Origin: a virus | IMG/VR virus record: IMGVR_UViG_3300032893_000011 | Span: 32,001 to 96,000 of that record | Length of the DNA: 64,000 nucleotides | Reading direction: 5' to 3' (one strand) | Shown: one piece after another, positions 1 to 64,000 of the stretch | Numbering within the stretch: position 1 is the first letter of the stretch | How the letters are laid out: every line of letters starts with the position of its first letter | Notes under the pieces: model-generated | What the model saw: the letters and a program-made list of their open reading frames with translations, nothing else | Told to the model about the DNA's origin: nothing | Databases searched by the model: none | Translations under genes and position numbers: made by a program

Positions 1-128
1 ACAGCAACCGCACACAGGGCGAAGTCCTGCTTCCGACTCCTCGTGCGACGGACGGCACGAAGGGCGGCCCGAACCAGCACGGCTCATCGGGGGACCTGAT
101 GCTGCCCTCAGCGGTGCTGGACCTGTAA
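1..128 (+). CDS. 3' end of a DNA cytosine methyltransferase-associated ORF (partial, LLPTP repeat region)
   Basis: Frame 3 reads EVLLPTPRATDGTKGGPNQHGSSGDLMLPSAVLDL* (TAA 126-128); the same LLPTP repeats continue in frame 2 from 131. Confidence 0.55.
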   Translation, partial: SNRTQGEVLLPTPRATDGTKGGPNQHGSSGDLMLPSAVLDL

Positions 129-181
129 ACCTGCTGCCGACACCCCTTGCCCGCGACTTCAAAGGCCACAGCCCCGCTGAC

Positions 182-820
182 ATGAACCGCCGCAACCCGA
201 ATATGTCAGCCATCACAGACCTACTGCCGACACCCGCCGTAAACGACATTGGCGACAACAAGACCATTGAGTGGTGGGACGACTGGACCACCCGCATGAA
301 AAACCAGCACAGCAACGGCAACGGCCACGGCCCATCACTAGAGATCGAAGTGCAACGCCCACTGCTACCCACGCCGCGTAGCAGCGACTGTTTCGGTGCT
401 GGCGTCCACGGTGACGGCGGCATGGACCTACGCACCACCGTGCCACTACTCGCCACTCCGAGCACCGCTGACGGTAATGGTGGTCACCTGAACCGATCCG
501 GTGACCGCAAAAACGAACTACTGCTACCTGGCCAGGCCCGCGACATGGTGACCAGTTGGGGTAAGTATGAGCCCGCGATCCGCCGCTGGGAACAGCACAC
601 CCGCCCCGCCCCACCACCCACCGAACCCAACACCAAAGGCAACCCCCGCCTATCCGCCGCGTTCAGTGAGTGGATGATGGGCTGGCCCGAAGGCTGGGTC
701 ACCGCCGTCCCCGGTATCAGCCGCAGCGATGCCCTGCGCGTCATCGGCAACGGCGTCGTGGTTCAACAGACCACCGCAGCCCTGCAATGGCTCCTACACG
801 CCACCCAGGTGACCGCATGA
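182..820 (+). CDS. C-terminal part/subunit of a C5 cytosine DNA methyltransferase
   Basis: LLPTP repeats, then RLSAAFSEWMMGWPEGWV and LRVIGNGVV (motifs IX/X of phage C5-MTases). Confidence 0.75.
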   Translation: MNRRNPNMSAITDLLPTPAVNDIGDNKTIEWWDDWTTRMKNQHSNGNGHGPSLEIEVQRPLLPTPRSSDCFGAGVHGDGGMDLRTTVPLLATPSTADGNGGHLNRSGDRKNELLLPGQARDMVTSWGKYEPAIRRWEQHTRPAPPPTEPNTKGNPRLSAAFSEWMMGWPEGWVTAVPGISRSDALRVIGNGVVVQQTTAALQWLLHATQVTA

Positions 821-1027
821 CCCCGCGTGTGTACACCCCCGCGACCATCGCCGCTGCCACCGACCGCCGCTGGCTCACCACCAACCACCGCATCAGCCGC
901 GACTGGATGATCCACGCCAACTGCCGAGGCTGCGACCCCGAACTATGGTTCCCCCACGTCCCGGCGTTACGGCGTGCGCGGCGCCAACGCGGCGGCCAGG
1001 CGGGCACTGAGGCGCCGAAGGGCCTAG
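817..1027 (+). pseudogene. whiB: WhiB-family regulator remnant (internal deletion plus frameshift)
   Basis: N-part WMIHANCRGCDPELWFP; C-part YGVRGANAAARRALRRRRA* in another frame (965-1027); the C-x2-C-x5-C core is missing. Confidence 0.65.
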
Positions 1028-1056
1028 GTCGCACGCCGGGTGCCTATCGTTGACGC

Positions 1057-3807
1057 GTGACGGTCCCCGCCCTGCGTGTCGTGCGCCGTCCCAAACGCGC
1101 CCACCGCCACCTGTCCCTGGTGGCCGCCAGCCAACCCATCGAAACCCCGCAACGCATATTCAGGACCACCGTCTCCGGGGTCGTCGCCGACGACGACTGG
1201 CAAACCGAGGCCTGGGACATGTACGACGCCGTCGGCGAGCTCCGCTACTACGTCGGCTGGCGCTCCTCATCGTGCTCACGGGTGCGCCTCATCGCCTCCG
1301 AGATCGACCCCGACACCGGCCGCCCCACCGGCACCTGCGACAACCTCGCCGCCGCCCAAGTCGTCAACGGCATCGCCGGTGGGCACCTCGGCCAAACCCA
1401 GCTCATCAAACGCGTCGTCGAATGCCTCACCGTGCCCGGAGAAGTGTGGGTGGGCATCATCCAACCCGGCGACGAGCCCGCGCAACGCTGGCTCGCCCTG
1501 TCGAAGGACGAGATCTTCAGAAACGGCGCCGGGGCGGAGATCGAGCTGCCCGACGGGTCGCGCCACACCCTGTCCATGCCCCGCGACTCGCTGATCCGCG
1601 TCTGGATCCCCCGAGCCCGGCGGGCGTCGCAGCCCGACTCGCCGGTCCGGGCCTGCCTCGGGTCGCTGCACGAGATACACCGCACCACGAAAACCATAGC
1701 CAACGCCTCCAAGTCCCGCCTCATCGGCAACGGCATCGTGTTCGTGCCGCAGGAGATGTCCCTGCCGCCGATGAACACCCCCCTGGCCGCCAACCAGCTC
1801 GGGCCGCCCACCCCGACGATGGACGGCACGTCGGCGGTGCAGCAGCTGCAGGAGCTGCTGTGGCAGGTGGCGCAGACGGCCTACGACGACGAAGACTCGA
1901 TGGCTGCCCTGATACCGATGTTCGCCACCGTGCCCGGCGACCAGATCAAAAACGTGCAGCACCTGCAGTTCGAGAACAACATCACCGACGTCGCGATCAA
2001 GACCCGCAACGACGCAATCGCCAGGCTCGCGATGGGATTGGACGTGAGCCCAGAAAGGCTCCTCGGTTTGGGGCGAAGCTCAAACCATTGGTGCAAAGAC
2101 GACCAGACTGAAATTCTGACACAACGCGGCTGGTTACGGCAGGATCAGCTGCGAATCGGCGACATGGCGCTGACGCTACAGCAAAGCGGGTTGAGCGAGT
2201 GGCAGCCAGTGCTGGACATCTACCGTGCTGACGTGATTGATGAGCCGATGCTGTCAATGGAGGCGGCGTCTCATTCATCGTTGTCCACGGCAGGGCATCG
2301 CTGGCTGGTGACTCACGTTAGCAACGGGAAATGGCGATGGACGACCAGCGGTCAGGGTTTCGCCAAGGCGGACCGCATACCCGCCGCTGCAAGATGTGTG
2401 TCGTTACCTTCTGGGCCGAAGTACTCGGATAGTTTCGTTCGGCTCGCAGCTGCTTACATGTCGGACGGCTCGCGGTTGCGCTATGAGTCTGGAACAGAAT
2501 TCGTTCGTATCGTCAAGTTCGATGCCGATGAAATCATTGCTTTGCGAGCGGTGTGCCGTGAAGTGTTCGGGCGTGACGTCTCAGAGCGCCATCACCCGAC
2601 CAGAACACGCGCCGGGCTGGCTTTCGTGCTGCACGCCGATGAGTCACAAGCGCTGTTTGACATCACCAGCGAGCATAAGGCGCTCAAACCCGAGTTCATT
2701 CTCACGTTAACGGAAGCGCAGCTGCACCTGTTCCTTGATGCGTTGATTGAGCTTGGCGACGGTGTCGCTTTATCGCATGGTGCTCGGACCTTCTTCCAGG
2801 TGGAGCCGTCACGACTGGACGCCATCGAGATGGCAGCGATCCTCGCTGGCTATCGCTGCACCCGCGGGCAACGTAATCAGCAGACCGGTTTCGGCACGAC
2901 TCCGCTCCACTGGCTACGAGCTGGAACGGCTCGTAAATGGTTTGCTCCCTATGTGGCCGAAAAGTCCTGGCAACGTTACTCCGGGGTCGTCTGGTGTCCA
3001 ACCACCGAGAACGGGACGTGGTTCGCGCGGCGAGATGGAAAGGTCTGCGTCAGCGGAAATTCGGCCTGGCAGTTAGCTGACGAGGACGTGCAGCTGCACA
3101 TTTGCCCCGTGATGGAGTTGCTGTGCGCGGCGTTCAACGAGCGCATCGTCGGCCCTGTGTTTCAGAGGATGGGCATCGACCCCACCCGCTACATGCTGTG
3201 GTACGACGCCACCGGGCTGACCGCAGACCCCGACAAAACCAACAACGCCACAGCGGCGTTCGACCGGGGGGCGATCACCGCCGACGCGTTGCGCTCCTAC
3301 CTGCAGCTCGGCGACGACACCGGCTACGACCTGTCCACCCTCGAAGGGTGGAAGGTGTGGGCGCGCGACCACGTCAGCAAGGACCCCACCCTGCTGTCGG
3401 TCCCGCAGCTCGTCGCGCTGCTGGGCCCCGACGTGGTGAAGGTGACCACACCGCCCGCCCCGCCACCCGAGCAGCCCGCAGTGCCCGCCGGGCAGCGCCC
3501 GCCCGCGCTGCCGTCCGCGAAACCCAAACCCGCAGCCCCCGCGCAGCAGGAGCCGCAAACCGAGGAGGAGGAGGCGGCCCCGGCCGCACAGGTCCGCGAC
3601 GACGTGCACATGGGCATCGTGGACCTGATGGTGTCACGGGCACTCGGCCTCGCGTCGCGGCGGCGTCGCGGCACCGGCGACCGGTGGGACGAAGCCCTCG
3701 AAGACGAAGTGCTGGGTCTGCTGAACATCGACGGCGAGGACGTGCGCGCGGCGGTTCGCCGCAGCGTGCGCCACAAACTCGCCGCGCGCAACGGGGAAGG
3801 AAGCTGA
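1057..3807 (+). CDS. Portal protein containing an intein
   Basis: First head gene; WQTEAWDMYDAVGELRY, SKSRLIGNG, RLAMGLDVSPERLLG..NHW|SAW motifs like Cluster B-type portals. Confidence 0.85.
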   Translation: MTVPALRVVRRPKRAHRHLSLVAASQPIETPQRIFRTTVSGVVADDDWQTEAWDMYDAVGELRYYVGWRSSSCSRVRLIASEIDPDTGRPTGTCDNLAAAQVVNGIAGGHLGQTQLIKRVVECLTVPGEVWVGIIQPGDEPAQRWLALSKDEIFRNGAGAEIELPDGSRHTLSMPRDSLIRVWIPRARRASQPDSPVRACLGSLHEIHRTTKTIANASKSRLIGNGIVFVPQEMSLPPMNTPLAANQLGPPTPTMDGTSAVQQLQELLWQVAQTAYDDEDSMAALIPMFATVPGDQIKNVQHLQFENNITDVAIKTRNDAIARLAMGLDVSPERLLGLGRSSNHWCKDDQTEILTQRGWLRQDQLRIGDMALTLQQSGLSEWQPVLDIYRADVIDEPMLSMEAASHSSLSTAGHRWLVTHVSNGKWRWTTSGQGFAKADRIPAAARCVSLPSGPKYSDSFVRLAAAYMSDGSRLRYESGTEFVRIVKFDADEIIALRAVCREVFGRDVSERHHPTRTRAGLAFVLHADESQALFDITSEHKALKPEFILTLTEAQLHLFLDALIELGDGVALSHGARTFFQVEPSRLDAIEMAAILAGYRCTRGQRNQQTGFGTTPLHWLRAGTARKWFAPYVAEKSWQRYSGVVWCPTTENGTWFARRDGKVCVSGNSAWQLADEDVQLHICPVMELLCAAFNERIVGPVFQRMGIDPTRYMLWYDATGLTADPDKTNNATAAFDRGAITADALRSYLQLGDDTGYDLSTLEGWKVWARDHVSKDPTLLSVPQLVALLGPDVVKVTTPPAPPPEQPAVPAGQRPPALPSAKPKPAAPAQQEPQTEEEEAAPAAQVRDDVHMGIVDLMVSRALGLASRRRRGTGDRWDEALEDEVLGLLNIDGEDVRAAVRRSVRHKLAARNGEGS
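2092..3060 (+). mobile_element. Intein (323 aa) with LAGLIDADG homing endonuclease, in portal
   Basis: Starts CKDDQTEILTQRGW; block B STAGHRWLV; LAGLIDADG-like LAAAYMSDGS and FLDALIELGDG; block F/G VVWCPTTENGTWFARRDGKVCVSGN followed by +1 Ser; lower GC than flanks. Confidence 0.92.
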
Positions 3808-3810
3808 ACC

Positions 3811-6800
3811 ATGTGGCCCGACCACGCCGAGGCGATCGAGGAGACCGTTAACGCCGAGGAGGCGCTGGAGGACGCCTACACACAGGCCCTGCACGCATGG
3901 GCGCCCCACGTGCAGGCCGCTGTCCTACCCGAACTGGACGGGCAGATCGTCACCGGCGACGACGACCCGCTGACCGCCGCAGCCACCGAAATCCCGCCCA
4001 ACCCCGACGCTGTCGGCTCCACCCAAAACCAGTGGGACGCCAGCGCGGCCGAGCACGTGCTGCCGGTGGTGGAGAAACTATGGGACGACGCCGCACTGGC
4101 CGCCGGGATCGGAACCGGGACACTCACCGCCGCCCTAAGCGCAGCCGACCTGCTGGCCGCAGCGAAATCGGCGCGCGACGACTTCACAAGCCGCTACAGG
4201 GACACCGCAGCGCAAGTGCCCGCCGCGGTGCGAGCCGAACTGCAGGCCATCATCAAACGCGCGCCCATAGGCACCACCACCTCGGCGCTGCGCTCGACCA
4301 TCCGCAAAGCCATCACACCCGGATCAGCGCTGCTGCGCGACCTGTCGCGACGCGCGAGCTACCACGCCGCCGGGATCCTCAACCACGCCCTCACGGCCGT
4401 CGCCAAACACACCGCAGGCGCCGACCGGCTCGAATGGCTGTGTGTGCACCCCGACACGGTCGTGTCGGCTGTCGGCGTCACCCACCTGGCGCGTCGCCGC
4501 TACGAAGGCACCCTTGTATCGATTCGCACAGCTTCGGGGTCGGCCGTGGCCCTCACACCGCAGCACCGTGTACTGACCGGCCGCGGGTGGGTGGCCGCCC
4601 AGCTCCTTCACGAGGGTGACGAGCTGTTCAAGGTCGGGGCCGTTAACGCCCCGGTCGCACCACACGTACAGGACGGGATAACCGTTATCGGTGATGTGGT
4701 CGACGCGGCGATGGACGGTCGCCCGCCCCAGGTGCGGTCCGTGGCGCGAGGTGTGGATTTCGACGGCCACACCGCTGGCGAGTATGTCGACGTTGTAGCG
4801 GCCGACCGCGACCTGCCGATCAACATCGAACCCGCTGGCGGCGAGATGCTCGGCGACCTGCTGCTCGCTGACGCCGACAGTCTGGCTCATGCGGCGATGC
4901 TTGGTGCGCGCCATCGCAACCACACCCTCGGCCGGTTTGGCGCGGCCCCGGTTCTTGTCGGCAACCATGCCGTAGAAGGCGGCCTTGACATCGGCGGGAA
5001 TCTTCGACACCCGGACCTTGCCAGCGGCGGACTTATCCCGCAACTCGACACCGGCCGCCGCGACAACGGCGGCGATCAACTGACCGGAACAACCGTATCG
5101 CTGGCCGAGCGCGAGCCGGGATCCCCCGGCGAGATACGCGGCGACGATCTCGTCAGCGTTGGCGCGGATGTCGCCGCGCCGCCGGGCCTCGACACCGAGT
5201 TTCTGCGCGGCCCGCGCCTGCGCAACGGCCTCGGGTCGGGTGAAACGCATCCGGGTGCCCTCGGCGCGGGTCCTCAAAACTCCCGCGTCGCGCAGCCTGC
5301 GGCGAACCGTCCCGGGGCTGCCGCCCAGGTCCACGGAGATTTCGACGGGACTCCATCCGGCGGTATACCTGGCGACGACCTCATCGACGTCGAGCCGGAC
5401 CCGCTTGGTGCGTGTGTTCGCGACCGGGTGGTCAGAGTGGGGCGAATTTTCCATAGCGGGTACGTGTACGACCTTTCGACGCGTGGCCATTGGTACACGG
5501 CGAATGGACTTATTGCACATAATTCTATACTCGACGAACGCACCCGCGACACCCATTGGGAGGCAGACGGGCAGGTCACATCGATCGGCGGGATGTTCGT
5601 CGTCGGCGGCTCTGAAATGGAATTTCCAGGGGACCATAGGGCCCCAATACGCGAATGGATCAACTGCGTGACCGGCGAGGCGCTAGTCTCCTGGCCTGGG
5701 CAGCAGGTATCTCACGCTACGAAGCGGCGCCACCGCGGCGCGTTCGTCCATCTGCTCACGGCTGACGGTCACGACCTCACCATCACCGCGAATCATCCCG
5801 TACTGACCGACGCCGGATACGTCACCGCTCACCTGTTGCGCCCAGGCGATCACGTCATCGCATCCGACCCCCTCAATGCCCCACAGGTAGATCACATGCC
5901 AGCCCGTGCTGATGAGGTCTATCGTGCGTTTCGCGATGCGGGGGTAGAGCAGCGGGTTGTAGCGAGCGGCGTGGACTTCCACCACGACGCGCTCGAAGGC
6001 GACGAAGTCAGCGTTGTACGGGCCGATGGTGACTTGTCCGAGGAGTTCAACCCCGGCCTTCTCGGCGGCGGCGACGATGCAGCGCTCGTTGGGCTGGGCA
6101 GCGGAAAGGGTGACGCCGCGCGTGCGGGCTCTGCTGTAAACGGCCGTCTCGACCTGGCCGTAGTAGCCCCTGGACGGCCTGGCGGCCGTCGACCGGCGAG
6201 CCTCGTTGGCGGCCCGGGCGATAGCGCGCCTACCCTCACGGTCGAGTTTGGCGAACCTGATCCGGTTGGCTTCGCTGCCAGAACGCACAGGAAGTCCCTG
6301 GTCGCGCAGGAGACGGACGATGGTGTCTCTGCTTACTCCGATGGTGCGCGCCATCTGCAGCACGCTTATGCCCTCGGCATGAAGCCGAGCAAGCTCACCG
6401 CTGTCGACGTTTACTTTGGCGACCATGATGTCTTCAACTTCTCGACCACCCAACAATTCTACTTCGGCAATGGCATTGCCGTGCACAACTGCCGATGCAG
6501 GCTGATCGCCCTGGGTGCAGGTGAGGAGCCTAAACTGCGGCGCGTGCCCGCCGAGGAGGCGGCCAAACGCGCCAAGCGCGGCGTGGTGCACGCCGAAGCG
6601 GAATCGGTGACCGCAGCGACGGAAGAGGTGGAGCAGATGGGCACCGTCACCCAGATCGATCCCCAGCAGCAGCCCGGCGAGACGTACCGCACGTTCACGG
6701 CGACGACCGCGTTCCTCGGCGTCCCCACCACCGACCGCCGCATGCTGCACAAGAAGATGGACCTGAAGATCCGGGCAGCCCCGCGACCGCTGATGTGGAT

Positions 6801-7962
6801 GTCCAAGACCGGTGATGGCATGGGGGGGCACCAGCACGCGTCCACGGTGGGCGTCATCGAGTCGGAGCAGGTCAAGGGCAACAAGATCGTCGAGTCGGGG
6901 TACCTGCTGAACACCCCGGACGCCGACGAGGCGGCGATGCAGCTCGCGCACAAGGTCACCCGGCCGTCGGTCGATTTGGGCGGCGCGGACTGGCAGATGA
7001 CCGACGAGGACGGCAACAAGATCGGCGAGGAGGAGTGGCGCAACCTGTCGCCGGGCACCAAGACGTACCGCACGTTCACCGCCGGTGAGTTGATGGGCAC
7101 AACCTTGGTGTCCACGCCCGCGTTCGGGGCGACGTCGCTGACGCTGCACCCGGAGCGCGAGACGCGGGACGTGGCGCTGGTCGCGGCGGCGGTGCAAAGC
7201 GCCCTGTTCTACGAGCCCCGCATATACCCGGCGTCGCACTTCTCCGACCCGCAGCTGCCCGGGCCGGCCCAACCGACGATGCTCGACGACGGCCGCATAG
7301 TGGGGCACATCGCCTGCTGGGGGGCGTGCCACCGCAGCGTGCAGAAACTCTGCCAGGAGGCGCCCCGATCCCCGTCCAATTACAGCCACTTCCACACCTC
7401 CCCGGCGGTGCGCCTCGACGACGGCACCCGGCTGCCGGTGGGACGGTTGACGATCGCCACCGGCCACGCCGACGGCCGCCTGAGCGGTGTGCCCGCGCAG
7501 GCCCACTACGACAACACCGGCTCCTGCTGGGCGCTGGTGCGGGCCGGGGAGGACGAGCACGGCATCTGGGTGTCCGGCATCGCCGCCCCGTGGGCCGACG
7601 CGGACCTGGTGGAGCAGGGCCTGTCCGCGCCGCTGTCGGGCGACTGGCGCGACTTCGGCGCCGGCCTGGACCTGATCGCCGCCCTGTCCGTGAACACCCC
7701 CGGGTTCGTCGCGGCCTCCGGGTTCGAGGACGAGTGGGGCCAGCAGCTGACCCTGGTGGCGTCCCTCGGACCGGACCCGACAGGGTCCCGCGGCCCGGCC
7801 GCGCTGACCCGCGACGACATCAAACGCGCGTTCGCCGAGGTCCTGTTCGAGGAGAATGCGCGAATCGAGCGGGAGTCGGCCCTGACGCGGGCCGCAGCGT
7901 TCACCCACCCGCCCACCCACAACGAGCGGGTCCGCGACATGCTGACCAGGGCCGGGTTCTAG
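3811..7962 (+). CDS. MuF-like (minor head) / capsid maturation protease fusion containing two inteins
   Basis: Spliced product restores the MuF motifs W-L-S-I-L-D-E-R-T-R-D-T-H..DG and EWIN-CRC; C-terminal protease-like region (T-D-R-R, PSVDL, TLVSTPAF, GHIACWG, LSGDWR). Confidence 0.85.
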   Translation: MWPDHAEAIEETVNAEEALEDAYTQALHAWAPHVQAAVLPELDGQIVTGDDDPLTAAATEIPPNPDAVGSTQNQWDASAAEHVLPVVEKLWDDAALAAGIGTGTLTAALSAADLLAAAKSARDDFTSRYRDTAAQVPAAVRAELQAIIKRAPIGTTTSALRSTIRKAITPGSALLRDLSRRASYHAAGILNHALTAVAKHTAGADRLEWLCVHPDTVVSAVGVTHLARRRYEGTLVSIRTASGSAVALTPQHRVLTGRGWVAAQLLHEGDELFKVGAVNAPVAPHVQDGITVIGDVVDAAMDGRPPQVRSVARGVDFDGHTAGEYVDVVAADRDLPINIEPAGGEMLGDLLLADADSLAHAAMLGARHRNHTLGRFGAAPVLVGNHAVEGGLDIGGNLRHPDLASGGLIPQLDTGRRDNGGDQLTGTTVSLAEREPGSPGEIRGDDLVSVGADVAAPPGLDTEFLRGPRLRNGLGSGETHPGALGAGPQNSRVAQPAANRPGAAAQVHGDFDGTPSGGIPGDDLIDVEPDPLGACVRDRVVRVGRIFHSGYVYDLSTRGHWYTANGLIAHNSILDERTRDTHWEADGQVTSIGGMFVVGGSEMEFPGDHRAPIREWINCVTGEALVSWPGQQVSHATKRRHRGAFVHLLTADGHDLTITANHPVLTDAGYVTAHLLRPGDHVIASDPLNAPQVDHMPARADEVYRAFRDAGVEQRVVASGVDFHHDALEGDEVSVVRADGDLSEEFNPGLLGGGDDAALVGLGSGKGDAARAGSAVNGRLDLAVVAPGRPGGRRPASLVGGPGDSAPTLTVEFGEPDPVGFAARTHRKSLVAQETDDGVSAYSDGARHLQHAYALGMKPSKLTAVDVYFGDHDVFNFSTTQQFYFGNGIAVHNCRCRLIALGAGEEPKLRRVPAEEAAKRAKRGVVHAEAESVTAATEEVEQMGTVTQIDPQQQPGETYRTFTATTAFLGVPTTDRRMLHKKMDLKIRAAPRPLMWMSKTGDGMGGHQHASTVGVIESEQVKGNKIVESGYLLNTPDADEAAMQLAHKVTRPSVDLGGADWQMTDEDGNKIGEEEWRNLSPGTKTYRTFTAGELMGTTLVSTPAFGATSLTLHPERETRDVALVAAAVQSALFYEPRIYPASHFSDPQLPGPAQPTMLDDGRIVGHIACWGACHRSVQKLCQEAPRSPSNYSHFHTSPAVRLDDGTRLPVGRLTIATGHADGRLSGVPAQAHYDNTGSCWALVRAGEDEHGIWVSGIAAPWADADLVEQGLSAPLSGDWRDFGAGLDLIAALSVNTPGFVAASGFEDEWGQQLTLVASLGPDPTGSRGPAALTRDDIKRAFAEVLFEENARIERESALTRAAAFTHPPTHNERVRDMLTRAGF
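4324..5454 (-). CDS. Antisense HTH + DUF559/Vsr-like endonuclease overlapping intein A (start could instead be 5490 or 5520)
   Basis: Two HTH repeats (DEVVARYTAGWSPVEISVDLGGSPGTVRRRLRDAGV; DEIVAAYLAGGSRLALGQRYGCS) then SEQQVAEHL..RQVAVGRYNVDI..VAVEIH..R..I..NGYPVLYVW. Confidence 0.85.
   Translation of the reverse strand: MENSPHSDHPVANTRTKRVRLDVDEVVARYTAGWSPVEISVDLGGSPGTVRRRLRDAGVLRTRAEGTRMRFTRPEAVAQARAAQKLGVEARRRGDIRANADEIVAAYLAGGSRLALGQRYGCSGQLIAAVVAAAGVELRDKSAAGKVRVSKIPADVKAAFYGMVADKNRGRAKPAEGVVAMARTKHRRMSQTVGVSEQQVAEHLAASGFDVDRQVAVGRYNVDILASGVAVEIHTSRHGPHLGRATVHRRVDHITDNGYPVLYVWCDRGVNGPDLEQLVTLVKELGGHPPAAGQYTVLRCEGHGRPRSCANRYKGAFVAATRQVGDADSRHDRVGVHTQPFEPVGACGVFGDGREGVVEDPGGVVARASRQVAQQR
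4441..5523 (+). mobile_element. Intein A (361 aa) in the MuF domain
   Basis: CVHPDTVV start; block B LTPQHRVLTGRGWVAAQLLHEGD; block F/G GYVYDLSTRGHWYTANGLIAHN; +1 Ser. Confidence 0.92.
5665..6489 (+). mobile_element. Intein B (275 aa) in the MuF N-C-R-C motif
   Basis: CVTGEALV start; block B ITANHPVLTDAGYVTAHLLRPGD; block F/G DVFNFSTTQQFYFGNGIAVHN; +1 Cys. Confidence 0.92.
5683..6426 (-). CDS. Antisense HTH + DUF559/Vsr-like endonuclease (247 aa) wholly inside intein B
   Basis: MVAKVNVDSGELARLHAEGISVLQMARTIGVSRDTIVRLLRDQG (HTH) then NERCI..GQVTIGPYNADF..VVVEVH..KRTIDLISTGWHVIYLW; start and stop both fall within the intein. Confidence 0.85.
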   Translation of the reverse strand: MVAKVNVDSGELARLHAEGISVLQMARTIGVSRDTIVRLLRDQGLPVRSGSEANRIRFAKLDREGRRAIARAANEARRSTAARPSRGYYGQVETAVYSRARTRGVTLSAAQPNERCIVAAAEKAGVELLGQVTIGPYNADFVAFERVVVEVHAARYNPLLYPRIAKRTIDLISTGWHVIYLWGIEGVGCDDVIAWAQQVSGDVSGVGQYGMIRGDGEVVTVSREQMDERAAVAPLRSVRYLLPRPGD

Positions 7963-8036
7963 CCCCGCGCGGTGGTGCGTTCGACGCGGCGGCGTTTACG
8001 CTGTGACCGGAGCCTTGCAAAGGGAGGGCAGTAGAC

Positions 8037-8246
8037 ACGCCATGCAACTGCGGCGGCGGCCGCCGCACCATCCCACCGTCGCCCCCGGTCGGCTACTACG
8101 TGGTGCTGCCCGACGGGACCGAGATCCCGGCGGTGCACGCAGACCCGCCCGAGAAGCCGTTCCTGCAGGCGTGGCAGGCGCGGCGCAAAGCAATCGAGGC
8201 CGGCGGCGGGACGATACGGTCGGTGAAACGGCGACCCACGAGGTGA
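8037..8246 (+). CDS. Small CxCG head-region protein with apparent ACG start (not in the ORF track)
   Basis: GGAGG at 8023-8027, 9 nt spacer, ACG-CCA-TGC-AAC-TGC-GGC gives (M)PCNCGGGRR..YYVVLPDG..GGGTIRSVK; codons look host-like. Confidence 0.6.
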   Translation, partial: TPCNCGGGRRTIPPSPPVGYYVVLPDGTEIPAVHADPPEKPFLQAWQARRKAIEAGGGTIRSVKRRPTR

Positions 8247-8312
8247 TGCACACCCGATAGATACCCTGCGGCGTAGTAAACAGGCCCTTCGATAGAGAGT
8301 CAGAGCGCCGCC

Positions 8313-10178
8313 GTGGCTTTCCAACTGCCGGAGCAGCTGCCCACCACCGTCGCAGAGCTCGACGAGCTGCTGAACCAAGCCCGCGCCGAGATCCAGGAAA
8401 TCCAGCGCCGCGACGAGGAAGGCGAAGTCCTCACCCAGGACGACGTCGACGAACTCAACCGCCTGCTGGACGCCGTCGACCAGGTCAGCGCCGCCAAGGC
8501 CGAGGCCGTGGCCGCGGAGAAGGCCGCCAAAGCCGAGGCCGAGGCCAAGGAGAAGGAACGCCGCAAGGCGGTCGACGCCGCGCTGCGGCGCGCCAAGAAG
8601 GTCACCGAGGTCAAGGCCAAGCCCGAACCGGTCGCCGAGGAGCCCGAAACCGAGGAGCCCGAAGCCGAAGACGGTGAAGGCGAGGCCGAGGAGTCCGAGC
8701 AGCCGGTGGAGGAGGCCGAGGAGCCTGATGAGGCGACCCCGAACGTGCCCGCGGTCCCCGAGGACACCAAGCCGGTGCCCGTGGCCGCCGCCGCGAAACC
8801 CACCAACGGGCGGCGCCCGGTGCGATACGACGGGCTGGGCAGAAGCGACGACGTGCCCGCCACCCGCGAGCCCGGCTGGGAGATGGACCCGTCGTGCCCC
8901 GGCTACCGGCCCGGCATGGGCCGTATTGGGTTCGCCGAGCTCGGCCGCGCCATCGACTCGGTCAAGCCCGGCTCCCGCAGCCGCAACCGGCCCAACAAGT
9001 TCTCGCCCAACGCCATCTACTCGGCGCAGGTCCTGGCGAGGCTGGCGCGGGACATGGAGACCGCGGCCGACGCGCACGCCCTGTACGCCGCCATCAACGC
9101 GGCCACCGACCAGAAGGCCCTGCCCGGCGGGTCGCTGGTCGCGGCCGGCGGGTGGTGCGCCCCGTCCGAGCAGCTGTACAACTTCTGCGACGTCCCCAAC
9201 GCGACCGACCTGATCTCCCTCCCGGAGATCGCTATCAACCGGGGCGGCATCCGCTGGCCGATAGAACCCGACCTCACCGCCATCTTCAACGACTTCGAAT
9301 GGTTCTACACCGAGCCGCAGCTGGAGGCCGTCGACTCGGGCGGGGACCCGACCGCGCAGAAGAACTGCGTCGACATCCCGTGCCCCGAGGAGTTCGAGGA
9401 GATCCGGCTCAACGCGCTCGGGTACTGCGTCGAGGCGGGCATCCTGCAGACCCAGGGCTGGCCCGAACTGATCACGTGGTTCATGGAGCAGCTGGCGCAG
9501 GAGCATTTAAGGGCCCTGTCGAAGAGGACGATCATCGACCTGGTCGCCGGGTCCACGCACATCTCGATCAACCCGAACTACACGTTCGGCGCGGTCCCGG
9601 CGCTGCTCAACAGCCTGGCGATGGTGGCCACCAACCTGCGGCTGCAGAAGGGCCTGGCCCGCGACACGATCATCGAGGGCGTGGCCCCGTCGTGGCTGGC
9701 CGAGGTGATGCGCGCCGATTTGGCGATGCAGGAGGGCGTGTCCAACAAGGCCGTCACCGACGCCGAGGTGCTCGGCTGGTTCGCGGCCCGCAACATCGCC
9801 CTGCAGCTGGTCGGCGACTGGCAGACCCGCGACGCCGGCACCCCCGGCGACCTGACGATGGGCGTGTGGCCCGCCGAGATGGACATCCTGCTCTACCCGG
9901 CCGGGACGTGGTTCCGGTCGATGAGCAACGTCATCGAGTTGGGCGTCATGTACCCCAAGGAGCAGCTGGCCGTGAACCGCTACACGCGCTTCTTCGTCGA
10001 GGACGCCCTGGCGGTCGGCAAGCGCTGCTACCAGTCGCAGGTCGTGACCGTCCCCATCTGCGTGTCCGGTGCCCTGTCGGAGCGTGTCAGCGTCGCCTGC
10101 GGCCCCTACACGGGCGTGCGGGAGGCCGGCAGCCTGACGGTGCCGTCGACCTTCCAGCCGGGCGGCGACTGGTCGTAG
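8313..10178 (+). CDS. Major capsid (hexamer) protein with N-terminal scaffold-like coiled-coil/acidic region
   Basis: AAGGWCAPSEQLYNFC, LPEIAINRGGIRW motifs; position after the protease. Confidence 0.85.
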   Translation: MAFQLPEQLPTTVAELDELLNQARAEIQEIQRRDEEGEVLTQDDVDELNRLLDAVDQVSAAKAEAVAAEKAAKAEAEAKEKERRKAVDAALRRAKKVTEVKAKPEPVAEEPETEEPEAEDGEGEAEESEQPVEEAEEPDEATPNVPAVPEDTKPVPVAAAAKPTNGRRPVRYDGLGRSDDVPATREPGWEMDPSCPGYRPGMGRIGFAELGRAIDSVKPGSRSRNRPNKFSPNAIYSAQVLARLARDMETAADAHALYAAINAATDQKALPGGSLVAAGGWCAPSEQLYNFCDVPNATDLISLPEIAINRGGIRWPIEPDLTAIFNDFEWFYTEPQLEAVDSGGDPTAQKNCVDIPCPEEFEEIRLNALGYCVEAGILQTQGWPELITWFMEQLAQEHLRALSKRTIIDLVAGSTHISINPNYTFGAVPALLNSLAMVATNLRLQKGLARDTIIEGVAPSWLAEVMRADLAMQEGVSNKAVTDAEVLGWFAARNIALQLVGDWQTRDAGTPGDLTMGVWPAEMDILLYPAGTWFRSMSNVIELGVMYPKEQLAVNRYTRFFVEDALAVGKRCYQSQVVTVPICVSGALSERVSVACGPYTGVREAGSLTVPSTFQPGGDWS

Positions 10179-10203
10179 CCCCGCAGGCCGGAACGGAGGA
10201 CTG

Positions 10204-11064
10204 ATGTCGCAGGCGGTGCTGCAGTCCGCCCAGTTCTACCCGCCGCTTGAGCACCCCAACCCCCACGGGCTGTACGCGGCGACGAACTGGGGTGTGCCGC
10301 TGTCCCGCGACCCCGCCGAACCGGCCGGCGACGACGCTATCCCCCGCTGGCTGGACGCCGGGGTGCTGTTTAGGCGGATCAACTACCAGGGCGAATGGGC
10401 GTCGGGCGTGTGGGGGGCGCCGTGGTGCCGCGACCCCGAGCAGACCTCCGGCGACGAGGAATCCAAGTACGGGATACGCCCGCAGTTCCCCGGCCCGTTC
10501 GAGGCGGTCACCGTCTGGGCCTACGACGAATGCGACCCCACCCTGTTCTCGCAGGCCGAGATCCTGGAGCGGGTGCAGCAGACCCTGCGGCTGCAGGAGC
10601 AGGTCAACGTCGAGACGATGCTGGCCGCCAGGATGGTCGCCGACCTGGAGGCCATACCGGGGCAGGTGGTGCACCGCCCCACCGTGCACCAGGCGGTCGG
10701 CTACCTGGAGGGTCTGCTCGCCAAAACCAACACCACCGGCCTGATCCACGCCTCCCCGGAGGCCGCAGCCGTCGAGTACGGCATCGTGCTGCCCGTGCGC
10801 TCCGGGGTCCTGCAGACACCCTTGGGGCACCAGTGGGTGTTCGGCGGCGGCTACGTCGACGGCCTGCAGGACCTGCTGGTGGCGACCAGCAGGGTGTACG
10901 GGTGGCGCAACGCCGTGCAGGTCCGCCCCGTCTACGACCAGTACACCTACACCATCGCCGCGATCGCCGAACGCAGCGTCGTCATCGGATACGAGCAGAT
11001 CATGGGCGCCGTCTACACCGAGAGCGTGGAGACCAGCGGCGTGATCCCGGGAGGGGAGCTGTAA
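10204..11064 (+). CDS. Probable major capsid pentamer protein
   Basis: Follows MCP; GLYAA..RWLDAGV, FEAVTVWAYDEC, TPLGHQWVFGGGY, AIAERSVVIGYE. Confidence 0.7.
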   Translation: MSQAVLQSAQFYPPLEHPNPHGLYAATNWGVPLSRDPAEPAGDDAIPRWLDAGVLFRRINYQGEWASGVWGAPWCRDPEQTSGDEESKYGIRPQFPGPFEAVTVWAYDECDPTLFSQAEILERVQQTLRLQEQVNVETMLAARMVADLEAIPGQVVHRPTVHQAVGYLEGLLAKTNTTGLIHASPEAAAVEYGIVLPVRSGVLQTPLGHQWVFGGGYVDGLQDLLVATSRVYGWRNAVQVRPVYDQYTYTIAAIAERSVVIGYEQIMGAVYTESVETSGVIPGGEL

Positions 11065-11514
11065 ATGCCCAGAGGTGTGATAGCCGAGGTCGTCGACGGG
11101 GTGGCGACGGTCGAGTTCGCCGACGCCGACGCCCGCGTGCAGGCCCTGACCAGGCTCCTGGACGTCGGCGGGCCCGAATCGATCCAGGTGGACACCCGCT
11201 CGGGGCGCCGCCGCAAGTACGTGGTGGCCGAGGGCCACGCCCGGGCGGCCGGGCTGCTCGACGGGCCGCCCAGCAGCGTGTCGCCCCACGGGGACAGCGG
11301 CTACGCCGCCGCCCTGGCCGCCGCCCACGAGGACGCCAAGGCGGTGACCGGCCCGGCGCAGCCCACCAGCCGCAACACCTACAGCGGGCAGACCCCCGCA
11401 GAGGTGGCGCTGGCAGGCGGGCACATCCCCACCGCCGCCCCGCCCGGGCCGGCCCGCAGCCGCCGCGGGAAGATGGCCACCCAACGCGACAAGCCCGAGG
11501 AGAGTGCTGAATAG
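11065..11514 (+). CDS. Hypothetical head-region protein
   Basis: Abuts the previous stop; host-like codons. Confidence 0.65.
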   Translation: MPRGVIAEVVDGVATVEFADADARVQALTRLLDVGGPESIQVDTRSGRRRKYVVAEGHARAAGLLDGPPSSVSPHGDSGYAAALAAAHEDAKAVTGPAQPTSRNTYSGQTPAEVALAGGHIPTAAPPGPARSRRGKMATQRDKPEESAE

Positions 11515-11535
11515 TGACAAGAATCGTGCTCACGC

Positions 11536-11736
11536 GTGACACGCCTCCCGCGAGTCACTGATCGAGGGGCACTGACGGCCGTGATCGCCGGGGCGTGGAT
11601 CGTCAGCATCGCGGTAAGGATCTGGGTGCCGTCGACCGCGCCGATGTTCGCCACCGTCGACGCCGCCATGCTGGGGGTGGTCGGATACTGGTTCGCGCAG
11701 CGGTCGGTGCGCCGCGACAACGGCGGGTCGACATGA
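11536..11736 (+). CDS. Small 2-TM membrane protein (holin-like)
   Basis: Two hydrophobic segments, VVGYWF then a basic tail. Confidence 0.55.
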   Translation: MTRLPRVTDRGALTAVIAGAWIVSIAVRIWVPSTAPMFATVDAAMLGVVGYWFAQRSVRRDNGGST

Positions 11737-12197
11737 GCTGGGACCAGTGGCTGGTCGTGGTCGTTGTCGCCGCCGGGCTGCTCGGCATGGGGGCGGTGGT
11801 CGGCTGGGTGTGGCGCGACTCGATACCCGACACGCATCCCCGGCGCATGCAGGTCGTCGTCGCCGTCGTGTTCGCGCTGATCATGGCCGGCTACACCGCC
11901 GACACGGTCAGCCTGCAGCACAGGCTGCGCGCCCATAGCGAGGGCCAGTTCGCCTGCGACAACCTGATGGACAACCGTCGGACGGTCATCGCCAACGAGG
12001 AGGAGAAGGTCGACACCGCCGCCGCAGCCCGCGCGGACGCGTTCGTCGCCGCCCTGCAGGAGGCGGCGCAGACCGGCGGGATCATCGACGCCACCAACCC
12101 CAAATTCGTGCAGCTTGAGGACGCGCTGAAAGCCGAGGCCGCGGAGCGCCGGAACATGCTGGCCGTCACCGCGGCCAACCCGCTGCAAGAATGCTGA
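11733..12197 (+). CDS. Membrane protein with two N-terminal TMs and a coiled coil
   Basis: ATGA overlap with the previous gene; MSWDQWLVVVVVAAGLLG.. Confidence 0.65.
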   Translation: MSWDQWLVVVVVAAGLLGMGAVVGWVWRDSIPDTHPRRMQVVVAVVFALIMAGYTADTVSLQHRLRAHSEGQFACDNLMDNRRTVIANEEEKVDTAAAARADAFVAALQEAAQTGGIIDATNPKFVQLEDALKAEAAERRNMLAVTAANPLQEC

Positions 12198-12200
12198 ACC

Positions 12201-12965
12201 ATGACCGTCCCGGCGATCATCTACCCGGTCCGCGACGGCGAGCACAACCCCGAGCTGGCGTATTCGCTGCGATCCCTGGCCAACCTGCCGCACGGGCCGG
12301 TGTTCGTGGTGGGCTACAAGCCGACGTGGGTCCGCGGTGTCGAATACATCCCCGGCGGCAACGCCTCGCAGTGGCCGCGGGCCAACCTGTACAACAACCT
12401 GCGGCTGGCCTGCGCGCACCCCGGCGTGCCCGACGAGCTGGTCATCATGAACGACGACATGTACATCACCGCCCCGGTCGACTCGGTGCCCGTCCTGTGG
12501 CGCACCCCCACCATGGAGGCCTCGCTGAAGGAGCTGGTGCGGCGCGTCGGCGCGCGCGGCTGGTGGCAGGACTCGCTGCAAACCACCCTGCGGGCCCTGC
12601 GTGACGTGGGTGTCGCCGAGCCGGGCTGCTACGAGATACACACCCCGTTCCCCTGCGACCGCGACCTCATGGCCCAGACGCTGGCCCGGTTCGCCCACCT
12701 GACACCGCACAACCCGCCGCAGTGGCGCACCCTCTACGGCGTCCTGCACCACCGCGACCCCAAACTGCACATCGACCCCAAGATGCTGCGCCCCGGCCCG
12801 CTGCACCACCCGTTCCACTCCACAGAGGACCACAGCTTCAAATACTTCCGGTCACGCTTGAACGAGATGTTCCCGCAGCCCAGCCCGTACGAAACCGAGC
12901 CGGTTGTTGCACGCCATCCCGTTACTGTCAGGCCAAGACCCGCCAGGGGTGCCCGAGCCAGATAG
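12201..12965 (+). CDS. Stealth-like sugar-phosphate transferase / glycosyltransferase
   Basis: ELAYSLRSL..VFVVG.KPTW and IMNDDMYI resemble the Stealth CR2 motifs (ELRYSLRS; NDD); HTP motif. Confidence 0.65.
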   Translation: MTVPAIIYPVRDGEHNPELAYSLRSLANLPHGPVFVVGYKPTWVRGVEYIPGGNASQWPRANLYNNLRLACAHPGVPDELVIMNDDMYITAPVDSVPVLWRTPTMEASLKELVRRVGARGWWQDSLQTTLRALRDVGVAEPGCYEIHTPFPCDRDLMAQTLARFAHLTPHNPPQWRTLYGVLHHRDPKLHIDPKMLRPGPLHHPFHSTEDHSFKYFRSRLNEMFPQPSPYETEPVVARHPVTVRPRPARGARAR

Positions 12966-12985
12966 GAAAGTCGCAGGAAGAAGAC

Positions 12986-13801
12986 ATGTCGACGTTTCCC
13001 CTGCTTTTCGGCGAGGCACTGCGCGCAACCCGCATCAACAGCTGCGGCCTGCCGATAGCCGGCGCGCAGAACCGCATCTGCATCGAGGGCTTCGTGTCGG
13101 TCAACCTCGGCCGCGAGATGAAACAGGCCAACGACATCGAGCAGATCAACGCCCAGGGCCTGGTGTGCGTATCCGACCGCACCCCGCCGGTGCGCAAGTG
13201 GTACAACGTCGACCTGGAGATCTGCTCGATGGCCACCGGGCTGGTGTCGATGTTCACCGGCTGGCCCGCCGTGCTGGACTATGCGGGCAACCCCGTCGGT
13301 GTGCGCGACAAGTCCACCGTCGACCCCAACTACGGCGTCGCGTTCGAGGTGTGGACGGGCGGGCGGGCGTCCACCGACTGCCCCGCCGTCACCAACGACG
13401 ACGGCGTGTTCACGTCCGGCGGCACCGGCAAGTCCTACGGGTACCTGCTGTTCGGGGTGATCGAGATCGCGGTCACCTCCGACATCAAGATCAGCGCCGA
13501 CCTGCAGACCATCACGCTGAGCGGCATCACCACACCCATGACCCAGTGGGGCCGCGGCCCCTACAACGTGGTCGACGTCGGCGCGAACCAGGCAGGGCGG
13601 CTGCTCACCCCGTTCCCGTCCGACCCGCACATCCACATCGAACGCACCCCCGTCCCCCCGCCCGCCTACACCGAGTCGGGGGAGCCCACCAGCCTGGAGA
13701 TCGCCAGCATCTTCACGCCCCCGAACTACTACTTCGGCGGGCCCGCTGGCCAGGCCGCCTGCAGCGTCGCCCCGGCGCAGAACATCGGCTCCTGGGAGTG
13801 A
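12986..13801 (+). CDS. Major tail protein
   Basis: LRATRINSCGLP, GFVSVNL, NAQGLVCVSD, WGRGPYNVV like Cluster B-type tail tube proteins. Confidence 0.8.
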   Translation: MSTFPLLFGEALRATRINSCGLPIAGAQNRICIEGFVSVNLGREMKQANDIEQINAQGLVCVSDRTPPVRKWYNVDLEICSMATGLVSMFTGWPAVLDYAGNPVGVRDKSTVDPNYGVAFEVWTGGRASTDCPAVTNDDGVFTSGGTGKSYGYLLFGVIEIAVTSDIKISADLQTITLSGITTPMTQWGRGPYNVVDVGANQAGRLLTPFPSDPHIHIERTPVPPPAYTESGEPTSLEIASIFTPPNYYFGGPAGQAACSVAPAQNIGSWE

Positions 13802-13804
13802 CCC

Positions 13805-14119
13805 GTGGGCCAGATCCTGGTCGTGGCCGGGCCGTCGAACCGGGTGTACAAGCTGCCCGGCGAGATCCGCGACGTGACGATCGACTGGACGTCTGACCTG
13901 CCGGCCGGGACCAGCATCGTCGACACCACGTTCGCCGCCGCCGACCCCACCCTAACGCTCGGGCCGCCCACCTACAGCGGCACCCAAACCGGGGTGCGCC
14001 TGGCCGGGGGCAACCCCAACACCAGCTACAGCGTCCTGAACTCGGCGTACCTGGACGACGGGGAGATCCACCAGTACCCGTTCACCGTGGCATGCGGGAG
14101 CAGCCCCGGTGCCGGCTGA
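13805..14119 (+). CDS. Tail fibre adaptor-like small protein
   Basis: KLPGEIRDVTIDW..L, VRLAGG...Y.V.N pattern. Confidence 0.6.
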   Translation: MGQILVVAGPSNRVYKLPGEIRDVTIDWTSDLPAGTSIVDTTFAAADPTLTLGPPTYSGTQTGVRLAGGNPNTSYSVLNSAYLDDGEIHQYPFTVACGSSPGAG

Positions 14120-14642
14120 CACGGCCGGTATCACCGGCGACTTTCTGTTCGAGCGCCGCGACGCCGCGGGCAATCTCCTCGAAACGGCCCGCGGCCACAA
14201 CATCGTCACCGACATCGGCAACCAGCTCTACGGCGAGCACGGCGCCGGTGTCGGCAGCACCGTCGCCGTGCCCACCGGGATGCGGCTGGGCACCGGGGCG
14301 GTCACCGGCGCCAACACCCCCGCCAACACCGGCACAGGCGCCGCGCTGGCCGCCTACCTGCCCGGGTCGGGGCTGGCGCTGGACGCGTCGTACCCGCAGT
14401 CCACGCAGCCCGCCGGGCCGGGGACCGCCCGCGTCATCACCTACAAGTGCACCTACCAGGCCGGCGAGGGGACGTCGGCGGTGCCGATCACCGAGGCCGT
14501 CATCGTCAACGACAACATCACCGTCGACTCCGCGTCCGCGGCGGCCAACACGATCGCGCGGGTGGCGGTCGCCGGGATCAGCGCCAAAGGCCCCTCCGAC
14601 ACCCTCACCGCCAGCTGGCAGCATTCGCTACTCGGGTCCTGA
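14109..14642 (+). CDS. Tail/fibre-associated protein
   Basis: HNIVTDIG, MRLGTG, ITEA, K..SDTLTASW pattern. Confidence 0.6.
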   Translation: MPADTAGITGDFLFERRDAAGNLLETARGHNIVTDIGNQLYGEHGAGVGSTVAVPTGMRLGTGAVTGANTPANTGTGAALAAYLPGSGLALDASYPQSTQPAGPGTARVITYKCTYQAGEGTSAVPITEAVIVNDNITVDSASAAANTIARVAVAGISAKGPSDTLTASWQHSLLGS

Positions 14643-14650
14643 GCATTAGG

Positions 14651-15322
14651 ATGGCTGCCGTGTTCGACGCGACCGTCGCCATCCCGTGGCGACCCACACC
14701 CGAGCGGATACCCACCCACGACCGGGTCGTCAAATTCTGGCACGACCACGGGTTCGACGTGATCGAGGCCGACTCAGACCCCGCCAAGCCGTGGCTGGCC
14801 GGGCAGGCCCGCAACAACGCCGTCCGGGCGGCCACCACCGACATCGTCATCGTGATGGACGCCGACATGATCGTGCACGACATCCGCCAGATCGACGCCG
14901 CCGTCATCAAAGCCGCACAGGGATTCGTGGTGTGGCCCTACACCGTGTACCGGGCGATCCCCGCGGCCTGCGTCGACGAGGACGACCTGTACGGCTGCGA
15001 GGTGCTCGTCGAAAGCGCCAACGAGCACCCGTGCGGGATCGTGGCGCGGCGCGACGTCTACTGGGACCTCGGAGGCTACGACGAGGGCTTCACGCCCGGG
15101 GTGTGGGGCTGGGAGGACACCGCGTTCGCGATGGTCGCCCGCACCCTGGCGCCGCACGGGCGGATACACGGGCTGCTGTACGCGTTCGACCACGGCGGCG
15201 CCCACGACATGACCGACGACAACCCCAACAAGCCCCGCGCCTGCCTGTACACCTACGCCGAGCAGGACCCCCGCCTGATGAGGGCCCTGATCGGCTTCAA
15301 CCCCGCCCGCCGTTCACCATGA
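14651..15322 (+). CDS. GT-A fold glycosyltransferase (GT2/galactosyltransferase-like)
   Basis: IPWR, ARNNAV, MDADM (DxD), GGYDEGF..WGWED. Confidence 0.85.
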   Translation: MAAVFDATVAIPWRPTPERIPTHDRVVKFWHDHGFDVIEADSDPAKPWLAGQARNNAVRAATTDIVIVMDADMIVHDIRQIDAAVIKAAQGFVVWPYTVYRAIPAACVDEDDLYGCEVLVESANEHPCGIVARRDVYWDLGGYDEGFTPGVWGWEDTAFAMVARTLAPHGRIHGLLYAFDHGGAHDMTDDNPNKPRACLYTYAEQDPRLMRALIGFNPARRSP

Positions 15323-15618
15323 CGACGACAACCAACCCGCGGCCCGTCCAAGGGGCGGCGAACCTGCTGGTCGCCGACTTCTCCCAGATCACCGACTCCC
15401 ACATCAAACGCGCCAACGCCGGCAACACCGTCGAGGCGATGGTCGCGGCCTACCGCGCCGAATTCGGCGCCGCCGACCCGCCCAGCGTGGCGGAGGTCAC
15501 CCAGAACGCGCTGATGTTCATGCACATCGCCGAACATGAGGCCAAGGGCACGGAGATGATCTGCTGGTGTCTGGCCGACGCCCTCTCCAGGCTGGCGAAA
15601 GGCAAACGAGGCCGATGA
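15319..15618 (+). CDS. Hypothetical protein
   Basis: ATGA overlaps on both sides. Confidence 0.6.
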   Translation: MTTTTNPRPVQGAANLLVADFSQITDSHIKRANAGNTVEAMVAAYRAEFGAADPPSVAEVTQNALMFMHIAEHEAKGTEMICWCLADALSRLAKGKRGR

Positions 15619-17309
15619 GCGACATGTTCGTGGTGTGCCCCGCCGGGGTCGTCACCGGCGGCCCGGAGCTGTGCCACAAGTTCGTCGCAGCGGTCAACCG
15701 CATCACCCCAGGCCGCGCCGCGGTCGTCTACTTCCCGTTCTCCGGGCGGCACGTCACCCCCGAGCCGTACCGCCGCTACGGGGCGCCGGTGGCCACCGTC
15801 GAGGACTTCACCCCCACCTCGACGGTGATCCTGCCCGAGGTGTACGCCGACCTGGTGGGCACCGCCCCGCCGTGCCGCCTGTGGTTCTGGTGGATGAGCG
15901 TCGACTACTTCGTGGCCGGCGCCACCGACGTCGCCGAGCGCGTCGAAACGCTGCGCCGCCGCATCGACCTGCACATCTACTCCAGCGAATACGCGCGCCT
16001 GTACCTGGAGGCCAACGAACTCGGCCCGGCCGCGCGGCTGTTCGACTACGTCGCCGACGAATTCCTCGCCGCCCCGCCCACCGGGCAGCGCCGCGACGTG
16101 GTGGCGTTCAACCCCCGCAAGGGCCTGTGGCGCACCGAACGGGTCCTAGGGGCCCTCACGGCGCGGTTCGGGGAGCACGACCAACCCAAGGCCGTGGCGC
16201 TGGAGGACATGACCCGCGACGAGGTCATAGAAGTCCTCTCCCACGCCAAGTGTTACATCGACTTCGGGCCGCACCCGGGCAAGGACCGGCTGCCCGCCGA
16301 GGCCGCGTCGCTGGGCTGCTGCGTGGTCACCAACCGCCGCGGCGCCGCAGCCAACCCCGTCGACATCGCCATCCCCACCGACCTGAAAATCGACGACGCG
16401 GAGGAGGGCTGCGAGGAACGCGCCGCCGATCTGATCCACGTGATGCTCACCGACTACCCCCGCCAGACACGGCGCTTCGACGGCTACCGTGCGGTGATCG
16501 CCGCCGAGCCGGCCCAGTTCGCCGCCGACGTGGCCGAGCTGCTGGCCCGGTCCGCCCCCGGCGCCGTCCACGAAGCGACAGCCGGGTGGGAGCAGATCAA
16601 AGGCGAGTACGTGTCGGTGGCCCCCGCCGAACCCAACCGGCTGCTGGTTATACGGCCCCTGTGGCACCACGTCGACGTCGAATGGCTGCTGATGTGGGAC
16701 GCGATGGACAAAACCCACGTCACCGACGTGCTGACCGTCAACGGCGCGTGCCTGTCCATGGCGATGCAGGACATGGTCGACCGGGCGCTGGAGCGCGACG
16801 ACTGGACGCACCTGGTGATCCACGAGCACGACAACGTAGCCGACAAGGACGCGTTCGACAGGATTGCCCGCTACGGCGACGAGCACCACATCGTCGGGTC
16901 GCTGTACTGCATGCACGACCCGCCGCACCGGGCCTACGCCTACCTGCCCGACGGCGAAGGCAACCTGCGCCAGATCAACGCCCGGGCCGTGCAGATCGGT
17001 CTGGCGCGCCCCGCGCTGTACGAGGTCGCCGCGGTGGGGTTCGGGTTCACCACCATCGCCCGCTGGGTCCTCGAAAAATGGCCCGCCGACCTGAAAATGT
17101 TCGTGCCCGACAGTCCCGACGTCGGCTACTCGCACGACCTGTGGTTCTGCCAGACCGCCCGCACCAAACTCGGGGCGCGGGTGTGGATAGACTTCGGGCT
17201 CGTCACCGGCCACCTCACCAAGAAAGCGGTCTGGCCGGCCGACAACCAACGCTTCCTGGGCCGCGACGACCCGGAACTGTTCCCCGACCGAAAGCCGGCC
17301 AAGAAATGA
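15615..17309 (+). CDS. Two-domain glycosyltransferase (GT-B-like N-terminus + GT-A-like C-terminus)
   Basis: TGGPEL, ILPEV, WWMSVD, YIDFGPHPGKDRLPAEAASLGC; then THLVIHEHD, AVGFGFT, SHDLWFC. Confidence 0.75.
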   Translation: MSDMFVVCPAGVVTGGPELCHKFVAAVNRITPGRAAVVYFPFSGRHVTPEPYRRYGAPVATVEDFTPTSTVILPEVYADLVGTAPPCRLWFWWMSVDYFVAGATDVAERVETLRRRIDLHIYSSEYARLYLEANELGPAARLFDYVADEFLAAPPTGQRRDVVAFNPRKGLWRTERVLGALTARFGEHDQPKAVALEDMTRDEVIEVLSHAKCYIDFGPHPGKDRLPAEAASLGCCVVTNRRGAAANPVDIAIPTDLKIDDAEEGCEERAADLIHVMLTDYPRQTRRFDGYRAVIAAEPAQFAADVAELLARSAPGAVHEATAGWEQIKGEYVSVAPAEPNRLLVIRPLWHHVDVEWLLMWDAMDKTHVTDVLTVNGACLSMAMQDMVDRALERDDWTHLVIHEHDNVADKDAFDRIARYGDEHHIVGSLYCMHDPPHRAYAYLPDGEGNLRQINARAVQIGLARPALYEVAAVGFGFTTIARWVLEKWPADLKMFVPDSPDVGYSHDLWFCQTARTKLGARVWIDFGLVTGHLTKKAVWPADNQRFLGRDDPELFPDRKPAKK

Positions 17310-17461
17310 GCGACATAGTCATCGGCGCCTCGATAGAGGCCACCGCCTCCGTGTACACCGCCGGGGAGAAGGTGCTGGCGCTGCACGCCCTGATCGCCTC
17401 CGACATCACCGACGCGGCGTTCCGCGCCCAGGCGAAGGAGATCCTCGGGCCTACACCCTGA
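17306..17461 (+). CDS. Small hypothetical protein
   Basis: ATGA overlap; MSDIVIGASIEATASV.. Confidence 0.45.
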   Translation: MSDIVIGASIEATASVYTAGEKVLALHALIASDITDAAFRAQAKEILGPTP

Positions 17462-17515
17462 GTCCGTAGAGTCCCGCGTAAGCACAAGGACCGCTCACAG
17501 AAGGGTGCCCGGCTA

Positions 17516-17905
17516 ATGGCTGATGGCCTCGCGACAGTCGCATGCGCCAACGCGCTGCTCAACACCCTGGTCGGCACGTCGTTTTCCGTCTCGTCGCTCT
17601 ACATCGAGAACCACACCGCCGCCACGGGCGCAGCCGGGACGACGGGCGGGTCGACCGGGTCGACGGTGCGCCCCCGCCTGTACATGGCGGCGGCGGTGAC
17701 GGGAACGATCACGATGAGCTCCACCGCCCCCAGCTGGACCAACACCGGGGTCACCGAAACCATCACCGACCAGGCTGTCTGGTCGTCAAGCTCGGGGGGC
17801 ACGTTCTACTGGTCGGTGCAGCTGACCCTGTCCAAGGCGTGGGCGTCCGGCGACACGCTGACGCAGAACACCTGCCAGCTAGCCCTTTCGCCGCTGGCCG
17901 CCTAA
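17516..17905 (+). CDS. Small tail-fibre-associated protein
   Basis: ANALLN..LYI..HTA..G..GT, TITD.AVW.SSSGGTF pattern. Confidence 0.65.
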   Translation: MADGLATVACANALLNTLVGTSFSVSSLYIENHTAATGAAGTTGGSTGSTVRPRLYMAAAVTGTITMSSTAPSWTNTGVTETITDQAVWSSSSGGTFYWSVQLTLSKAWASGDTLTQNTCQLALSPLAA

Positions 17906-17946
17906 GCCGCGCCCGGGGGCACACGGTGGCTGGCTAGGCTCGGCGC

Positions 17947-19479
17947 ATGACCACAGCACCGCGCGTGCAGGGCCTCATCGGCGCCCTGCAGGTTTGGCTG
18001 GCCGCCCACCCGACATCCCCGGAAGCCCCCGACGTGAAGGCGCTCATCCAGGTGTTGGGGACGCCGGCCACGGTGCCCGCGCCGGTCGCGGGCGCGCCGC
18101 TGCACGCCCTGGTCGCCGACCTGGCCGCCGTCCTGGACGCCTGGGAAACCAGCCACCCGCTCACCCCGCCACCCCCTCCTCCCCCACCGCCGCCGCCGGT
18201 CCCGGTCGTCACGTCGGTCACCCCCAACACGGGCGTCGACACCGGCGGCACGACCGTGTCCGTCGCCGGCAGCGGCTTCACCGGGGCCACCGCGGTCGAC
18301 TTCGGGACCGCCCCGGCCTCGTTCAGCGTCGTGTCCGACGCCGCGGTGTCGGCGGTGTCGCCCGCCGGGGCGGACGCGGCCGTGGACGTGACGGTGACCA
18401 CCCCGGGCGGCGTGTCCACGACCAGCGCCGTCGACCGGTTCACCTACACCCCGCCCCCACCCCCGCCGCCCCCGCCGCCGCCCGGGCTGCCGCCGCTGTG
18501 GAACGCCGCACCGCCCGCCGGGGTGTGCGCGGCACCGAGCGGCCCCTACGTCGGGGTGCCCGGCGACTGGGCGTACGGCATCCAAACCACAACCGAGGTG
18601 TTCGACAACTTCGACGGCCCGGCGGGCTCCGCCATCAACCAGACCCTGTGGCAGCTCGACAGCATCAACCAGGGCGGCAACCAGACCTACGACCCGTCCA
18701 CCGACCGGGTCTACCTCGACGGCGACTCCAACGTGGTCCTCAAGGCCACCGGCGTCGGCGGCACCTACAGCAACACCAGCTGCGACCATCCCTACATATC
18801 GCAGCCCGGCGACACGTGGGCGAGCATCGCCGCGGCGTGGGGCACCAGCCCCGCGGTCCTGCGGGAGTACGTCAACCAGGGGATCCTCAACGAGGGGGTC
18901 ACCACGCCGTTCCCGCCGGGCACCGCCATCACCATCCCCAACATCAGCGGCCGGTTCACGTCGCGGCAGCGGTTCAACATGGGGCTCGGCTGGTCCGCGG
19001 CGCGGGTCAAGTTCCCCAAGTCCGTCGCCCAGACGTCGGGCCTGTCGTGGTTCCCCGCGGTGTGGCAGCTCTATGTCGCGTACAACCAGCTGCCGGGCAA
19101 CTATCTCGAAATAGACATGATGGAGATGTTCGGCGACTCCACGAAGTACAACACGCACGTCTACCTGCACAAGAACCCGATGACCACGCTGCAGGACGAG
19201 CTGCCGGTGCCCAACGGGGTCAACGCCGGCGACGACTTCCACACCTACTGGATGCTGCGCACCGCCGACGAGATCCAGATCGGCGTCGACAGCCTGATCA
19301 TGGGGGCGTGGACGTCGGCTAACGTGCCGGCCGGGGTGTGGCCCGACACGCAGCAGAGCGTCTATTGGATCATCAACTTCGCCATGGACCCGGGCTACCT
19401 GGCGCACCCGAAAGCCAGCGACTTCCCCGCGTACATGCTCGTCGATTGGGTGTGGTTCAAACCCCTAGCGCTGCTGTGA
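17947..19479 (+). CDS. IPT/TIG + GH16 glycoside hydrolase with an inserted LysM-like domain
   Basis: PVVTSVTPNTG..GGTTVSVAGSGFTGATAVDFG (IPT); FDNFDGPAG, SGRFTS, WFPAVW, EIDMME, DFHTY (GH16); YISQPGDTWASIAAAWG..PGTAITIP (LysM). Confidence 0.8.
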   Translation: MTTAPRVQGLIGALQVWLAAHPTSPEAPDVKALIQVLGTPATVPAPVAGAPLHALVADLAAVLDAWETSHPLTPPPPPPPPPPPVPVVTSVTPNTGVDTGGTTVSVAGSGFTGATAVDFGTAPASFSVVSDAAVSAVSPAGADAAVDVTVTTPGGVSTTSAVDRFTYTPPPPPPPPPPPGLPPLWNAAPPAGVCAAPSGPYVGVPGDWAYGIQTTTEVFDNFDGPAGSAINQTLWQLDSINQGGNQTYDPSTDRVYLDGDSNVVLKATGVGGTYSNTSCDHPYISQPGDTWASIAAAWGTSPAVLREYVNQGILNEGVTTPFPPGTAITIPNISGRFTSRQRFNMGLGWSAARVKFPKSVAQTSGLSWFPAVWQLYVAYNQLPGNYLEIDMMEMFGDSTKYNTHVYLHKNPMTTLQDELPVPNGVNAGDDFHTYWMLRTADEIQIGVDSLIMGAWTSANVPAGVWPDTQQSVYWIINFAMDPGYLAHPKASDFPAYMLVDWVWFKPLALL

Positions 19480-19486
19480 GGTAACC

Positions 19487-19783
19487 GTGGCCGTCGCCTA
19501 TAGCGCGGTCGGCGCTGGGGCGCACGGCACCAGCATCAACGCCCTCGCCTTCACCCACGCTATCGGCGCCTCCGACAACTGCCTGATGGTGGGGGTCGGC
19601 GCCTACTACGGCAGCTCCGGCTACTCGAGCTGGACCCGGTCCTGCGGCATCACGGCAGCGGCCGTTACCTGCGACTCGGTCGGCGCCGGCATCGCCAACG
19701 GCAGCTACACCGGCGGCACGGCCCAGACCTGCAGCCACACTGTGGTGCACAGCAGCCAGAGCCTACATAGCGACGGGGGATAG
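19487..19783 (+). CDS. Short paralogue of the N-terminus of the downstream fibre protein
   Basis: MAVAYSAVGAG vs MAVIFDAVGAG; internal DSVGAG repeat. Confidence 0.55.
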   Translation: MAVAYSAVGAGAHGTSINALAFTHAIGASDNCLMVGVGAYYGSSGYSSWTRSCGITAAAVTCDSVGAGIANGSYTGGTAQTCSHTVVHSSQSLHSDGG

Positions 19784-19786
19784 CCG

Positions 19787-22700
19787 GTGGCTGTCATTTT
19801 CGATGCTGTCGGCGCCGGCAACGATGTTTGGGCGCAAACCACGGCGACAACCAACATTTCGTGGGCGCATAACGCGGCGTCCGGGGCGTGTGTTATCGCC
19901 GGAATGGCCAGCCGCGACACCACAACTTCATCAGCGGCCAGCACCGACACCAGCGAGTCCTGCAGCTACAACACCGTGGATATGGGCGCGGCGCTGGGCA
20001 CGTCGAAGCACAACAACTCGAACACCGGCTACGGAAACACCACCCTGTTCGGGATGACCGGAGCGCCCAGCGGCTCCAAGACCGTCGCCGCGTCGGTGAC
20101 CGACACCAACAATGAGGTGACCGGCCTGGCCGGCTGCTCGGTGTCTTACCTGGGTGTCGGCTCTATCAGCACGTGCTCCACCAACGGCGGCTCGGGCACG
20201 ACGGCGTCGATTTCGGTGACCGCCCCGGCTGGGGCGATGATCGTTGTGGCGTTCGGCGCCCCCAACGGCAGCTTTTCCGCGTTTAACGGCTCAACACGGT
20301 ACAACCACGCCTCGGCCGGCGGCACCGACGCCGGTTTCATGATCGGCGACGTCGCGGCCACCGGTTCGGCGCAAACAATCTCCGCGACAGTCACTAGCGG
20401 GTTCTGGTCGGCCATCGCCGTTATTCTGCTGCCGACCATCCCCGGCGCTGTTTTGAGCCGCGGCACGTCGGTTTCCGGCCCGACCGGCTCCACCTGGACA
20501 TATACGGGCGGGGCGGCCACCTCCGCCAATGCTTACGACGGCACTTTCGGCCTGTACCCGGTCACTTACTGCGTGTTCACAACTTCAACCGCCAATGCTG
20601 TCGGCACCATCACGCCGGGCGGGTATTTCGGCGCGGCGTCGGTGCCCACCGACGCCTCTATCACGATCAACGCGGTCTTGCGGGGATATGTCAACACCGT
20701 GGCGCGTTGGGCGAGCATCACCGCGCAGTTGTTGGACAGCGGCGGCTCGGCTATCGGGGCGGCGCAGACGATCACCCTGACCACGGCTGTATCGACGGTC
20801 GCGTTCACGCCTAACGTGGCGCCGACGCCGGCGCAGATCAACGCTGGGTTGCAGATGCTCGTCACCGCAACTCACGACGGCACGTCGTCGAGCGGCATTT
20901 TCCGCCTCGACAACGTCGACATCACGATTTCTTACACGCGCACGCCCGCCGACGCCGCCCAAACCGTCACAGCCACAGGCGCAGCCACCATCGCCCACAA
21001 CGCGCCCGTCGACGCCGCCGCAGCCGCCGTCGCATCCCCCACGGCCGCCCAGACCGCAGCCCTGCTCGCCAACGCCACCCAGACCGCGACGGCCACGACC
21101 GCCGCCACCCTGGTCGGTGCACTGCAAGCGAATGCGGCGCTGACCGCCACCGCCGCCGCGGCGGCGACCGCTACCCGCGCCGCCGTCTGCGATGCCGCGC
21201 AAACCGTCACCGCCGCGCCGACAACAACCCTGACCGCAGCGCTGTCCGCCAACGCGGCCCAGGCGGCCATCGCCACATCCGCCGCCACCGCGACCCGCGC
21301 CGCCGTCTGCGACGCAGCCCAGACGGGCATTGCAACCAGCGCAGCCACCCTGGCCGCGGCACTGCAAACCAACGCCGCCCAGACGGCCACCGCCGCACCG
21401 ACCGCGACCCTGACGGCCGCGCTGTCGGCGAACGCGACCCAGACCGTCGCCGCCAGCCCGGCGGCGCTCGCTGCCGCGGCGCTGCTCTCCAATGCCGCCC
21501 AGACGGTGACCGCGGCAGCGGCCGCCGCCGCGACCGCAGCGCTGCAGGCCAATACGGCGCAGACCGTCACCGCGACCGGGTCGGCTTCGTTAACGGCAGC
21601 GCTGCTCGCCAACGGCGCCCAGGCGGTCACGGCAACACCGGCGGCAACGCTCACCGGGGCGCTTCTGGCCAACGCCGCGCAGGCGGTGACGGCCGCCCCG
21701 GCTGCGACCGTCGCGCACAACACGCCAGTCGACGCCGCCGCAAGCATCGTCGGGTCCGCAGCAGCCACCCTCACCGGGGCGCTTCTGGCCGACGCCGCCC
21801 AGGCGGCCACAGCCACCGCGGTAGCCGCCGCCACCAGGGCGGCGGTCTGCGACGCAACCCAGGCAGTCGTGGCGGCCGCGGCGGCGAGCGCCAACACGGC
21901 ACTCAACGCAAACGCCGCCCAGACGGCCACGGCAACCGCCAGTGCCAGCCTGACCGCGGCGCTGCTGGCCAATACGGCGCAGACCGGGATGGCAGCGCCA
22001 ACCGCCACCCTGGCCGCGGCGCTGTTGAGCAACGCTGCCCAGACGGCCTCGGCAACCGCGACAGCGACAGCGACCGCCGCGCTGCAGGCCAACGCCGCGC
22101 AGGCGGTGACGGCCGCCCCGGCTGCGACCCTGACCGGGGCCCTGCTCGCCAATGCGGCGCAAACCGCGACGGCCGCGAGTGCCGCCACCCTGGCCGCCGT
22201 ACTCCTGGGCAACGCCGCACAGGCGGTGACCGCGACCCCAACCGCGACCGCGGCCCACAACGCGACCGCCGACACCGCCCAGACCGTCACCGCCACCGGG
22301 TTGGCCTCATTGACCGCGGCACTGAAAGCCGACGCCGCCCAAACCATCACCGCCACCGCCGCGGCCGCCGCCGCCGGAGGCGCCGACGCACCGCAAACCG
22401 TTAACGCCACCGCCGCCGCCACCCTGACAGCAGCGCTACTCGCCAACGCGACACAGACCGTGACCGCAACCGCGGCGACCACCGCCACCCGGGCAGCTGT
22501 CTGCGACGCCGCGCAGAGCATCACCGCCGCGCCATCGGCGAGCGCCACCAGGGCCGCAATATGCGACGCTGCGGCGGCAGTGACAGGCAGCGCCTCGGCA
22601 GCACTGACCGCAGCACTGCAAGCCAACGCGGCACAAACGGGCATAGCCGCTGCGGCTGCCACCCTCGCGCACAACGCTCAACCCGCCGCCGCGCAGACCG

Positions 22701-24190
22701 TCGCAGCAACCCCGGCCGCAACCCTGACGGCAGGCCTGCTGGCCAACACAACCCAGACCATCACAGCCACCGCGGCTGCCAGCGCCACGCGCGCCGCCGT
22801 CTGCGACGCAACCCAGGGCATCACAGCGACAGGAGCGGCGTCGGCGCAGGCCGCGCTGCACGTCGACGCCACGCAAACCGTCAACGCCACCGCGGCTGCC
22901 AGCGCCACACGCGCCGCCGTCTGCGCCGACGCCCAGGCGCTCACTGCCGCCCCAATCGCCGCGCTGGGTGCGGCGCTACTGGCCAACGCCGCGCAGACCG
23001 CGGCCGTCGCCCCATCTGCGAGCGTCACCTACGGCGCCCTGGCCTCCGCCGCGCAAACCGCGACGGCCGCACCCGCCGCCACCGTCAACAAGGCAGCCGC
23101 CGCAGACGCCGCCCAAACCGTCAACGCGACAGCCTCGGCGGCCCTGACCGCGGCCCTGAAAGTCGACGCAGCCCAGAGCATCACTGCGTCCGCCTCGGCC
23201 AGCTCGGCGACCGGCCCGCAGGCCACCCAAACCATCGTCGCGACCCCCTCCGCGAGCCTGACCGCCAACCTGGCGTTGGCCGCCAACCAAACAGTTGGCG
23301 CCACCCCGACCGCCGGACTCGCACACAACGCCCCCGCCGACGCGGCGCAGGCGCTCACCGCGACCGCGACGGCCACCGCCACCCGATCCGCCACCGCAGA
23401 CGCCGCCCAAACCGTCAACGCCACCCCGACGGCGAGGGTCACCGCGGGCCTGAGGGCCGACGCCAGCCTGACGGTCACCGCCACCACAACAGCTGCCGCC
23501 ACGACCGGGCCGATGGCAACCCAGGCCGTCACCGCCACCGCCGCCGCCACCCTGTCCGCAGGGCTGAGAGTCGACGCGACCCAAACCCTCACAGCGACGG
23601 GTACAGCGTCGGCGACGCGCGGCGCGCCGCTGGACACCGCCCTCACCGCCACCGCAACCCCCGCAGCCGCCGCCAGGCTCGATGCCCGAACCGACGCCAC
23701 CGCAACCGTCAACGCCTCGATAGCGGGAGTGCTCGCCCAGGGGTTCCACCCCCACCCAACCGACCACGTCGCCATCACCGACGTCTACTACACCTCCGGG
23801 GCCGCCACCCCGGCCGACGCCGTCGCGCTCACCGACATCGCCACCTTCCAACTCGCCCACCGCGTCGCCGCCGCCGACCCCGAAAACCTCATCGACAAGC
23901 TCGCGACCCGCCTCGACGCGCAACGCCCCCACACCGACCCCTTGGCCCTGTCCGACACCGTCGTCGTCAGGCTCTACGGCGGGCCCGCGGTGCTGCACCC
24001 CCAGCAGGCCCGGCCCGTGCCCGGCGAACCCAAGCTGCGCGCACCCGCCCGCGCGCCGCAGCTGTTGACCGTAGCCGCCGAACCCGACCTGCGAGTGCGC
24101 CCCAACAGCGAAAAGCTCACCGCCCCCGCCCGGCGCGGCACGCTGACCGTGGCGGGGCGCAGCCGGCTGCGCGTCCCCGCCCGCACCTGA
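19787..24190 (+). CDS. Long Ala/Thr-rich repeat protein (fibre/appendage-like)
   Basis: ~390-aa beta-rich N-terminal region, then tandem 20-aa repeats. Confidence 0.8.
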   Translation: MAVIFDAVGAGNDVWAQTTATTNISWAHNAASGACVIAGMASRDTTTSSAASTDTSESCSYNTVDMGAALGTSKHNNSNTGYGNTTLFGMTGAPSGSKTVAASVTDTNNEVTGLAGCSVSYLGVGSISTCSTNGGSGTTASISVTAPAGAMIVVAFGAPNGSFSAFNGSTRYNHASAGGTDAGFMIGDVAATGSAQTISATVTSGFWSAIAVILLPTIPGAVLSRGTSVSGPTGSTWTYTGGAATSANAYDGTFGLYPVTYCVFTTSTANAVGTITPGGYFGAASVPTDASITINAVLRGYVNTVARWASITAQLLDSGGSAIGAAQTITLTTAVSTVAFTPNVAPTPAQINAGLQMLVTATHDGTSSSGIFRLDNVDITISYTRTPADAAQTVTATGAATIAHNAPVDAAAAAVASPTAAQTAALLANATQTATATTAATLVGALQANAALTATAAAAATATRAAVCDAAQTVTAAPTTTLTAALSANAAQAAIATSAATATRAAVCDAAQTGIATSAATLAAALQTNAAQTATAAPTATLTAALSANATQTVAASPAALAAAALLSNAAQTVTAAAAAAATAALQANTAQTVTATGSASLTAALLANGAQAVTATPAATLTGALLANAAQAVTAAPAATVAHNTPVDAAASIVGSAAATLTGALLADAAQAATATAVAAATRAAVCDATQAVVAAAAASANTALNANAAQTATATASASLTAALLANTAQTGMAAPTATLAAALLSNAAQTASATATATATAALQANAAQAVTAAPAATLTGALLANAAQTATAASAATLAAVLLGNAAQAVTATPTATAAHNATADTAQTVTATGLASLTAALKADAAQTITATAAAAAAGGADAPQTVNATAAATLTAALLANATQTVTATAATTATRAAVCDAAQSITAAPSASATRAAICDAAAAVTGSASAALTAALQANAAQTGIAAAAATLAHNAQPAAAQTVAATPAATLTAGLLANTTQTITATAAASATRAAVCDATQGITATGAASAQAALHVDATQTVNATAAASATRAAVCADAQALTAAPIAALGAALLANAAQTAAVAPSASVTYGALASAAQTATAAPAATVNKAAAADAAQTVNATASAALTAALKVDAAQSITASASASSATGPQATQTIVATPSASLTANLALAANQTVGATPTAGLAHNAPADAAQALTATATATATRSATADAAQTVNATPTARVTAGLRADASLTVTATTTAAATTGPMATQAVTATAAATLSAGLRVDATQTLTATGTASATRGAPLDTALTATATPAAAARLDARTDATATVNASIAGVLAQGFHPHPTDHVAITDVYYTSGAATPADAVALTDIATFQLAHRVAAADPENLIDKLATRLDAQRPHTDPLALSDTVVVRLYGGPAVLHPQQARPVPGEPKLRAPARAPQLLTVAAEPDLRVRPNSEKLTAPARRGTLTVAGRSRLRVPART
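20950..23740 (+). repeat. Roughly 45 tandem degenerate 20-aa (60-nt) repeats
   Basis: Consensus (D/N)AAQTVTATxAATLTAALLA with TRAAVC and AHNAPV variants. Confidence 0.85.
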
Positions 24191-24209
24191 GCCGACTACC
24201 GTCAAGCCC

Positions 24210-24995
24210 GTGGGACTCCAATGGCCCGTAGATTTGTTCTGCCTACCGCCGCTGTCGTCGGCCGACGACGAAGGCGCCGCCAACCAGAACGCGGCGATCA
24301 ACCTGGCGATCACCACCATGTGGGCCCTGTCCGGGCGCCAGTACGGGCTCGTCGACCAGATCGTGCGGCCCTGCATCCAGACCATGCCGTGGTGGTCGCG
24401 GCGCAGCAGCTACGGCTACTCCGGCGACTACGCCGCCGTCACCAGCTACCTACTGTCCTGGGAGGGAGACCGCTGGGTCAACTGGTGGTGCGGCTGCGGC
24501 TCCATGTGCCGCCTGTCGGGGCCCGGCGCGGTGCACCTACCCGGCCCGGCACGCGAGGTCATCGCCGTCACCATCGGCGACACCATCCTCGACGCCGACC
24601 AGTACACCCTGGAAGGGGACATGCTGTACCGGGTCCGCGGAGCCGCCGACGTCGCCCACGGCCCCGAGAGCCGCGGCCACCACTGGCCCCGCCAGGACCT
24701 GTCGCGGCCCATGGGCCACCACAACACGTGGTCGGTGGAGTACCTGTGCGGCAACCCCGTCCCGCCGGAGCTGGCGCATTTGACCGGGGTGCTGGCCAAG
24801 GAGTTCCTGGCCGCCTGCCAGGGCGACAAGTGCCGCCTGCCCCGCAACGTCACCAACGTGAACCGTGCGGGCGTGTCCTACCAGATCGACACCACCCGCA
24901 TCCTGGAGGCAGGCAAGACGGGGATAGCCGAGATCGACCTGTGGCTGGCGGCGGTCAACCCCGCCAAGCTGCAATGCGCACCGTCGGTAATCTAA
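24210..24995 (+). CDS. Head-to-tail adaptor
   Basis: MWALSGRQYG, VRPC, HLPGP, WPRQDL, LAKEF..C...CRLP..VT.V.R.GVS, TGIAEIDLWL.AVNP. Confidence 0.75.
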   Translation: MGLQWPVDLFCLPPLSSADDEGAANQNAAINLAITTMWALSGRQYGLVDQIVRPCIQTMPWWSRRSSYGYSGDYAAVTSYLLSWEGDRWVNWWCGCGSMCRLSGPGAVHLPGPAREVIAVTIGDTILDADQYTLEGDMLYRVRGAADVAHGPESRGHHWPRQDLSRPMGHHNTWSVEYLCGNPVPPELAHLTGVLAKEFLAACQGDKCRLPRNVTNVNRAGVSYQIDTTRILEAGKTGIAEIDLWLAAVNPAKLQCAPSVI

Positions 24996-25526
24996 ATGTC
25001 GTCGCCCGCCCCCACCGATCCCGCCATCGAGGCGGTCTCCATCGTGATGGGCACCCTGGCCGACGCGTTCGACCCGAACGGCCCCTGGCCCCCGGTGCAG
25101 GGCTCCACCGACGTGCACTTCTTCGCCGGGGAGGGGCCCGCCACCGCGGCGTGGGACGCGCACACGACCCAACCCGGCTGCGACGCCCCGTTCCTGTGGG
25201 TGCGGGTCGCGCAGCGCTACCGCACCAAGCGCATCCCCGCGCCCGTCGTCGACCCCGCCAACTGCCAGCTGCCGCGGGCGATCACCGTGGAGGTGGGGGT
25301 GGCGCGCTGCGCGGTCGTCGACGTCGACGCCACCTGGGACGACTACGCCGCAGAGGCCGCCACCAGCCTCGACGACTCGTGGCGCATCGAGGCGGCGCTG
25401 TGCGCGGCGCGGGGCCGGCTGCTCACCGACTCCTACCTGGCGGCCACCCACCCGGTCAGCCCGTACGGCCCGGAGGGCGGGTTGTTAGCCTGGAGCGGGA
25501 TGATCGACATACAGATCGGAGACTGA
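24996..25526 (+). CDS. Neck/tail terminator-like protein
   Basis: LWVRV, VEVGVARC, PYGPEGG; position. Confidence 0.6.
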   Translation: MSSPAPTDPAIEAVSIVMGTLADAFDPNGPWPPVQGSTDVHFFAGEGPATAAWDAHTTQPGCDAPFLWVRVAQRYRTKRIPAPVVDPANCQLPRAITVEVGVARCAVVDVDATWDDYAAEAATSLDDSWRIEAALCAARGRLLTDSYLAATHPVSPYGPEGGLLAWSGMIDIQIGD

Positions 25527-25530
25527 CGCG

Positions 25531-25800
25531 ATGAGGCTGGTCACCGTGCGCGGCAGCATCAACCCCTGCGTCGATTTGGCCACCGGCGATGAGATGACCT
25601 TCGAGTACAACGAGTGGGTCGACCGAAGAATCCAGCTTGGCTACTTCGATGTCGTCGAATGGTACGGCGACGAAGACACGCCACTGCCCCCGGAGGAGCC
25701 GCAACGCGAGCAGTCCATCGAGGACGACATCACACCGTGGCCCGTCCCGGTGGCCGAGCCGGCGCCCAAACGCCGCCGCGCCGCCAAAACCGGAGACTGA
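25531..25800 (+). CDS. Small hypothetical protein (paralogue 1)
   Basis: VRGSINPCVDLATG. Confidence 0.6.
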   Translation: MRLVTVRGSINPCVDLATGDEMTFEYNEWVDRRIQLGYFDVVEWYGDEDTPLPPEEPQREQSIEDDITPWPVPVAEPAPKRRRAAKTGD

Positions 25801-25801
25801 C

Positions 25802-25969
25802 ATGGCCGAGATCGCGCTCATCGAGGGCAGCATCAACCCCTGCACCGACTTCGAGACCGGGCGGCAATACGTCGTGCCCTACACCGAGCACATCGCCCGC
25901 CTCGCCAAACGCGGCTACATCAACATCCTGGCCCGCCAACCCATACCGCTAAGCGGACACGTCGACTGA
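25802..25969 (+). CDS. Small hypothetical protein (paralogue 2)
   Basis: IEGSINPCTDFETG. Confidence 0.6.
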   Translation: MAEIALIEGSINPCTDFETGRQYVVPYTEHIARLAKRGYINILARQPIPLSGHVD

Positions 25970-25978
25970 GAACACGAC

Positions 25979-26419
25979 ATGACCAAAGGGATCGTCACCT
26001 ACACCATCCACATCGACCGGCCCGCAGTGGAGGCCGAGTTCATCAAGGTCGCCACCAGCCGCGTCGACCACGTCACCGGCGAGATCGCGAAGACCGCGAA
26101 GCTGCTGGCACCGTTCCGCACCGGCCGGCTCAAGGCGCGGATCGGCGCGACGCACGCCAAGCGCACCGGGCCGTGGCGGGTGCAGGGCGAGGCGGTGTCG
26201 CGTGCGAAATACTCCGCGTACGTCCACGACGGCACCCGACCCCACATCATCCGGGCCCGGCGCGCCGCCGCGCTGCACTTCTTCTGGCCCAAGGTCGGGC
26301 GCGAAGTTTTCTTCCGGCACGTGCACCACCCCGGGACCCGGCCGAGGCCGTTCATGCTTGAGGCGGCCGAGGAAGTCGCAAGAATACAGCGCGCCAAAGA
26401 AGCGCTGTACCATCCCTAA
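25979..26419 (+). CDS. HK97 gp10-like neck/tail completion protein
   Basis: APFRTGRLKARI, YSAYVHDGTRPH, HPGTRPRPFM. Confidence 0.75.
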   Translation: MTKGIVTYTIHIDRPAVEAEFIKVATSRVDHVTGEIAKTAKLLAPFRTGRLKARIGATHAKRTGPWRVQGEAVSRAKYSAYVHDGTRPHIIRARRAAALHFFWPKVGREVFFRHVHHPGTRPRPFMLEAAEEVARIQRAKEALYHP

Positions 26420-26433
26420 AAGGACGCAGCGAG

Positions 26434-26901
26434 ATGAAGGACCAGCCCGAACCCATCGAGGTGCTCGACGCCGAACCCGAGGACCCGCCCGCGCCCGCGC
26501 CCGCTGCGAAGCCCGGGAAAGCGGCGGTGCTGCTGTCCAACATCGAGGGGTGGGAAGACCCCGGCACCGACGGACGCTACGACGTGTGCGTCGAATTCTT
26601 CGGCGACAAACTGAGGCTACGTAAACCCAAATCGCAGTCGTTGAACGCGCTGAGCTGGGCGAGCCTGCCCGGGGTGGACCCAATGACCACCAACCGGGTC
26701 ACCGGGAACTTCGTGAAACGCCACATGTCCCCCGAATCGTGGGAACGGCTGTTCGCCGACCGGCTCGTCGACCCCGACGACCCCGACTGCGACGAGGAAA
26801 CCATCGGGAAACTGATCACCGAACTGTGCGACCTGGCGGTGCGGGAACTCAACGAGAAACCCGCCAACCGGGCCGAGCGCCGTCACCCGACCGGTCCGTG
26901 A
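26434..26901 (+). CDS. Tail assembly chaperone (G-like)
   Basis: Immediately upstream of tape measure; ends NRAERR. Confidence 0.65.
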   Translation: MKDQPEPIEVLDAEPEDPPAPAPAAKPGKAAVLLSNIEGWEDPGTDGRYDVCVEFFGDKLRLRKPKSQSLNALSWASLPGVDPMTTNRVTGNFVKRHMSPESWERLFADRLVDPDDPDCDEETIGKLITELCDLAVRELNEKPANRAERRHPTGP

Positions 26902-26930
26902 CCCGGCACCCGCAGCGATAATCTGAGCCG

Positions 26931-29900
26931 GTGGTCGACGCCGGTCAGGTCCGCATCAACGTAGTTATCGATGCGCGCGACCTCGGCAACGAAGTCAACG
27001 CCGCCGTGCGCAGCGCCGTGACGCCCGCCGTCGCCAAGGCCCAGGCTCAGGTGAACAGCCTCAACACGGCGATGGGCAAGGTCGACGCCACCAAGTTCCA
27101 GCAGATGGCAGCCAACGCCATCAACACCAACCAGGCCGTGCAACGGGCGCGCCTATCGGTGCAGCAGTACGGCACGGCGGTAGCCGACGCGCAGAAGGCC
27201 TCACGCAAAGCCGACGCCGAATACCAGAAGGCGATGAACGCCCGAACCACCGCCTACAAGGCGTGGCAGAAAGTCGTCAAAGACAAAGGCGAGATAGCGG
27301 CGATCCTCAACGCCAAGGAAGCCTACGAGGCCACCGCCAAAGCCGAGCAGAAAGCCGCCGCCGCGAGCCAGAAATCCCACGCCGCCGAGCAGTCGGCCAT
27401 CTTCAAGGACCAGCAGGCGCGCCTGCGGGCCGCCGCAGCCGAGCAGGCCGCCGTCACGAAGATGATCACCCTGCAGCAGCGGCTCAACCGTGAACGCGAA
27501 CGCTATACACGCGGCGGCGGGGGTGGACGTGGTGGCGGCGGCGGCGGAGGAGGGGGCGGAGGCGGGGGTGCCGTGCCCTTCCGGCTGGAAACCACCGTGC
27601 TGCAAATCTTCACCCGGCAGTGGCAGACCCTGGCCGCCACGATGGGCTCCGCCACCATCGCCGTGGCCTCCCTGTCGCCGGTCATCGGGGCCCTGGCAGG
27701 GGCGCTGGGGGTGCTCGCCGGGGGCATCGGCATCGTCCTCGGCGGCCTCGGGCAGCTGACCACCGGGATCGGGGCGCTGATACCGGCGTTCGGCGGGGCG
27801 GTCGCCGCCATCAAAACAGGCCTGAGCGGGCTCGCCGAGGGCGCCAAAGAATACATGAAGCAGTTCTCCGACGCCCAAACGCAGCTATCCGTGCAGATCG
27901 GCAACCTGATGGGCCCCATGCTCAGCGCATGGACAGGGGTGTCGTCGCGCATCAAACTGGACTTCGCGCAGACCCTGGTGCCCGCGTTCAACAACCTGGC
28001 CGCGGTCATCAACAAGGTCGCCCCGGCGCTCGACGCGGTCGCCACCGCGGCCGGCGGGGTCATCAACGACATCACGGCCACCCTCAACGCGCTCGCCCCC
28101 CAGCTCAACGCCGTCCTGGAGGGCTCGCGGGCGCTGATCACCACGATCGGCCCAGGTGTGCAGGCCCTGCTCGCCGGCATGGTGAGCCTGTCCGCCGCGG
28201 CGCAGCAGTCGATGCCCCTGATCTCGGGGGCGATCCGCGATGCCCTGTCGGCGATCGGCGCGGCCATGAGGGAGGTCGCCGCCAGCCCCGAGCTGCAGGC
28301 CGCGCTGGCGTCGTTCGCGCAGGGCGTGAAAGTGCTGGGCGACCAGCTCGCCGGGTTCGGCAAAGAAATGGTCCACCTGGCGGCCGTGGCGGGCCCCGTC
28401 GCCAACCAACTGGGTGTCGTGTTCGGGCAGATGGTCCACCAGGTCGCCGACGCGTTCGCCGACCTGGCCACCAAGGTCGGGCCGATATTCAACCAGTTCG
28501 TCGCCGCGACCGGGCCTGGGCTGTCGCGGCTGATAGGCGACTTCGGGCGGCTCGGCCAGATCGTCGGCCCCACACTGATCCCGCTGTTCACCGCGCTGGG
28601 CAACGCCATCCACAGCATCATCGAACCGCTCGGCGCGCTGGGTAAACAGTTCGTGCAGGGCCTGACCTCGATACTGCCCGACCTGGCGCAGGCCATCAAA
28701 TCGGTGATGATCCCCATGGAGCAGCTGCTGCCCACCTTCGGCACCCTGCTCAAGGGCGCGCTGGACACCGTGATCGCGCTGGGCCCGGCGATCAACGCCG
28801 TCGCGGGCGGCATCGGCGACCTCGCGCAGGGCATCATGACGGCGCTGCACCCGGTGCTGCCGACGGTCCGCGAGCTCGCGGAAACACTGGCGCCGACCCT
28901 GAAGCAGATCGGCGACGCCGCCGCGCAGCTCCTCCCGACGCTCGGCCCGGTCATCGCGTCGCTGGTGGCTGCGCTGACACCGGTCGCGCAGATCCTCGGG
29001 CAGGTCATCGTCTTAAGCCTCAAAAACCTCGCCACCATCATTTCGGCGATCACCCCGGCGCTGACGACGTTCTTCACGATGGTCGCGCAGGGATTCAACG
29101 AGATAGCGCCGCAGCTTGACCAGCTGCTGGGCGAGCTTGCCCAGCAGATGCCGCAGATCATGGCCACCCTGGCGCCCGTGCTCAACGACCTGGCGGCCGG
29201 GCTGGGGCAGGTGGCCATAGAGGTGATCAAGCTGCTACCCCCGCTGCTGACCATCGCGCCGAAATTCCTGGAAACCGCCGCCAACATCGGTGGGCGCCTG
29301 GTGCCGACGATGATTCCGCTGCTGGATGTCCTGGGCAAAGTGCTGTCGATAATGCAGCCCCTGATCGACGCCATGACTCGCCTCAAGGCGCCGATTGATC
29401 TGATCAACCTGGCGCTGGACCACATGAGCGGCGTGGTGAACGCGCTGGTCGGGCCCTTGGGGCGGCTGATCGGGACGATACCCGGGCACGGCCAGGGTGC
29501 TGGCGCCCCCCCGCCGTCGGGTCAGCTGCCGGCCGGGCCGCCCCTGTGGGACTACCTGCCGTACCAGCCCAACGTTCAAGGGCAGATGACCAAGCCGCGA
29601 CAGTTCGTCCCCGGCGTGACACCGGGGGCCACACCCGCCATCCCCTACCTGCAGGCGGGACCGCAGCCGTTCACACCGGTCACAGGCGCGGCCGGGGCTG
29701 GCGCCAAACCACCCCAACCCCCCGAGCTGCCCATCCAGGAGGTGCCGCTGGGCCTGCTGCCCCAAACCGCGGCGCAAACCGACCTGCTCAAACAGATCCG
29801 CGACCTGCTCAACGGCACCGGCAACGCCAACGCCCCCTTGAACAATTTGAAGGATCTGCACGACGCCGTGCGCCAGATCGGCACCGACCTGAAGAAATCC

Positions 29901-32900
29901 CTGCCCGCCAGCCGGCTCCCGCCGGGGGCCATCCCCGGCCGCATAGGGCCGTGGGGCACGCCCATCCCGCCGCAGAACCCGCCCGGCTACCAGGTGGCCG
30001 CCGCCGTGATCCAAGCGCTGGGCGGCAACGTCGAAGCCGCTATCGGCGAATCCCCGATCCAGTACGCGCAGGAGCAGTGGGAGCAGGACGTCGACCGGTG
30101 GGTGGACAAGGCGGATCAGCAGATCAGCCAGTGGGAGCAGATGCTGCAGGAGATGCAGCAGTGGAACGCCTACCAGCAGGAGTATCTGGACTGGCTGCAG
30201 GGGCAGTCGCAGCAGAAGCCGATACCGGGGATGCCGTGGACCGCCCCCAACATTCCGCCGCCCGCGACGGGGCCGCGGCTGCCGCAGTTCGGACCGCCAC
30301 CGGGCTGGCCACCCGGATCAGCCCCGCCGCAGCAGCCGGGCTGGCCATCCGCGACACCCGGCTGGCCCTCGGCGCAAGGTTACGCGCAGATGGCGCCACC
30401 GGTCACCCTCCAGCCGGCTGCCGGCGCCCACGCCGTCATACCGCCCAACCCCACCAAGGACCAGGTGATCGCCGCGATCATCGCCGAAGGCCGGGCGCGC
30501 GGACTCAGCGACCAGGAGATCGCCGGTGTGCTGTCGGTGGCGCAGCAGGAAAGCGGCTTCAACCTTGAGGGGTTCATGGGGTTCGCGACGAAAACCACCG
30601 ACACCGGCTACACCGGCGGGGCCGCCTACGCCAACCAGTGGAACCCGGCCCTGCAGAAGTTCTACGACAACTACATGGCCGGTGGGTACGGGGCCGCCGG
30701 TGGCCCCCAAGCCAAGGCCGCGGCGCTGCAGGCCCTCCAAAGCGGCAACCCGCAGCCGTTCCTGAACTGGCTTCAGTCCGGTGTGCAGGGCATACCGAAC
30801 ACGGTGGGACTCAACGCCTCGTTCGGCCCCAATATCGCCGCCAACTATCCGCTGTGGCTGTCTAGGCTGTCCACGACATCCACCATCGGTGTCCCCCACC
30901 TGGGCACCGGACTGCCGCCCGGACCGACAGCACCCGGGCTGCCCGGAGCCAACATCGCCACCGCAGGTAGCCCCATCCCGGTGTGGGTCGTCGGCAGCGG
31001 CCCGATGACCGGCGCCGGGTTCGGCCCGATGCCTGGAGCCGGGTTCGGCCCGCCAGGAGGCCTCGGCGGCCTCCCAGCGCCGCCGCAAGGCTCCAGCTTC
31101 GCCGGTGCCGCAGCCAGCAGTGCCGGTGTCCAAGCCGCGATCCAGCTGGCACAGCAGGCGGCGGGCGGTCAATACCAGTGGGGCGGCGTGGGACCGCTCT
31201 ACGACTGCAGCGGCCTCATCTCCACGCTGTACGCGGCGATCACCGGCAAGCCCTTCGGCGGCGGGCAACGCTACTTCACCACCGACTCCAACTTCGCCTC
31301 GCTGGGGTTCGTGCCCGGCTACAACCCCGCGTCGGCGCTGAACATCTCCACCACCGGGGAGCACATCACCGGGCAACTCGCCGGGGTGCCGGTCGAGGCG
31401 CACGCGCCGGGCATTCCCACAAGTGTTGGCCCCGGCGCGACCTTCCCGCTGCCCGGCGGCACACCCTACTACCTGCCCATCGACGTCAACGGCCAACCGC
31501 TGGGACCCCCAACCGCGGCGCTGACATCCTGGAACGCCCCGGCCCCGCCGAGCACCGCGAACGCCTCACCGGCCTACTATCCAGGCCTGGGGCAGCCCGG
31601 CGGGCTGGGCTCGGTGGGCTCACCGGTGCCCGTGTACGTCACCAACTGGCCGTCCAGCGGGCCCGCAGCCCGCGGCGCCCCCCTGCCCGGCAGCACCGCA
31701 GCCCAGCAGATCGGCGAAGGGGTCGGGAATGTCGCCGCCAACGTCACCGGCAACATCCTCGACGCGATCGGTGGCCTGGGCAACCAGCCGTGGCAGCCAT
31801 GGAAGCAGCAGCCCGCCGCGTCGGTTTGGCAGCTCGCCAACCAGGGCAACCCGCTGGCCATCGCCGCAGCCGCGGGTTTCACCGTCCCGTCGTTCGCCAT
31901 GTCCGGCTCGGGTATCGGCCCCAACCAGATCGCCGCCCCGCCGAGCCCCGCGTTCAACGCGCAGGGGCAACTCTTCAGCGACACCGCCGCGCTGCTCGAA
32001 CGCTCCTTCTCCTCGCTGTCCGCCGAACTCGACGCGATGCGCAGCCAGCTCGTCGACGTGCTCAACGAGATCAAGCAGATGCTCACCCAGGAGGCCCTGG
32101 AGCCGATCATGGAGGCCGCCGTCAAGGCGGCGATCTCCTCCATCCCCGGGAGCGTGCTGGACACGATCGGCCAGAACATGGGCACAGCCGCCGCCCCGCC
32201 GATCGCCGACGCCGTCGACAGCGCCATCAGCACCGCCTCCCAAAGCGCCACCCCCAACACGAGCCTGGGAGGGGCGGTCACCACGTGGACCAACAGCGCC
32301 GAGAACGTGGTGCTGGGCCCGCAGTCCTACGACGAAGGCGGCCCATGGCCCACCGGCACGCTGGGCATCAACACCTCGGGGGCCACCGAATACGTGCTGA
32401 CCGCCGCCGAGTACGCCAACCTGGGCCGGTTCCAGGGCATGGACCCGGCGACGCTGCAGGGTGCCGGGTGGACATCGGCCGCCCCCGGGACGATCGGCAA
32501 CGCCAACGTCGGCGCGCAATGGTTCGGGGTGGAAAACATCCCGATCCTCAACGCGCTGGTCAACATCCTGGTGGAGATCCTGCTGTCCGTGCTGGGTGTG
32601 CAAATCCAGGTCAGAGACACCATGATCAATTTGACCCAGCAATTCCGCCAGTTCCGCGGCGACTCGTTCAAGGCGTTCGACGCGCAGGGAAGGTTGTTGA
32701 ACGACACGAGCGCGCTGATGGACCGCAGCATCACCTCCGCGCAGGAGGCCGCCGACCAGCGCATCCAAATCCTGGAGATCGTCCTGGCGGCGCTGATCAA
32801 GTACATCGTCGACAACATCATCATCCCCATCGCCGACGCGGTCGGCCAGGCGCTGGTCAACGCGGCCGCCTCCGCCGCCGGAGCGGCGACCAGCGCCGGC

Positions 32901-33467
32901 ATCTCCGCGGGCACGGAGGGGGCCGGCGCGATCGGCGGGCAGATCGCCGGGGCGGTCGTCCAGGCCGCCATCTCCTCGGCCGGGGATGCGGCGATCACGA
33001 TCGCATCCCAGATCGCCGAGGAGGTCGTCAACGCCGCCACCCCCGTGATTCTGCAGGCGATCGGCGAACTCTTCCAGTCGGTGTTCCCCGGCGTAGCGAC
33101 GGGCATATTCGGCGGCGGCCTGCTGGAGGCGATCACCAACCCCATCGGCACGCTGCTGTCCGACGCACTCGGCGCGATTCTTGGAATTCTCACCGTGGCG
33201 TTCGGCGGGCTCACCAACGTCGGCGGTGGGTTGTTCAACTTCGACGACGGCGGCATGGCCTACGGGACCGGCATGATGCCCAAGGCGGTCATCGAACCCG
33301 AGCGGGTCCTGTCCCCCGCCGACACCGACCGCTTCGAGCGGATGGTGTCGGCGCTGGAGGGCGGCCAGCTCGCGCGTGTCACCCACGTCAACGCCCCGTT
33401 CACGGTGCTCGGCGGCCAGCACGCCGGGGCGGCCGCCCGCAACCAACTCCTAGCGTTGCTGTCCTAG
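26931..33467 (+). CDS. Tape measure protein with lysozyme-like and NlpC/P60-like domains
   Basis: 2178 aa amphipathic helical repeats; IIAEGRARG..VAQQESGF; YQWGG..YDCSGL..H; C-terminal K...PERVLSP. Confidence 0.92.
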   Translation: MVDAGQVRINVVIDARDLGNEVNAAVRSAVTPAVAKAQAQVNSLNTAMGKVDATKFQQMAANAINTNQAVQRARLSVQQYGTAVADAQKASRKADAEYQKAMNARTTAYKAWQKVVKDKGEIAAILNAKEAYEATAKAEQKAAAASQKSHAAEQSAIFKDQQARLRAAAAEQAAVTKMITLQQRLNRERERYTRGGGGGRGGGGGGGGGGGGGAVPFRLETTVLQIFTRQWQTLAATMGSATIAVASLSPVIGALAGALGVLAGGIGIVLGGLGQLTTGIGALIPAFGGAVAAIKTGLSGLAEGAKEYMKQFSDAQTQLSVQIGNLMGPMLSAWTGVSSRIKLDFAQTLVPAFNNLAAVINKVAPALDAVATAAGGVINDITATLNALAPQLNAVLEGSRALITTIGPGVQALLAGMVSLSAAAQQSMPLISGAIRDALSAIGAAMREVAASPELQAALASFAQGVKVLGDQLAGFGKEMVHLAAVAGPVANQLGVVFGQMVHQVADAFADLATKVGPIFNQFVAATGPGLSRLIGDFGRLGQIVGPTLIPLFTALGNAIHSIIEPLGALGKQFVQGLTSILPDLAQAIKSVMIPMEQLLPTFGTLLKGALDTVIALGPAINAVAGGIGDLAQGIMTALHPVLPTVRELAETLAPTLKQIGDAAAQLLPTLGPVIASLVAALTPVAQILGQVIVLSLKNLATIISAITPALTTFFTMVAQGFNEIAPQLDQLLGELAQQMPQIMATLAPVLNDLAAGLGQVAIEVIKLLPPLLTIAPKFLETAANIGGRLVPTMIPLLDVLGKVLSIMQPLIDAMTRLKAPIDLINLALDHMSGVVNALVGPLGRLIGTIPGHGQGAGAPPPSGQLPAGPPLWDYLPYQPNVQGQMTKPRQFVPGVTPGATPAIPYLQAGPQPFTPVTGAAGAGAKPPQPPELPIQEVPLGLLPQTAAQTDLLKQIRDLLNGTGNANAPLNNLKDLHDAVRQIGTDLKKSLPASRLPPGAIPGRIGPWGTPIPPQNPPGYQVAAAVIQALGGNVEAAIGESPIQYAQEQWEQDVDRWVDKADQQISQWEQMLQEMQQWNAYQQEYLDWLQGQSQQKPIPGMPWTAPNIPPPATGPRLPQFGPPPGWPPGSAPPQQPGWPSATPGWPSAQGYAQMAPPVTLQPAAGAHAVIPPNPTKDQVIAAIIAEGRARGLSDQEIAGVLSVAQQESGFNLEGFMGFATKTTDTGYTGGAAYANQWNPALQKFYDNYMAGGYGAAGGPQAKAAALQALQSGNPQPFLNWLQSGVQGIPNTVGLNASFGPNIAANYPLWLSRLSTTSTIGVPHLGTGLPPGPTAPGLPGANIATAGSPIPVWVVGSGPMTGAGFGPMPGAGFGPPGGLGGLPAPPQGSSFAGAAASSAGVQAAIQLAQQAAGGQYQWGGVGPLYDCSGLISTLYAAITGKPFGGGQRYFTTDSNFASLGFVPGYNPASALNISTTGEHITGQLAGVPVEAHAPGIPTSVGPGATFPLPGGTPYYLPIDVNGQPLGPPTAALTSWNAPAPPSTANASPAYYPGLGQPGGLGSVGSPVPVYVTNWPSSGPAARGAPLPGSTAAQQIGEGVGNVAANVTGNILDAIGGLGNQPWQPWKQQPAASVWQLANQGNPLAIAAAAGFTVPSFAMSGSGIGPNQIAAPPSPAFNAQGQLFSDTAALLERSFSSLSAELDAMRSQLVDVLNEIKQMLTQEALEPIMEAAVKAAISSIPGSVLDTIGQNMGTAAAPPIADAVDSAISTASQSATPNTSLGGAVTTWTNSAENVVLGPQSYDEGGPWPTGTLGINTSGATEYVLTAAEYANLGRFQGMDPATLQGAGWTSAAPGTIGNANVGAQWFGVENIPILNALVNILVEILLSVLGVQIQVRDTMINLTQQFRQFRGDSFKAFDAQGRLLNDTSALMDRSITSAQEAADQRIQILEIVLAALIKYIVDNIIIPIADAVGQALVNAAASAAGAATSAGISAGTEGAGAIGGQIAGAVVQAAISSAGDAAITIASQIAEEVVNAATPVILQAIGELFQSVFPGVATGIFGGGLLEAITNPIGTLLSDALGAILGILTVAFGGLTNVGGGLFNFDDGGMAYGTGMMPKAVIEPERVLSPADTDRFERMVSALEGGQLARVTHVNAPFTVLGGQHAGAAARNQLLALLS

Positions 33468-33484
33468 AAGGGGGTGGTATCCGA

Positions 33485-34912
33485 ATGCCTTACGCCGGAT
33501 GGTTCGTGCTTGACGGAACGGAGATAGCGAACAGCGCCCGGGTGATAGCCCACATGGGCGCAGACACGCCCGTCTCGGACTCGATAATCTTCGGCACGCC
33601 CGGGGACTGCTCCCTGCGGCCGCTGCCCACCGACTCCGGGCTGGCGCCGATGCCCGCCGACTCGTCGATCGTGACGACCGGTCTGGCGTCGCCGCCCAAC
33701 GGCAGCGCCCTCTACGACGCCGGGCTGGCCGTGATCGGGCCGTGCTGGACGGCCTCGAACCTGTGCGGGAACTGCCGCCCGTGGGTCACCTACGACGACT
33801 CCTGGTCCGGGCTGCAGGCCTTCCTCGGCGACACGATCTACCGCCCAGAGCTGGCGCCGTGGTACTCGGTCGGCACGCCGCAGTCGGGCGAGTTCGGCGG
33901 CGTGTGGCCGCTGAGCGTCACCGGGCTGGGCCCGGCGCCGGTGCAGCGCGAGGTCACCGAGCTGGTCGGTTCGGGGGCGTCGGCGGGGCCTGCGCGCGAC
34001 ACGAGCCGCGTCGTCACGTTCACCGCGCTGCTGATCGCCTGCACCAACGCCGGGCTGATGTACGGGCTGGAGTGGCTGGCGTGCCAGCTGCGGGAAACCA
34101 ACGAGCGCACCGACGCGGTGCTGCGCTACCTGGCCGCCCACCCGGGCGGGTCGACGGCCTACCCGATACAGCTGGTGCGGGAGCTGCACGGGGTGGTGCT
34201 CACCAAGTCGCCGCAGATCACCAACGAGTACCAGGGGCATCTCATCCCCAACAGGTCATCCACGATGTGTCAGGTGACATGGGAGCTGACGGCGCTGATG
34301 CCCTACGCCTACACCCCCATGGAGAGCTACGACGTGGTGTGGGACTCGATCACCCTGCAGCCGATCCAGTGGGTGCACGCCACCGACTGCACCGCCCCCG
34401 CCTCCTGTGACCCGATGCCGACGCTGTTCTCCGCCGAGTGCACACCGGCGCAGGTCGTCGTGGTCACCCAGCCGCCGCCGGTGTGCGGCGGGTGCCTGCC
34501 GCTGTGCGAGATGGACGTCTACACCTACGAGATCCCGGTGCCGTCGTACGCGCTGGTGTGCAGCCAGTCGGCGGTGTCGCTGACCCTCACCAACAACGGC
34601 GGCTCCGATCTGACCCTGCAGGCCTACTTCCAGGTGTGCGACAGCAACGAGGCCTGCCAGCAGAACCAGTACCCGATACAGGTGTCGGGGCTGCCGCCCA
34701 CGGCGCAGCTGGTCGTCGACGCGATCAACTCCCGGTTCTGGGTCTACTACCAGCGGCAGAACCGCCGGCCGGTGGGGATCGTGTCGACCCCGGGCGGGTC
34801 GCCGTGGGAACCGGCGATCCTGGACAGGAGCATGTGCTGGGAGTTCGTGGTCATCGCTCCCGGTGGCAGCGTGTTCGACGTGACGCTGAACATCGCCGAC
34901 CGGGAGGCGTAG
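33485..34912 (+). CDS. Minor tail protein (distal-tail-like)
   Basis: MPYAGWFVLDGTEIANSAR, APWY..P.S.EFGG; follows TMP. Confidence 0.8.
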   Translation: MPYAGWFVLDGTEIANSARVIAHMGADTPVSDSIIFGTPGDCSLRPLPTDSGLAPMPADSSIVTTGLASPPNGSALYDAGLAVIGPCWTASNLCGNCRPWVTYDDSWSGLQAFLGDTIYRPELAPWYSVGTPQSGEFGGVWPLSVTGLGPAPVQREVTELVGSGASAGPARDTSRVVTFTALLIACTNAGLMYGLEWLACQLRETNERTDAVLRYLAAHPGGSTAYPIQLVRELHGVVLTKSPQITNEYQGHLIPNRSSTMCQVTWELTALMPYAYTPMESYDVVWDSITLQPIQWVHATDCTAPASCDPMPTLFSAECTPAQVVVVTQPPPVCGGCLPLCEMDVYTYEIPVPSYALVCSQSAVSLTLTNNGGSDLTLQAYFQVCDSNEACQQNQYPIQVSGLPPTAQLVVDAINSRFWVYYQRQNRRPVGIVSTPGGSPWEPAILDRSMCWEFVVIAPGGSVFDVTLNIADREA

Positions 34913-34913
34913 G

Positions 34914-36590
34914 TTGACCGCCTACACGTGCAACTCGGCGCAGACCGCCGTCGCGGCACCGGCAGCCACAGCGAAGGCGGCGCTGCACACCAACTCGGCG
35001 CAGACCGCCGTCGCCATCGCCTCGGCGTCGCTGACCGCCAGGCTTTTGGCCAACGCCGCCCAAACCATCACCGCCGGCCCGGCCGCATCGGGTATCCGCG
35101 CCGCCGTCTGCAACTGCGCGCTGACCGTCACCGCGACCGGGGCGGTGACACTGGCGCACAACGCGACCGCCAACACCGCCCAGGTGATCACCGCGACGGC
35201 GTCCGCGGGCATGAAGGCAACGCTGCAGGCCAACGCCGCCCAAACGGTCACACTCGCCGCGGGCTCGGCCCTGGCGCATCACGCCGCCCTCGACGCCGCG
35301 CAGGCACTGGCCGCGACCGGGCGGGCCGCGCTGGGGATAGCGGGGCGGGTCGACGCCGCGCAAACGGTCACCGCCGCCGCAGCAGCAGGCCTGAAAGGGC
35401 TGCGCACCACAGACCCCATCGCGCTAACCGACGCCCTGTCCGTCGTGCTGATACCGGGCACCCTGACCCGCTGGAACAGCCTGCCGCCCGCCCTGCCAGC
35501 CCGGGCGCTGCGGCACATAGTCGTCATCTCCGGCATCGACGGCGTCGCGCTCTACCAAATCAACCAAACCCAAACCAACCAACTGACCTGGGGGCGGCAG
35601 CTGCGCGACGTGTCCACCTGCACGCTCACCATCCCGCCGCTGGTCACCGCCGACCAGAAGCTGCCCGACATCGTGCCGTGGCTGCACTGGGTCCACGTCT
35701 ACGACGCCCCCACCGCCGCGCTGCTGTGGTCGGGGCCCATCCAGAACCTGTCCACCACACGGACCGCCGCCACCATCACAGCCAAGGACGTGGCCGCGTT
35801 GATGACCCGCACCCGCAACCCGATCACCAAAAGCTACGACAACACCGACCCGGTCGTCCCCGCGGCCGACATGTGGAACGCGCTCATCGAGCAGCACAAC
35901 CTGCCGATCACGCCGATCGTCAACTACGACCCGTACGGCGGGCGCTACGAGTACGCCGTGACCGCCGACTCGGCGATGATGGACCAGGCGATCTCCGACC
36001 TGGTCGGCATGGGCCTGTACTGGACGGTCGTCGCCGGGACACCGATACTGGGGCCCGCCCCCAAAGCCCCCATCATGACGCTCGGCGAGAACGACTTCAT
36101 CGGCTCGGGCATCGAATGGGTGCGCGACGGCGCGTCGGTGTACAACGACATCCTGCTGCGGGGCCCCGACAACCTGGCCCGGGCCCGGGTCACCCTCTAC
36201 GGGCTGGAGCTGCAGCAGATCGTCAAAGTCGACTCCATGTTCGGGGTGAGCAACGTGAACACGGCCACCGCACAATATGCCACCTACTACGGGGCGATCC
36301 GCGACGCCATCCAACTGCCCAACGACACGGTCGTCAACCCGCAGACCCCGCTGGCCGTCGCAGACCTGATCCCCTCGACGCGGTTCACCATCTCCGCGTT
36401 CGGCATGAACGTGAAGATGGAGCTGGAAGCGATGACCGTGGACTGCGCCGCCGGCACGGCGAACCTGTCTGTGAGCCTCGAATCGGTGATCGACCCGCCC
36501 GATCTGCCCGAGCTGGCGCAGGTCACGTCCGCGCAGTCCGTCGGGGCCACCACCACCACCCAAACCACCCCCGCCATCATCGGAGGCTGA
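34914..36590 (+). CDS. Minor tail (hub-like) protein with eight N-terminal 20-aa Ala repeats
   Basis: LTWGRQLRDVS, PWLHWV, LWSGPI; N-terminal repeats match those of 19787-24190. Confidence 0.75.
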   Translation: MTAYTCNSAQTAVAAPAATAKAALHTNSAQTAVAIASASLTARLLANAAQTITAGPAASGIRAAVCNCALTVTATGAVTLAHNATANTAQVITATASAGMKATLQANAAQTVTLAAGSALAHHAALDAAQALAATGRAALGIAGRVDAAQTVTAAAAAGLKGLRTTDPIALTDALSVVLIPGTLTRWNSLPPALPARALRHIVVISGIDGVALYQINQTQTNQLTWGRQLRDVSTCTLTIPPLVTADQKLPDIVPWLHWVHVYDAPTAALLWSGPIQNLSTTRTAATITAKDVAALMTRTRNPITKSYDNTDPVVPAADMWNALIEQHNLPITPIVNYDPYGGRYEYAVTADSAMMDQAISDLVGMGLYWTVVAGTPILGPAPKAPIMTLGENDFIGSGIEWVRDGASVYNDILLRGPDNLARARVTLYGLELQQIVKVDSMFGVSNVNTATAQYATYYGAIRDAIQLPNDTVVNPQTPLAVADLIPSTRFTISAFGMNVKMELEAMTVDCAAGTANLSVSLESVIDPPDLPELAQVTSAQSVGATTTTQTTPAIIGG

Positions 36591-36699
36591 AAAATGGGCG
36601 CGAAACCTTACCACGGTCCATACGACTTGTGCGCTGCCGCACTTCCCGTTCCTCACGTTGTTCCCCTCGCGGCAGGGGTCGCTGAAGGGAGGCAATGAT

Positions 36700-38895
36700 A
36701 TGAGCGGATCGCAGACCGGCAAATCCCCGCGCAGCGACGCCGAATGGGCGCGGGAAGTCAACCAGCGGCTGCGCTCCCTGGAACAGTCGGTCGTCGCCCG
36801 GATAGGGCAGTGGACCCTCTACAACACGGGCACGTCGCTGCTGGCCGCCCGCCCCGGGCAGGTCGTGGCCCTGGACACCACCGCGCAGCAATCCGACCTG
36901 TCCGCGGCGACGGCCCAGCTCAACAAGGGCATCACCGCCGCCTCACGCGCCGCGGCCGCCGCGCAGTCCACCGCCAACACCGCCCTGGCCGACGCCACAT
37001 CCGGCAACAACCTTTGGACCGAGCTGCTCGCCGCCCTGGGCCTAAGTGATGTGCCCGGCCTGAGCGCCTGGCTGAGCACCGCAGAAACCGACGCCGCCAA
37101 CGCCATCGACAACTGGACCAGCTTCTTGGCGACCATCGCGCAGGGCACGGCCGAGGAGGCAGCAGATCTGATCAATACCATAGAAACCGACGCCTCCACC
37201 GCGCTGGCCAACTGGACCAGTTTCCTGGCGGCCGTCGCGGCGGCGACGGTAGCCGACGCGGCCACCCTAATCACCGACGCGCAGGCGTGGCTGGCCCGGC
37301 TGATACAGGACGTGATCGTCCTGCTCGACGTGTTCCACCTGACGTACCAGCTCGGCTCCCCCAGCGACTCGATCACGCAGACCGGCAGCAACGGCAAACT
37401 GACGTGGCACGCCGCCTGGAACAACCTGATGGACCTGTTCGGCCTGGCCTTCTCGCAGTCCGCATTGACGGACCCGACGCCGACGACCGGCGACGTGATC
37501 AACACCAAACTGGACTCCACGTCGAACCTCGACGCCTCGAAGCTGACGAACATGGCCAACCACCCGACCCTGTCCGGGTCGAAGGTGACCGGCATCGCCA
37601 ACGACATCGTCACGGACCTCCAGGACCACCTGGACAATGTGGTGTCGAAGTTCCTGAACGTGTCCGTGTCGGGATCGAGCCTGGCGGACGCCGCGACCGC
37701 CATGTCGGGAATCCAGGACACGGTCGCCTCCACCGCGCGGGCCGTGCAGGCCCTTCTGACGACGCAGCAGGCGGGCGGGTCGTCGGGACGCAACTACCAG
37801 GTCGACTTCACCACCTACCCGGCGGGCTCGTTCAGCCAGTGCCCGTTCGACGTGTCCTACACGGGCCTCGGCACCGGCTACATCGAGATAGCCAACAACG
37901 AGGCCTACTGGTACAAGGTCGCCAACGGCGACTGCATAGCATTCGCCCTGTACGACGACGGCACCAACACCACCACCGACACCGACTACCAGTGGGCGCA
38001 GGCCACGGTGGCGGCGCCGATGGACTACAGCAACGGCGTCAGCGCCAGCAACAGCCTGGTCCTGCGGTGCGATGCGACCGGCCAGAACTACGTCTACGCC
38101 AGGGGTTACCGGGCGGGGCTCTTCGGCGCCGGGTTCTACGCCGAGCTGGGCTGCGTGGTCGGCGGTGTCACGACCGTCTTCGACACCGGCGTGCCCGCCG
38201 GCTACAACCTGAACCTCGGATTCAAGGCCGGGGTGGCGGGCGTGGCGAACCGCTTCCAGGTGTTCTCCGGCGACACCCCCGTCATCGACTACACCGACAG
38301 CGGCAACGTCTCCCAGATCGGCGCCAACTACCGCCGCTGGGGGTTCATCTCGTCCACCGGCAACAACGGCAACGCGGCACCGGCACCGGCGACGTACATC
38401 GGCTGCGCGGACACTGCCACACCATCAGTCACGGGCACCACGTTCCGCCGGTGCCGCACCGGCACGGGTGTCGTGACGTTCACTTCTGGCAACAACCTGC
38501 TGGGAGGAACGTTCTTCGACTCACCCGACTACATCACCGACAACATGGCCTTCGACACAGGTGCCGGGAAATTGACGGTCGGTAAGCAGGGCAACCTGCA
38601 CATCGACGTCGCGGTCCTCGGCAACGGCGGCAATCCGACCTCCGCGCAGCAGGTCAGGTTGCTGCTGTACAAGAACAACGGGATCTTCCGCAGCGGCCGC
38701 ACCGTCTGCTTGGTGCCCTCCTCCACCGCTGGGGCCCTCGGGGCCTTCTGGGGCTTCCAGGAGACGTTCATGATCCCCGTGGCCGCCAACGACTACCTGC
38801 AGCTGGGGTACAACTCGACTGCGACGATATCAACGCCGGGGATGACCGGGGAGGCGTCGGGCACCCAGACATGGTGGGACGCCGTCTATCTGTGA
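36700..38895 (+). CDS. Minor tail protein
   Basis: GGAGG upstream; PRSDAEWAR..RL..LE...RIGQW; C-terminal carbohydrate-binding-like region (GANYRRWGF). Confidence 0.8.
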   Translation: MSGSQTGKSPRSDAEWAREVNQRLRSLEQSVVARIGQWTLYNTGTSLLAARPGQVVALDTTAQQSDLSAATAQLNKGITAASRAAAAAQSTANTALADATSGNNLWTELLAALGLSDVPGLSAWLSTAETDAANAIDNWTSFLATIAQGTAEEAADLINTIETDASTALANWTSFLAAVAAATVADAATLITDAQAWLARLIQDVIVLLDVFHLTYQLGSPSDSITQTGSNGKLTWHAAWNNLMDLFGLAFSQSALTDPTPTTGDVINTKLDSTSNLDASKLTNMANHPTLSGSKVTGIANDIVTDLQDHLDNVVSKFLNVSVSGSSLADAATAMSGIQDTVASTARAVQALLTTQQAGGSSGRNYQVDFTTYPAGSFSQCPFDVSYTGLGTGYIEIANNEAYWYKVANGDCIAFALYDDGTNTTTDTDYQWAQATVAAPMDYSNGVSASNSLVLRCDATGQNYVYARGYRAGLFGAGFYAELGCVVGGVTTVFDTGVPAGYNLNLGFKAGVAGVANRFQVFSGDTPVIDYTDSGNVSQIGANYRRWGFISSTGNNGNAAPAPATYIGCADTATPSVTGTTFRRCRTGTGVVTFTSGNNLLGGTFFDSPDYITDNMAFDTGAGKLTVGKQGNLHIDVAVLGNGGNPTSAQQVRLLLYKNNGIFRSGRTVCLVPSSTAGALGAFWGFQETFMIPVAANDYLQLGYNSTATISTPGMTGEASGTQTWWDAVYL

Positions 38896-38927
38896 GCGGG
38901 CGCAGGGCGCGGCGATAAGCTCCCGCC

Positions 38928-39614
38928 GTGACCACCGGAGGCAGTGGCTACGGCCCTCAGGGCGCGGCGACGATGACACCCGTCAGCGTATGCGTCGGCC
39001 AGCAGCTCACCACCGTCTGGGACGACGAGCAGCAGATCTACGTGCTGCAGATGGCGCCGTGCTCGGTCCCGCAGCTGGTCGCCGACGCCCGGTTCGACTC
39101 CGGCGCCGACGGCAACATCACCGAAACCACCACAGCCCCCGGCAAGCTCCTCATCGACGGGCAGCTGTCGTGGCGCAACAACACGCCCGTGGTGCACAAC
39201 GTCGTGATCCGGGTGACGCGCCGCTACCGGCACTGGATCACGTCAAACCCCAACGCCGTGCAGTTCAGGGACCGCTGGACGTGGGGCATCGACACCGCCG
39301 CGCTCACCGAGCCGATCACCACCAGCATCTACAACGGGCAGGTCGGGTCCGCCAACGACATCGGCACCAACACCGTCGCCGAACCCAACCAGGGCCTGTA
39401 CGAGCAGTGGTGGGGCACCGGCTGCAACGACGAATGGGTCGGGCCGATCAACCCCGGCTCGATACTGCAGGTGTGGTACCGCTGCTACGTGTGGACCCCG
39501 CCGCCATGGTCGGATAATGCCAACCTCAACAACCCCAAGCACCTGGCCGAGGCTGGGTGGACCCGCGTGCAGCTGATCGCCTACCCCAACCAAGGAGCAC
39601 TGGTCTCCGGATGA
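38928..39614 (+). CDS. Minor tail protein (paralogue family)
   Basis: WRNNTPV..V..RVTR. Confidence 0.7.
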   Translation: MTTGGSGYGPQGAATMTPVSVCVGQQLTTVWDDEQQIYVLQMAPCSVPQLVADARFDSGADGNITETTTAPGKLLIDGQLSWRNNTPVVHNVVIRVTRRYRHWITSNPNAVQFRDRWTWGIDTAALTEPITTSIYNGQVGSANDIGTNTVAEPNQGLYEQWWGTGCNDEWVGPINPGSILQVWYRCYVWTPPPWSDNANLNNPKHLAEAGWTRVQLIAYPNQGALVSG

Positions 39615-40255
39615 GCAGCCTCAAGGTGTTGTGCGCCGAGTTCATGTTGAGCGACAACAACGGCCTGGGGGTGCGCCGCTCGTGGTTGCTGCGCAAGGTC
39701 GCCGAGTCCTTCACCGGCTCCACGAAGGACGGGCCGATCCAAATCAGCCCCGACCCGGTCACCATGATCGACGCCGACCTGTACTGGTACAACGACACCC
39801 CCGACCCGCAGGACATCTGGGTGATCGTGTCGCGGGCGCCGCGCTCGGTGGTGGTGCAATCGCCCTGCACCGTCATCATCCTGGAGGGCTCCAGCTCCCA
39901 GATCGGTGAGAACCCGCAGGCCGACTACCCCAGCATGGTCGACGACGCGTTCGGCGGCGGCATCGCCATCGACCGCCTCGAAGTCTCCTCCGGGTCGCTG
40001 CAGTACGGGCGGTTCTTCTTCGACGGCGACGACACCCAGTCCTACAAGCACGTGGGCATCGTCCCGCCGGGGCAGGCGTTCCACTTCTGGTACATAAGCG
40101 CCGTGCAAACCCCCGGCCTGTGGACCGAGGCAACAGACTTCGTCACCGACTGGGAGGCCGACGCCCGCTGGGTGCGGCTGATCGCGATGGCGATGCCCGT
40201 CGACGTGGCCACCGCCCTGATCGTGGCACCCGGCTCGGGGGGCAGCGGCTCGTGA
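39611..40255 (+). CDS. Minor tail protein (paralogue family)
   Basis: ATGA overlap; WYNDTPDPQ..V.VSRAPR. Confidence 0.7.
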   Translation: MSSLKVLCAEFMLSDNNGLGVRRSWLLRKVAESFTGSTKDGPIQISPDPVTMIDADLYWYNDTPDPQDIWVIVSRAPRSVVVQSPCTVIILEGSSSQIGENPQADYPSMVDDAFGGGIAIDRLEVSSGSLQYGRFFFDGDDTQSYKHVGIVPPGQAFHFWYISAVQTPGLWTEATDFVTDWEADARWVRLIAMAMPVDVATALIVAPGSGGSGS

Positions 40256-42447
40256 CCGTGTCGGTGCTGTGCGTGCCGGGCCTGTTCGAAACGGCGGCGT
40301 CGATGAAGAACCTGCTCGCCGGGACCGCCGTCGCGGGAAACACGCAAGTCAACTGTCCCTACAACAACTGGGCGCCGCTGGACGGCAACGTCGACAACGG
40401 GGTGACCGCGTTCGACGCGCTCGCCAACTCCACCGGCGGCGTGAAAATCGCGTTCGGCGACGGCCTGGGGGCGTGCGTGCTGACGCGGTGGCTCGCGCAG
40501 AAGGGCCCCACGTCGGGCATCCCGCCAGCCGATTTGACGTTCGTGCTGATCCGCAACCCCGACCGCACCTACGGCGGGCTGCTGCACTCCACCACCTACG
40601 ACGGCACGTTCGTCGACCCGGCGGGCAACTCGTGGCTGCTCACCCCCGACACGGTGCCCGCAGGCACCCCCTACACCGTCGCGGACCTGGCGGTGCAGTA
40701 CGACGGGTGGTGCGACTGGCCCGACATCACCACCTCCCACTGGTACTGGCTCGCCGAGCTGAACGCCCTGGCCGGGATAACCGACGCGAACTACAAGACC
40801 CCCACCCTCGGCGACGTCAACAACACCGAACTTATTGAGGGCAACATCACCTGGCTGCTGGCCCCGACCGTCCCGGTGCCGCTGCTGGGCACCCTCGACA
40901 ACCCGGCCACCGAGGCGATCGACAAGAAGCTGCGGCCCCTGATCGAGTCGTGCTACAGCCGCGAATACACCCCCATCGGCTACACGCCCCCGTCGACGAT
41001 CCCCTACCCGGCGGTGGCCACCGTCGCCTGCGCCGACCCGGCCCACTTCTACGTCCACAACGGCGGCCTGACCCCGCAGCCGTGGATGCAGCTGCAGAGG
41101 GTCACCGGCGCAACGTTCCCCGCGCAGACCGTCAAGTTCCCGATCACCAACACCGGCACCAACTACGACAAGCTCCTACAGACCGCCGGGGCGACGTGGA
41201 TCAACCTGTCACCCGTCGCACAGTGGGTGTACGGGCTGGTCACCTGCGGCCCCAACCGGGTCACCCTGCAGGCCCGCAGCAAGGGCTACATCGCCGTGTG
41301 GACGGCCATCGACTACGGCTACAACACCAGCCCCACCCTGGTGGAGGCCAGCCGGTTCGGCATCGGCGCCGACGACGGGTTCGCCGGGGTCATCTCCACG
41401 GGCATCGCCTACTGCGAAGCCGAGGTCCGTGCCAACACCAGGACGTTCACCGTGGCGCCCGAAGAGACCGGATGGATGAGGGTCGAGCCGGGGCAGGCCG
41501 TCACCGCGATGGTGCACACCCGTTTCACGTCGACGAACTGGGAGACCAGCGACATCGACGGCGGCGACACCGAATGCGTGTCGTCCATCGACTGCGGCGA
41601 ACTGACGCTGGACATGTTCGCGACACCGGTGATCGAACCCGCCCCGCCCACACTCGGCGTGCTGGGGGCCCCGGCGATCACCGTCATCGAGGTGTACGGC
41701 GGCAAGGTCTCGGGCTACAAACACGCGCCGTACACCCCGACACCGACAACCGACTGGCTGAACACGGCGCTGGACCCGTCGGTGTTCATCTGGACGGCCG
41801 TCGACTTCCCGACGACCGTGTTCCCGCTGTCGGCGGCGATCGCCGCGGGTGTCGCCGACACGGTAGCGGTGATCAACGCGGTCAGCGGGCCGTTCATCCT
41901 CGTCGGCCACGGGGTCGGCGCGTCGGTGATATCGGGGGTCTACGACCAGATCCGCAGCGGCTCCCTGACCGCGCGACGCGCCGACCTGCTCGCCGGTGTC
42001 ACATTCGGCAACCCGCGGCGCCAAAAGGACCACCTGTGGCCGGGCGTCGCCAACCCCGACCCCGGTGCGGCCGGGATCGACCCCAGCCCGCTATCAGGCA
42101 CGGAAGGCCTGTGGTGGGACTTCGTCAACGCCAGGGACCCCCTGGCTGACGTGCAGGCCTCCACCCAGGCCGGGGGGTGGGCCGCCAACGTGTGGGCGAT
42201 CCTCACCAACCGGATCGCCGACGGCACATGGGCCTCGGTCACCGCATGGCTTGGCAGCGTGTCGGAGGCCGAAACGGACCTGGCGCAGCAGATCTGGAAC
42301 TGCATATACGGCGCGCCACTGGCCGGCGCCAACCCAAACCTGACGTACAACACCACCAAGCCGCTGGCCCCGCACGACAAACGCACCAGCCTCAACATAG
42401 CCCTGGACTACATCACAGGCTTCGCGGGCAGCAACTGGGGCCCCTGA
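40252..42447 (+). CDS. Minor tail protein flanked by PE-PPE-like and cutinase-like alpha/beta-hydrolase domains
   Basis: GDGLG, NPDRTYGG, QYDGWCDWP (PE-PPE-like); central WINLSPVAQ domain; LVGHGVGA, TFGNPRR (cutinase-like). Confidence 0.75.
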   Translation: MTVSVLCVPGLFETAASMKNLLAGTAVAGNTQVNCPYNNWAPLDGNVDNGVTAFDALANSTGGVKIAFGDGLGACVLTRWLAQKGPTSGIPPADLTFVLIRNPDRTYGGLLHSTTYDGTFVDPAGNSWLLTPDTVPAGTPYTVADLAVQYDGWCDWPDITTSHWYWLAELNALAGITDANYKTPTLGDVNNTELIEGNITWLLAPTVPVPLLGTLDNPATEAIDKKLRPLIESCYSREYTPIGYTPPSTIPYPAVATVACADPAHFYVHNGGLTPQPWMQLQRVTGATFPAQTVKFPITNTGTNYDKLLQTAGATWINLSPVAQWVYGLVTCGPNRVTLQARSKGYIAVWTAIDYGYNTSPTLVEASRFGIGADDGFAGVISTGIAYCEAEVRANTRTFTVAPEETGWMRVEPGQAVTAMVHTRFTSTNWETSDIDGGDTECVSSIDCGELTLDMFATPVIEPAPPTLGVLGAPAITVIEVYGGKVSGYKHAPYTPTPTTDWLNTALDPSVFIWTAVDFPTTVFPLSAAIAAGVADTVAVINAVSGPFILVGHGVGASVISGVYDQIRSGSLTARRADLLAGVTFGNPRRQKDHLWPGVANPDPGAAGIDPSPLSGTEGLWWDFVNARDPLADVQASTQAGGWAANVWAILTNRIADGTWASVTAWLGSVSEAETDLAQQIWNCIYGAPLAGANPNLTYNTTKPLAPHDKRTSLNIALDYITGFAGSNWGP

Positions 42448-43100
42448 TGCTGAAGGTGCCGCCGGGCTACGACGACCTGCTCGGCGACGCCGCCGCCGCG
42501 CCGATCCGCGGCGAACTGCACAAACTCGACGTCGAAGGGGTGGCGGCGCTGCTGGCGCGCCGACCGCAGCCGCGCTCGACAGCCGCACTCGCGGCCGCCA
42601 CCCAGCGCGGCAGCCCCCCGGCCGAGAAAGTCAAACACCTGCACACATTCGTGTGCGACCACCTGGAGCCCGGCGGGTTCGATGCGCTGCTGATCGGGAT
42701 GAGCCTCGACGAGCTGCCCGCCGACACGTTCGGACTGGTCACCCGGGCGCTGGTCACGTGGGGCACCGCCCGGCCCTACACCGCGGCGGCCACCCTCGCG
42801 TCGATGACCGGGCACCACTGGCGCACAGTGCGCGCACACCTGATCAACCACGGCATCGCCGACCCGATGGGCCTGCCTTCGATGCACGCCCTCCTAGACA
42901 TCACCGAGACGATGGTGATCGAGGCCATCCAGGAGGACAAGCCCGAGAAGACCAGGCTCAAGCGGGAGCAGTTCTACAACCAGCTCTACGTCCCCGACCG
43001 GGTCGCCGTGTCGGTCGACGGCAAGACCAAACCCGCGCTGGCGGAGCCGGAGGTGGCCGAGGAGGCGTTCGACCAGTTCGCTCGCGCGCTCGGCGGATAG
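42447..43100 (+). CDS. Tail assembly chaperone paralogue (G-T fusion-like)
   Basis: N-half aligns by eye with 26434-26901. Confidence 0.55.
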   Translation: MLKVPPGYDDLLGDAAAAPIRGELHKLDVEGVAALLARRPQPRSTAALAAATQRGSPPAEKVKHLHTFVCDHLEPGGFDALLIGMSLDELPADTFGLVTRALVTWGTARPYTAAATLASMTGHHWRTVRAHLINHGIADPMGLPSMHALLDITETMVIEAIQEDKPEKTRLKREQFYNQLYVPDRVAVSVDGKTKPALAEPEVAEEAFDQFARALGG

Positions 43101-43109
43101 CATCACGCC

Positions 43110-43526
43110 ATGCCCCTGTGCTACGTGCTTTTCGACCCCGACCAGCCGCAAGGCAGCCAGTTCGAGTCACCGGCGGTGCGCGCCGAACTGGGCTACCTCG
43201 CCCCGACGTTCGTGGCGCCCGGCTCGGTCGGGCCGGTGCAGCTGGCGCCCGGCGCCGTCACCAACACCGCCCTGGCGGCCGGGGCGGTCACCAGCGACAA
43301 GATCGCCGCCAGCGGCGTCGACAGCGCCAACTTGGCCCTGGCGTGCGTCGAATCCGCCAACATCGCCGACGGGGCGGTGGGCCCCACCCAGGCGGGCATC
43401 GGGATACTCACGGTGGTCAACTCGGCGGGCAACCCCACAACCCTGCAGGCGATGATCCTGTCCGCAGCCCAGTACGCGGCGATCAGCAGCCCCAGCCCCA
43501 ACATCCTCTACCTGATCACACCCTGA
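43110..43526 (+). CDS. Small fibre-like protein
   Basis: GAVT..KIA repeats; ends LSAAQYAAI..P.PNILYLI. Confidence 0.65.
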   Translation: MPLCYVLFDPDQPQGSQFESPAVRAELGYLAPTFVAPGSVGPVQLAPGAVTNTALAAGAVTSDKIAASGVDSANLALACVESANIADGAVGPTQAGIGILTVVNSAGNPTTLQAMILSAAQYAAISSPSPNILYLITP

Positions 43527-44350
43527 TGTCCGGGCCGTTCGGCATCCCCTGGCACTACAAGCTCAAAGCGGAGCAGGTCATCACCGCGCAGGCCAGCGCC
43601 GCGCTGGAAGTCTCCGAGCTGCCCCAGGTGTCGGCGGTCGGGTCGACCCAGCTCGCAGACATCCGCATCGGCCCGACACGGCTGATACTGGTGTGCATCG
43701 GCTCGCAAATCGTGTGGCAACCCCAGACGATCTCCGCCCTTTTCAACCTGTACACCGACGCAGACTCGCTGCCCGACCCGTGGATCAACGAAATCCCCTA
43801 CAACATCCTCGACCCGACCACCTGGTACACGGCCGGGGTGACCGGCGGGGCTATGCGCTTCGAGATGCCCCAAGGCCTGGTGGGCTGGCCCGCGATATTC
43901 TCCTCCCGCTACCGCAACTCCAACCAGACGTTCGGCGACGACGGATGGATCGAAATCCAAGTCGCCAACGCCGGGAGCGCCCCCAGCTACGGCAACACGT
44001 TCAACACGCAGGTGTACCGGCGCTACAGCAACGACGGCTCCTACGACAACGGGGTGGGCATCGACCTGTCGGTGGGGGAGATCAGCATCGTCACCCGCGT
44101 CGGGGGCACCGAAACCCTGCAGCAGGACTGCGGCCCGTTCGTCAACGGCGACGTGATCCGACAAACCCAGGCCGGCAACGAGTTCGCCGTCATCGTCAAC
44201 GGCGAGCAGACCGGCGCGTGGACCGACGAGGGCGGCATCACCGCCTCGGGCCCCGCCGAACGCTCGGTCGGGATCTACGTGTCGGGCACCAAAGACTTCC
44301 TCGGGCCGCGCCGCTTCTCCCCGTCGCTGTCCTACATCGAAGCGGTCTGA
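43526..44350 (+). CDS. Minor tail / receptor-binding-like protein
   Basis: IGSQIVW motif, then beta-rich domain ending WTD..G..SGP.ERSVG. Confidence 0.65.
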   Translation: MSGPFGIPWHYKLKAEQVITAQASAALEVSELPQVSAVGSTQLADIRIGPTRLILVCIGSQIVWQPQTISALFNLYTDADSLPDPWINEIPYNILDPTTWYTAGVTGGAMRFEMPQGLVGWPAIFSSRYRNSNQTFGDDGWIEIQVANAGSAPSYGNTFNTQVYRRYSNDGSYDNGVGIDLSVGEISIVTRVGGTETLQQDCGPFVNGDVIRQTQAGNEFAVIVNGEQTGAWTDEGGITASGPAERSVGIYVSGTKDFLGPRRFSPSLSYIEAV

Positions 44351-44370
44351 CGGGGGGGTAGGTTCGTGTC

Positions 44371-45363
44371 GTGACGATCTTCTATCCCGACGTGTCCAAC
44401 AACAACTGGGGCGGCCCGGGTCTGACAGACGGCGGGGCCAACAGCCTGTACAGCTTCCTGACGCCGCTGCTGGCGCAGGGGTTCGCCGGGGTGTGCCACA
44501 AGATGAGCCAGGGCGGCGGCGCGAACGCCTACGTCGACCCCTACGGCGCCCTGTGTCAGGCGTGGTGCGCCCAGAACGGGGTGCCGTTTCTGGGGTACCA
44601 CTGGGTCACCTGCGACCCCGCGCAGGCGCAGGCCGACAACTGGCGCGCCGCGGGCGGCGGCGAGTGCGCGATGCTCGACTGGGAGGCCGGCGGCGGGCCC
44701 GGGGCGGACGACTTCAGTGGCGACATCGACAACTTCTGGGCGGTCACAAACGCGTTCAACGCCGCCAACGTCAACGTGGCCGTAGGCTACAACCCGCGGT
44801 GGTACCTGGAGGGCGCCGGGTCGGGTGCGGGCACCGACCTGTCGGCGTTCGCCACGGCCGGGATAGCGCTGGTCTCCTCGGGCTACCCGGCCGGGTCGAC
44901 AGCCGACTACGCCTGGAGCCTGTACTTCAACCAGTGCGGCGGCGACGGCGGGGAGGGCTGGGCGCCCTACGACGGCGCCACCCCCGCCGCGTGGCAGTTC
45001 ACGTCGTCGGCGATCGTGTCCGGCGTAGGAGGTGTCGACGTCAACGCCTACAAGGGCGCAGACATCAACACCCTGTTCGGCACCGCCGCCCCGCCGAAGC
45101 CGCCGCCGGCCGGGCCGCCCGACAGTGTCGTCGTCAACGGTGTCACCCTGTACGTGTCGCGGTCCAAGTACCGCGACCGCACCGCGCAGCCGTCCTACAG
45201 CCTGGTCGACCTGGCACGCAACGACGACGCCATGATCCACGAATCCGACGTGATCCGGCGCGCGATCGAAGGCGACACCGCCTGCCAGGCCGTCATCAAG
45301 ACGGTCGCCACCCAGTACGGCGACCCCGAATCGGCGCTGCTCGTCAAAAAGTACGGATGGTGA
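44371..45363 (+). CDS. lysA: Lysin A, GH25 muramidase
   Basis: PDVSNNN, KMSQG, GYHW, MLDWE, WQFTSS, DVNAY. Confidence 0.85.
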   Translation: MTIFYPDVSNNNWGGPGLTDGGANSLYSFLTPLLAQGFAGVCHKMSQGGGANAYVDPYGALCQAWCAQNGVPFLGYHWVTCDPAQAQADNWRAAGGGECAMLDWEAGGGPGADDFSGDIDNFWAVTNAFNAANVNVAVGYNPRWYLEGAGSGAGTDLSAFATAGIALVSSGYPAGSTADYAWSLYFNQCGGDGGEGWAPYDGATPAAWQFTSSAIVSGVGGVDVNAYKGADINTLFGTAAPPKPPPAGPPDSVVVNGVTLYVSRSKYRDRTAQPSYSLVDLARNDDAMIHESDVIRRAIEGDTACQAVIKTVATQYGDPESALLVKKYGW

Positions 45364-45367
45364 AGAA

Positions 45368-46303
45368 ATGGCCAAGCATGTCGTGATCTGCGCGCAGGGC
45401 ACCGGGGTGTCCATGTGGGACGCCGACGCCCCCCAACCCTACGGGGTCGCGATGGCGCTCGACTCCAACCGCTGCTACCCCCAGCCGCTGGGCAACTACC
45501 CCGCGTCGGTCGTCAACCCGCAGATGGGCGAATCCGTCCAGGACGGCGTCAACGAGATCGTGCGCCTCCTCACCGACGTGTACTACCCGGGCTGCACCAA
45601 GGACGGCTCCGGCGGGGCCGGGTCGAGCATCATCCTGCTCGGATACAGCCAGGGCGCGTGGGTGGTGAGCGCGTTCATGGCCAACGAGTGCCACAGCCCC
45701 GTCGGGCGCTGCCACCAGCGCTGGCTGGGCGGCGACATCGTGTGCGTCGCCGTGTGGGGCAACCCGCTGAGATGCCCCGGGTACGCCTCCGGCAACCAGT
45801 TCGCCGGCTGGCCGATGCCTGCCCCGCTGGACGGGTTGACCACCGGCGGCATCGGCGGCCCCGAGGACCTGCAGCCCGCTGTGATGGCCTGCCAAAACCC
45901 CCACCAGCGCCACTACTGGGGCGAGTTCGTCAACACCCTGTCCACGTCGGCGCGATCCATCTACGAGGACTGCCCCGTCGGCCCGCCCGCCGGGCAACCA
46001 TCCGGGGCGGCGATCAACACCGCCGGGCCGCCGTGGACGAACGAGCCCGACGAGGGCATGTGGTCCACCCAGATCTTCGACCTCGTCCAGGCATGGTTCC
46101 CGGCCCTGTTCACGTTCATCCTCAAGGTCGTCGAAATCTTCGGGCCGGGCCTGCTGCCCCACCTGATCGGCATCGGCGAGGCGGTGTGGAACGCGGGCAT
46201 GTTCGCCGCCGCCGGGCCCAACGCGTCGCACTACACCTACCAGACGGGCCCGATCATCGCGTTCGTCGGGCTGGCCGCCAACGAGGTCGAGCCTAGGGGC
46301 TGA
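45368..46303 (+). CDS. lysB: Lysin B (cutinase-like mycolyl-arabinogalactan esterase)
   Basis: GTG, NYPA, GYSQGA, GNP.R; follows lysin A. Confidence 0.85.
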   Translation: MAKHVVICAQGTGVSMWDADAPQPYGVAMALDSNRCYPQPLGNYPASVVNPQMGESVQDGVNEIVRLLTDVYYPGCTKDGSGGAGSSIILLGYSQGAWVVSAFMANECHSPVGRCHQRWLGGDIVCVAVWGNPLRCPGYASGNQFAGWPMPAPLDGLTTGGIGGPEDLQPAVMACQNPHQRHYWGEFVNTLSTSARSIYEDCPVGPPAGQPSGAAINTAGPPWTNEPDEGMWSTQIFDLVQAWFPALFTFILKVVEIFGPGLLPHLIGIGEAVWNAGMFAAAGPNASHYTYQTGPIIAFVGLAANEVEPRG

Positions 46304-46306
46304 ATG

Positions 46307-46624
46307 CTACGCGGGAGGCGCGGGCGGGTCCGGGTCGGCGACCTGAAGGGCCTCCAGCCGCAGCCGGTCCCGCAGCGTCTCAGCGACCGCCCGCAGCGTC
46401 TCAGCGACCGCGATCCTGGAAACGTCGCACTCGAACACGCCCTCCGGCTTGCCGCGGATCGTCTGCGCCACGTCGTCGCACCACCGCGCGGCGCCCTCCA
46501 ACCCGTCCTTGACGCCCTCCACGTAGGACTGCCGGATGAGGTGGGTGGTCCACGAGCTGATCAGCTCGGCGGACGCCTGCATGGCCGCCCACCGCCCCGG
46601 CTGCTCGTCCGGGCGCACCGTCAC
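46307..46624 (-). CDS. Hypothetical protein
   Basis: GTGA overlap with the upstream gene; tandem AVAETLR duplication. Confidence 0.55.
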   Translation of the reverse strand: MTVRPDEQPGRWAAMQASAELISSWTTHLIRQSYVEGVKDGLEGAARWCDDVAQTIRGKPEGVFECDVSRIAVAETLRAVAETLRDRLRLEALQVADPDPPAPPA

Positions 46625-46986
46625 GGCTGGTCCCGAACCATCGCCTCGGCGGCTGCCAGGCTGCGGCGCGCCGAGGCGATCGGGTCCAGGCGGGCCCGCA
46701 GCGACGGCCGCGGGTCGCACCCCGGCAGCTCGGTCGACAGGAGCAGCTGCTCGTGGTCGTAGACGTGTCGGGTCTCCTCGTTGCGGGCCCGCACAAGGAT
46801 CGGCCGCCACCCGTCGGTGTCGGCGGGGAAGTCCACGCGGTCGTGGTAGATGACAAACCAGTAGGCGGCGCAGCGCTCCCGGGTGGTCCAATCGTAGGGG
46901 TAGGGCGGCGGGTCGGGCGCGGCCTTCATGTTGCCCGCCGCCTGTATCGCCCGCTGGCGTTCGTGCCACTCGTCGCTGCCGCTCAC
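46621..46986 (-). CDS. Hypothetical protein
   Basis: Part of a coupled minus-strand operon. Confidence 0.6.
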   Translation of the reverse strand: MSGSDEWHERQRAIQAAGNMKAAPDPPPYPYDWTTRERCAAYWFVIYHDRVDFPADTDGWRPILVRARNEETRHVYDHEQLLLSTELPGCDPRPSLRARLDPIASARRSLAAAEAMVRDQP

Positions 46987-47186
46987 AACGCCACCCCCTC
47001 CTCGGTGCCCGACGTGGCGCGCAGCCGGCGCACCGCCTCCCGGACTGCCTCCGCGGCGGCGTGCTCCCCCAACTCGGCCAGCAGCGCAGCATCCCGCTCA
47101 AGCGCCGCGAGCCTGTCCACACCCACCGGGCCGTTTGTGCGGGCCTGGCGCGGTGACCCGCGCGAGCCGGTGATCCTCTGTCTCAT
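46983..47186 (-). CDS. Hypothetical protein
   Basis: Coupled ORF. Confidence 0.5.
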   Translation of the reverse strand: MRQRITGSRGSPRQARTNGPVGVDRLAALERDAALLAELGEHAAAEAVREAVRRLRATSGTEEGVAL

Positions 47187-47452
47187 CGCAGCTGCCTCTC
47201 TTTTGAAGACGTATTCGGTTGCAGGCCGAGGCGCCATGAACCCGTCCACGGCGGCGACCCAGAATCGCAGGCCTCATGCCACGTAAACACTTCCCACGAC
47301 TGCCCCGGGTCGTCCTCGGCCAGCCAAGGGAACCGCTCCCGGGTCAATACGTAGATCGTCTCGCCCTCGCCGACCGCGACGCCGCACGCCCCGCACGCCA
47401 GCGGCCCGGCCTCCTCGCCGACATGGGTGGTTAGCAGAACGGTCTCACTCAC
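47183..47452 (-). CDS. Hypothetical protein (CxxC..HxxC)
   Basis: Coupled ORF. Confidence 0.5.
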   Translation of the reverse strand: MSETVLLTTHVGEEAGPLACGACGVAVGEGETIYVLTRERFPWLAEDDPGQSWEVFTWHEACDSGSPPWTGSWRLGLQPNTSSKERQLR

Positions 47453-47657
47453 CGACGATGTCTTTCATGAGGGCGGCCAGGGCCTCCTGCGTGGGCGTCA
47501 CGGTGGCGCGCTGATATTCGACTTGCTCGGCTCGCATGCGGACAGCCCGCACGAACTGGCGGGCAGCATCCACCGCATCCACGGTCGCGTCTTCATCCGG
47601 CCACTCGACATAGGCGGCGACAGCGCGTTCGAGACTGTCGTACGGGTCAGTACTCAT
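47445..47657 (-). CDS. Hypothetical protein
   Basis: Coupled ORF. Confidence 0.5.
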   Translation of the reverse strand: MSTDPYDSLERAVAAYVEWPDEDATVDAVDAARQFVRAVRMRAEQVEYQRATVTPTQEALAALMKDIVGE

Positions 47658-47970
47658 AGCTGCTTGCGACAACGATAGTGCTGTTGCCGCCACGTAGATC
47701 GCGAATCCAGTCCGCGAAACTCACACCCGCCGGGCATCGGGCCGTGATGTGGGACTCCTCGTCAAAGCGGCGGATCGTCTCCAGGCTTTTGGCGGCGCAG
47801 CACGGTCCATAGCCGCTGCCAGCGAAGATGTAGCCACCGGAGCGCGGGTCGTCGGTGAGGTCGGCGTCGCAGATGTCGCACAGCACCATTCGGCCGATGT
47901 CGATCACCCCCTCGCCGGTTTCGAGCGCGGCCAGGCACTCGGCGCGGATGCGGTCACGTTCACTGCTCAT
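47647..47970 (-). CDS. Hypothetical Cys-containing protein
   Basis: CDIC..GPCC. Confidence 0.55.
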   Translation of the reverse strand: MSSERDRIRAECLAALETGEGVIDIGRMVLCDICDADLTDDPRSGGYIFAGSGYGPCCAAKSLETIRRFDEESHITARCPAGVSFADWIRDLRGGNSTIVVASSYEY

Positions 47971-48125
47971 CGGCAATGGCCTCCCTCGGGTTGTCCAACA
48001 ACCACCTCATAACGCCACATGTCGGCGTCGACAAATTGGGTGACCAGCTCGTAGTCGTCGGTGACCAGCACCAGATGCCCGCAGTCCGGGCTGGGCGACA
48101 GCCGGTCGTACACGCGAAACGTCAC
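47967..48125 (-). CDS. Small hypothetical protein
   Basis: GTG start, 4-nt overlaps at both ends. Confidence 0.45.
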   Translation of the reverse strand: MTFRVYDRLSPSPDCGHLVLVTDDYELVTQFVDADMWRYEVVVGQPEGGHCR

Positions 48126-48532
48126 GGTTCACCGGCCCTCGGGTGGTGGACGCACGGCATCCCGGCCAGGAGGGCCATCCAGCATGCGGGGGGCAACTTG
48201 CCCGGGTCGCGCGGGTCGATGCAGCCGTCGTCGTCGAGCAGCACCAGATGCCCCCGGTACAGCACGGGTACCTCGGCGGGGTCGGCGTCCTGTGACACGA
48301 GCAGCCCGGCGTCGAGCGCGGCCGCGCGGTCCGTCTCCGCTGCGCGGTGGTCACAGGCGCACAGCAGGACCCCGTTGGATGCGCGGCTGGACCCGGGACG
48401 GTCGGTGCCGCCCATCCCCCGCGGCCGGCGGTGGTGGATGTGCTCGCCGGGGTGGGAGTAGTTCACCGCGCACCGGGAGCCCTCCCTCTCGATGATGAGC
48501 CGGCGCGTGGCGGGCGTGAACTCGGCGGTCAC
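48122..48532 (-). CDS. HNH endonuclease-like protein
   Basis: RE...C..HIHHRRPRGMGG..SNGVLLC..DH. Confidence 0.75.
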   Translation of the reverse strand: MTAEFTPATRRLIIEREGSRCAVNYSHPGEHIHHRRPRGMGGTDRPGSSRASNGVLLCACDHRAAETDRAAALDAGLLVSQDADPAEVPVLYRGHLVLLDDDGCIDPRDPGKLPPACWMALLAGMPCVHHPRAGEP

Positions 48533-48810
48533 GAAGAACGCCGACGCCTCGCCGCCGTCGGCTTCTTGGGGCTATCCGGTAGGCGAAGGCCGCTGTCGGC
48601 GCCTTCGAGCATCCGCAGAAGCGCCGCCGTCGGGACACGGATACGGTGGGTGCCGAGCCTGATCGTCGGCAGCTGACCCTCCCGGGCCATTTGGTAGGCG
48701 AAAGCGCGTGAAACCCCCAAGTACTGGCTCGCGCGTCCGATGCTTATCGTTGCGCCCTCACGCCGAAGAGCGTCCAAAGTGGGTACCTTGCTGTGTCGTG
48801 TCGTCGCCAT
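48529..48810 (-). CDS. Excisionase-like (HTH_17) DNA-binding protein
   Basis: ISIGRASQYLGVSRAFAYQMAREGQLPTIRLG..IRVP. Confidence 0.8.
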   Translation of the reverse strand: MATTRHSKVPTLDALRREGATISIGRASQYLGVSRAFAYQMAREGQLPTIRLGTHRIRVPTAALLRMLEGADSGLRLPDSPKKPTAARRRRSS

Positions 48811-48830
48811 GTGCTGAAGTGTGTGCCGGT

Positions 48831-48848
48831 ATTGACACATTTGTCAAT
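48831..48848. promoter_or_regulatory. Palindrome ATTGACA-N4-TGTCAAT; operator/-35 upstream of the Xis-like gene
   Basis: TTGACA on both strands; on minus an 18-nt spacer, CACACT, 7 nt, then ATG 48810. Confidence 0.55.
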
Positions 48849-48850
48849 CC

Positions 48851-49213
48851 CTACATGCGGTCATCGTCGCCGGGCTGCTCGTCGTCGCGGATCGACCCGA
48901 CTGGTGGCGCCTGATCCCACAGGGTGCCCTGATTGGCGTCGACGGGCTCCGGCTGCCCTGGGAGCCACGCCCCGACCAGGCGGCACCGCTTGAAGTGCAC
49001 GTCCTCGCCCTCGGTGGTCAGATGCACGCAGTCGTCGACGACCTGGAGTTTGACCATCAGCGTGACCGTGCCGCCGCGGTGGGGCGGGTTGGCGAGCACG
49101 ACGAGCGTCTTGTTGCCCATGCGGATCTCCGCGGGAATGTTGTCGGCGGCGTCGAACCTGTCGAGTTCGTTACCGCTGGGCAGCCTGGCCGGCCTGGTCG
49201 TTATCTCCGCCAT
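48851..49213 (-). CDS. Hypothetical protein
   Basis: ORF with upstream AAGGAAAG. Confidence 0.6.
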   Translation of the reverse strand: MAEITTRPARLPSGNELDRFDAADNIPAEIRMGNKTLVVLANPPHRGGTVTLMVKLQVVDDCVHLTTEGEDVHFKRCRLVGAWLPGQPEPVDANQGTLWDQAPPVGSIRDDEQPGDDDRM

Positions 49214-50240
49214 CACTTTCCTTCTTCTCTGCTGTCGGGAGTTTCTTCAGCGTGTTATACAGCAGCCGGTACTGGTCGGCGGTGAGGTGTTTACGGCTGT
49301 CGACGTTGGCGTCCAGCGACATGGAGCACCAGTTGAGGTGCTCCTCGCGGTCGGCGGTCCCCAGGACGCGGGTCAACTCGCGGACCAGGAACGTGATTTG
49401 GCCCTGGGTGATCATCTTCACCTCGCTAGTCGTGGTGGGCTCGGTCGCGGGTGCGGCTTGACCCTCCTCGACCAGTCGGTCGGTGAACGCCCTGAGCGCA
49501 TCGGTGTCCAACGTGTCCATCAAATTCTGGACACCGTCGCGGGTGGTGATGAGGCCCTTCTGGCAGTCGCCGAAGAAGCGGTGCATCAGGCGCTCCTTCG
49601 TCCAGCCCAGCGGATCGGTCCGCTTCTTCATGTCCCTCAAGGCGTCATTGGCGTCGGCCCTGAGCCGACGCTCCTCCGGGCTGGGCGCCCCCGCGGCATA
49701 CTCATGCTCTCGGCCATCATCCTGGGTTGTTGCGTCGTGCAGGTCACCCTTGTGCCACAGCTCCAACGCCCACCCGAACCTCATACCGCTGTTCCTCAGT
49801 GCATCGCCAATTGCCTCCTTGACGGCGTTGGGCCCTCTTTTGCCCCCCGAGTCACCGTAGCCGATGCGAGTAACTCCACAGATGGTCAGCTTGATCCACA
49901 GGCCCCCATCCCTGTCGAACAGAGGCAGTCCGTTGTCGTCGACCGCCATCGGCTCCCAGTTCCACTCCGGGTCGGCGTCAAGGAAAGCATCGGTCGTCGC
50001 GGCGTGCCCCACATAGTCCAGGTGAATGGTGTTGGACGACGGGTGATAGCCGCCGCAGATGTTGCAGCGCTGCTTAGGCTGGTTGTCCCACGCGTCCTTG
50101 AAAGTAGGCTGCGGCTTCTTGGCGATCAAGTTGTCAGGGACGGGCTGGCGCAACTTCTCCAACCCTGTCACCACCGCCTCGGGGGCGGCCGGTTGCGCGG
50201 CGGCCTTGTTGTCGGCGGCGGGTTTAGTAGCGGTCATCAT
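49170..50240 (-). CDS. Rad52/Rad22 (Sak)-like ssDNA annealing protein
   Basis: HLDYVGHA..T...DADPEWNWEP, GLWIKLTICGVTRIGYG, KEAIGDALRN..MRFG. Confidence 0.8.
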   Translation of the reverse strand: MMTATKPAADNKAAAQPAAPEAVVTGLEKLRQPVPDNLIAKKPQPTFKDAWDNQPKQRCNICGGYHPSSNTIHLDYVGHAATTDAFLDADPEWNWEPMAVDDNGLPLFDRDGGLWIKLTICGVTRIGYGDSGGKRGPNAVKEAIGDALRNSGMRFGWALELWHKGDLHDATTQDDGREHEYAAGAPSPEERRLRADANDALRDMKKRTDPLGWTKERLMHRFFGDCQKGLITTRDGVQNLMDTLDTDALRAFTDRLVEEGQAAPATEPTTTSEVKMITQGQITFLVRELTRVLGTADREEHLNWCSMSLDANVDSRKHLTADQYRLLYNTLKKLPTAEKKESDGGDNDQAGQAAQR

Positions 50241-50393
50241 GTGTTCCTTCGGTTGCGGTTGACGAAGATTGGCGGTGGGATTGGCTTGGGCAGTCCTTGC
50301 CGCAGCCCCAGTCGGCGCAGATGTGCCCTCCGGTGCCGTACTGCTCGGAGGTGCACGAGTATCGCTCCGGCGCGTAGCCGTCGCCCATAATGG

Positions 50394-50750
50394 TCATTGC
50401 AGCTCAACCCTCACGCTGCCGCCCTGCGGTATCGCGCGCCGCTGCGCCCACTCCAGGAAATCCGGCACAGGGAAACAGTAGGACCGGCAGATCACGTGGT
50501 CGTCGGGTGACCATAGCGCGATGTGCTGCGCATGACACTGTGGCACATCCTCGAACAGGATCACCCCATCGGCCGATACTGGCGTGCGGGCGATCTCGGG
50601 TATCGACTGATCCTCGATCAACGAGCCACCGGAGTCGAGTTCAAAGTCCCCGTCATGCAGGGTGGCGTAGGCGGCCATACCCAACACGGCCTCGACGAAC
50701 GACTCGTCGACAGCTTTGACGAACGATCTATTGGGGGAGTGGGCCATCAT
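50394..50750 (-). CDS. Hypothetical protein
   Basis: AAGGAG upstream. Confidence 0.55.
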   Translation of the reverse strand: MMAHSPNRSFVKAVDESFVEAVLGMAAYATLHDGDFELDSGGSLIEDQSIPEIARTPVSADGVILFEDVPQCHAQHIALWSPDDHVICRSYCFPVPDFLEWAQRRAIPQGGSVRVELQ

Positions 50751-50756
50751 TTCTCC

Positions 50757-51554
50757 TTAGCGAAATGCCCATGGGGGCAAGGTCATGTCGTACATCTGGT
50801 CGTAGCCAGGCCACTGGTCGGTGACACGGCACTGGTGGTAGAGGTTGATGGCCTGGCGCATCCGCGTCGCCCCCAGCAGCAGCTCGTCGCCGCGCTGGTT
50901 GATGACGCTCACCAGGTAAGGGGAGGCCTTCTCCACGGCGACGAAACGCACGATCGGGTCGAGGGCCAGGCCCATCAGCCGCGCCAGGGCGTGATACCAC
51001 GCCCCCGCAATGTGGTAGCCCAAATCGAAGGCCTTGCGGCTGAACGCCCGATACTCGGCGGTGGACGACGTTTTCAGGTCCGCCAGCACGAGGCGGTCAC
51101 CCTCGAACGTGATCCAGTCCACCCTGCCGGTGAGAAGCACACCAGTGTCCGGGTCGACGAACTCCAGCGGGACCTCGGGCTTGCCCTGCTCGAACAGCGG
51201 GCCCGCGAGGGGATGCGACCGCACGGCGGCGACCATCGCCGCCGCCTGCTCGTACTCGGCGGGCGTGAACACCAACGCCCCGCGGTCCCGTACTTCTTTC
51301 TCGGCGGCCTTCCACGCCGCGCAGGCCTTCGGGTTATCGGAGACCGTGCCGTCGCGTTTACGGCCGTGCACGGCCGGGTCGAGGACCTCGTACTCCTCGC
51401 CGACGCCCAGAAGCAGTGTGTGCACCAACTGTCCGAACTCCATCGCGGGCGTCGACTCGACCGGGGTGTCGATGGCCTCCTTGAACAGGCGGGGGCAGTT
51501 GGGCGGCAGCAGCAGCGGCGCCCTGCTCGCCGACAGCCTCCACGGGTCGCTCAA
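50757..51554 (-). CDS. RecE/ExoVIII-like PD-(D/E)XK exonuclease
   Basis: LSAS, AMEFGQLVH, GRVDW, DLKT, GYH..AWY, FVAVEK..PY; TTG start inferred. Confidence 0.8.
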   Translation of the reverse strand: MSDPWRLSASRAPLLLPPNCPRLFKEAIDTPVESTPAMEFGQLVHTLLLGVGEEYEVLDPAVHGRKRDGTVSDNPKACAAWKAAEKEVRDRGALVFTPAEYEQAAAMVAAVRSHPLAGPLFEQGKPEVPLEFVDPDTGVLLTGRVDWITFEGDRLVLADLKTSSTAEYRAFSRKAFDLGYHIAGAWYHALARLMGLALDPIVRFVAVEKASPYLVSVINQRGDELLLGATRMRQAINLYHQCRVTDQWPGYDQMYDMTLPPWAFR

Positions 51555-51693
51555 CGCTTCGCCTCCCTGGTCAGCCGGACCGAAATGCCGATCCGGGTGT
51601 TGTGCTCGGCGGTGCGGGCGTGCTTGCGGTAGGTGCAGCCCGGCGCGCACGGCCGGGTCAACGCGGGGTGCCACATGGGGATTGCTCCGCCTC

Positions 51694-51846
51694 TCATCGG
51701 TCGAGGTCCGCGACGCAGTCGGGGCACAACACGCCGTCGTCGCGCCGCTGGGGTGTGAACAGTTCGAGGCAGCGCGCGCAGCGTCGCCACCGCCTCGGCT
51801 TGGGCGGTCGACCGCTACGCAGACAGATCACGGAGAACCCGCTCAC
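51694..51846 (-). CDS. Small zinc-ribbon protein
   Basis: CARC..CPDC. Confidence 0.45.
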   Translation of the reverse strand: MSGFSVICLRSGRPPKPRRWRRCARCLELFTPQRRDDGVLCPDCVADLDR

Positions 51847-52211
51847 GGCTGGGCCCAGCCCTGGGTCCAGCCGAACGCCTGAGACTCGCTCAAATTCTCG
51901 CGAATCGCGGCCAGGGCCAGCATCATCAACGTCTCCAGCTCCGGGCGGGGGGTTCGGGCGATCCACGCCAGGACACGGTTGGGGTCCTCGTCGCGCAGAA
52001 CCTGCGCCCAGTGCAGCACGGTCCGGCTGCGTATGCGCAGCCACGTCGCCGCCAGCTCCTCCTCGGTGACGAGCTGGCCCGAGCGTACGCACTGCGGGCC
52101 GGTCGGATAAGTGGAGTGGCGCACCAGCTTGCGGCGGCAGATACGGCGCATCTGCCCGCACTCCGAGCACTCGACCAGCTCGGGCATGACCTGCTGGGTT
52201 ACCGCCGTCAC
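51843..52211 (-). CDS. Hypothetical protein
   Basis: CSECG..H..C; coupled. Confidence 0.6.
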   Translation of the reverse strand: MTAVTQQVMPELVECSECGQMRRICRRKLVRHSTYPTGPQCVRSGQLVTEEELAATWLRIRSRTVLHWAQVLRDEDPNRVLAWIARTPRPELETLMMLALAAIRENLSESQAFGWTQGWAQP

Positions 52212-52363
52212 GGCCGGCGCCTACGTGCCCGGCGGGCGGCCAGGTCGACAACCGTGGCGTCCTCGACGATGACGGCTCGGCCATCTCGTAAGTGCGCTGC
52301 AAGATCTTCGAGGGTCTGGGCTGCGTCCAGGGGTGTCCAGACAGGCTTGGGGCGAGGCGGCAT
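52208..52363 (-). CDS. Small hypothetical protein, first gene of the leftward operon
   Basis: AAGGA before ATG; MPPRPKPVWTPLDAAQ.. Confidence 0.5.
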   Translation of the reverse strand: MPPRPKPVWTPLDAAQTLEDLAAHLRDGRAVIVEDATVVDLAARRARRRRP

Positions 52364-52396
52364 GGCGGTCCTTGGTTCGTAGCGGACGACGGGGAC

Positions 52397-52420
52397 TAAC
52401 GGCTAATTATATACCACAAC
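52397..52420 (-). promoter_or_regulatory. Leftward SigA-like promoter
   Basis: TATAAT on minus (52406-52411) within TGTGGTATATAAT. Confidence 0.6.
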
Positions 52421-52451
52421 GCCTACATCGCGAGGGGGTTCTTTAATGGGC

Positions 52452-52485
52452 GTGGCCCCGGGTGCCGCTACTCACCCGGGGCCAC
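52452..52485. terminator. Perfect 13-bp hairpin
   Basis: GTGGCCCCGGGTG-N8-CACCCGGGGCCAC. Confidence 0.55.
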
Positions 52486-52558
52486 CATCACCGATACCAC
52501 CCGAACACCATGCCGTCGTGGTAGCCCACACGATACCACAACCCCTACACTGAGGGGC

Positions 52559-53026
52559 GTGGTAACGAAGCCTAGCTCAACGAAAGTCGTCATCGACCCG
52601 CGCGAGGTCGAGGCACGCCCGGTGCTGTGTTTCTTGAACGGGGCGCAGGTCGCGTCGCGGCTCGGGCGGACCCGGGGGTGGCTGGCGACGGTGGAGCTGC
52701 CGACCCACGACGCGCAGATCGGCGACCGCAAAGGCTGGGCGGCCGAAACCGTAGATGCCTGGGGCGCGCACCAGCCGCTGGGGCGCCGCGACGAGAAGCT
52801 GGTGCTGCGGTTCCTGAGCCGCACGGAGGTGGCGAAGTACCTGGGTATGCGGGGCTACCACTCCCTGTCGGGGGTGGAGCTGCCCGCGCCCGACGCGCTG
52901 ATCGGCGACTGCAAGGGCTGGACGCCGGCCACCATCGACGCGTGGCAGGCCGCCAGGCCCGGCCGGGGCCGGTGGGGTGCGCGCACCGGGCAGACCCGCG
53001 CCGGGCTGTCCGCGGCGCGCGCCTAG
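52559..53026 (+). CDS. Tandem AlpA-like winged-HTH protein
   Basis: Two repeats of FL...EVA..LG......VELP..DA.IGD.KGW...T.DAW. Confidence 0.75.
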   Translation: MVTKPSSTKVVIDPREVEARPVLCFLNGAQVASRLGRTRGWLATVELPTHDAQIGDRKGWAAETVDAWGAHQPLGRRDEKLVLRFLSRTEVAKYLGMRGYHSLSGVELPAPDALIGDCKGWTPATIDAWQAARPGRGRWGARTGQTRAGLSAARA

Positions 53027-53265
53027 GGCGTCTTGTGCAGCAGGGCGTCGGCGGCCTTCAGCGTGGAGACGACGATGTTCAAGTCGTCGACCACCTCGGT
53101 GAAAAACTCCTGCTGCTGCTCGGACAGGATCAGCTTCAAGATCGGGTTGTTCTCGGCGCCGTTGGCGACGCCGTCGATGAGCTGGGCGGCGGTGGTGACC
53201 GGGTCGAGCACCTTGGCGATGGCGGCTTCGATGTCGGCGAAACTGAAACCTGACAGGTCGGGCAT
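53023..53265 (-). CDS. Hypothetical protein
   Basis: GAGGAG upstream; amphipathic helices. Confidence 0.6.
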   Translation of the reverse strand: MPDLSGFSFADIEAAIAKVLDPVTTAAQLIDGVANGAENNPILKLILSEQQQEFFTEVVDDLNIVVSTLKAADALLHKTP

Positions 53266-53405
53266 GGGGGGCTCCTCGGGGTGGGGGTGGGTCCGCCGCC
53301 CGATACTACGCCGGCACCGTTAACGGTCGCCAGCATTAAAAACGCCGGAAGGATGTGCGGTTGGAGCCAAGTCGGCGGCGGTGAGCTAAAGTAGGCCGTT
53401 AAAGC

Positions 53406-53437
53406 GGAAACCCCGGGCGGGTGGCCCGGGGGTTTCC
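53406..53437. terminator. GC-rich hairpin
   Basis: GGAAACCCCGGGC-loop-GCCCGGGGGTTTCC. Confidence 0.5.
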
Positions 53438-53840
53438 AATATCTCAGCGCTCCATGCGAGATAGGAGGAGTCTAGCAGACCGATCGAGTCTGCACCCACC
53501 CATTGCGCTATCGGCGAGTCCGCTCCACCCCCTAGACCGACCGCCCCGGTGTTGTCAAGTCCATGAACCGGCATGGGCGACCCGCGGCCGAAGGCCAAGG
53601 CTCGGGCAAGAATCCTCGCCGCAGATGGTCCGTCTGGGGTGATGACAGCTTGCCCACCACCTGGTTTCCCGTGGTTTCGACCGCGGCGGTGGCGCGTTTT
53701 TTTGGGGGGCCCGAGCTATGCCCACCGACAGGTGGGCAAGACAACCTCGACGAGTGCCACCCCCCCGGAGCAAGTTCCTAAAAAAAAAAGCGGGGCATCG
53801 CGTTGTTGGCCCCGGTTGAGAAGGAAGGACATCGAGATCG

Positions 53841-54305
53841 ATGAGCGTGAAAGGTCGGCGTACGGTGTCGCGTGCGGGCTACGCGGCCTACATTCAGAGC
53901 GACGCCTGGCGCGCCGTGCGTAGAAGGTTCTGGGCGTCTAAGTTGCCGAAGACTTGTTTCATTTGCGGCGCGGATCCAATGCCGGGAATGCACCTGCACC
54001 ATCGGACGTATAAGAACCTCGGCAACGAGATGCTGAAGGACATTGTGCCTACGTGTCCTGGTTGCCATGAGGAGATTCACCGGTTGTACGAAAGTGATCC
54101 CAAGTGGAGAGCGCAGGGGCTGTGGGGTGTGACGAAAGCCCTGCGGAAGCGCCGCGGTGGGGGCAGGGTTGGGATGGCTAAGCAGTATAAGGCGAAGGGT
54201 CACCAGTTGCCGCGGAAGTTCATTGAGAAGTACGGCGAGGATGGTCGCGACCGGCCGAATAGACGCCGCCGCGCTCCGCAGGCACAACCCCGTCATGGGG
54301 CGTAG
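53841..54305 (+). CDS. HNH endonuclease
   Basis: Y..YI.S..W, CFICG, HLHHRTYKNLG.E...D...CPGCHEEIH. Confidence 0.8.
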   Translation: MSVKGRRTVSRAGYAAYIQSDAWRAVRRRFWASKLPKTCFICGADPMPGMHLHHRTYKNLGNEMLKDIVPTCPGCHEEIHRLYESDPKWRAQGLWGVTKALRKRRGGGRVGMAKQYKAKGHQLPRKFIEKYGEDGRDRPNRRRRAPQAQPRHGA

Positions 54306-54308
54306 GAT

Positions 54309-54524
54309 GTGCCGATGGCTAACAGGCCGCCCAACCCCTACCGCTCCGCTGTCGTGTTCACCGACGCGCGCACCGGTTTGCAGGAGCGCCGGCTGGTGAT
54401 CCGGTGCAGGGGGTGCGGCGAGAAGTGCGTCACGTCGCCCCTGTCGCTGCTGGACCGCACCCGCCGCTGCATCCTGTGCCGCGCCGCGCCGAATGCGGGT
54501 GTTGTGCCACACTCTGCTCTGTGA
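54309..54524 (+). CDS. Small zinc-ribbon protein
   Basis: CRGC..CILC. Confidence 0.5.
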   Translation: MPMANRPPNPYRSAVVFTDARTGLQERRLVIRCRGCGEKCVTSPLSLLDRTRRCILCRAAPNAGVVPHSAL

Positions 54525-55030
54525 GCAGATGGTCTGACGCGGCCCGCTACCGGGCGAAACCGGAGCTCGCCGCGCGGCGCGGCAAGGCGCTGACGATGCG
54601 CAACGCCGGGGCGACGTGGGAGGCGATCGCCGAGGCGCTGGGCGTGTCCACGGAGACCGCCCGCAAGGATGTTGCGCAGATGATCCGCGAGGCGGTGCGG
54701 ATACCGGCGGAGCAGATGGTGGACCGGCAGCGCGCCATCCTCCTGGACATCGTGCGCACCGAGTACCCGACCGCGATGGACAAGAACGCGGCGCCGGAGG
54801 CCCGGCACGGTGCGCAGGGCAGGATCCTGGACTGTTTGGCGCACGAGGCGAAGCTGTTCGGCCTGTACGCGCCGACCCGGGTGGCGGTGGCGCCGACCGA
54901 GGCCGAGTTCGCCACCCGGGCGCTGGAGCTGTTGGCGGTGGTGGGGGTGGAGCCTTTGGCCGAGCTGGCGCGCGCGAACGTCGGCGAGGCGCAGGTCGTC
55001 GAGGAGGACGACGATTGGAGCAACTTGTGA
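54521..55030 (+). CDS. Probable terminase small subunit (HTH)
   Basis: RRGKALTMRNAGATWEAIAEALGVS, AKLFGLYAP motif. Confidence 0.6.
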   Translation: MSRWSDAARYRAKPELAARRGKALTMRNAGATWEAIAEALGVSTETARKDVAQMIREAVRIPAEQMVDRQRAILLDIVRTEYPTAMDKNAAPEARHGAQGRILDCLAHEAKLFGLYAPTRVAVAPTEAEFATRALELLAVVGVEPLAELARANVGEAQVVEEDDDWSNL

Positions 55031-55055
55031 CACGGCTGGCCCCTATACTTGAGCC

Positions 55056-55256
55056 GTGAGCGCGCAGGTTACACAGACCCGCGACCGGGTGAAGGTCCGC
55101 TACGGGCGGGCCATCGTGTCGTGGCACGTGCGCAAGACCACCCCGAACGTGACCGTGGGCGCCATCCTCGCCACCGCCCCTCCCGGCTGTTTTGAGGAGT
55201 TGTCCCGCGCAGTGGCCGCGGCCCGCGACGTCTACGCTTGCCATGCCGCAGCCTAG
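55056..55256 (+). CDS. Hypothetical protein
   Basis: ORF in operon. Confidence 0.4.
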   Translation: MSAQVTQTRDRVKVRYGRAIVSWHVRKTTPNVTVGAILATAPPGCFEELSRAVAAARDVYACHAAA

Positions 55257-55470
55257 CTGCGACGGCGGGATCGACCTGTGGGCGCACGCCGCGCGCCTGG
55301 CGTCCCGGTTCAAGGTCCCTGTCAGCGTCGAGCGGGTGTCGGCGGACCTGCCTGCGATTCAGTGGATGGTGCGCATCGGCGGCCGGACCGTGGGCCCGTT
55401 GACGACACGCGACACGCTGCTGGCCCTAGACATCCTGAACGCCGGGTTCGCCGCGAGTAGGAGGGACTGA
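55243..55470 (+). CDS. Hypothetical protein
   Basis: ORF in operon. Confidence 0.5.
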   Translation: MPQPSCDGGIDLWAHAARLASRFKVPVSVERVSADLPAIQWMVRIGGRTVGPLTTRDTLLALDILNAGFAASRRD

Positions 55471-55673
55471 TGTCGAAGCGAAGCAAGCCCCGCGACCGCT
55501 GGGTGCAGGTCAACGCCTCCAGCCACACCCGGCCGGCCGACTTTTGCGCAGGTTGTGGATATTTTCGTGTTGTCTACGGGGTTCACCGAGACGATTGCAC
55601 GCGCCTCAGGACAGTGACTCGCCGCAGCCGAAAAACCAACCAACTCCGTGGGGAGAACGCCTGCATGGCCTAG
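55470..55673 (+). CDS. Small Cys/His protein
   Basis: GAGGGA upstream; CAGCGY..HRDDC. Confidence 0.5.
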   Translation: MSKRSKPRDRWVQVNASSHTRPADFCAGCGYFRVVYGVHRDDCTRLRTVTRRSRKTNQLRGENACMA

Positions 55674-55707
55674 AATAGATCTTGGCGCGGGTTTAGCGCC
55701 ACTTCAG

Positions 55708-55858
55708 GGCGAGGCTAGGCTGGGCTGGGCGGGGTTGGGCGGGGCTAGGCTAGGCAGGGCTACCTCAGGGCAGGGCGTGGCTGGGCCCGGCTGGGCGCGG
55801 CTTGGCAGGGCGCGGCAGGGCGCGGCCTGGCTCGGCGAGGCGAGGCAGGGCAGGGTGG
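55708..55858 (+). repeat. Degenerate GGCNN pentanucleotide tandem array (about 29 units)
   Basis: ggcga ggcta ggctg ggctg ggcgg ... ggcga ggcga ggcag ggcag. Confidence 0.85.
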
Positions 55859-56083
55859 CTGAGGTGAGCGGGTTGAAACGCCGCTCACCTCAGCTCTGCC
55901 TGCGGGTAGGATTCAGGGTCATGCTGGGAGCCCCGGTCACATGGGACATCACCCCCGAGGGTCAGGTGGTGTGCCGCTGGTGCAGGCGGCCCATCCACAT
56001 GTGCGGGATAGGCACCCCCCGGCGCGGCGAGTCCTGCCGAGGCCGCCTCGAATACTGGCGGCGCGCCACCGCCTAACACTAAT

Positions 56084-56112
56084 CCGTTAACCGTTAACGT
56101 ATAATTCGGGTC
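56084..56112 (+). promoter_or_regulatory. Leaderless promoter with tandem CCGTTAA repeats
   Basis: CCGTTAA-CCGTTAA-CG, TATAAT 56100-56105, ATG 7 nt later. Confidence 0.7.
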
Positions 56113-56364
56113 ATGCCGCGAGGGGACCCCCACGTAACCATCGGGCTGCGGCTGCACCCCGACATCATCACCGAACTCGACAAGTGGGCCGAGGGCCGCA
56201 ACCTGTCGCGCTCCGACGCGTTGAAGGCGCTGCTGCGCTACGCGTGGGCCCGCCGCGACGCGGTCGCCCTCGCCCAGGGCCTCGGGCTGGAGACCATGCC
56301 AGCCGAACGATCCACACAACGACGCGGCTCCTACCAGAAAACAGACAAACCGAAAGGCGGATAG
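56113..56364 (+). CDS. Ribbon-helix-helix (CopG-like) protein
   Basis: TIGLRL...I..ELDKWA...NLSRSDALKALL. Confidence 0.75.
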   Translation: MPRGDPHVTIGLRLHPDIITELDKWAEGRNLSRSDALKALLRYAWARRDAVALAQGLGLETMPAERSTQRRGSYQKTDKPKGG

Positions 56365-57464
56365 TGGACGGGCAACGACAGGCTGAGCTTCGCGAGATAC
56401 CCATCGACGAGCTTTACCCGCACCCCGACAATCCCCGGCTGATGCTGCGCGAGGACGTCGTGGAGCAGATCGCCGAGCAGCTGCGCGAGCAAGGCGCGTT
56501 CGGTCGCGAGCACGCCCCGATAGTGCGGGAGTTCAACGGCGGCTACCAGATCGCTTCGGGGCACACCCGGCGGGTGGCCGCCGAGCGCGCCGGCGTCCGG
56601 GCCATCCCCTGCTGGGTGAAGGACATGGACGACGACGAGGCATTCATGATGCTTGTCCTGTCGAACGCGCAGGGCGAACTGTCTCCGCTGGAGATCGGCG
56701 TCCACGCGCTGCGCGCTGTGCCGCTCGGCAAGCGAGGGCGAGGCAATATCGGTGACGGATTGAAGTCATATGCCAAGCGCATCGGCCGGTCGGAACAACA
56801 GGTCGGTCATTTACGGTCGGCTGCCGAGGTGCTTAAAAATTGTATGGTTGACCATACAATTTCTGACTTTCTCACCCGTTCCGAGCACCTTTACGAAGTC
56901 TCGCGAGCTCCGCGCGAGTTGTGGCCCCAACTAGTTGATCGGCTACTCAAGCAGAAATGGACTGTTGCCGACATAGCCGCCGAGGTCAACAGGATCAACA
57001 ATGCCGAGAAGTTGCGGCAGGCCGAGGAGGCACGCCTGGCCGGCGAGGAAACCGAGGCCCAGAAGTTCATCGAGGAGCACGCCCCGGACCTCGCTGCGGC
57101 TGTTGGTGGTGACATCAAAACCTACGTCGAGGCGCTGGCGGTGTGGGAGAAACGTAACCGCGAAGAGGCCAAGCGAATCCAGGACGAGAAGGACGAGCGC
57201 GACCGCGCCATACGACACGCATTCCTAGCGGTCGCCAGGCTGGAAACCTCTTTCATGTCCGACGTCGCGTCAATACTTGAGGGTTATCACTACGGCGCCA
57301 AAGTGGACTTGGCCAAAATTCATGCGCTGCTGATGCGCGGCGCCGACGCTATCAAGGAGGTTGGACGTGTCGGAGAAAGAACCGAAACCGCGGACGAAGA
57401 AGGCCAGGTCGAGTACGCAGGCGGAGCTTCTGGCTCAGTGCATGGCGAGGCTGCCTCTCGATGA
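56364..57464 (+). CDS. ParB/Srx N-terminal domain protein
   Basis: LYPHPDNPR, PIVR, YQIASGHTR..AA, IPCWV, N...LSPLE, then an HTH. Confidence 0.8.
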   Translation: MDGQRQAELREIPIDELYPHPDNPRLMLREDVVEQIAEQLREQGAFGREHAPIVREFNGGYQIASGHTRRVAAERAGVRAIPCWVKDMDDDEAFMMLVLSNAQGELSPLEIGVHALRAVPLGKRGRGNIGDGLKSYAKRIGRSEQQVGHLRSAAEVLKNCMVDHTISDFLTRSEHLYEVSRAPRELWPQLVDRLLKQKWTVADIAAEVNRINNAEKLRQAEEARLAGEETEAQKFIEEHAPDLAAAVGGDIKTYVEALAVWEKRNREEAKRIQDEKDERDRAIRHAFLAVARLETSFMSDVASILEGYHYGAKVDLAKIHALLMRGADAIKEVGRVGERTETADEEGQVEYAGGASGSVHGEAASR

Positions 57465-57927
57465 GGACGGCGCGGTAAATCAGAAACAGCTTATCGACGA
57501 GGTTGCCAAATGCATCGACTTCGATGAGGACGCAGCGCGCCACGAGAGGGCGCGCAACATTGTTGAGAGCGCGCAGAGGCCGGGCAGGACGGAGCCCGAG
57601 GGGCAACTGAAGTTCGAGGGCATGGACGCCTACGACTACGAGCCGAACCGGCTCGTGCTGGGTTCAGATCAAAGCATCGTGGAAAACCGCAAGGCGAAGC
57701 CGACACATAAAGCCGCCGAGGCGCGCCGCACCCAAGACAACGCCGTGCGGGCTCAGCTGCAGGCCAACCGGCGCCAGCAGGAAGCCAGCCTCTACAGCGA
57801 ATGGTTCGTGGAACAAATCCTCGCGGGCCGCCCGAAGAAGGAGCTGACGTTCGGCGTGTTCGTCAAGGAAACGAAGACCCACCAGCCGCCGCAAGAGCCC
57901 GAGCCCGAAGTCGGTCCAATTTCTTGA
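57367..57927 (+). CDS. Hypothetical protein coupled to the ParB-like gene
   Basis: AAGGAGG 6 nt upstream of GTG. Confidence 0.65.
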   Translation: MSEKEPKPRTKKARSSTQAELLAQCMARLPLDEDGAVNQKQLIDEVAKCIDFDEDAARHERARNIVESAQRPGRTEPEGQLKFEGMDAYDYEPNRLVLGSDQSIVENRKAKPTHKAAEARRTQDNAVRAQLQANRRQQEASLYSEWFVEQILAGRPKKELTFGVFVKETKTHQPPQEPEPEVGPIS

Positions 57928-57976
57928 TTCCAATAAATCTCAGCGTTGAGGCTAAGTGAGAGGCTGAACCCCAAAC

Positions 57977-58351
57977 ATGGCGAAAATGCCCGACCCGGTC
58001 TCGGTCTCGGTGCACATCCATTTCGACGACGACACTGTTGCGACGCTGCGCAGGCTGATCCGCGAGGAGATCTGCAACCACGCCCGCGACAACCTGACCA
58101 ACGCGGTGGACGCCCGGGACCGCTGCGAACCGCTCGACCTGGCCCCGAGCAAGGCGCTGGTCTGCCGCCACGGGGTGCGCCGGGCCGGGCCGCCGACGAA
58201 GCTCGCATTCGGTAACGCCGTCCACGACTGCGTCTGCTGCTCCGATCCGTACGCGTCGTTCGCGGTCAACGCGGGCCTGTGCCCGTGGTGCCGCGGCCGC
58301 GAAACGGCGAAGCCGGTGGACATCCGCTCCTACGACGAGGCAGAGTCGTGA
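57977..58351 (+). CDS. Hypothetical Cys-rich protein
   Basis: ORF; host-like codons. Confidence 0.55.
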   Translation: MAKMPDPVSVSVHIHFDDDTVATLRRLIREEICNHARDNLTNAVDARDRCEPLDLAPSKALVCRHGVRRAGPPTKLAFGNAVHDCVCCSDPYASFAVNAGLCPWCRGRETAKPVDIRSYDEAES

Positions 58352-58584
58352 CCCTCGTCGACAAAGTGGCGATGCGGCTGCTTCTGGCCCGCCACGAAGT
58401 CCACGGCCTGCAGTTCACGCCGGACGGCACCGGCCGCTCCGCCCATGGTTTCTGGGTGCCGGTGGCGACGTGCGGGTGCGGGCACACCAGCCCGCCGGAG
58501 CGCCGCGCCGACCACCTCGCCGACGTCCTGATCAACAACGTCGACACGTGGCTCGTGCGCGACCCGACACTGGCCCGAGAGTGA
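58348..58584 (+). CDS. Hypothetical protein
   Basis: CGCG..H.A motif; coupled. Confidence 0.5.
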   Translation: MTLVDKVAMRLLLARHEVHGLQFTPDGTGRSAHGFWVPVATCGCGHTSPPERRADHLADVLINNVDTWLVRDPTLARE

Positions 58585-58889
58585 ACTGGGAGTGTGGCGA
58601 CCCCCCGATGGGGGAGCCGTACGACTGGGAAGCCGAAGAGACGGACCGGGAGAAAATTATCGGCGACAAGCCCGGACTGCCCGAGCCGGGCCAGTTCCCG
58701 CCCGACCCGTACCCCGAACCGAACCCGTACATCCACGACGAACCACCCGACCCATATCCCGAGCCAGGCGAACCGCAGGCGCCCGGCCGACCAAAGAACA
58801 CGGCGAAGACGGTCCTGCTGATCGTGGCGGCGGTAGTGTTCGTGGCGGCTGTGGTGGCCGCGCTCATCTACACGGGAGTGGGGACGTGA
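58581..58889 (+). CDS. Pro-rich protein with a C-terminal TM anchor
   Basis: PPDPYPEP repeats; hydrophobic C-terminus. Confidence 0.55.
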   Translation: MNWECGDPPMGEPYDWEAEETDREKIIGDKPGLPEPGQFPPDPYPEPNPYIHDEPPDPYPEPGEPQAPGRPKNTAKTVLLIVAAVVFVAAVVAALIYTGVGT

Positions 58890-59099
58890 CCGATTGGCCG
58901 TACGCCGGGCTTCGTGTGCTGCGGATGAGCATAGCGATGTAACATCGTGCCAGATAATATCGAGTTGATGTGAGATTATCGACCCGTGATTCAACGTTCA
59001 TGGCGTTAGTGACACCGTTACCAGAACAGCTGCGGGGCCGTATCCTCTACCGCAACTCCGGCGCACCCGACACGCGCCGGTAGCCGAACGGGTCGAGCC

Positions 59100-59309
59100 G
59101 TGAAACTGCCCGCAATCCCGCACCGCCCCACATGCCAATATCCCGGCTGCCGGGGACCGGACGGGCCGAACGGCCGCAAGCCACCCGCCGTGGCCACGCT
59201 GCGAAACCTGTCCGGATACAAGCGCAGATACTGCCGATACCACTACGACCTGATGGCGGCGAAGCAGCAAGAAATCATCGCCAAATCCCCTGCCGGGCCC
59301 TGGCTTTAA
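59100..59309 (+). CDS. Small Cys/His zinc-finger-like protein
   Basis: CQYPGC..YCRYHY. Confidence 0.45.
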   Translation: MKLPAIPHRPTCQYPGCRGPDGPNGRKPPAVATLRNLSGYKRRYCRYHYDLMAAKQQEIIAKSPAGPWL

Positions 59310-59316
59310 CCCACCG

Positions 59317-62300
59317 CTAACCCAGCCCTAAACCACGCTCGATCCCGCGCTGCATCTGTTGCTCGTCGTCGGCGAACCGCTCCGCTCGCGCCTGGCGCAG
59401 GCGCGCCCGCTCACCCAGAGCCGCCACCACCGAATCGGGCAGCACCGCCGTGTCGAACCGGGCGGCCTGCACGAGAACCGCGTCGAGGTCGGGGCGTTCG
59501 CGGCGCCGCACCGACGCGGCTGCGGACAGCGTCACCGACCACGGCAAGTCACGCTCCAGCATCCTCAGCAGCCCTCCCGACGGCCCGTCAAGGCCGTCGT
59601 CGAGCAGCACCACCCGCGCCCTGTACCGCTCCGCCCGCTCCGCCACCTCGCGTATCCGCTGCGGCTCCAGCATGTTCGCGCGCTCGACGACCAACACATC
59701 GTCGATGCCCAGCTGCGCGTCCATGTCGGTCACCACGGCCCGCCCCGATGCCCGCATCGCCGCCGTGAAAACGTCCAGAGCCTCCGCCGCGTCACCGGCC
59801 GCGTGCGCCACCGACACCGTGTAGTCGTGGCGGGCCAGCGACACCACCGCCCGCGCCGAGGCAAGCCCCAGGTGCGCAACATCGGACTGTGAAACCTCCA
59901 CGCCGCCGCCGCGGGTCACCCCCGCCGCCAAGTCCAGGACCCGCAACTCGGTGTCGACCTCAGCGGTCCGGCCCGCGATGTAGTCCCCGCAGCGATGGTA
60001 GGACGCGGCGAACGCCGCCACCGTCGCGGCCTCCGCCGCGTCAAGCGCCCGCCGGGCCTCGTCACGACGTCGGGCGCACTCGGCGAGCTCGTCGTCGTCG
60101 CGGGAGGCCACCGCCCTCCGCGCCGCCTCGACGTCCTCGGCGTCCACAATGCCAGCCGGTGCCGCGGCGAAACGCGCCGCGACCGCCTCGTCCAACCGGC
60201 CCGCGAACCGGGCCGCCGGGTCGCCCATCTGCACCAGCGCCACCCAGCTGCGGGCCGACGCAACCTGGTCCTCGTCGCCGGACAGCAGCGCTTGATCCAG
60301 CGCGGTGCGTGCCGCATCCATGTCCTGCCGGTAGGCGACCTCGGCGTCGGCCCACTGCGCCACAACCTCCTGCACAGCCATCCGGTACGGGCGGTCCGCG
60401 TCGGCGCGGGCCCGTAACTCCAGAAGCCGCGAATCCGCCGCCAGCATCGCCGGGCCCCGCCCCTGCGTCACCGCCGCCCGCAGCGACGCCAACCGTTTCT
60501 CGGCGTCGGCCAGCCCGCGACGCAACGCCCGCACATCGGCCACCGCCTCCGGCAACGGCACCGGGGCGGCTGCAGTTTCGGCACTAAAATCTTGCACGGT
60601 TTCGTGCATGTCGTCGGCCAGCATCTCCTCCTCCTCGATGCTCAACGGGGCCTCCGCTGCCAGCATCTCCTCCTCCTCCAGGCTGACCGGCGGCACCGTC
60701 ACCGTCGGCGCCCACTCGTAGCGGTGCGACGTGAACAGGTCGATCGAGACGGCCAGCAGCCGGGCGTACTCGTCGGGCCGAACAGCCCCCCCGTCGCGCA
60801 GCCGCTCGTCGGCCATCGACAACAACTCCCGCGGCCCGCACAGGCGATGGTCGGCGGCGGCGACCGCCGCCACCAGGCCGGGGAACGCAGGGTCGGCGGC
60901 GATAGTCTCGGCCAGGGCCGACCCGAAAACCGCCTCCAGATCGGCCATCCACGGCGGCCGCAGCCGCTGCCCCGACACCTTCAGAACAGCCGGGCCGACC
61001 GCCCCGCACAGGCGCCACAGCAGGGCCGCCGCGGGCATCTCGTCGGGCAGCGGACCAGCCCGGGCCGCGTCGGCGAGGACCGCCCGCACGTCCGTGCCGG
61101 TGCGCGCCACATCCGACAGCTTCGCCGCCAACAAAGGCCAGTAGGCGTCGCGGCGGACCCGGACATCCACATCGTCGACCAGGTCCCGCCACCGCGACAC
61201 CCGCGCGTCCCCCGCCCCGATCAGCCGGTCGATCGCCTCCCGCCACATGCCCTGCAGCTTGGCCGCCCGCGGCTGGGACTGGGCGGGCCCGACGATCCGC
61301 GAATCGGTGTCGGGCACGCCGTGCGCCGCCCGAAACACGGCGATCTCGGCCACCATCCTCGGCGCCGACAGCAGCGGGCGCGCCCACACCGGCGCCGACG
61401 AAACGTCCCACGCGTAGGCCACCGCCCGCACCTGGTCGGCCAGGCCGGTCACCACGAACGCCCGCGCCGCCAGATACTCCGCCAGGTCCTTCGGCGCCGA
61501 GTCGGGGATCGCCGGGAGCCACTGCAGCGGCCCCACCCCGCCCGGCTCACCGGACCGCCACACGGCGTCCATGTAGCGGGTCGCCGCGGGTGCCAAACGC
61601 TTGAACACGTCGGCCGCATCATGGGCGGCCGACGTCGCGGACACCTGCGCGTCGTCGCGCCCCAGGGCCCGCGTCAGCACGTCGATCGCCGTCTCCGGGT
61701 GGGTGGCCTTCGGCGACAGGATTCGGTGCGGGTCGGCCTCGGCGGTCGACAGGTAGACGTGGTTGGCGGCGGTGCCCCGCGACAGACCGGTGGTCACCTG
61801 CTGGCGGGTCAACCGGTCCCCGCCCACCATGTGGCAGGTGCCGGGCCGCTGCCGCGAACCGATCGTGTCGCCCTGCGCGGCGTCGATCGTCGACGCGTAA
61901 CCCAGGGTGGTGTGGGCCTTCACATAGTCGGCGGGCAGGGTCACCGTGTGCCGCGTGCCCACCCGCGCGACCCGCAAAGCCCCGCCCCGCAGGACCTTCG
62001 TCACCTGCCAGCGGTAGCCGTTGCGGACGTAGTCGCGGCCGCCGCGCAGCCGCAGGTGCCGCGCGTTGTCGCGGGTCGCGACCAGGTCGCCGACCGAGGC
62101 GCGCAACCCGTCCGACAACCCGGCCGTCGCCAGTGCGACCGGCCCCCCCGAGGCGGCGAGCCGGTGGGCGCGGGCCCGCTCGTTGAGCGCCGCCACCACG
62201 TCGTGGGTCGGCGCCAGGAGCAGCGAGTCCCAGCCCTTCTCCCTGTCGGCCACCCACGCCGCGAACGCCATGTCCGCGGCGGTCGCGTCGGCCCCGACGT

Positions 62301-64000
62301 GAATGCGGTGATGGTCGGCGTAGAACCCCAGACCGGCCGGGTCGCCGTCCCGCAAAGCCAGGACGGCGGCGGCCTCGGCCTGCGAATCGAACCGCATCAC
62401 CTCGCTCAGGGTGACGGCCCCCACGTCGCGGGCGATGTCGGTGAGCACCCCGCCCGACGCGATCGACGACAGCTGTTTGTTGTCGCCGACCAGGCGCACA
62501 CTGGCCCCTCTGTCGAGCGCGAACCCGACCAGGTCCGCCAGGGCGGCCGTGCCCGAGCGGCCCGCCTCGTCCACGATCAGCACCGTCCTGGGCCCGATCC
62601 GGTCGAACCACTTACGCGCCGGGTCCAGCCGTGTCTTGTCCTTGTTGCGGGTCAGCCACACCAGCTTGTCGACCGTGTCCACCTCGATCTGCACGCCCTG
62701 CCCGGCCATGTCGTTGCGCAGCACCGCCGCCGCCCGCGCCGAGGCCGCCAACCCCACGACATGCCCGCCGTCCTCCCGCCACGCCGACGCCACAGCGGCC
62801 ATCGCCGTCGTCTTGCCCGCCCCCGGGGGAGCCAAAGCCAGCGCGAGACGACGTCCCGAACATGTGAAATCTCGGACCAGGGCCTCCTGCCCGGGGTTGA
62901 GGGTGCGACCGTTGGCGGTCGCCTCCAGCAGGGCCAACCCGACCGCCCCGTCCGACACGCGTCGCCCGCCCGTGAGGCGCGCGGCGCCGAGGATGCGGCG
63001 CTCCGCCGCCAGCACCGCCTCCGACGTGTACAGCTGCGCCCCGTGCACCGAATACACACTCGAACCGTCGCGGCGCCGCAGCGACGCCGGCTCCCCCAGC
63101 TCGGCGTCAAGGTCGACCGCCCACGTGACACAACGGCCCAGGGCACTCTCGGTGATACGCTCCGCCAGCCCCTCAACATGGTGCAGGTCGTGGGCCCTCA
63201 CCTGCCGCTGCGCCTCGGCGAAAACATGCGTCCGCTGCCACACCGCCCGGTTCTGCGACACCGTCTCCACCACCCCGGCGGCCTGGCGCGCAACCCACTT
63301 GTCGTCGATACGCCGTGATCGTTTGCGGCCCCGCGAAAGCGCGTCGCCCAGCATCGCCGCCAACTGCGCAGGCCCGCCCAGCACCTGAACCGCCTGCCCG
63401 CGCCACACGCCGCGCTGCTGCGCAAGCGAGCGCGGCTCGTGCTTGGCCTGGCGGGTCTGCAGCGTCGCCGTCTGGTACAGCGCAAGCGACTCCGCGGCGA
63501 TCGGCTCACGGCCGTGCGCCGCCTGAAACTCGCCCGCCAGCTGCGCGTAGCGGGCCTCGATCAGCTCGCGGCGCGACGAAAGCCGGGCGCACAGACGCTC
63601 CGACACACCCACCACCTCCCGCACCGGACGCTTACCCGCCCCCATCGCCCGCTCGGCGAAAGACAACCCCAACTCGGCGACCAGGTGCGCCTCCAGGCGC
63701 GTGTTGTACACCTCCGAGATCGCCACCTTGGCCTTGAACAGGACCCGACCGTCCAGGGCCAGCCACCGCCCGTCGAGCGCGCGGACCTTGCCCGACGCCG
63801 CGCAGTGCGTGTGCAGGTTGGGGTCCCCGGCGCGGGAGTCGCGGTGCGTGAAGGCCGCGATGATCACCCCGGCCGTGTCGACCTGCGCCACCCCGCCCGC
63901 ACCTGTCCGGGCGAAACAGGCATGGTCCTGCATGTAGTCCAGGGCGTCGGCGACCGCCATGTAGTGGCAGCGCTCGACGGCCTGAGCTATCTGCAGCGGC
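59317..64000 (-). CDS. MobF/TrwC relaxase fused to a RecD-like helicase (5' end outside window)
   Basis: AAFTHRDSRAGDPNLHTH (HUH), LSSRR..I, TRQAK, APPGAGKTT, IVDEAG, LVGD..QL, GYASTI..AQG.T; frame open to the window edge. Confidence 0.92.
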   Translation of the reverse strand, partial: PLQIAQAVERCHYMAVADALDYMQDHACFARTGAGGVAQVDTAGVIIAAFTHRDSRAGDPNLHTHCAASGKVRALDGRWLALDGRVLFKAKVAISEVYNTRLEAHLVAELGLSFAERAMGAGKRPVREVVGVSERLCARLSSRRELIEARYAQLAGEFQAAHGREPIAAESLALYQTATLQTRQAKHEPRSLAQQRGVWRGQAVQVLGGPAQLAAMLGDALSRGRKRSRRIDDKWVARQAAGVVETVSQNRAVWQRTHVFAEAQRQVRAHDLHHVEGLAERITESALGRCVTWAVDLDAELGEPASLRRRDGSSVYSVHGAQLYTSEAVLAAERRILGAARLTGGRRVSDGAVGLALLEATANGRTLNPGQEALVRDFTCSGRRLALALAPPGAGKTTAMAAVASAWREDGGHVVGLAASARAAAVLRNDMAGQGVQIEVDTVDKLVWLTRNKDKTRLDPARKWFDRIGPRTVLIVDEAGRSGTAALADLVGFALDRGASVRLVGDNKQLSSIASGGVLTDIARDVGAVTLSEVMRFDSQAEAAAVLALRDGDPAGLGFYADHHRIHVGADATAADMAFAAWVADREKGWDSLLLAPTHDVVAALNERARAHRLAASGGPVALATAGLSDGLRASVGDLVATRDNARHLRLRGGRDYVRNGYRWQVTKVLRGGALRVARVGTRHTVTLPADYVKAHTTLGYASTIDAAQGDTIGSRQRPGTCHMVGGDRLTRQQVTTGLSRGTAANHVYLSTAEADPHRILSPKATHPETAIDVLTRALGRDDAQVSATSAAHDAADVFKRLAPAATRYMDAVWRSGEPGGVGPLQWLPAIPDSAPKDLAEYLAARAFVVTGLADQVRAVAYAWDVSSAPVWARPLLSAPRMVAEIAVFRAAHGVPDTDSRIVGPAQSQPRAAKLQGMWREAIDRLIGAGDARVSRWRDLVDDVDVRVRRDAYWPLLAAKLSDVARTGTDVRAVLADAARAGPLPDEMPAAALLWRLCGAVGPAVLKVSGQRLRPPWMADLEAVFGSALAETIAADPAFPGLVAAVAAADHRLCGPRELLSMADERLRDGGAVRPDEYARLLAVSIDLFTSHRYEWAPTVTVPPVSLEEEEMLAAEAPLSIEEEEMLADDMHETVQDFSAETAAAPVPLPEAVADVRALRRGLADAEKRLASLRAAVTQGRGPAMLAADSRLLELRARADADRPYRMAVQEVVAQWADAEVAYRQDMDAARTALDQALLSGDEDQVASARSWVALVQMGDPAARFAGRLDEAVAARFAAAPAGIVDAEDVEAARRAVASRDDDELAECARRRDEARRALDAAEAATVAAFAASYHRCGDYIAGRTAEVDTELRVLDLAAGVTRGGGVEVSQSDVAHLGLASARAVVSLARHDYTVSVAHAAGDAAEALDVFTAAMRASGRAVVTDMDAQLGIDDVLVVERANMLEPQRIREVAERAERYRARVVLLDDGLDGPSGGLLRMLERDLPWSVTLSAAASVRRRERPDLDAVLVQAARFDTAVLPDSVVAALGERARLRQARAERFADDEQQMQRGIERGLGLG

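Follow-up and report, generated by a model that had tools for sequence, protein, structure and literature searches.

Two inteins in one phage MuF/protease gene, with putative Vsr-like endonuclease genes on the antisense strand

Results

Two inteins interrupt the MuF/protease gene

The window, that is, the whole 64,000-nucleotide stretch of viral DNA analysed here, contains on its plus strand an ORF (3811-7962) for a fusion of a MuF-like minor capsid protein and a capsid maturation protease. Its 3' part has nucleotide similarity to Mycobacterium and Gordonia phage genes for a 'capsid maturation protease and MuF-like fusion protein'. A single unbroken frame of 1383 codons spans two inteins; the precursor is 1383 aa long, and 747 aa are left once both inteins are removed. 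Intein 1 (4441-5523, plus strand, 361 aa), recognised by its junctions (...EWL|C...AHN|SILDERTRDTH) and by Pfam PF14890, sits at a position of MuF called site a. Intein 2 (5665-6489, plus strand, 275 aa), recognised by its junctions (...EWIN|C...VHN|CRC) and an AF2 model, sits at site b. Between them, a 47-codon extein segment identified by translation (SILDERTRDTHW...REWIN, 5524-5664, plus strand) bears conserved MuF motifs, each interrupted by an intein.

An earlier note, made from the sequence alone, had read the splicing blocks of both inteins as intact, and this was found to be so at the junctions. The position-1 nucleophile is Cys in both (aa 211 for intein 1, aa 619 for intein 2), block B TxxH is present as TPQH and TANH, respectively, and the C-terminal His-Asn is followed by a +1 Ser in intein 1 (AHN|S) and a +1 Cys in intein 2 (VHN|C). 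T41 and H44 of block B are invariant across a 24-sequence alignment. Intein 1 scored 54.5 bits against the Pfam Intein_splicing family (PF14890, cut-off 35.8), and phmmer gave matches to the Mtu RecA intein. The ends of intein 2 fold as HINT in the AF2 model, with a Z of 13.0 to the Mtu RecA mini-intein (rmsd 1.8, 108 residues aligned), and all PDB matches of a profile built from intein-2 relatives were to intein splicing domains, located at its two ends (E ~1e-10). By these sequence and fold criteria both inteins are assigned to class 1 (HINT), and splicing activity is predicted.

The sense-frame centres are G/D/A/P-rich and domain-less, as had been noticed: their G+A+D+P content is 0.46-0.47 versus 0.35 for the extein, and a Pfam search found no domain in either at E <0.1. 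In intein 2, residues 122-220 have a pLDDT <50 in the AF2 model and the profile of the centre had no match in the PDB; as the earlier note had expected, this insert is predicted to be disordered. For intein 1, judged solely by the absence of a Pfam domain, the sense-frame endonuclease region appears to be without recognisable structure.

Each intein carries an antisense gene

The minus-strand ORFs 4324-5637 and 5683-7920 share identical triplets with the plus frame, codon on codon. Within them lie two candidate genes, named HEG-1 and HEG-2. HEG-2 (5683-6426, minus strand, 247 aa plus stop), supported by its ORF and an AF2 model, is entirely nested in intein 2: 21 codons separate its ATG at 6426 from the C-end of the intein, and its stop (5683-5685) is 6 codons inside the N-end. 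HEG-1 (4324-5490, minus strand), delimited by its ORF and by hhalign, has two HTH modules and a Vsr/DUF559-like nuclease. Its frame is open from 5637, the candidate starts are the ATG at 5490 and that at 5454, and its stop (4324-4326) lies 39 codons beyond intein 1, in the extein. The canonical start has been lost, a Tyr codon standing where relatives have His/ATG, and so has the canonical stop, with CTG where one relative, L019, has a stop-mirroring Leu codon; the second HTH is an extra copy. It could be that the loss of start and stop, with the 39-codon run into the extein, reflects incipient decay.

The AF2 model of HEG-2 had a pLDDT of 90.5 and a pTM of 0.71. Its C-terminal domain (residues 108-222; 5761-6105, minus strand), assigned by structure match and residues, resembles I-Bth0305I (3r3p; Z 8.7, rmsd 2.6, 89 aligned) and Vsr (1cw0; Z 7.9, rmsd 3.2, 110 aligned), followed by 1vsr (Z 7.8) and 3hrl (Z 7.0). 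Foldseek on the same model gave weak matches, the best at E 1.5e-2, and the fold assignment rests on VIA-align Z-scores and sequence profiles, not on Foldseek. A profile of the antisense proteins matched 3hrl (DUF559, E 3.7e-7) and 3r3p (E 1.1e-4). The N-terminal HTH (residues 1-48; 6283-6426, minus strand) is of the resolvase/transposase type (Z 5.6-6.2); Pfam HTH_38 and HTH_7 matched it below threshold, and the antisense profile matched the HTH of 2lvs with E 1.7e-7. Homologues of HEG-2 are 45-72% identical to it, those of Gordonia phages 51-52%.

HEG-1 matched the family profile with an hhalign probability of 99.9% (E 2e-34), and its nuclease core, SEQQV...QVAVGRYNVDIL...VAVEIH...RRVDHITDNGY...GQYTVLRC, maps by family alignment to 4546-4842 on the minus strand. 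As single sequences, both proteins gave weak, sub-threshold Pfam matches to HTH families and to DUF559/MTES_1575, with DUF559 (PF04480) at 18.8 bits for HEG-1 and 15.4 for HEG-2, below the cut-off of 20.6. Judged by sequence, they are relatives of DUF559 outside the curated Pfam family. The HTH followed by a DUF559/Vsr-like nuclease that had been read on both minus strands was thus recovered, from the AF2 fold in HEG-2 (Z 8.7 and 7.9) and from the profile in HEG-1: the HEG-2 product is predicted to have a Vsr-like nuclease fold, and the HEG-1 product, on its profile match only, to be Vsr-like.

Coordinates and substitutions in relatives delimit a doubly constrained stretch at 5686-5829, where both strands are coding. 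HEG-2 residues 200-247 (GQYGMIRGDG...) are here antisense to intein-2 residues 1-55, which include blocks A and B (TANHPVLT), and in relatives the second codon position of this stretch is near-frozen, with 0.069 differences per site. Using a loose pattern, the mirror motif of block B was found near the C-terminus of 125 out of 152 proteins, mostly top representatives.

Residues of the nuclease core

Eight family-invariant residues, E114, Q131, Y137, N138, D140, E150, R167 and G175 in HEG-2 numbering, are all present in both HEG-1 and HEG-2. E114 and D140, which correspond to E170 and the first Asp (D196) of I-Bth0305I, are invariant in 39/39 family members; R167 is near-invariant (37 Arg and 2 Lys among the 39). 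At the position of the general-base His of I-Bth0305I (H213), aligned by spacing, HEG-2 has Asn and HEG-1 has Gly, and 22 of the 39 members have His. The correspondence of this position to H213 is predicted from sequence spacing. For the second Asp of EDxHD (D222), the same kind of alignment of the 39 members revealed no conserved Asp downstream. As neither the His nor the final Asp is conserved in the family, strict EDxHD membership was rejected.

The antisense frame is the one under selection

At the 67% GC of the window, the probability that TTA, CTA and TCA are absent over the inteins is 0.2-0.33, and neighbouring genes of the window have antisense open runs of 267-398 codons. The open antisense frame is expected by chance here and was rejected as evidence within this window; the case for more than chance is built on homology, on fold and on comparisons with relatives. 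In low-GC relatives (38-51% GC), the absence of the three codons in either frame has a probability of 1e-7 to 1e-16.

Substitutions were counted in five independent pairs of relatives. In the intein centre, differences at sense positions 1, 2 and 3 were 426, 174 and 251, each of 907 sites, which makes the antisense third position the fastest-evolving one. In the exteins and splicing ends of the same pairs, it is sense position 3 that evolves fastest. This flip (chi-square p 3e-17; interaction p 1e-14) is a strong test in the relatives only, the nearest relatives of the window being 45-54% identical and near saturation; intein 1 of the window compared with L019 gave the same flip. Pairwise amino-acid identity in the intein centre of the relatives was always greater in the antisense frame than in the sense frame, and in both intein centres of the window the GC3 signature is in favour of the antisense frame. 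By these measures, it is the antisense frame on which purifying selection acts in the intein centre.

A large family nested in MuF inteins

Proteins of this kind are seldom called: in an index of 5.8 billion proteins, 4 called proteins matched HEG-2. As a single-protein query against viral contigs HEG-2 found nothing, and an alignment query was needed to find related loci; a search of genome contigs with one of the family alignments gave 5 loci only. The family comprises at least 1,653 clusters (50% identity) at E <=1e-30, and inteins with antisense endonucleases occur in phages of actinobacteria, proteobacteria and other phyla.

At all 53 related loci (GC 0.38-0.71), the endonuclease match is wholly covered by a longer ORF of the opposite strand, codon on codon, and this covering ORF is a MuF-type protein with intein junctions. 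The codon register proposed earlier for the window is thus that of 53/53 relatives. In seven out of seven cultured-phage records (Aaphi23, Salmonella PK1, Gordonia Kewpiedoll, Gordonia Malisha, Mycobacterium Sejanus, Klebsiella RCIP0015 and Pseudomonas BR313c) the match lies opposite an annotated head gene. The antisense gene has a functional name in none of the seven; Salmonella PK1 alone has ORFs annotated at this place, labelled as hypothetical proteins.

The site-a junction of intein 1 is shared by L019, L020, L023, L049, L010 and phage Sejanus, and an uninterrupted site-a allele, TW[IL]-CTLDGRTR, was found in L006. Site b is occupied in most of the 53 loci; the site-b gene of L010 was identified by sequence among the proteins matching HEG-2. 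Some alleles have an intein at site a alone, others at site b alone, and others at both. The site-a endonucleases form one clade (support 99/93), and on sequence grounds HEG-1 and HEG-2 are placed in separate, site-specific lineages. These two lineages in one gene, together with the recurrence at 53/53 loci and in 7/7 cultured records, bear out the suggestion that the two copies represent a family rather than an accident.

At nearly all loci the endonuclease stop is 0-22 codons inside the intein N-end. The conserved start is removed from the C-end by 20-24 codons, and at 17 of 28 loci it is accompanied by an SD-like sequence. One copy, L049, is truly decayed, with a truncated endonuclease containing stops and an intein of 213 aa. 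The window was scanned for sigma-70-type promoters and for terminators, and neither was seen. Three relatives were scanned for promoters, and a convincing promoter-like site in the right place was seen in Aaphi23 only; a conserved promoter is not claimed. No free-standing relative was found, the 53 loci and nearly all top representatives being nested, which does not imply that such relatives are absent, the search patterns and profile including the intein-mirrored tail and favouring nested copies.

Discussion

The MuF gene of this phage contains two inteins, each with an endonuclease gene laid out on the antisense strand, and this layout is real and under selection. Each insert is probably a composite, two-strand homing element. 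This reading is directly supported by the anatomy of the locus, the codon register, the conservation at 53 loci, the change in which frame is selected, the folds, the endonuclease lineages specific to each site and the independent occupancy of the two sites; from it we infer antisense transcription and translation, cleavage, homing and splicing.

In such an element, the sense strand would encode a class-1 HINT splicing domain in two halves, joined by a disordered linker of ~100-240 residues. Translation in the MuF frame would run through the whole insert, which protein splicing would then excise, restoring the essential head protein. On the same triplets, the antisense strand would encode a homing endonuclease of the free-standing type, with one or more HTH modules at its N-terminus and a Vsr/DUF559-like nuclease at its C-terminus. 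The codon-on-codon register would make double coding least costly: as TTA, CTA and TCA are stops when read from the opposite strand, both frames stay open as long as these two Leu codons and one Ser codon are avoided. Co-infecting phages with intein-less MuF alleles would have these alleles cut by the endonuclease, the predicted target being site a (W-L|C/S-x-L-D-x-R-T-R) for HEG-1 and site b (N|C-R-C) for HEG-2, and recombinational repair after the cut would copy the intein and the endonuclease gene together. The proposal of a separate antisense mobility gene, with a stop-free shadow that is made as filler during translation and later removed by splicing, is in agreement with the selection on the antisense frame, the HTH and nuclease fold, the disordered sense centre and the recurrence of the layout.

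It could also be that the family is real, but that one or both antisense genes are inactive in this phage, the inteins being fixed passengers and the ORFs remaining open through high GC. Openness at chance expectation (P 0.2-0.33) fits such a situation, as do the missing canonical start and stop and the extra HTH copy of HEG-1, and the Asn (HEG-2) or Gly (HEG-1) at the general-base position; moreover, no intein-less near relative of the phage was found that would reveal a recent invasion. However, the eight family-invariant residues are kept in both proteins, there are no frameshifts, HEG-2 retains the start and stop of its clade, and GC3 in both centres points to the antisense frame. The decayed L049, with its truncation, stops and 213-aa intein, looks different. 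We consider inactivity unlikely.

A much smaller chance is given to the antisense protein being made for a purpose other than homing, as a regulator or an exclusion or competition nuclease, or to antisense transcription tuning late genes. An HTH-plus-nuclease architecture is generic, the cleavage targets of HEG-1 and HEG-2 are predicted only, and the strict EDxHD motif is not kept. Against this, the gene is always nested in an intein and ends within its borders, endonuclease lineages follow the insertion site, and presence or absence at site a is independent of that at site b. Phylogenetic patterns of horizontal transfer are also reported for some clusters in a preprint (bioRxiv 10.1101/2025.01.02.630785). 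Finally, I-Bth0305I, the nearest relative to have been characterised, has its domains in the same order and is a genuine homing endonuclease.

The last alternative, chance high-GC shadows with noise for domain matches and a functional novel endonuclease or DNA-binding domain in the sense centre, could draw on the 267-398-codon antisense runs over other genes of the window and on single-sequence Pfam matches under curated cut-offs, but has next to no probability left and is refuted by the comparative data, as the same antisense protein occurs at 38-51% GC with double openness at P 1e-7 to 1e-16, profile and fold matches indicate Vsr-family nucleases, substitutions mark the antisense frame as selected, and the sense centre has a pLDDT <50 and no profile match.

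Returning to the composite two-strand element, its architecture had been thought undescribed, which did not hold. Gosselin, Arsenault and Gogarten (bioRxiv 10.1101/2025.01.02.630785, Oct 2025 version) report inteins with an 'anti-sense VSR-like HEN' in minor capsid proteins of actinobacteriophages. The preprint gives an antisense AlphaFold model with a Z of 10.6 to 1CW0, an HHpred match to 3R3P and a sense 'HEN region' without recognisable structure, and proposes that a free-standing endonuclease gene invaded the intein; its scope is PhagesDB only, and the architecture is called rare. Phages Affeca, Keitabear and Sedona were matched here and are in its data set. From what the preprint describes, its inteins and ours are alike in being contiguous, in a MuF/minor capsid gene, with an antisense Vsr-like endonuclease ORF and a structureless sense region, and the window locus is a new example of a described layout, not a new kind. 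The available parts of the preprint discuss neither the constancy of the codon-on-codon register nor a codon-position test, and neither a gene with two such inteins nor their occurrence in proteobacterial phages. Going by these parts, what may go beyond it is that both MuF sites are occupied in one gene by distinct site-specific endonuclease lineages, that the register is invariant, and that a very large family extends across host phyla.

Other systems share some of these features. Antisense LAGLIDADG inteins (Synechocystis DnaX, Chloroflexus SpoVR-like; Gorbalenya 1998 and Gogarten 2002, cited in the preprint) likewise have, by their description there, an endonuclease opposite to the intein/extein frame, of a different nuclease family. 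In 'fractured genes' (Dassa et al. 2009, PMC2677866), a free-standing Vsr-like endonuclease gene lies between the halves of a split intein. There, as here, the inteins are in phage genes and the Vsr-like endonuclease is a separate gene rather than an in-frame domain; however, host gene and intein are in two ORFs that trans-splice, whereas the MuF sense frame is open through the endonuclease gene and the intein is contiguous and predicted to splice in cis. I-Bth0305I (Taylor et al. 2011, PMC3239194; PDB 3R3P) is an EDxHD homing endonuclease located in a group I intron. It resembles HEG-2, of which it is the best structural match (Z 8.7), in having an N-terminal HTH/NUMOD DNA-binding region and a C-terminal Vsr-like domain, but the invariant E150 and R167 of the present family resemble DUF559 (3hrl). 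The portal intein of the same phage (2092-3060) serves as an internal control. As in other canonical LAGLIDADG inteins, a mobility module interrupts the HINT domain at the topologically equivalent position, but its LAGLIDADG-like endonuclease domain is in frame and belongs to the polypeptide of the intein, and 11 stops close the antisense frame, the opposite of the MuF inteins.

A broader view, to which we give about even chances, is that these inserts are one ancient family of co-adapted two-strand mobile elements rather than rare accidents of endonuclease genes that landed backward. Taken jointly, and at the same even chances, this would include high abundance, several host phyla and an invariant codon-on-codon register; block B (TxNHPxLT) doubling as the last beta-strand of the nuclease (QYRVIRG); block F (H-V-Y-N-L) doubling as start codon and ribosome-binding site; and a specialisation of the lineages for two MuF motifs that lets both be housed in one gene.

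The pattern being already published, the added value of the window lies in its doubly occupied MuF gene and the quantitative tests. The MuF inteins are a clear example from nature of double coding over a long sense/antisense stretch, overlooked by gene callers, in which the avoidance of just three codons allows two genes on one stretch of DNA. Inteins with antisense endonucleases also connect contiguous inteins with the split inteins of 'fractured genes', and support the view that the splicing domain came first and the endonuclease gene invaded later.

Two inteins and their antisense frames

The IMG/VR virus record containing the window (113.7 kb, GC about 67-70%) carries on its plus strand a MuF/protease precursor gene (window positions 3811-7962), a 1383-aa ORF whose 3' part is similar to the gene named 'capsid maturation protease and MuF-like fusion protein' in phages of Mycobacterium and Gordonia. 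Class-1 intein hallmarks are complete in both of its inserts, and the Pfam match to the intein splicing domain exceeds threshold. Intein 1 (361 aa, 4441-5523, plus strand) has the junctions ...EWL/CVHPD...TPQH...AHN/SILDERTRDTH, and intein 2 (275 aa, 5665-6489, plus strand) has ...EWIN/CVTGE...TANH...VHN/CRC. Their insertion points, site a and site b respectively, fall within the two best-conserved motifs of MuF and lie only 47 extein codons apart; without both inteins, the protein has 747 aa.

Opposite the inteins, the minus-strand ORFs 4324-5637 and 5683-7920 read the same triplets as the MuF frame, codon on codon. The endonuclease gene facing intein 2, HEG-2, most likely runs from the ATG at 6426 to the stop at 5683 (minus strand, 247 aa), wholly within the intein. 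Its counterpart facing intein 1, HEG-1 (minus strand), starts at ATG 5490 or 5454, carries an additional helix-turn-helix (HTH) copy, and stops at 4324, 39 codons past the intein N-end. It lacks the start and stop positions retained in relatives, which may reflect early decay. The two proteins are only 24% identical, and are therefore not a recent duplication.

The earlier note had proposed this arrangement from the sequence alone. The arrangement is real, but the window by itself was insufficient as proof. The probability of lacking TTA, CTA and TCA by chance is 0.2-0.33 in the window, these codons being very rare in the genome, and neighbouring genes are also overlain by antisense open runs of 267-398 codons, so that antisense openness is uninformative here. 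Single-sequence Pfam matches of the antisense ORFs (HTH families, DUF559, MTES_1575) were all under curated cut-offs. The GC3 excess, normally found in the sense frame, shifts to the antisense frame in both intein centres.

A third intein (323 aa, 2092-3060, plus strand; ...NHW/CKDDQ...VCVSGN/SAW) lies in the portal gene (1057-3807). It has LAGLIDADG-like motifs in frame (LAAAYMSDGS, LDALIELGDG), a GC content of 0.585 versus about 0.68 in its surroundings, and 11 stops in its antisense frame. A Pfam search of the 916-aa portal precursor gave no match at E <0.1.

The same nesting and register in relatives

Each antisense protein was compared by tblastn with 50,697 phage records, giving 109 and 54 records. 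The genes overlying the matches listed were all head-morphogenesis, MuF or minor-capsid genes, or equally placed unnamed 'hypothetical protein' genes. The match was on the strand opposite the head gene in all seven phage records inspected (Aaphi23, Salmonella PK1, Gordonia Kewpiedoll, Gordonia Malisha, Mycobacterium Sejanus, Klebsiella RCIP0015 and Pseudomonas BR313c). An alignment-driven IMG/VR scan contributed 50 further loci, for a total of 53 compared (GC 0.38-0.71). In 53/53, the endonuclease match was covered by a longer opposite-strand ORF, and in 53/53 the register was codon on codon. The covering ORFs bear intein junctions, mostly N/C...[HS]N/C[RH]C. At low-GC loci, the chance probability of lacking all three stop-mirroring codons was 10−7 to 10−16 in either frame. 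A profile search recovered 23,584 representatives at E ≤10−3 and 1,653 at E ≤10−30. Among the representatives, P0070 (836 aa) matched the family profile's HTH module 16 times, has no nuclease tail, and resembles an extended array of that HTH repeat.

The antisense frame is under selection in the intein centre

Nucleotide alignments of five independent pairs of related loci were used to compare codon positions. Sense positions 1, 2 and 3 of the intein centre showed 426, 174 and 251 differences, each of 907 sites; sense position 1 being the most variable, the fastest position is the antisense third. Exteins and the two splicing ends of the same pairs had sense position 3 as the fastest (centre contrast p = 3×10−17, interaction p = 10−14). 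Amino-acid identity was higher in the antisense than in the sense frame in every pair. The flip was also found in the site-a lineage, including window intein 1 versus the related locus L019 (centre 0.51 vs 0.40; N-end 0.36 vs 0.54).

Folds and catalytic residues

A structure model of HEG-2, built from a 39-sequence alignment, was confident along its entire length (pLDDT 90.5, pTM 0.71). Its residues 108-222 aligned structurally with the catalytic domain of I-Bth0305I (Z 8.7), with Vsr (Z 7.9 and 7.8) and with a DUF559 protein (Z 7.0), and residues 1-48 matched resolvase-type HTH domains (Z about 6). Sequence-profile matches agreed with the fold (3hrl, the DUF559 protein, E 3.7×10−7; 3r3p, I-Bth0305I, E 1.1×10−4), and HEG-1 matched the family profile at a probability of 99.9%. 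In the model of the sense translation of intein 2, the core is HINT (Z 13.0 to the Mtu RecA mini-intein) and residues 122-220 have pLDDT <50; profile matches of this translation were to intein splicing domains only, at both ends.

Residues E114, Q131, Y137, N138, D140, E150, R167 and G175 vary little or not at all in the family, and all are kept in HEG-1 and HEG-2. Neither gene retains I-Bth0305I's strict EDxHD motif. The general-base His position, which is variable over the family, is occupied by Gly in HEG-1 and by Asn in HEG-2. We therefore rejected strict EDxHD membership, and call both proteins Vsr/DUF559-like.

The nested gene as a unit

In nearly all loci the endonuclease stop lies 0-22 codons within the intein N-end. 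Facing the block-F His there is a start codon, 20-24 codons away from the C-end. An SD-like sequence was present at the start in 17 of 28 loci. The C-terminal ~45 nuclease residues are antisense to splicing blocks A and B, and second codon positions in this stretch are nearly frozen; nuclease QYRVIRG mirrors intein TPNHPVL. With a loose pattern, 125 of 152 retrieved proteins, mostly top representatives, had this motif ~36 residues before the C-terminus, and most of the remainder display visible variants; it occurred in 3/285 control windows.

In Haemophilus phage Aaphi23 (AJ560763.1), a promoter-like CTTACA-16-TATAAT (10/12, extended TG; 2442-2469, plus strand of the locus) lies inside the intein, 29 nt upstream of the antisense ATG, with GGAGG between. 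Judging from this sequence, the intein may carry promoter, ribosome-binding site, ORF and stop along whenever it moves. Neither the window nor two further relatives scanned gave such a site.

Two sites, two lineages

Site-a-only alleles were L019, L020, L023, L049 and Sejanus gp8; the majority of loci are site-b-only, with an empty site a visible in L006. Both sites are occupied in the window and in L010. The latter, an unrelated contig (IMGVR_UViG_3300025130_000006), has site-a and site-b inteins at sense aa 635-900 and 947-1213 of a 1921-aa ORF, each with an antisense endonuclease gene, the double arrangement of the window. L011 and L012, with match statistics identical to those of L010, are candidates for this double arrangement. 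In the endonuclease tree, the four site-a genes form a single clade (support 99/93) and HEG-2 clusters with the Kewpiedoll gene; this bears out the proposal that two divergent copies at two sites represent a family.

The site-a intein of L049 (IMGVR_UViG_3300012090_000104, 1312-1950) has just 213 aa, and its antisense endonuclease is truncated, with stops. Decay is clear there, unlike in HEG-1, and this intein is likely an intermediate on the way to a mini-intein.

Relation to prior work

The earlier note knew of no description of this architecture, but one exists. Actinobacteriophage inteins with an 'anti-sense VSR-like HEN' are the subject of a preprint by Gosselin, Arsenault and Gogarten (bioRxiv 10.1101/2025.01.02.630785), who note that minor-capsid inteins bear non-canonical endonucleases only; their antisense model resembles Vsr and the sense region is without structure. 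They propose that a free-standing endonuclease gene invaded an intein, and point to work of 1998 and 2002 on inteins with antisense LAGLIDADG endonucleases. Vsr-like endonuclease genes lying between split-intein halves were described earlier (Dassa et al. 2009, PMC2677866), and I-Bth0305I has been characterised (Taylor et al. 2011, PMC3239194). The architecture was thus already known. In the passages of the preprint consulted, we did not find the invariant register, the codon-position test, the occurrence in low-GC proteobacterial phages or the double occupancy of one MuF gene.

By inference, the window elements would be expressed, cleave, home and splice. Junctions, triplet register, profiles and fold confirm inteins in the MuF gene facing antisense HTH and nuclease ORFs, and selection, folds and the register in 53/53 loci support a two-strand mechanism, a separate antisense mobility gene whose sense filler would be spliced out. 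The MuF inteins of the window are a further example of an already described architecture.

Follow-up and report, generated by a model that had tools for sequence, protein, structure and literature searches.

Inteins that carry a Vsr-like open reading frame (ORF) on the antisense strand have been described in minor capsid genes of actinobacteriophages, where the splicing domain was described as typically free of these ORFs (Gosselin, Arsenault & Gogarten 2025 preprint, bioRxiv 10.1101/2025.01.02.630785). In fractured genes, a free-standing Vsr-like endonuclease gene sits between the halves of a split intein, the 3' end of the nuclease gene overlaps the downstream intein part by 6–69 bp, and this coupling was said to limit the acceptable mutations (Dassa et al. 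2009, PMC2677866); the related literature includes the description of I-Bth0305I (Taylor et al. 2011, PMC3239194). An antisense or out-of-frame LAGLIDADG endonuclease is described for the dnaX intein (Gorbalenya 1998, as cited in later work), and in out-of-frame LAGLIDADG inteins selection was reported to switch between frames (bioRxiv 10.64898/2026.09.14.751524).

We analysed a 64 kb stretch of viral DNA (hereafter the window, meaning the whole stretch) in which two inteins, A and B, lie within one head gene and are each overlapped, codon opposite codon, by an antisense nuclease ORF that crosses the catalytic block B of the splicing domain (Table 1). In its C-terminal part, the sense product resembles the mycobacteriophage genes annotated as 'capsid maturation protease and MuF-like fusion protein', and the product gave a Pfam Intein_splicing match (E=1.6e-14). 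In MuF, intein A occupies the W-L|S-I-L-D site and intein B the N|CRC site; both have the block A nucleophile (Cys211 and Cys619, respectively), the T-x-x-H of block B, and blocks F and G ending in HN|S (intein A) or HN|C (intein B). The AlphaFold2 model of intein B adopts the Hint fold, superposing on the Mtu RecA mini-intein over 108 residues with an rmsd of 1.7 Å and Z 12.8 (VIA-align), and dozens of further inteins align to it at Z>8. In this sense-frame model, residues 1–70, 81–120 and 221–275 were confidently predicted, and most of 123–217 scored below 50. Intact catalytic residues within an essential head gene suggest that both inteins splice.

On the opposite strand, the frames 5637..4324 and 7920..5683 are open, each in phase 0 with its intein. 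Nuclease A probably starts at the ATG at 5490 (alternatives at 5520 and 5454) and stops at 4324–4326, in the N-extein, 39 codons past the intein, while the stop of nuclease B falls six codons within intein B. Nuclease B was modelled by AlphaFold2 with a mean pLDDT of 90.5, and the nuclease profile matched the solved structures 3hrl (DUF559; E=3.8e-7 over query residues 100–196) and 3r3p (I-Bth0305I; E=1.3e-4), with single-sequence Pfam matches to DUF559 and MTES_1575 under the curated cut-off. Foldseek returned the same two structures as best matches (probability 1.00, TM to target 0.62–0.66) and also 1vsr, with E-values of only 0.01–0.5 for the full-length model used as query. The canonical Vsr-like core ends at about residue 196 of nuclease B, some ten residues ahead of a C-terminal β-hairpin discussed below. 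The catalytic residues N138, D140 and E150 were invariant in 44 nuclease sequences and nearly invariant in 151 cluster representatives, and a His two residues past the catalytic Glu was found in just 25/151 representatives, which means that EDxHD is not conserved as a literal motif. This contiguous intein in a MuF minor capsid host gene, with a Vsr-like ORF antisense to it, matches the architecture of the anti-sense VSR-like HEN inteins.

Table 1 Positions of the overlapping genes, inteins and motifs in the window.
Feature	Position	Strand	Description
Sense gene	3811..7962	+	MuF-like minor capsid protein and capsid maturation protease fusion; 1383 aa, two inteins inside
Intein A	4441..5523	+	Cys211–Asn571, 361 aa, +1 Ser; block B T..H, block F, terminal HN
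Intein B	5665..6489	+	Cys619–Asn893, 275 aa, Cys1 to HN, +1 Cys
Nuclease gene A	4324..5490	-	Repeated HTH modules and Vsr-like core
Nuclease gene B	5683..6426	-	247 aa; HTH, Vsr-like core, C-terminal hairpin, tail
Nuclease A catalytic motifs	4753..4815	-	YN.D and VAVE-type; opposite sense DF..D / V.VV.AD..L
Nuclease B catalytic motifs	5971..6036	-	N138, D140, E150; opposite sense DF..D / V.VV.AD..L
Dual-coded decapeptide, intein A	4549..4578	both	+ strand, block B (4552–4578); - strand, nuclease hairpin motif (4578..4549)
Dual-coded decapeptide, intein B	5779..5808	both	+ strand, block B (5782–5808); - strand, nuclease hairpin motif (5808..5779), residues 207–216
Zone of equal sense and antisense amino-acid divergence, B-type clade	5665..5874	both	Intein B residues ~1–70, 10-codon windows
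TAGAAT, candidate -10 box	5522..5527	-	32 nt upstream of ATG 5490; straddles the Asn|Ser splice junction
TAGAAT, candidate -10 box	6456..6461	-	30 nt upstream of ATG 6426

The same nested layout was present in 140/140 distinct homologous loci spanning a GC content of 0.37–0.72, with host genes of the Phage_Mu_F or Phage_min_cap2 type. The first searches had found the nuclease antisense, codon-opposite and within a longer ORF in 59/59 loci, and all 48 distinct loci of the first sample have blocks A, B, F and G; among these, residue 1 is Cys in 44 and Ala in that column in the other four, and the block B His, 40–43 residues from intein residue 1, is invariant (48/48). Since 27 of these 48 loci had been ascertained through the mirror image of block B, the tests were repeated on the 21 unbiased loci, and a blind sample of 92 new distinct closed ORFs was retrieved by the catalytic motif alone, ignoring block B. 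Opposite every one of the 92 lies a Hint N-lobe, and each of these nuclease ORFs extends 10–49 codons beyond the block B His. A word-index protein search reached only four relatives (this index reaches poorly), and an exhaustive HMMER search yielded 1796 nuclease clusters at E<=1e-30, from which the 151 representatives were taken as protein sequences. Carriers include phages of Salmonella, E. coli, Aggregatibacter, Pseudomonas, Pantoea and Cronobacter, the phages Angelicage, Affeca, Keitabear and Sedona, and prophages of Rhizobium, Anaerolineae and Dormibacterota. Gordonia phage Vivi2, mycobacteriophage Sejanus and Salmonella phage LSPA1 are among the cultured carriers, and one closely related set comprises 54 Salmonella phage records. 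A search of 50,697 phage records with the nuclease core alone (tblastn) found no free-standing homologue of the nuclease.

A first-pass annotation of the window had claimed that the antisense genes enter the N-terminal splicing domain and run through block B. Both ORFs do cross block B, the pairs of sense and antisense motifs that it listed all match codon on codon in phase 0, and in none of the 140 intact loci does the homologous ORF end ahead of block B; the annotation was right that the overlap covers block B and understated its extent, the ORF spanning from block F to block A. Coverage of block B is also what would be expected from passive read-through, in which the functional nuclease would end ahead of block B and the shared motif would be a mirror of the conserved splicing block. 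Such a reading is favoured by the end of the canonical domain near residue 196, by the rarity of the sense codons (TTA, CTA or TCA) that codon-opposite stops require, and by the continuation of the intein A ORF into the extein.

The choice of codons at block B argues against it. The synonymous-site suppression that the annotation had suggested looking for was found at His+2 and His-1 in the blind sample, with P between 1e-20 and 1e-52. The Val/Ile codon at His+2 ends in A in 65/76 loci (10.2 expected, P=9e-53) and Asn at His-1 is encoded by AAT in 54/71 (19.8 expected, P=1e-20), these GTA/ATA and AAT codons being fixed against codon usage; the codon at His-5 ends in C in 63/70 (31.2 expected, P=3e-17) even though the sense residue there varies between T, S and A, so that the antisense Gly is kept while the sense residue changes. 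These fixed third positions preserve the antisense motif Y-x-V-I-x-G-x-G. Constraints at His+4 and His-2, apparent in the first sample, were gone in the blind sample, and thus just part of the decapeptide is demonstrably selected. Control positions set at raw offsets failed because indels shift the columns, and column-based counts served as controls instead.

The antisense product itself also speaks against passive read-through. Hairpin residues were nearly as conserved as the catalytic ones among the 151 representatives (Y in 135, the two G in 138 and 142), none of these proteins ends ahead of the hairpin, and the AlphaFold2 model of nuclease B places strands at 209–213 and 218–219, joined by a turn, as a confident β-hairpin outside the canonical Vsr-like core. 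Given the codon bias in a sample blind to block B, the varying sense residue at His-5, the conservation of the hairpin and its predicted fold, we regard passive read-through as improbable. In block B the sense frame is conserved and positions silent in sense are fixed in favour of the antisense frame, the pattern by which an overprinted pair is recognised, and this supports the conclusion, drawn from sequence comparison, that the nuclease C-terminus and block B occupy the same codons and are both under purifying selection.

Fixed third positions could alternatively serve a nucleic-acid function (a recognition or immunity site, RNA structure or translational pausing) instead of an antisense protein, a possibility raised by the fact that homing elements often carry sequence that avoids or mimics their target site. 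Variation at block B nevertheless obeys the antisense genetic code: nucleotides are free wherever the antisense residue is unchanged, Arg being encoded by CGG, AGG or CGC, Gly by GGT, GGA or GGC, and Tyr by TAC or TAT, and substitutions that change the sense residue and are silent in antisense are also present. As the same pattern recurs across the GC range of 0.37–0.72 and at two insertion sites with different flanks, we consider a constraint on the nucleic acid very improbable, and selection on the antisense protein remains the preferred reading.

Outside block B, windows within clades were sense-dominated in the exteins and in blocks F–G, antisense-dominated in the insert, and balanced from block A to the GD motif; in the B-type clade the zone of equal divergence contains sites at which the sense residue varies and the antisense residue is fixed. 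The antisense tail between blocks A and B was constrained in the B-type clade only, with no constraint in the whole set or in the A-type clade, a result that counts in favour of passive read-through, as does the marginal stop avoidance in the low-GC subset (Fisher's combination 47.8 on 30 df, P about 0.02). Over all loci, Fisher's combination was not significant (64.5 on 96 df), and a product of per-locus probabilities (7e-15) was discarded as invalid, since it is the first stop that delimits each region. In the region of the sense motifs DF..D and V.VV.AD, which the annotation had interpreted as an imprint of the nuclease motifs, variation was antisense-dominated, which for the most part bears this interpretation out, although AlphaFold2 predicts a sense strand there too. 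The search signature derived from the same sense motifs fared less well: it matched just 49/92 loci, even as a loose regular expression.

An artefact, in which frames left open by chance in GC-rich DNA would mimic genes, is refuted: the antisense frame is indeed open over 745 codons, including the whole C-extein, so that at 67% GC the length of an ORF is no proof by itself, and the GC3 frame plot is not decisive (GC3 falls and GC1 rises within the inteins, a contrast too weak to assign the coding strand), but homologues occur at GC 0.37–0.52 (including Aaphi23, Salmonella Jerseyvirus and E. coli phages), and the profile matches to the DUF559 and I-Bth0305I structures, the confident model, the number of clusters and the antisense-dominated substitution in the insert all stand against it. 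Taken together, homology, fold predictions, the identical layout in 140 loci and the codon constraint at block B show that the overlap is more than chance.

We therefore favour, as very probably correct, a two-strand module in which a Hint intein and an antisense homing-type nuclease are combined, with the hairpin of the nuclease on the codons of block B. The plus strand encodes a class-1 Hint splicing domain with a disordered filler in its centre. The minus strand, read codon-opposite, encodes a putative homing-type nuclease with at least one HTH module, a Vsr-like PD-(D/E)xK core and a family-specific C-terminal β-hairpin. Its putative start lies opposite block F, the ATG pairing with a His codon (CAT) within or close to this block, and a candidate ribosome-binding site (GGAGG-like) is often found ahead of it, opposite the N-L-Q codons of block F. 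From there the ORF passes back through the filler and then across the intein's folded N-lobe with its block B, to a stop codon that has a Leu or Ser codon opposite it, usually just within block A, and with this stop the nuclease gene is usually self-contained in the mobile unit. The hexamer TAGAAT has only three copies in the 64 kb window, two of which are the candidate -10 boxes of Table 1, and the nucleases may be expressed from these putative signals.

The hairpin most likely arose by overprinting: the ORF would have read on into the antisense of block B, and the added segment would have gained a function later, so that it may have a role in the nuclease. The nuclease would cut intein-less MuF alleles and thereby drive homing. 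The interlocking of the two genes had been expected to make the nuclease hard to lose; it does block clean deletion of the ORF, and yet does not prevent inactivation, since in one close relative of intein A (locus L050) the intein is intact and the nuclease carries a single premature stop codon. A wider proposal, which we see as evenly poised between right and wrong, is that Hint domain and nuclease form an ancient, obligate overlapping pair across bacterial phyla, with the ribosome-binding site and start in block F, a de novo hairpin in block B and the stop in block A, with the nuclease (at least 1796 clusters) occurring only in inteins, and with one origin, after which the frame relation stayed the same.

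In bacteria and phages, long antisense overlaps with demonstrable selection on both products are rare and often disputed. Here, a large and deeply diverged family (at least 140 loci and at least 1796 clusters) has a catalytic block and a conserved structural element on shared codons, and it can serve as a clean natural case in which to study the constraints that overprinting places on both proteins, block B being near-frozen here and otherwise variable among inteins. These observations correct the view that out-of-frame intein nucleases are confined to the dispensable insert, and explain why annotation pipelines miss such genes. They also point to a mobile element whose own splicing motifs would contain the ribosome-binding, start and stop signals of its nuclease gene, an arrangement by which this gene would travel with the intein to new hosts.

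Compared with canonical bifunctional inteins (such as PI-SceI and PI-PfuI, with LAGLIDADG or HNH endonucleases in frame), the module shares the Hint fold, the splicing blocks and a presumed homing cycle; in those inteins one polypeptide has both activities, whereas here each strand would yield a polypeptide of its own, with separate putative expression signals within the intein coding sequence. Out-of-frame LAGLIDADG inteins likewise have a homing endonuclease in another frame across the intein insert, but the nuclease family is a different one and the overlap was described over the disordered region between the halves of the splicing domain, not over the splicing blocks. With fractured genes and I-Bth0305I the present nucleases share the superfamily and the status of a separate, intein-associated gene. 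In fractured genes, however, all genes lie on one strand and the intein is split, whereas here the intein is contiguous, the nuclease lies on the opposite strand, and the overlap, about 740 nt in the case of intein B, takes in the entire nuclease gene instead of a short stretch. The closest relatives are the inteins of Gosselin et al. (bioRxiv 10.1101/2025.01.02.630785), which have in common with ours a complete intein, a sense insert without recognisable structure, an antisense ORF with a core that matches Vsr and I-Bth0305I, the same class of host gene and even some of the same phages (Angelicage, Affeca, Keitabear and Sedona). Unlike in their description, the ORF here extends from block F as far as block A in 140/140 loci, block B is dual-coded, and the family reaches far past the actinophages; the antisense overlap with the splicing blocks thus appears to be new.

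The two inteins of the window interrupt a MuF-type gene whose C-terminal part matches mycobacteriophage 'capsid maturation protease and MuF-like fusion protein' genes, and each is crossed by a long antisense ORF (nuclease A and nuclease B, respectively). Since the region has a GC content of 67% and the second antisense frame is also open across the entire C-extein, the length of these ORFs carries no evidential weight; the ~480 open codons over the C-extein (6490-7920, minus strand) have no homologues, appear to be a GC-content artefact and were rejected as part of nuclease B. The 47-codon extein spacer between the inteins (5524-5664) has a GC3 of ~0.63-0.77, vs 0.9-1.0 in the C-extein, consistent with a co-conversion tract that arrived with an intein. 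The family uses two MuF insertion sites, both filled in the window. Another contig (IMGVR_UViG_3300025130_000006; loci L071 and L011) contains a pair of matches to the nuclease catalytic motif, both on one strand and separated by ~930 nt, so that, judging from sequence, other phages may also hold two such inteins in a single MuF gene.

Coordinates of the host gene, its inteins and the antisense frames in the window
Feature	Position	Strand	Remark
MuF-type host gene	3811-7962	+	ORF, 1383 aa
Intein A	4441-5523	+	Cys211 to Asn571, +1 Ser; interrupts host ORF
Intein B	5665-6489	+	Cys619 to Asn893, +1 Cys; interrupts host ORF
Antisense ORF crossing intein A	5637..4324	-	ORF
Antisense ORF crossing intein B	7920..5683	-	ORF
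Nuclease B gene proper	6426..5683	-	only this stretch; remainder of open frame without homologues

Homology and structure prediction identify the antisense ORFs as genuine genes. Pfam gave weak matches to HTH and DUF559/MTES_1575, and a profile of 44 homologues matched two solved structures, 3hrl of DUF559 (E=3.8e-7, query residues 100-196) and 3r3p, the catalytic domain of I-Bth0305I (E=1.3e-4). The AlphaFold2 model of nuclease B (mean pLDDT 90.5) predicted N-terminal helices followed by a beta-rich core with invariant N138, D140 and E150, and then a helix (189-200), a strand (209-213), a turn, a short strand (218-219) and a helix (223-232); its best Foldseek matches were I-Bth0305I, DUF559 and Vsr. 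With tblastn, 97 phage records proved to encode the protein (phages of Gordonia, Mycobacterium, Salmonella, Pseudomonas, Aggregatibacter, Escherichia, Pantoea and Cronobacter), which lay under a MuF or head-morphogenesis gene in every record among the matches listed and was antisense to it in the four loci inspected. Exhaustive HMMER screening of 1.84 billion representatives yielded 1796 nuclease clusters at E<=1e-30. The N-terminal HTH module occurs in one to five copies across family members (proteins P0008-P0155), with several in nuclease A and one in nuclease B.

The nested layout of intein and antisense nuclease is universal. The nuclease was antisense, codon-opposite and within a longer ORF in all 59 loci of the first searches (GC 0.37-0.72), and all 48 distinct loci encoded a complete intein, splicing blocks F and G included, with Cys (44/48) or Ala (4/48) as residue 1 and an invariant block-B His 40-43 residues from it; Phage_Mu_F or Phage_min_cap2 domains were found in the host proteins. 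Three loci with Ala in place of Cys (L049, L051 and L054; host motif hpN|A) may, from their sequences, represent a different splicing class; the inteins of L051 and L054 are short (222-228 aa) and their nucleases apparently lack the N-terminal HTH module. Relative to intein residue 1, the antisense stop fell at codon -1 to +22 in 47/48 loci, often opposite Leu2, the sole exception being intein A of the window (-39, in the extein), where nuclease A has lost the stop typically found close to block A and continues for 39 codons into the N-extein (4324-4440). L050, a relative of intein A, retains this stop.

At the other end, the antisense ATG in most loci pairs with a sense CAT (His) codon within block F or close to it (6403-6445 is the corresponding region in the window), a few loci having GTG or TTG. 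A GGAGG-like site opposite the block F N-L-Q codons is often well spaced ahead of the start, lying at -14 to -6 in 16/47 loci; the block F Leu codon is CTC in 21/48, including AT-rich Aaphi23. Only three TAGAAT hexamers occur in the whole 64-kb window, and two of them, both candidate -10 boxes, sit on the minus strand upstream of nuclease ATGs: one at 5522-5527, straddling the Asn|Ser splice junction 32 nt upstream of ATG 5490, a position which would favour 5490 as the nuclease A start, and one at 6456-6461, 30 nt upstream of ATG 6426. By-eye comparison indicated that the position of the hexamer is apparently not conserved in B-type relatives.

The first-pass annotation had proposed that the nuclease C-terminus overprints block B, and every sense/antisense motif pair it listed matched exactly. 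All are in phase 0 (codon-opposite), meaning that the third base of a sense codon pairs with the first base of an antisense codon. A nuclease A decapeptide (4578..4549) is encoded across from block B of intein A (4552-4578) and a nuclease B decapeptide (5808..5779) across from that of intein B (5782-5808), while the nuclease VAVE-type and YN.D motifs lie opposite the sense DF..D and V.VV.AD..L motifs. Synonymous-site suppression was present: in the 48 loci, third positions of sense codons varied freely from block A until ~7 codons short of the block-B His (identity 0.26-0.31, matching the low extein level) and turned fixed from His-6 to His+4 (codon offsets from that His). The His+2 Val/Ile codon, encoding antisense Tyr, was GTA or ATA, rare codons at high GC, in 39/48 loci; His-1 Asn was AAT in 31; and His-5 varied among Thr, Ser and Ala, yet kept C at position 3 in 42, preserving antisense Gly.

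Because block B, mirrored, had served as one of the two retrieval patterns for this first sample, the test was repeated on 21 loci found independently of that pattern and on a blind sample, freshly drawn from IMG/VR by catalytic motif alone. The latter added 92 new, distinct and closed ORFs for the nuclease, and opposite each of them a Hint N-lobe was encoded; none stopped before block B, all 92 extending 10-49 codons past its His. Against expectations from each locus's own extein codon usage, final A at His+2 (65/76 vs 10.2 expected, P=9e-53), AAT at His-1 (54/71 vs 19.8, P=1e-20), compatibility with antisense Gly/Cys at His-3 (68/80, P=9e-11) and final C at His-5 (63/70, P=3e-17) all persisted. 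The constraints at His+4 and His-2 were gone and were therefore ascertainment effects. These codon counts indicate that the antisense residues demonstrably under selection are Y-x-V-I-x-G-x-G, the motif of a predicted C-terminal beta-hairpin. Nucleotides vary where the antisense residue stays (Arg via CGG/AGG/CGC, Gly via three codons, Tyr via two), which points to a constraint on protein rather than on DNA or RNA. Among 151 cluster representatives, conservation of the motif residues came close to that of the catalytic residues, and all 151 proteins extended 7-82 residues (mostly 22-40) past the motif.

The reach of the double constraint differed between clades. Among the 9 sequences of the B-type clade, the exteins and blocks F-G were sense-dominated and the insert antisense-dominated, while both frames diverged equally from block A to the GD motif (~70 codons, nt 5665-5874). 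In this zone, sense Gly/Arg/Trp varied opposite fixed antisense Pro, and sense Ala/Thr/Pro opposite antisense Arg nearly fixed (8/9 sequences); AlphaFold2 predicted a confident helix for the nuclease B tail encoded there. The AlphaFold2 sense model of intein B was confident at residues 1-70, 81-120 and 221-275 and below 50 across most of 123-217; since intein residue n faces nuclease residue 255-n, the predicted folded N-lobe would lie opposite nuclease residues 135-247, catalytic strands included. In the A-type clade, which comprises intein A and four relatives, sense dominated the tail that runs from block A to block B, which fits the lost block-A stop of the window having no visible consequence, and constraint common to both frames was confined to block B and the sequence downstream.

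Two corollaries of the first-pass annotation held in part. The overlap prevents clean deletion of the nuclease gene, but inactivation is possible: in L050 (IMGVR_UViG_3300012090_000104, ~1354-1845), a shorter (213 aa) intact intein closely related to intein A, the nuclease is interrupted by a premature stop codon where the L-Y-V-W strand has its conserved Trp, making it a decaying nuclease with the sense imprint motifs still visible. The proposed sense search signature matched 49/92 loci but missed the remainder even with a loose expression.

We propose that both inteins would be spliced out of the MuF precursor, while the nuclease would be produced from the other strand using signals embedded in the intein 3' coding region. 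The nuclease would presumably cut intein-less MuF alleles during co-infection, repair would copy the element, and the nuclease gene would travel with the intein because both its start and its stop codon are located within that intein. Some 10 residues separate the end of the canonical Vsr-like domain from the hairpin, which suggests that the hairpin most likely originated through overprinting of block B.

Actinophage minor capsid proteins have already been described to hold full inteins with anti-sense VSR-like endonucleases (Gosselin, Arsenault and Gogarten, bioRxiv 10.1101/2025.01.02.630785), an architecture shared by the present system; according to that preprint, such ORFs typically fall beyond the splicing domain. 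Our literature search turned up no description of splicing blocks that are dual-coded, nor of the family's distribution beyond actinophages; these aspects thus appear to be the new part, extending a recently described kind of element. In contrast, the Vsr-like genes of split inteins lie between the two halves on the same strand, with short overlaps (Dassa et al. 2009, PMC2677866), and the dnaX intein carries an out-of-frame LAGLIDADG gene over its disordered part (2026 preprint, bioRxiv 10.64898/2026.09.14.751524).
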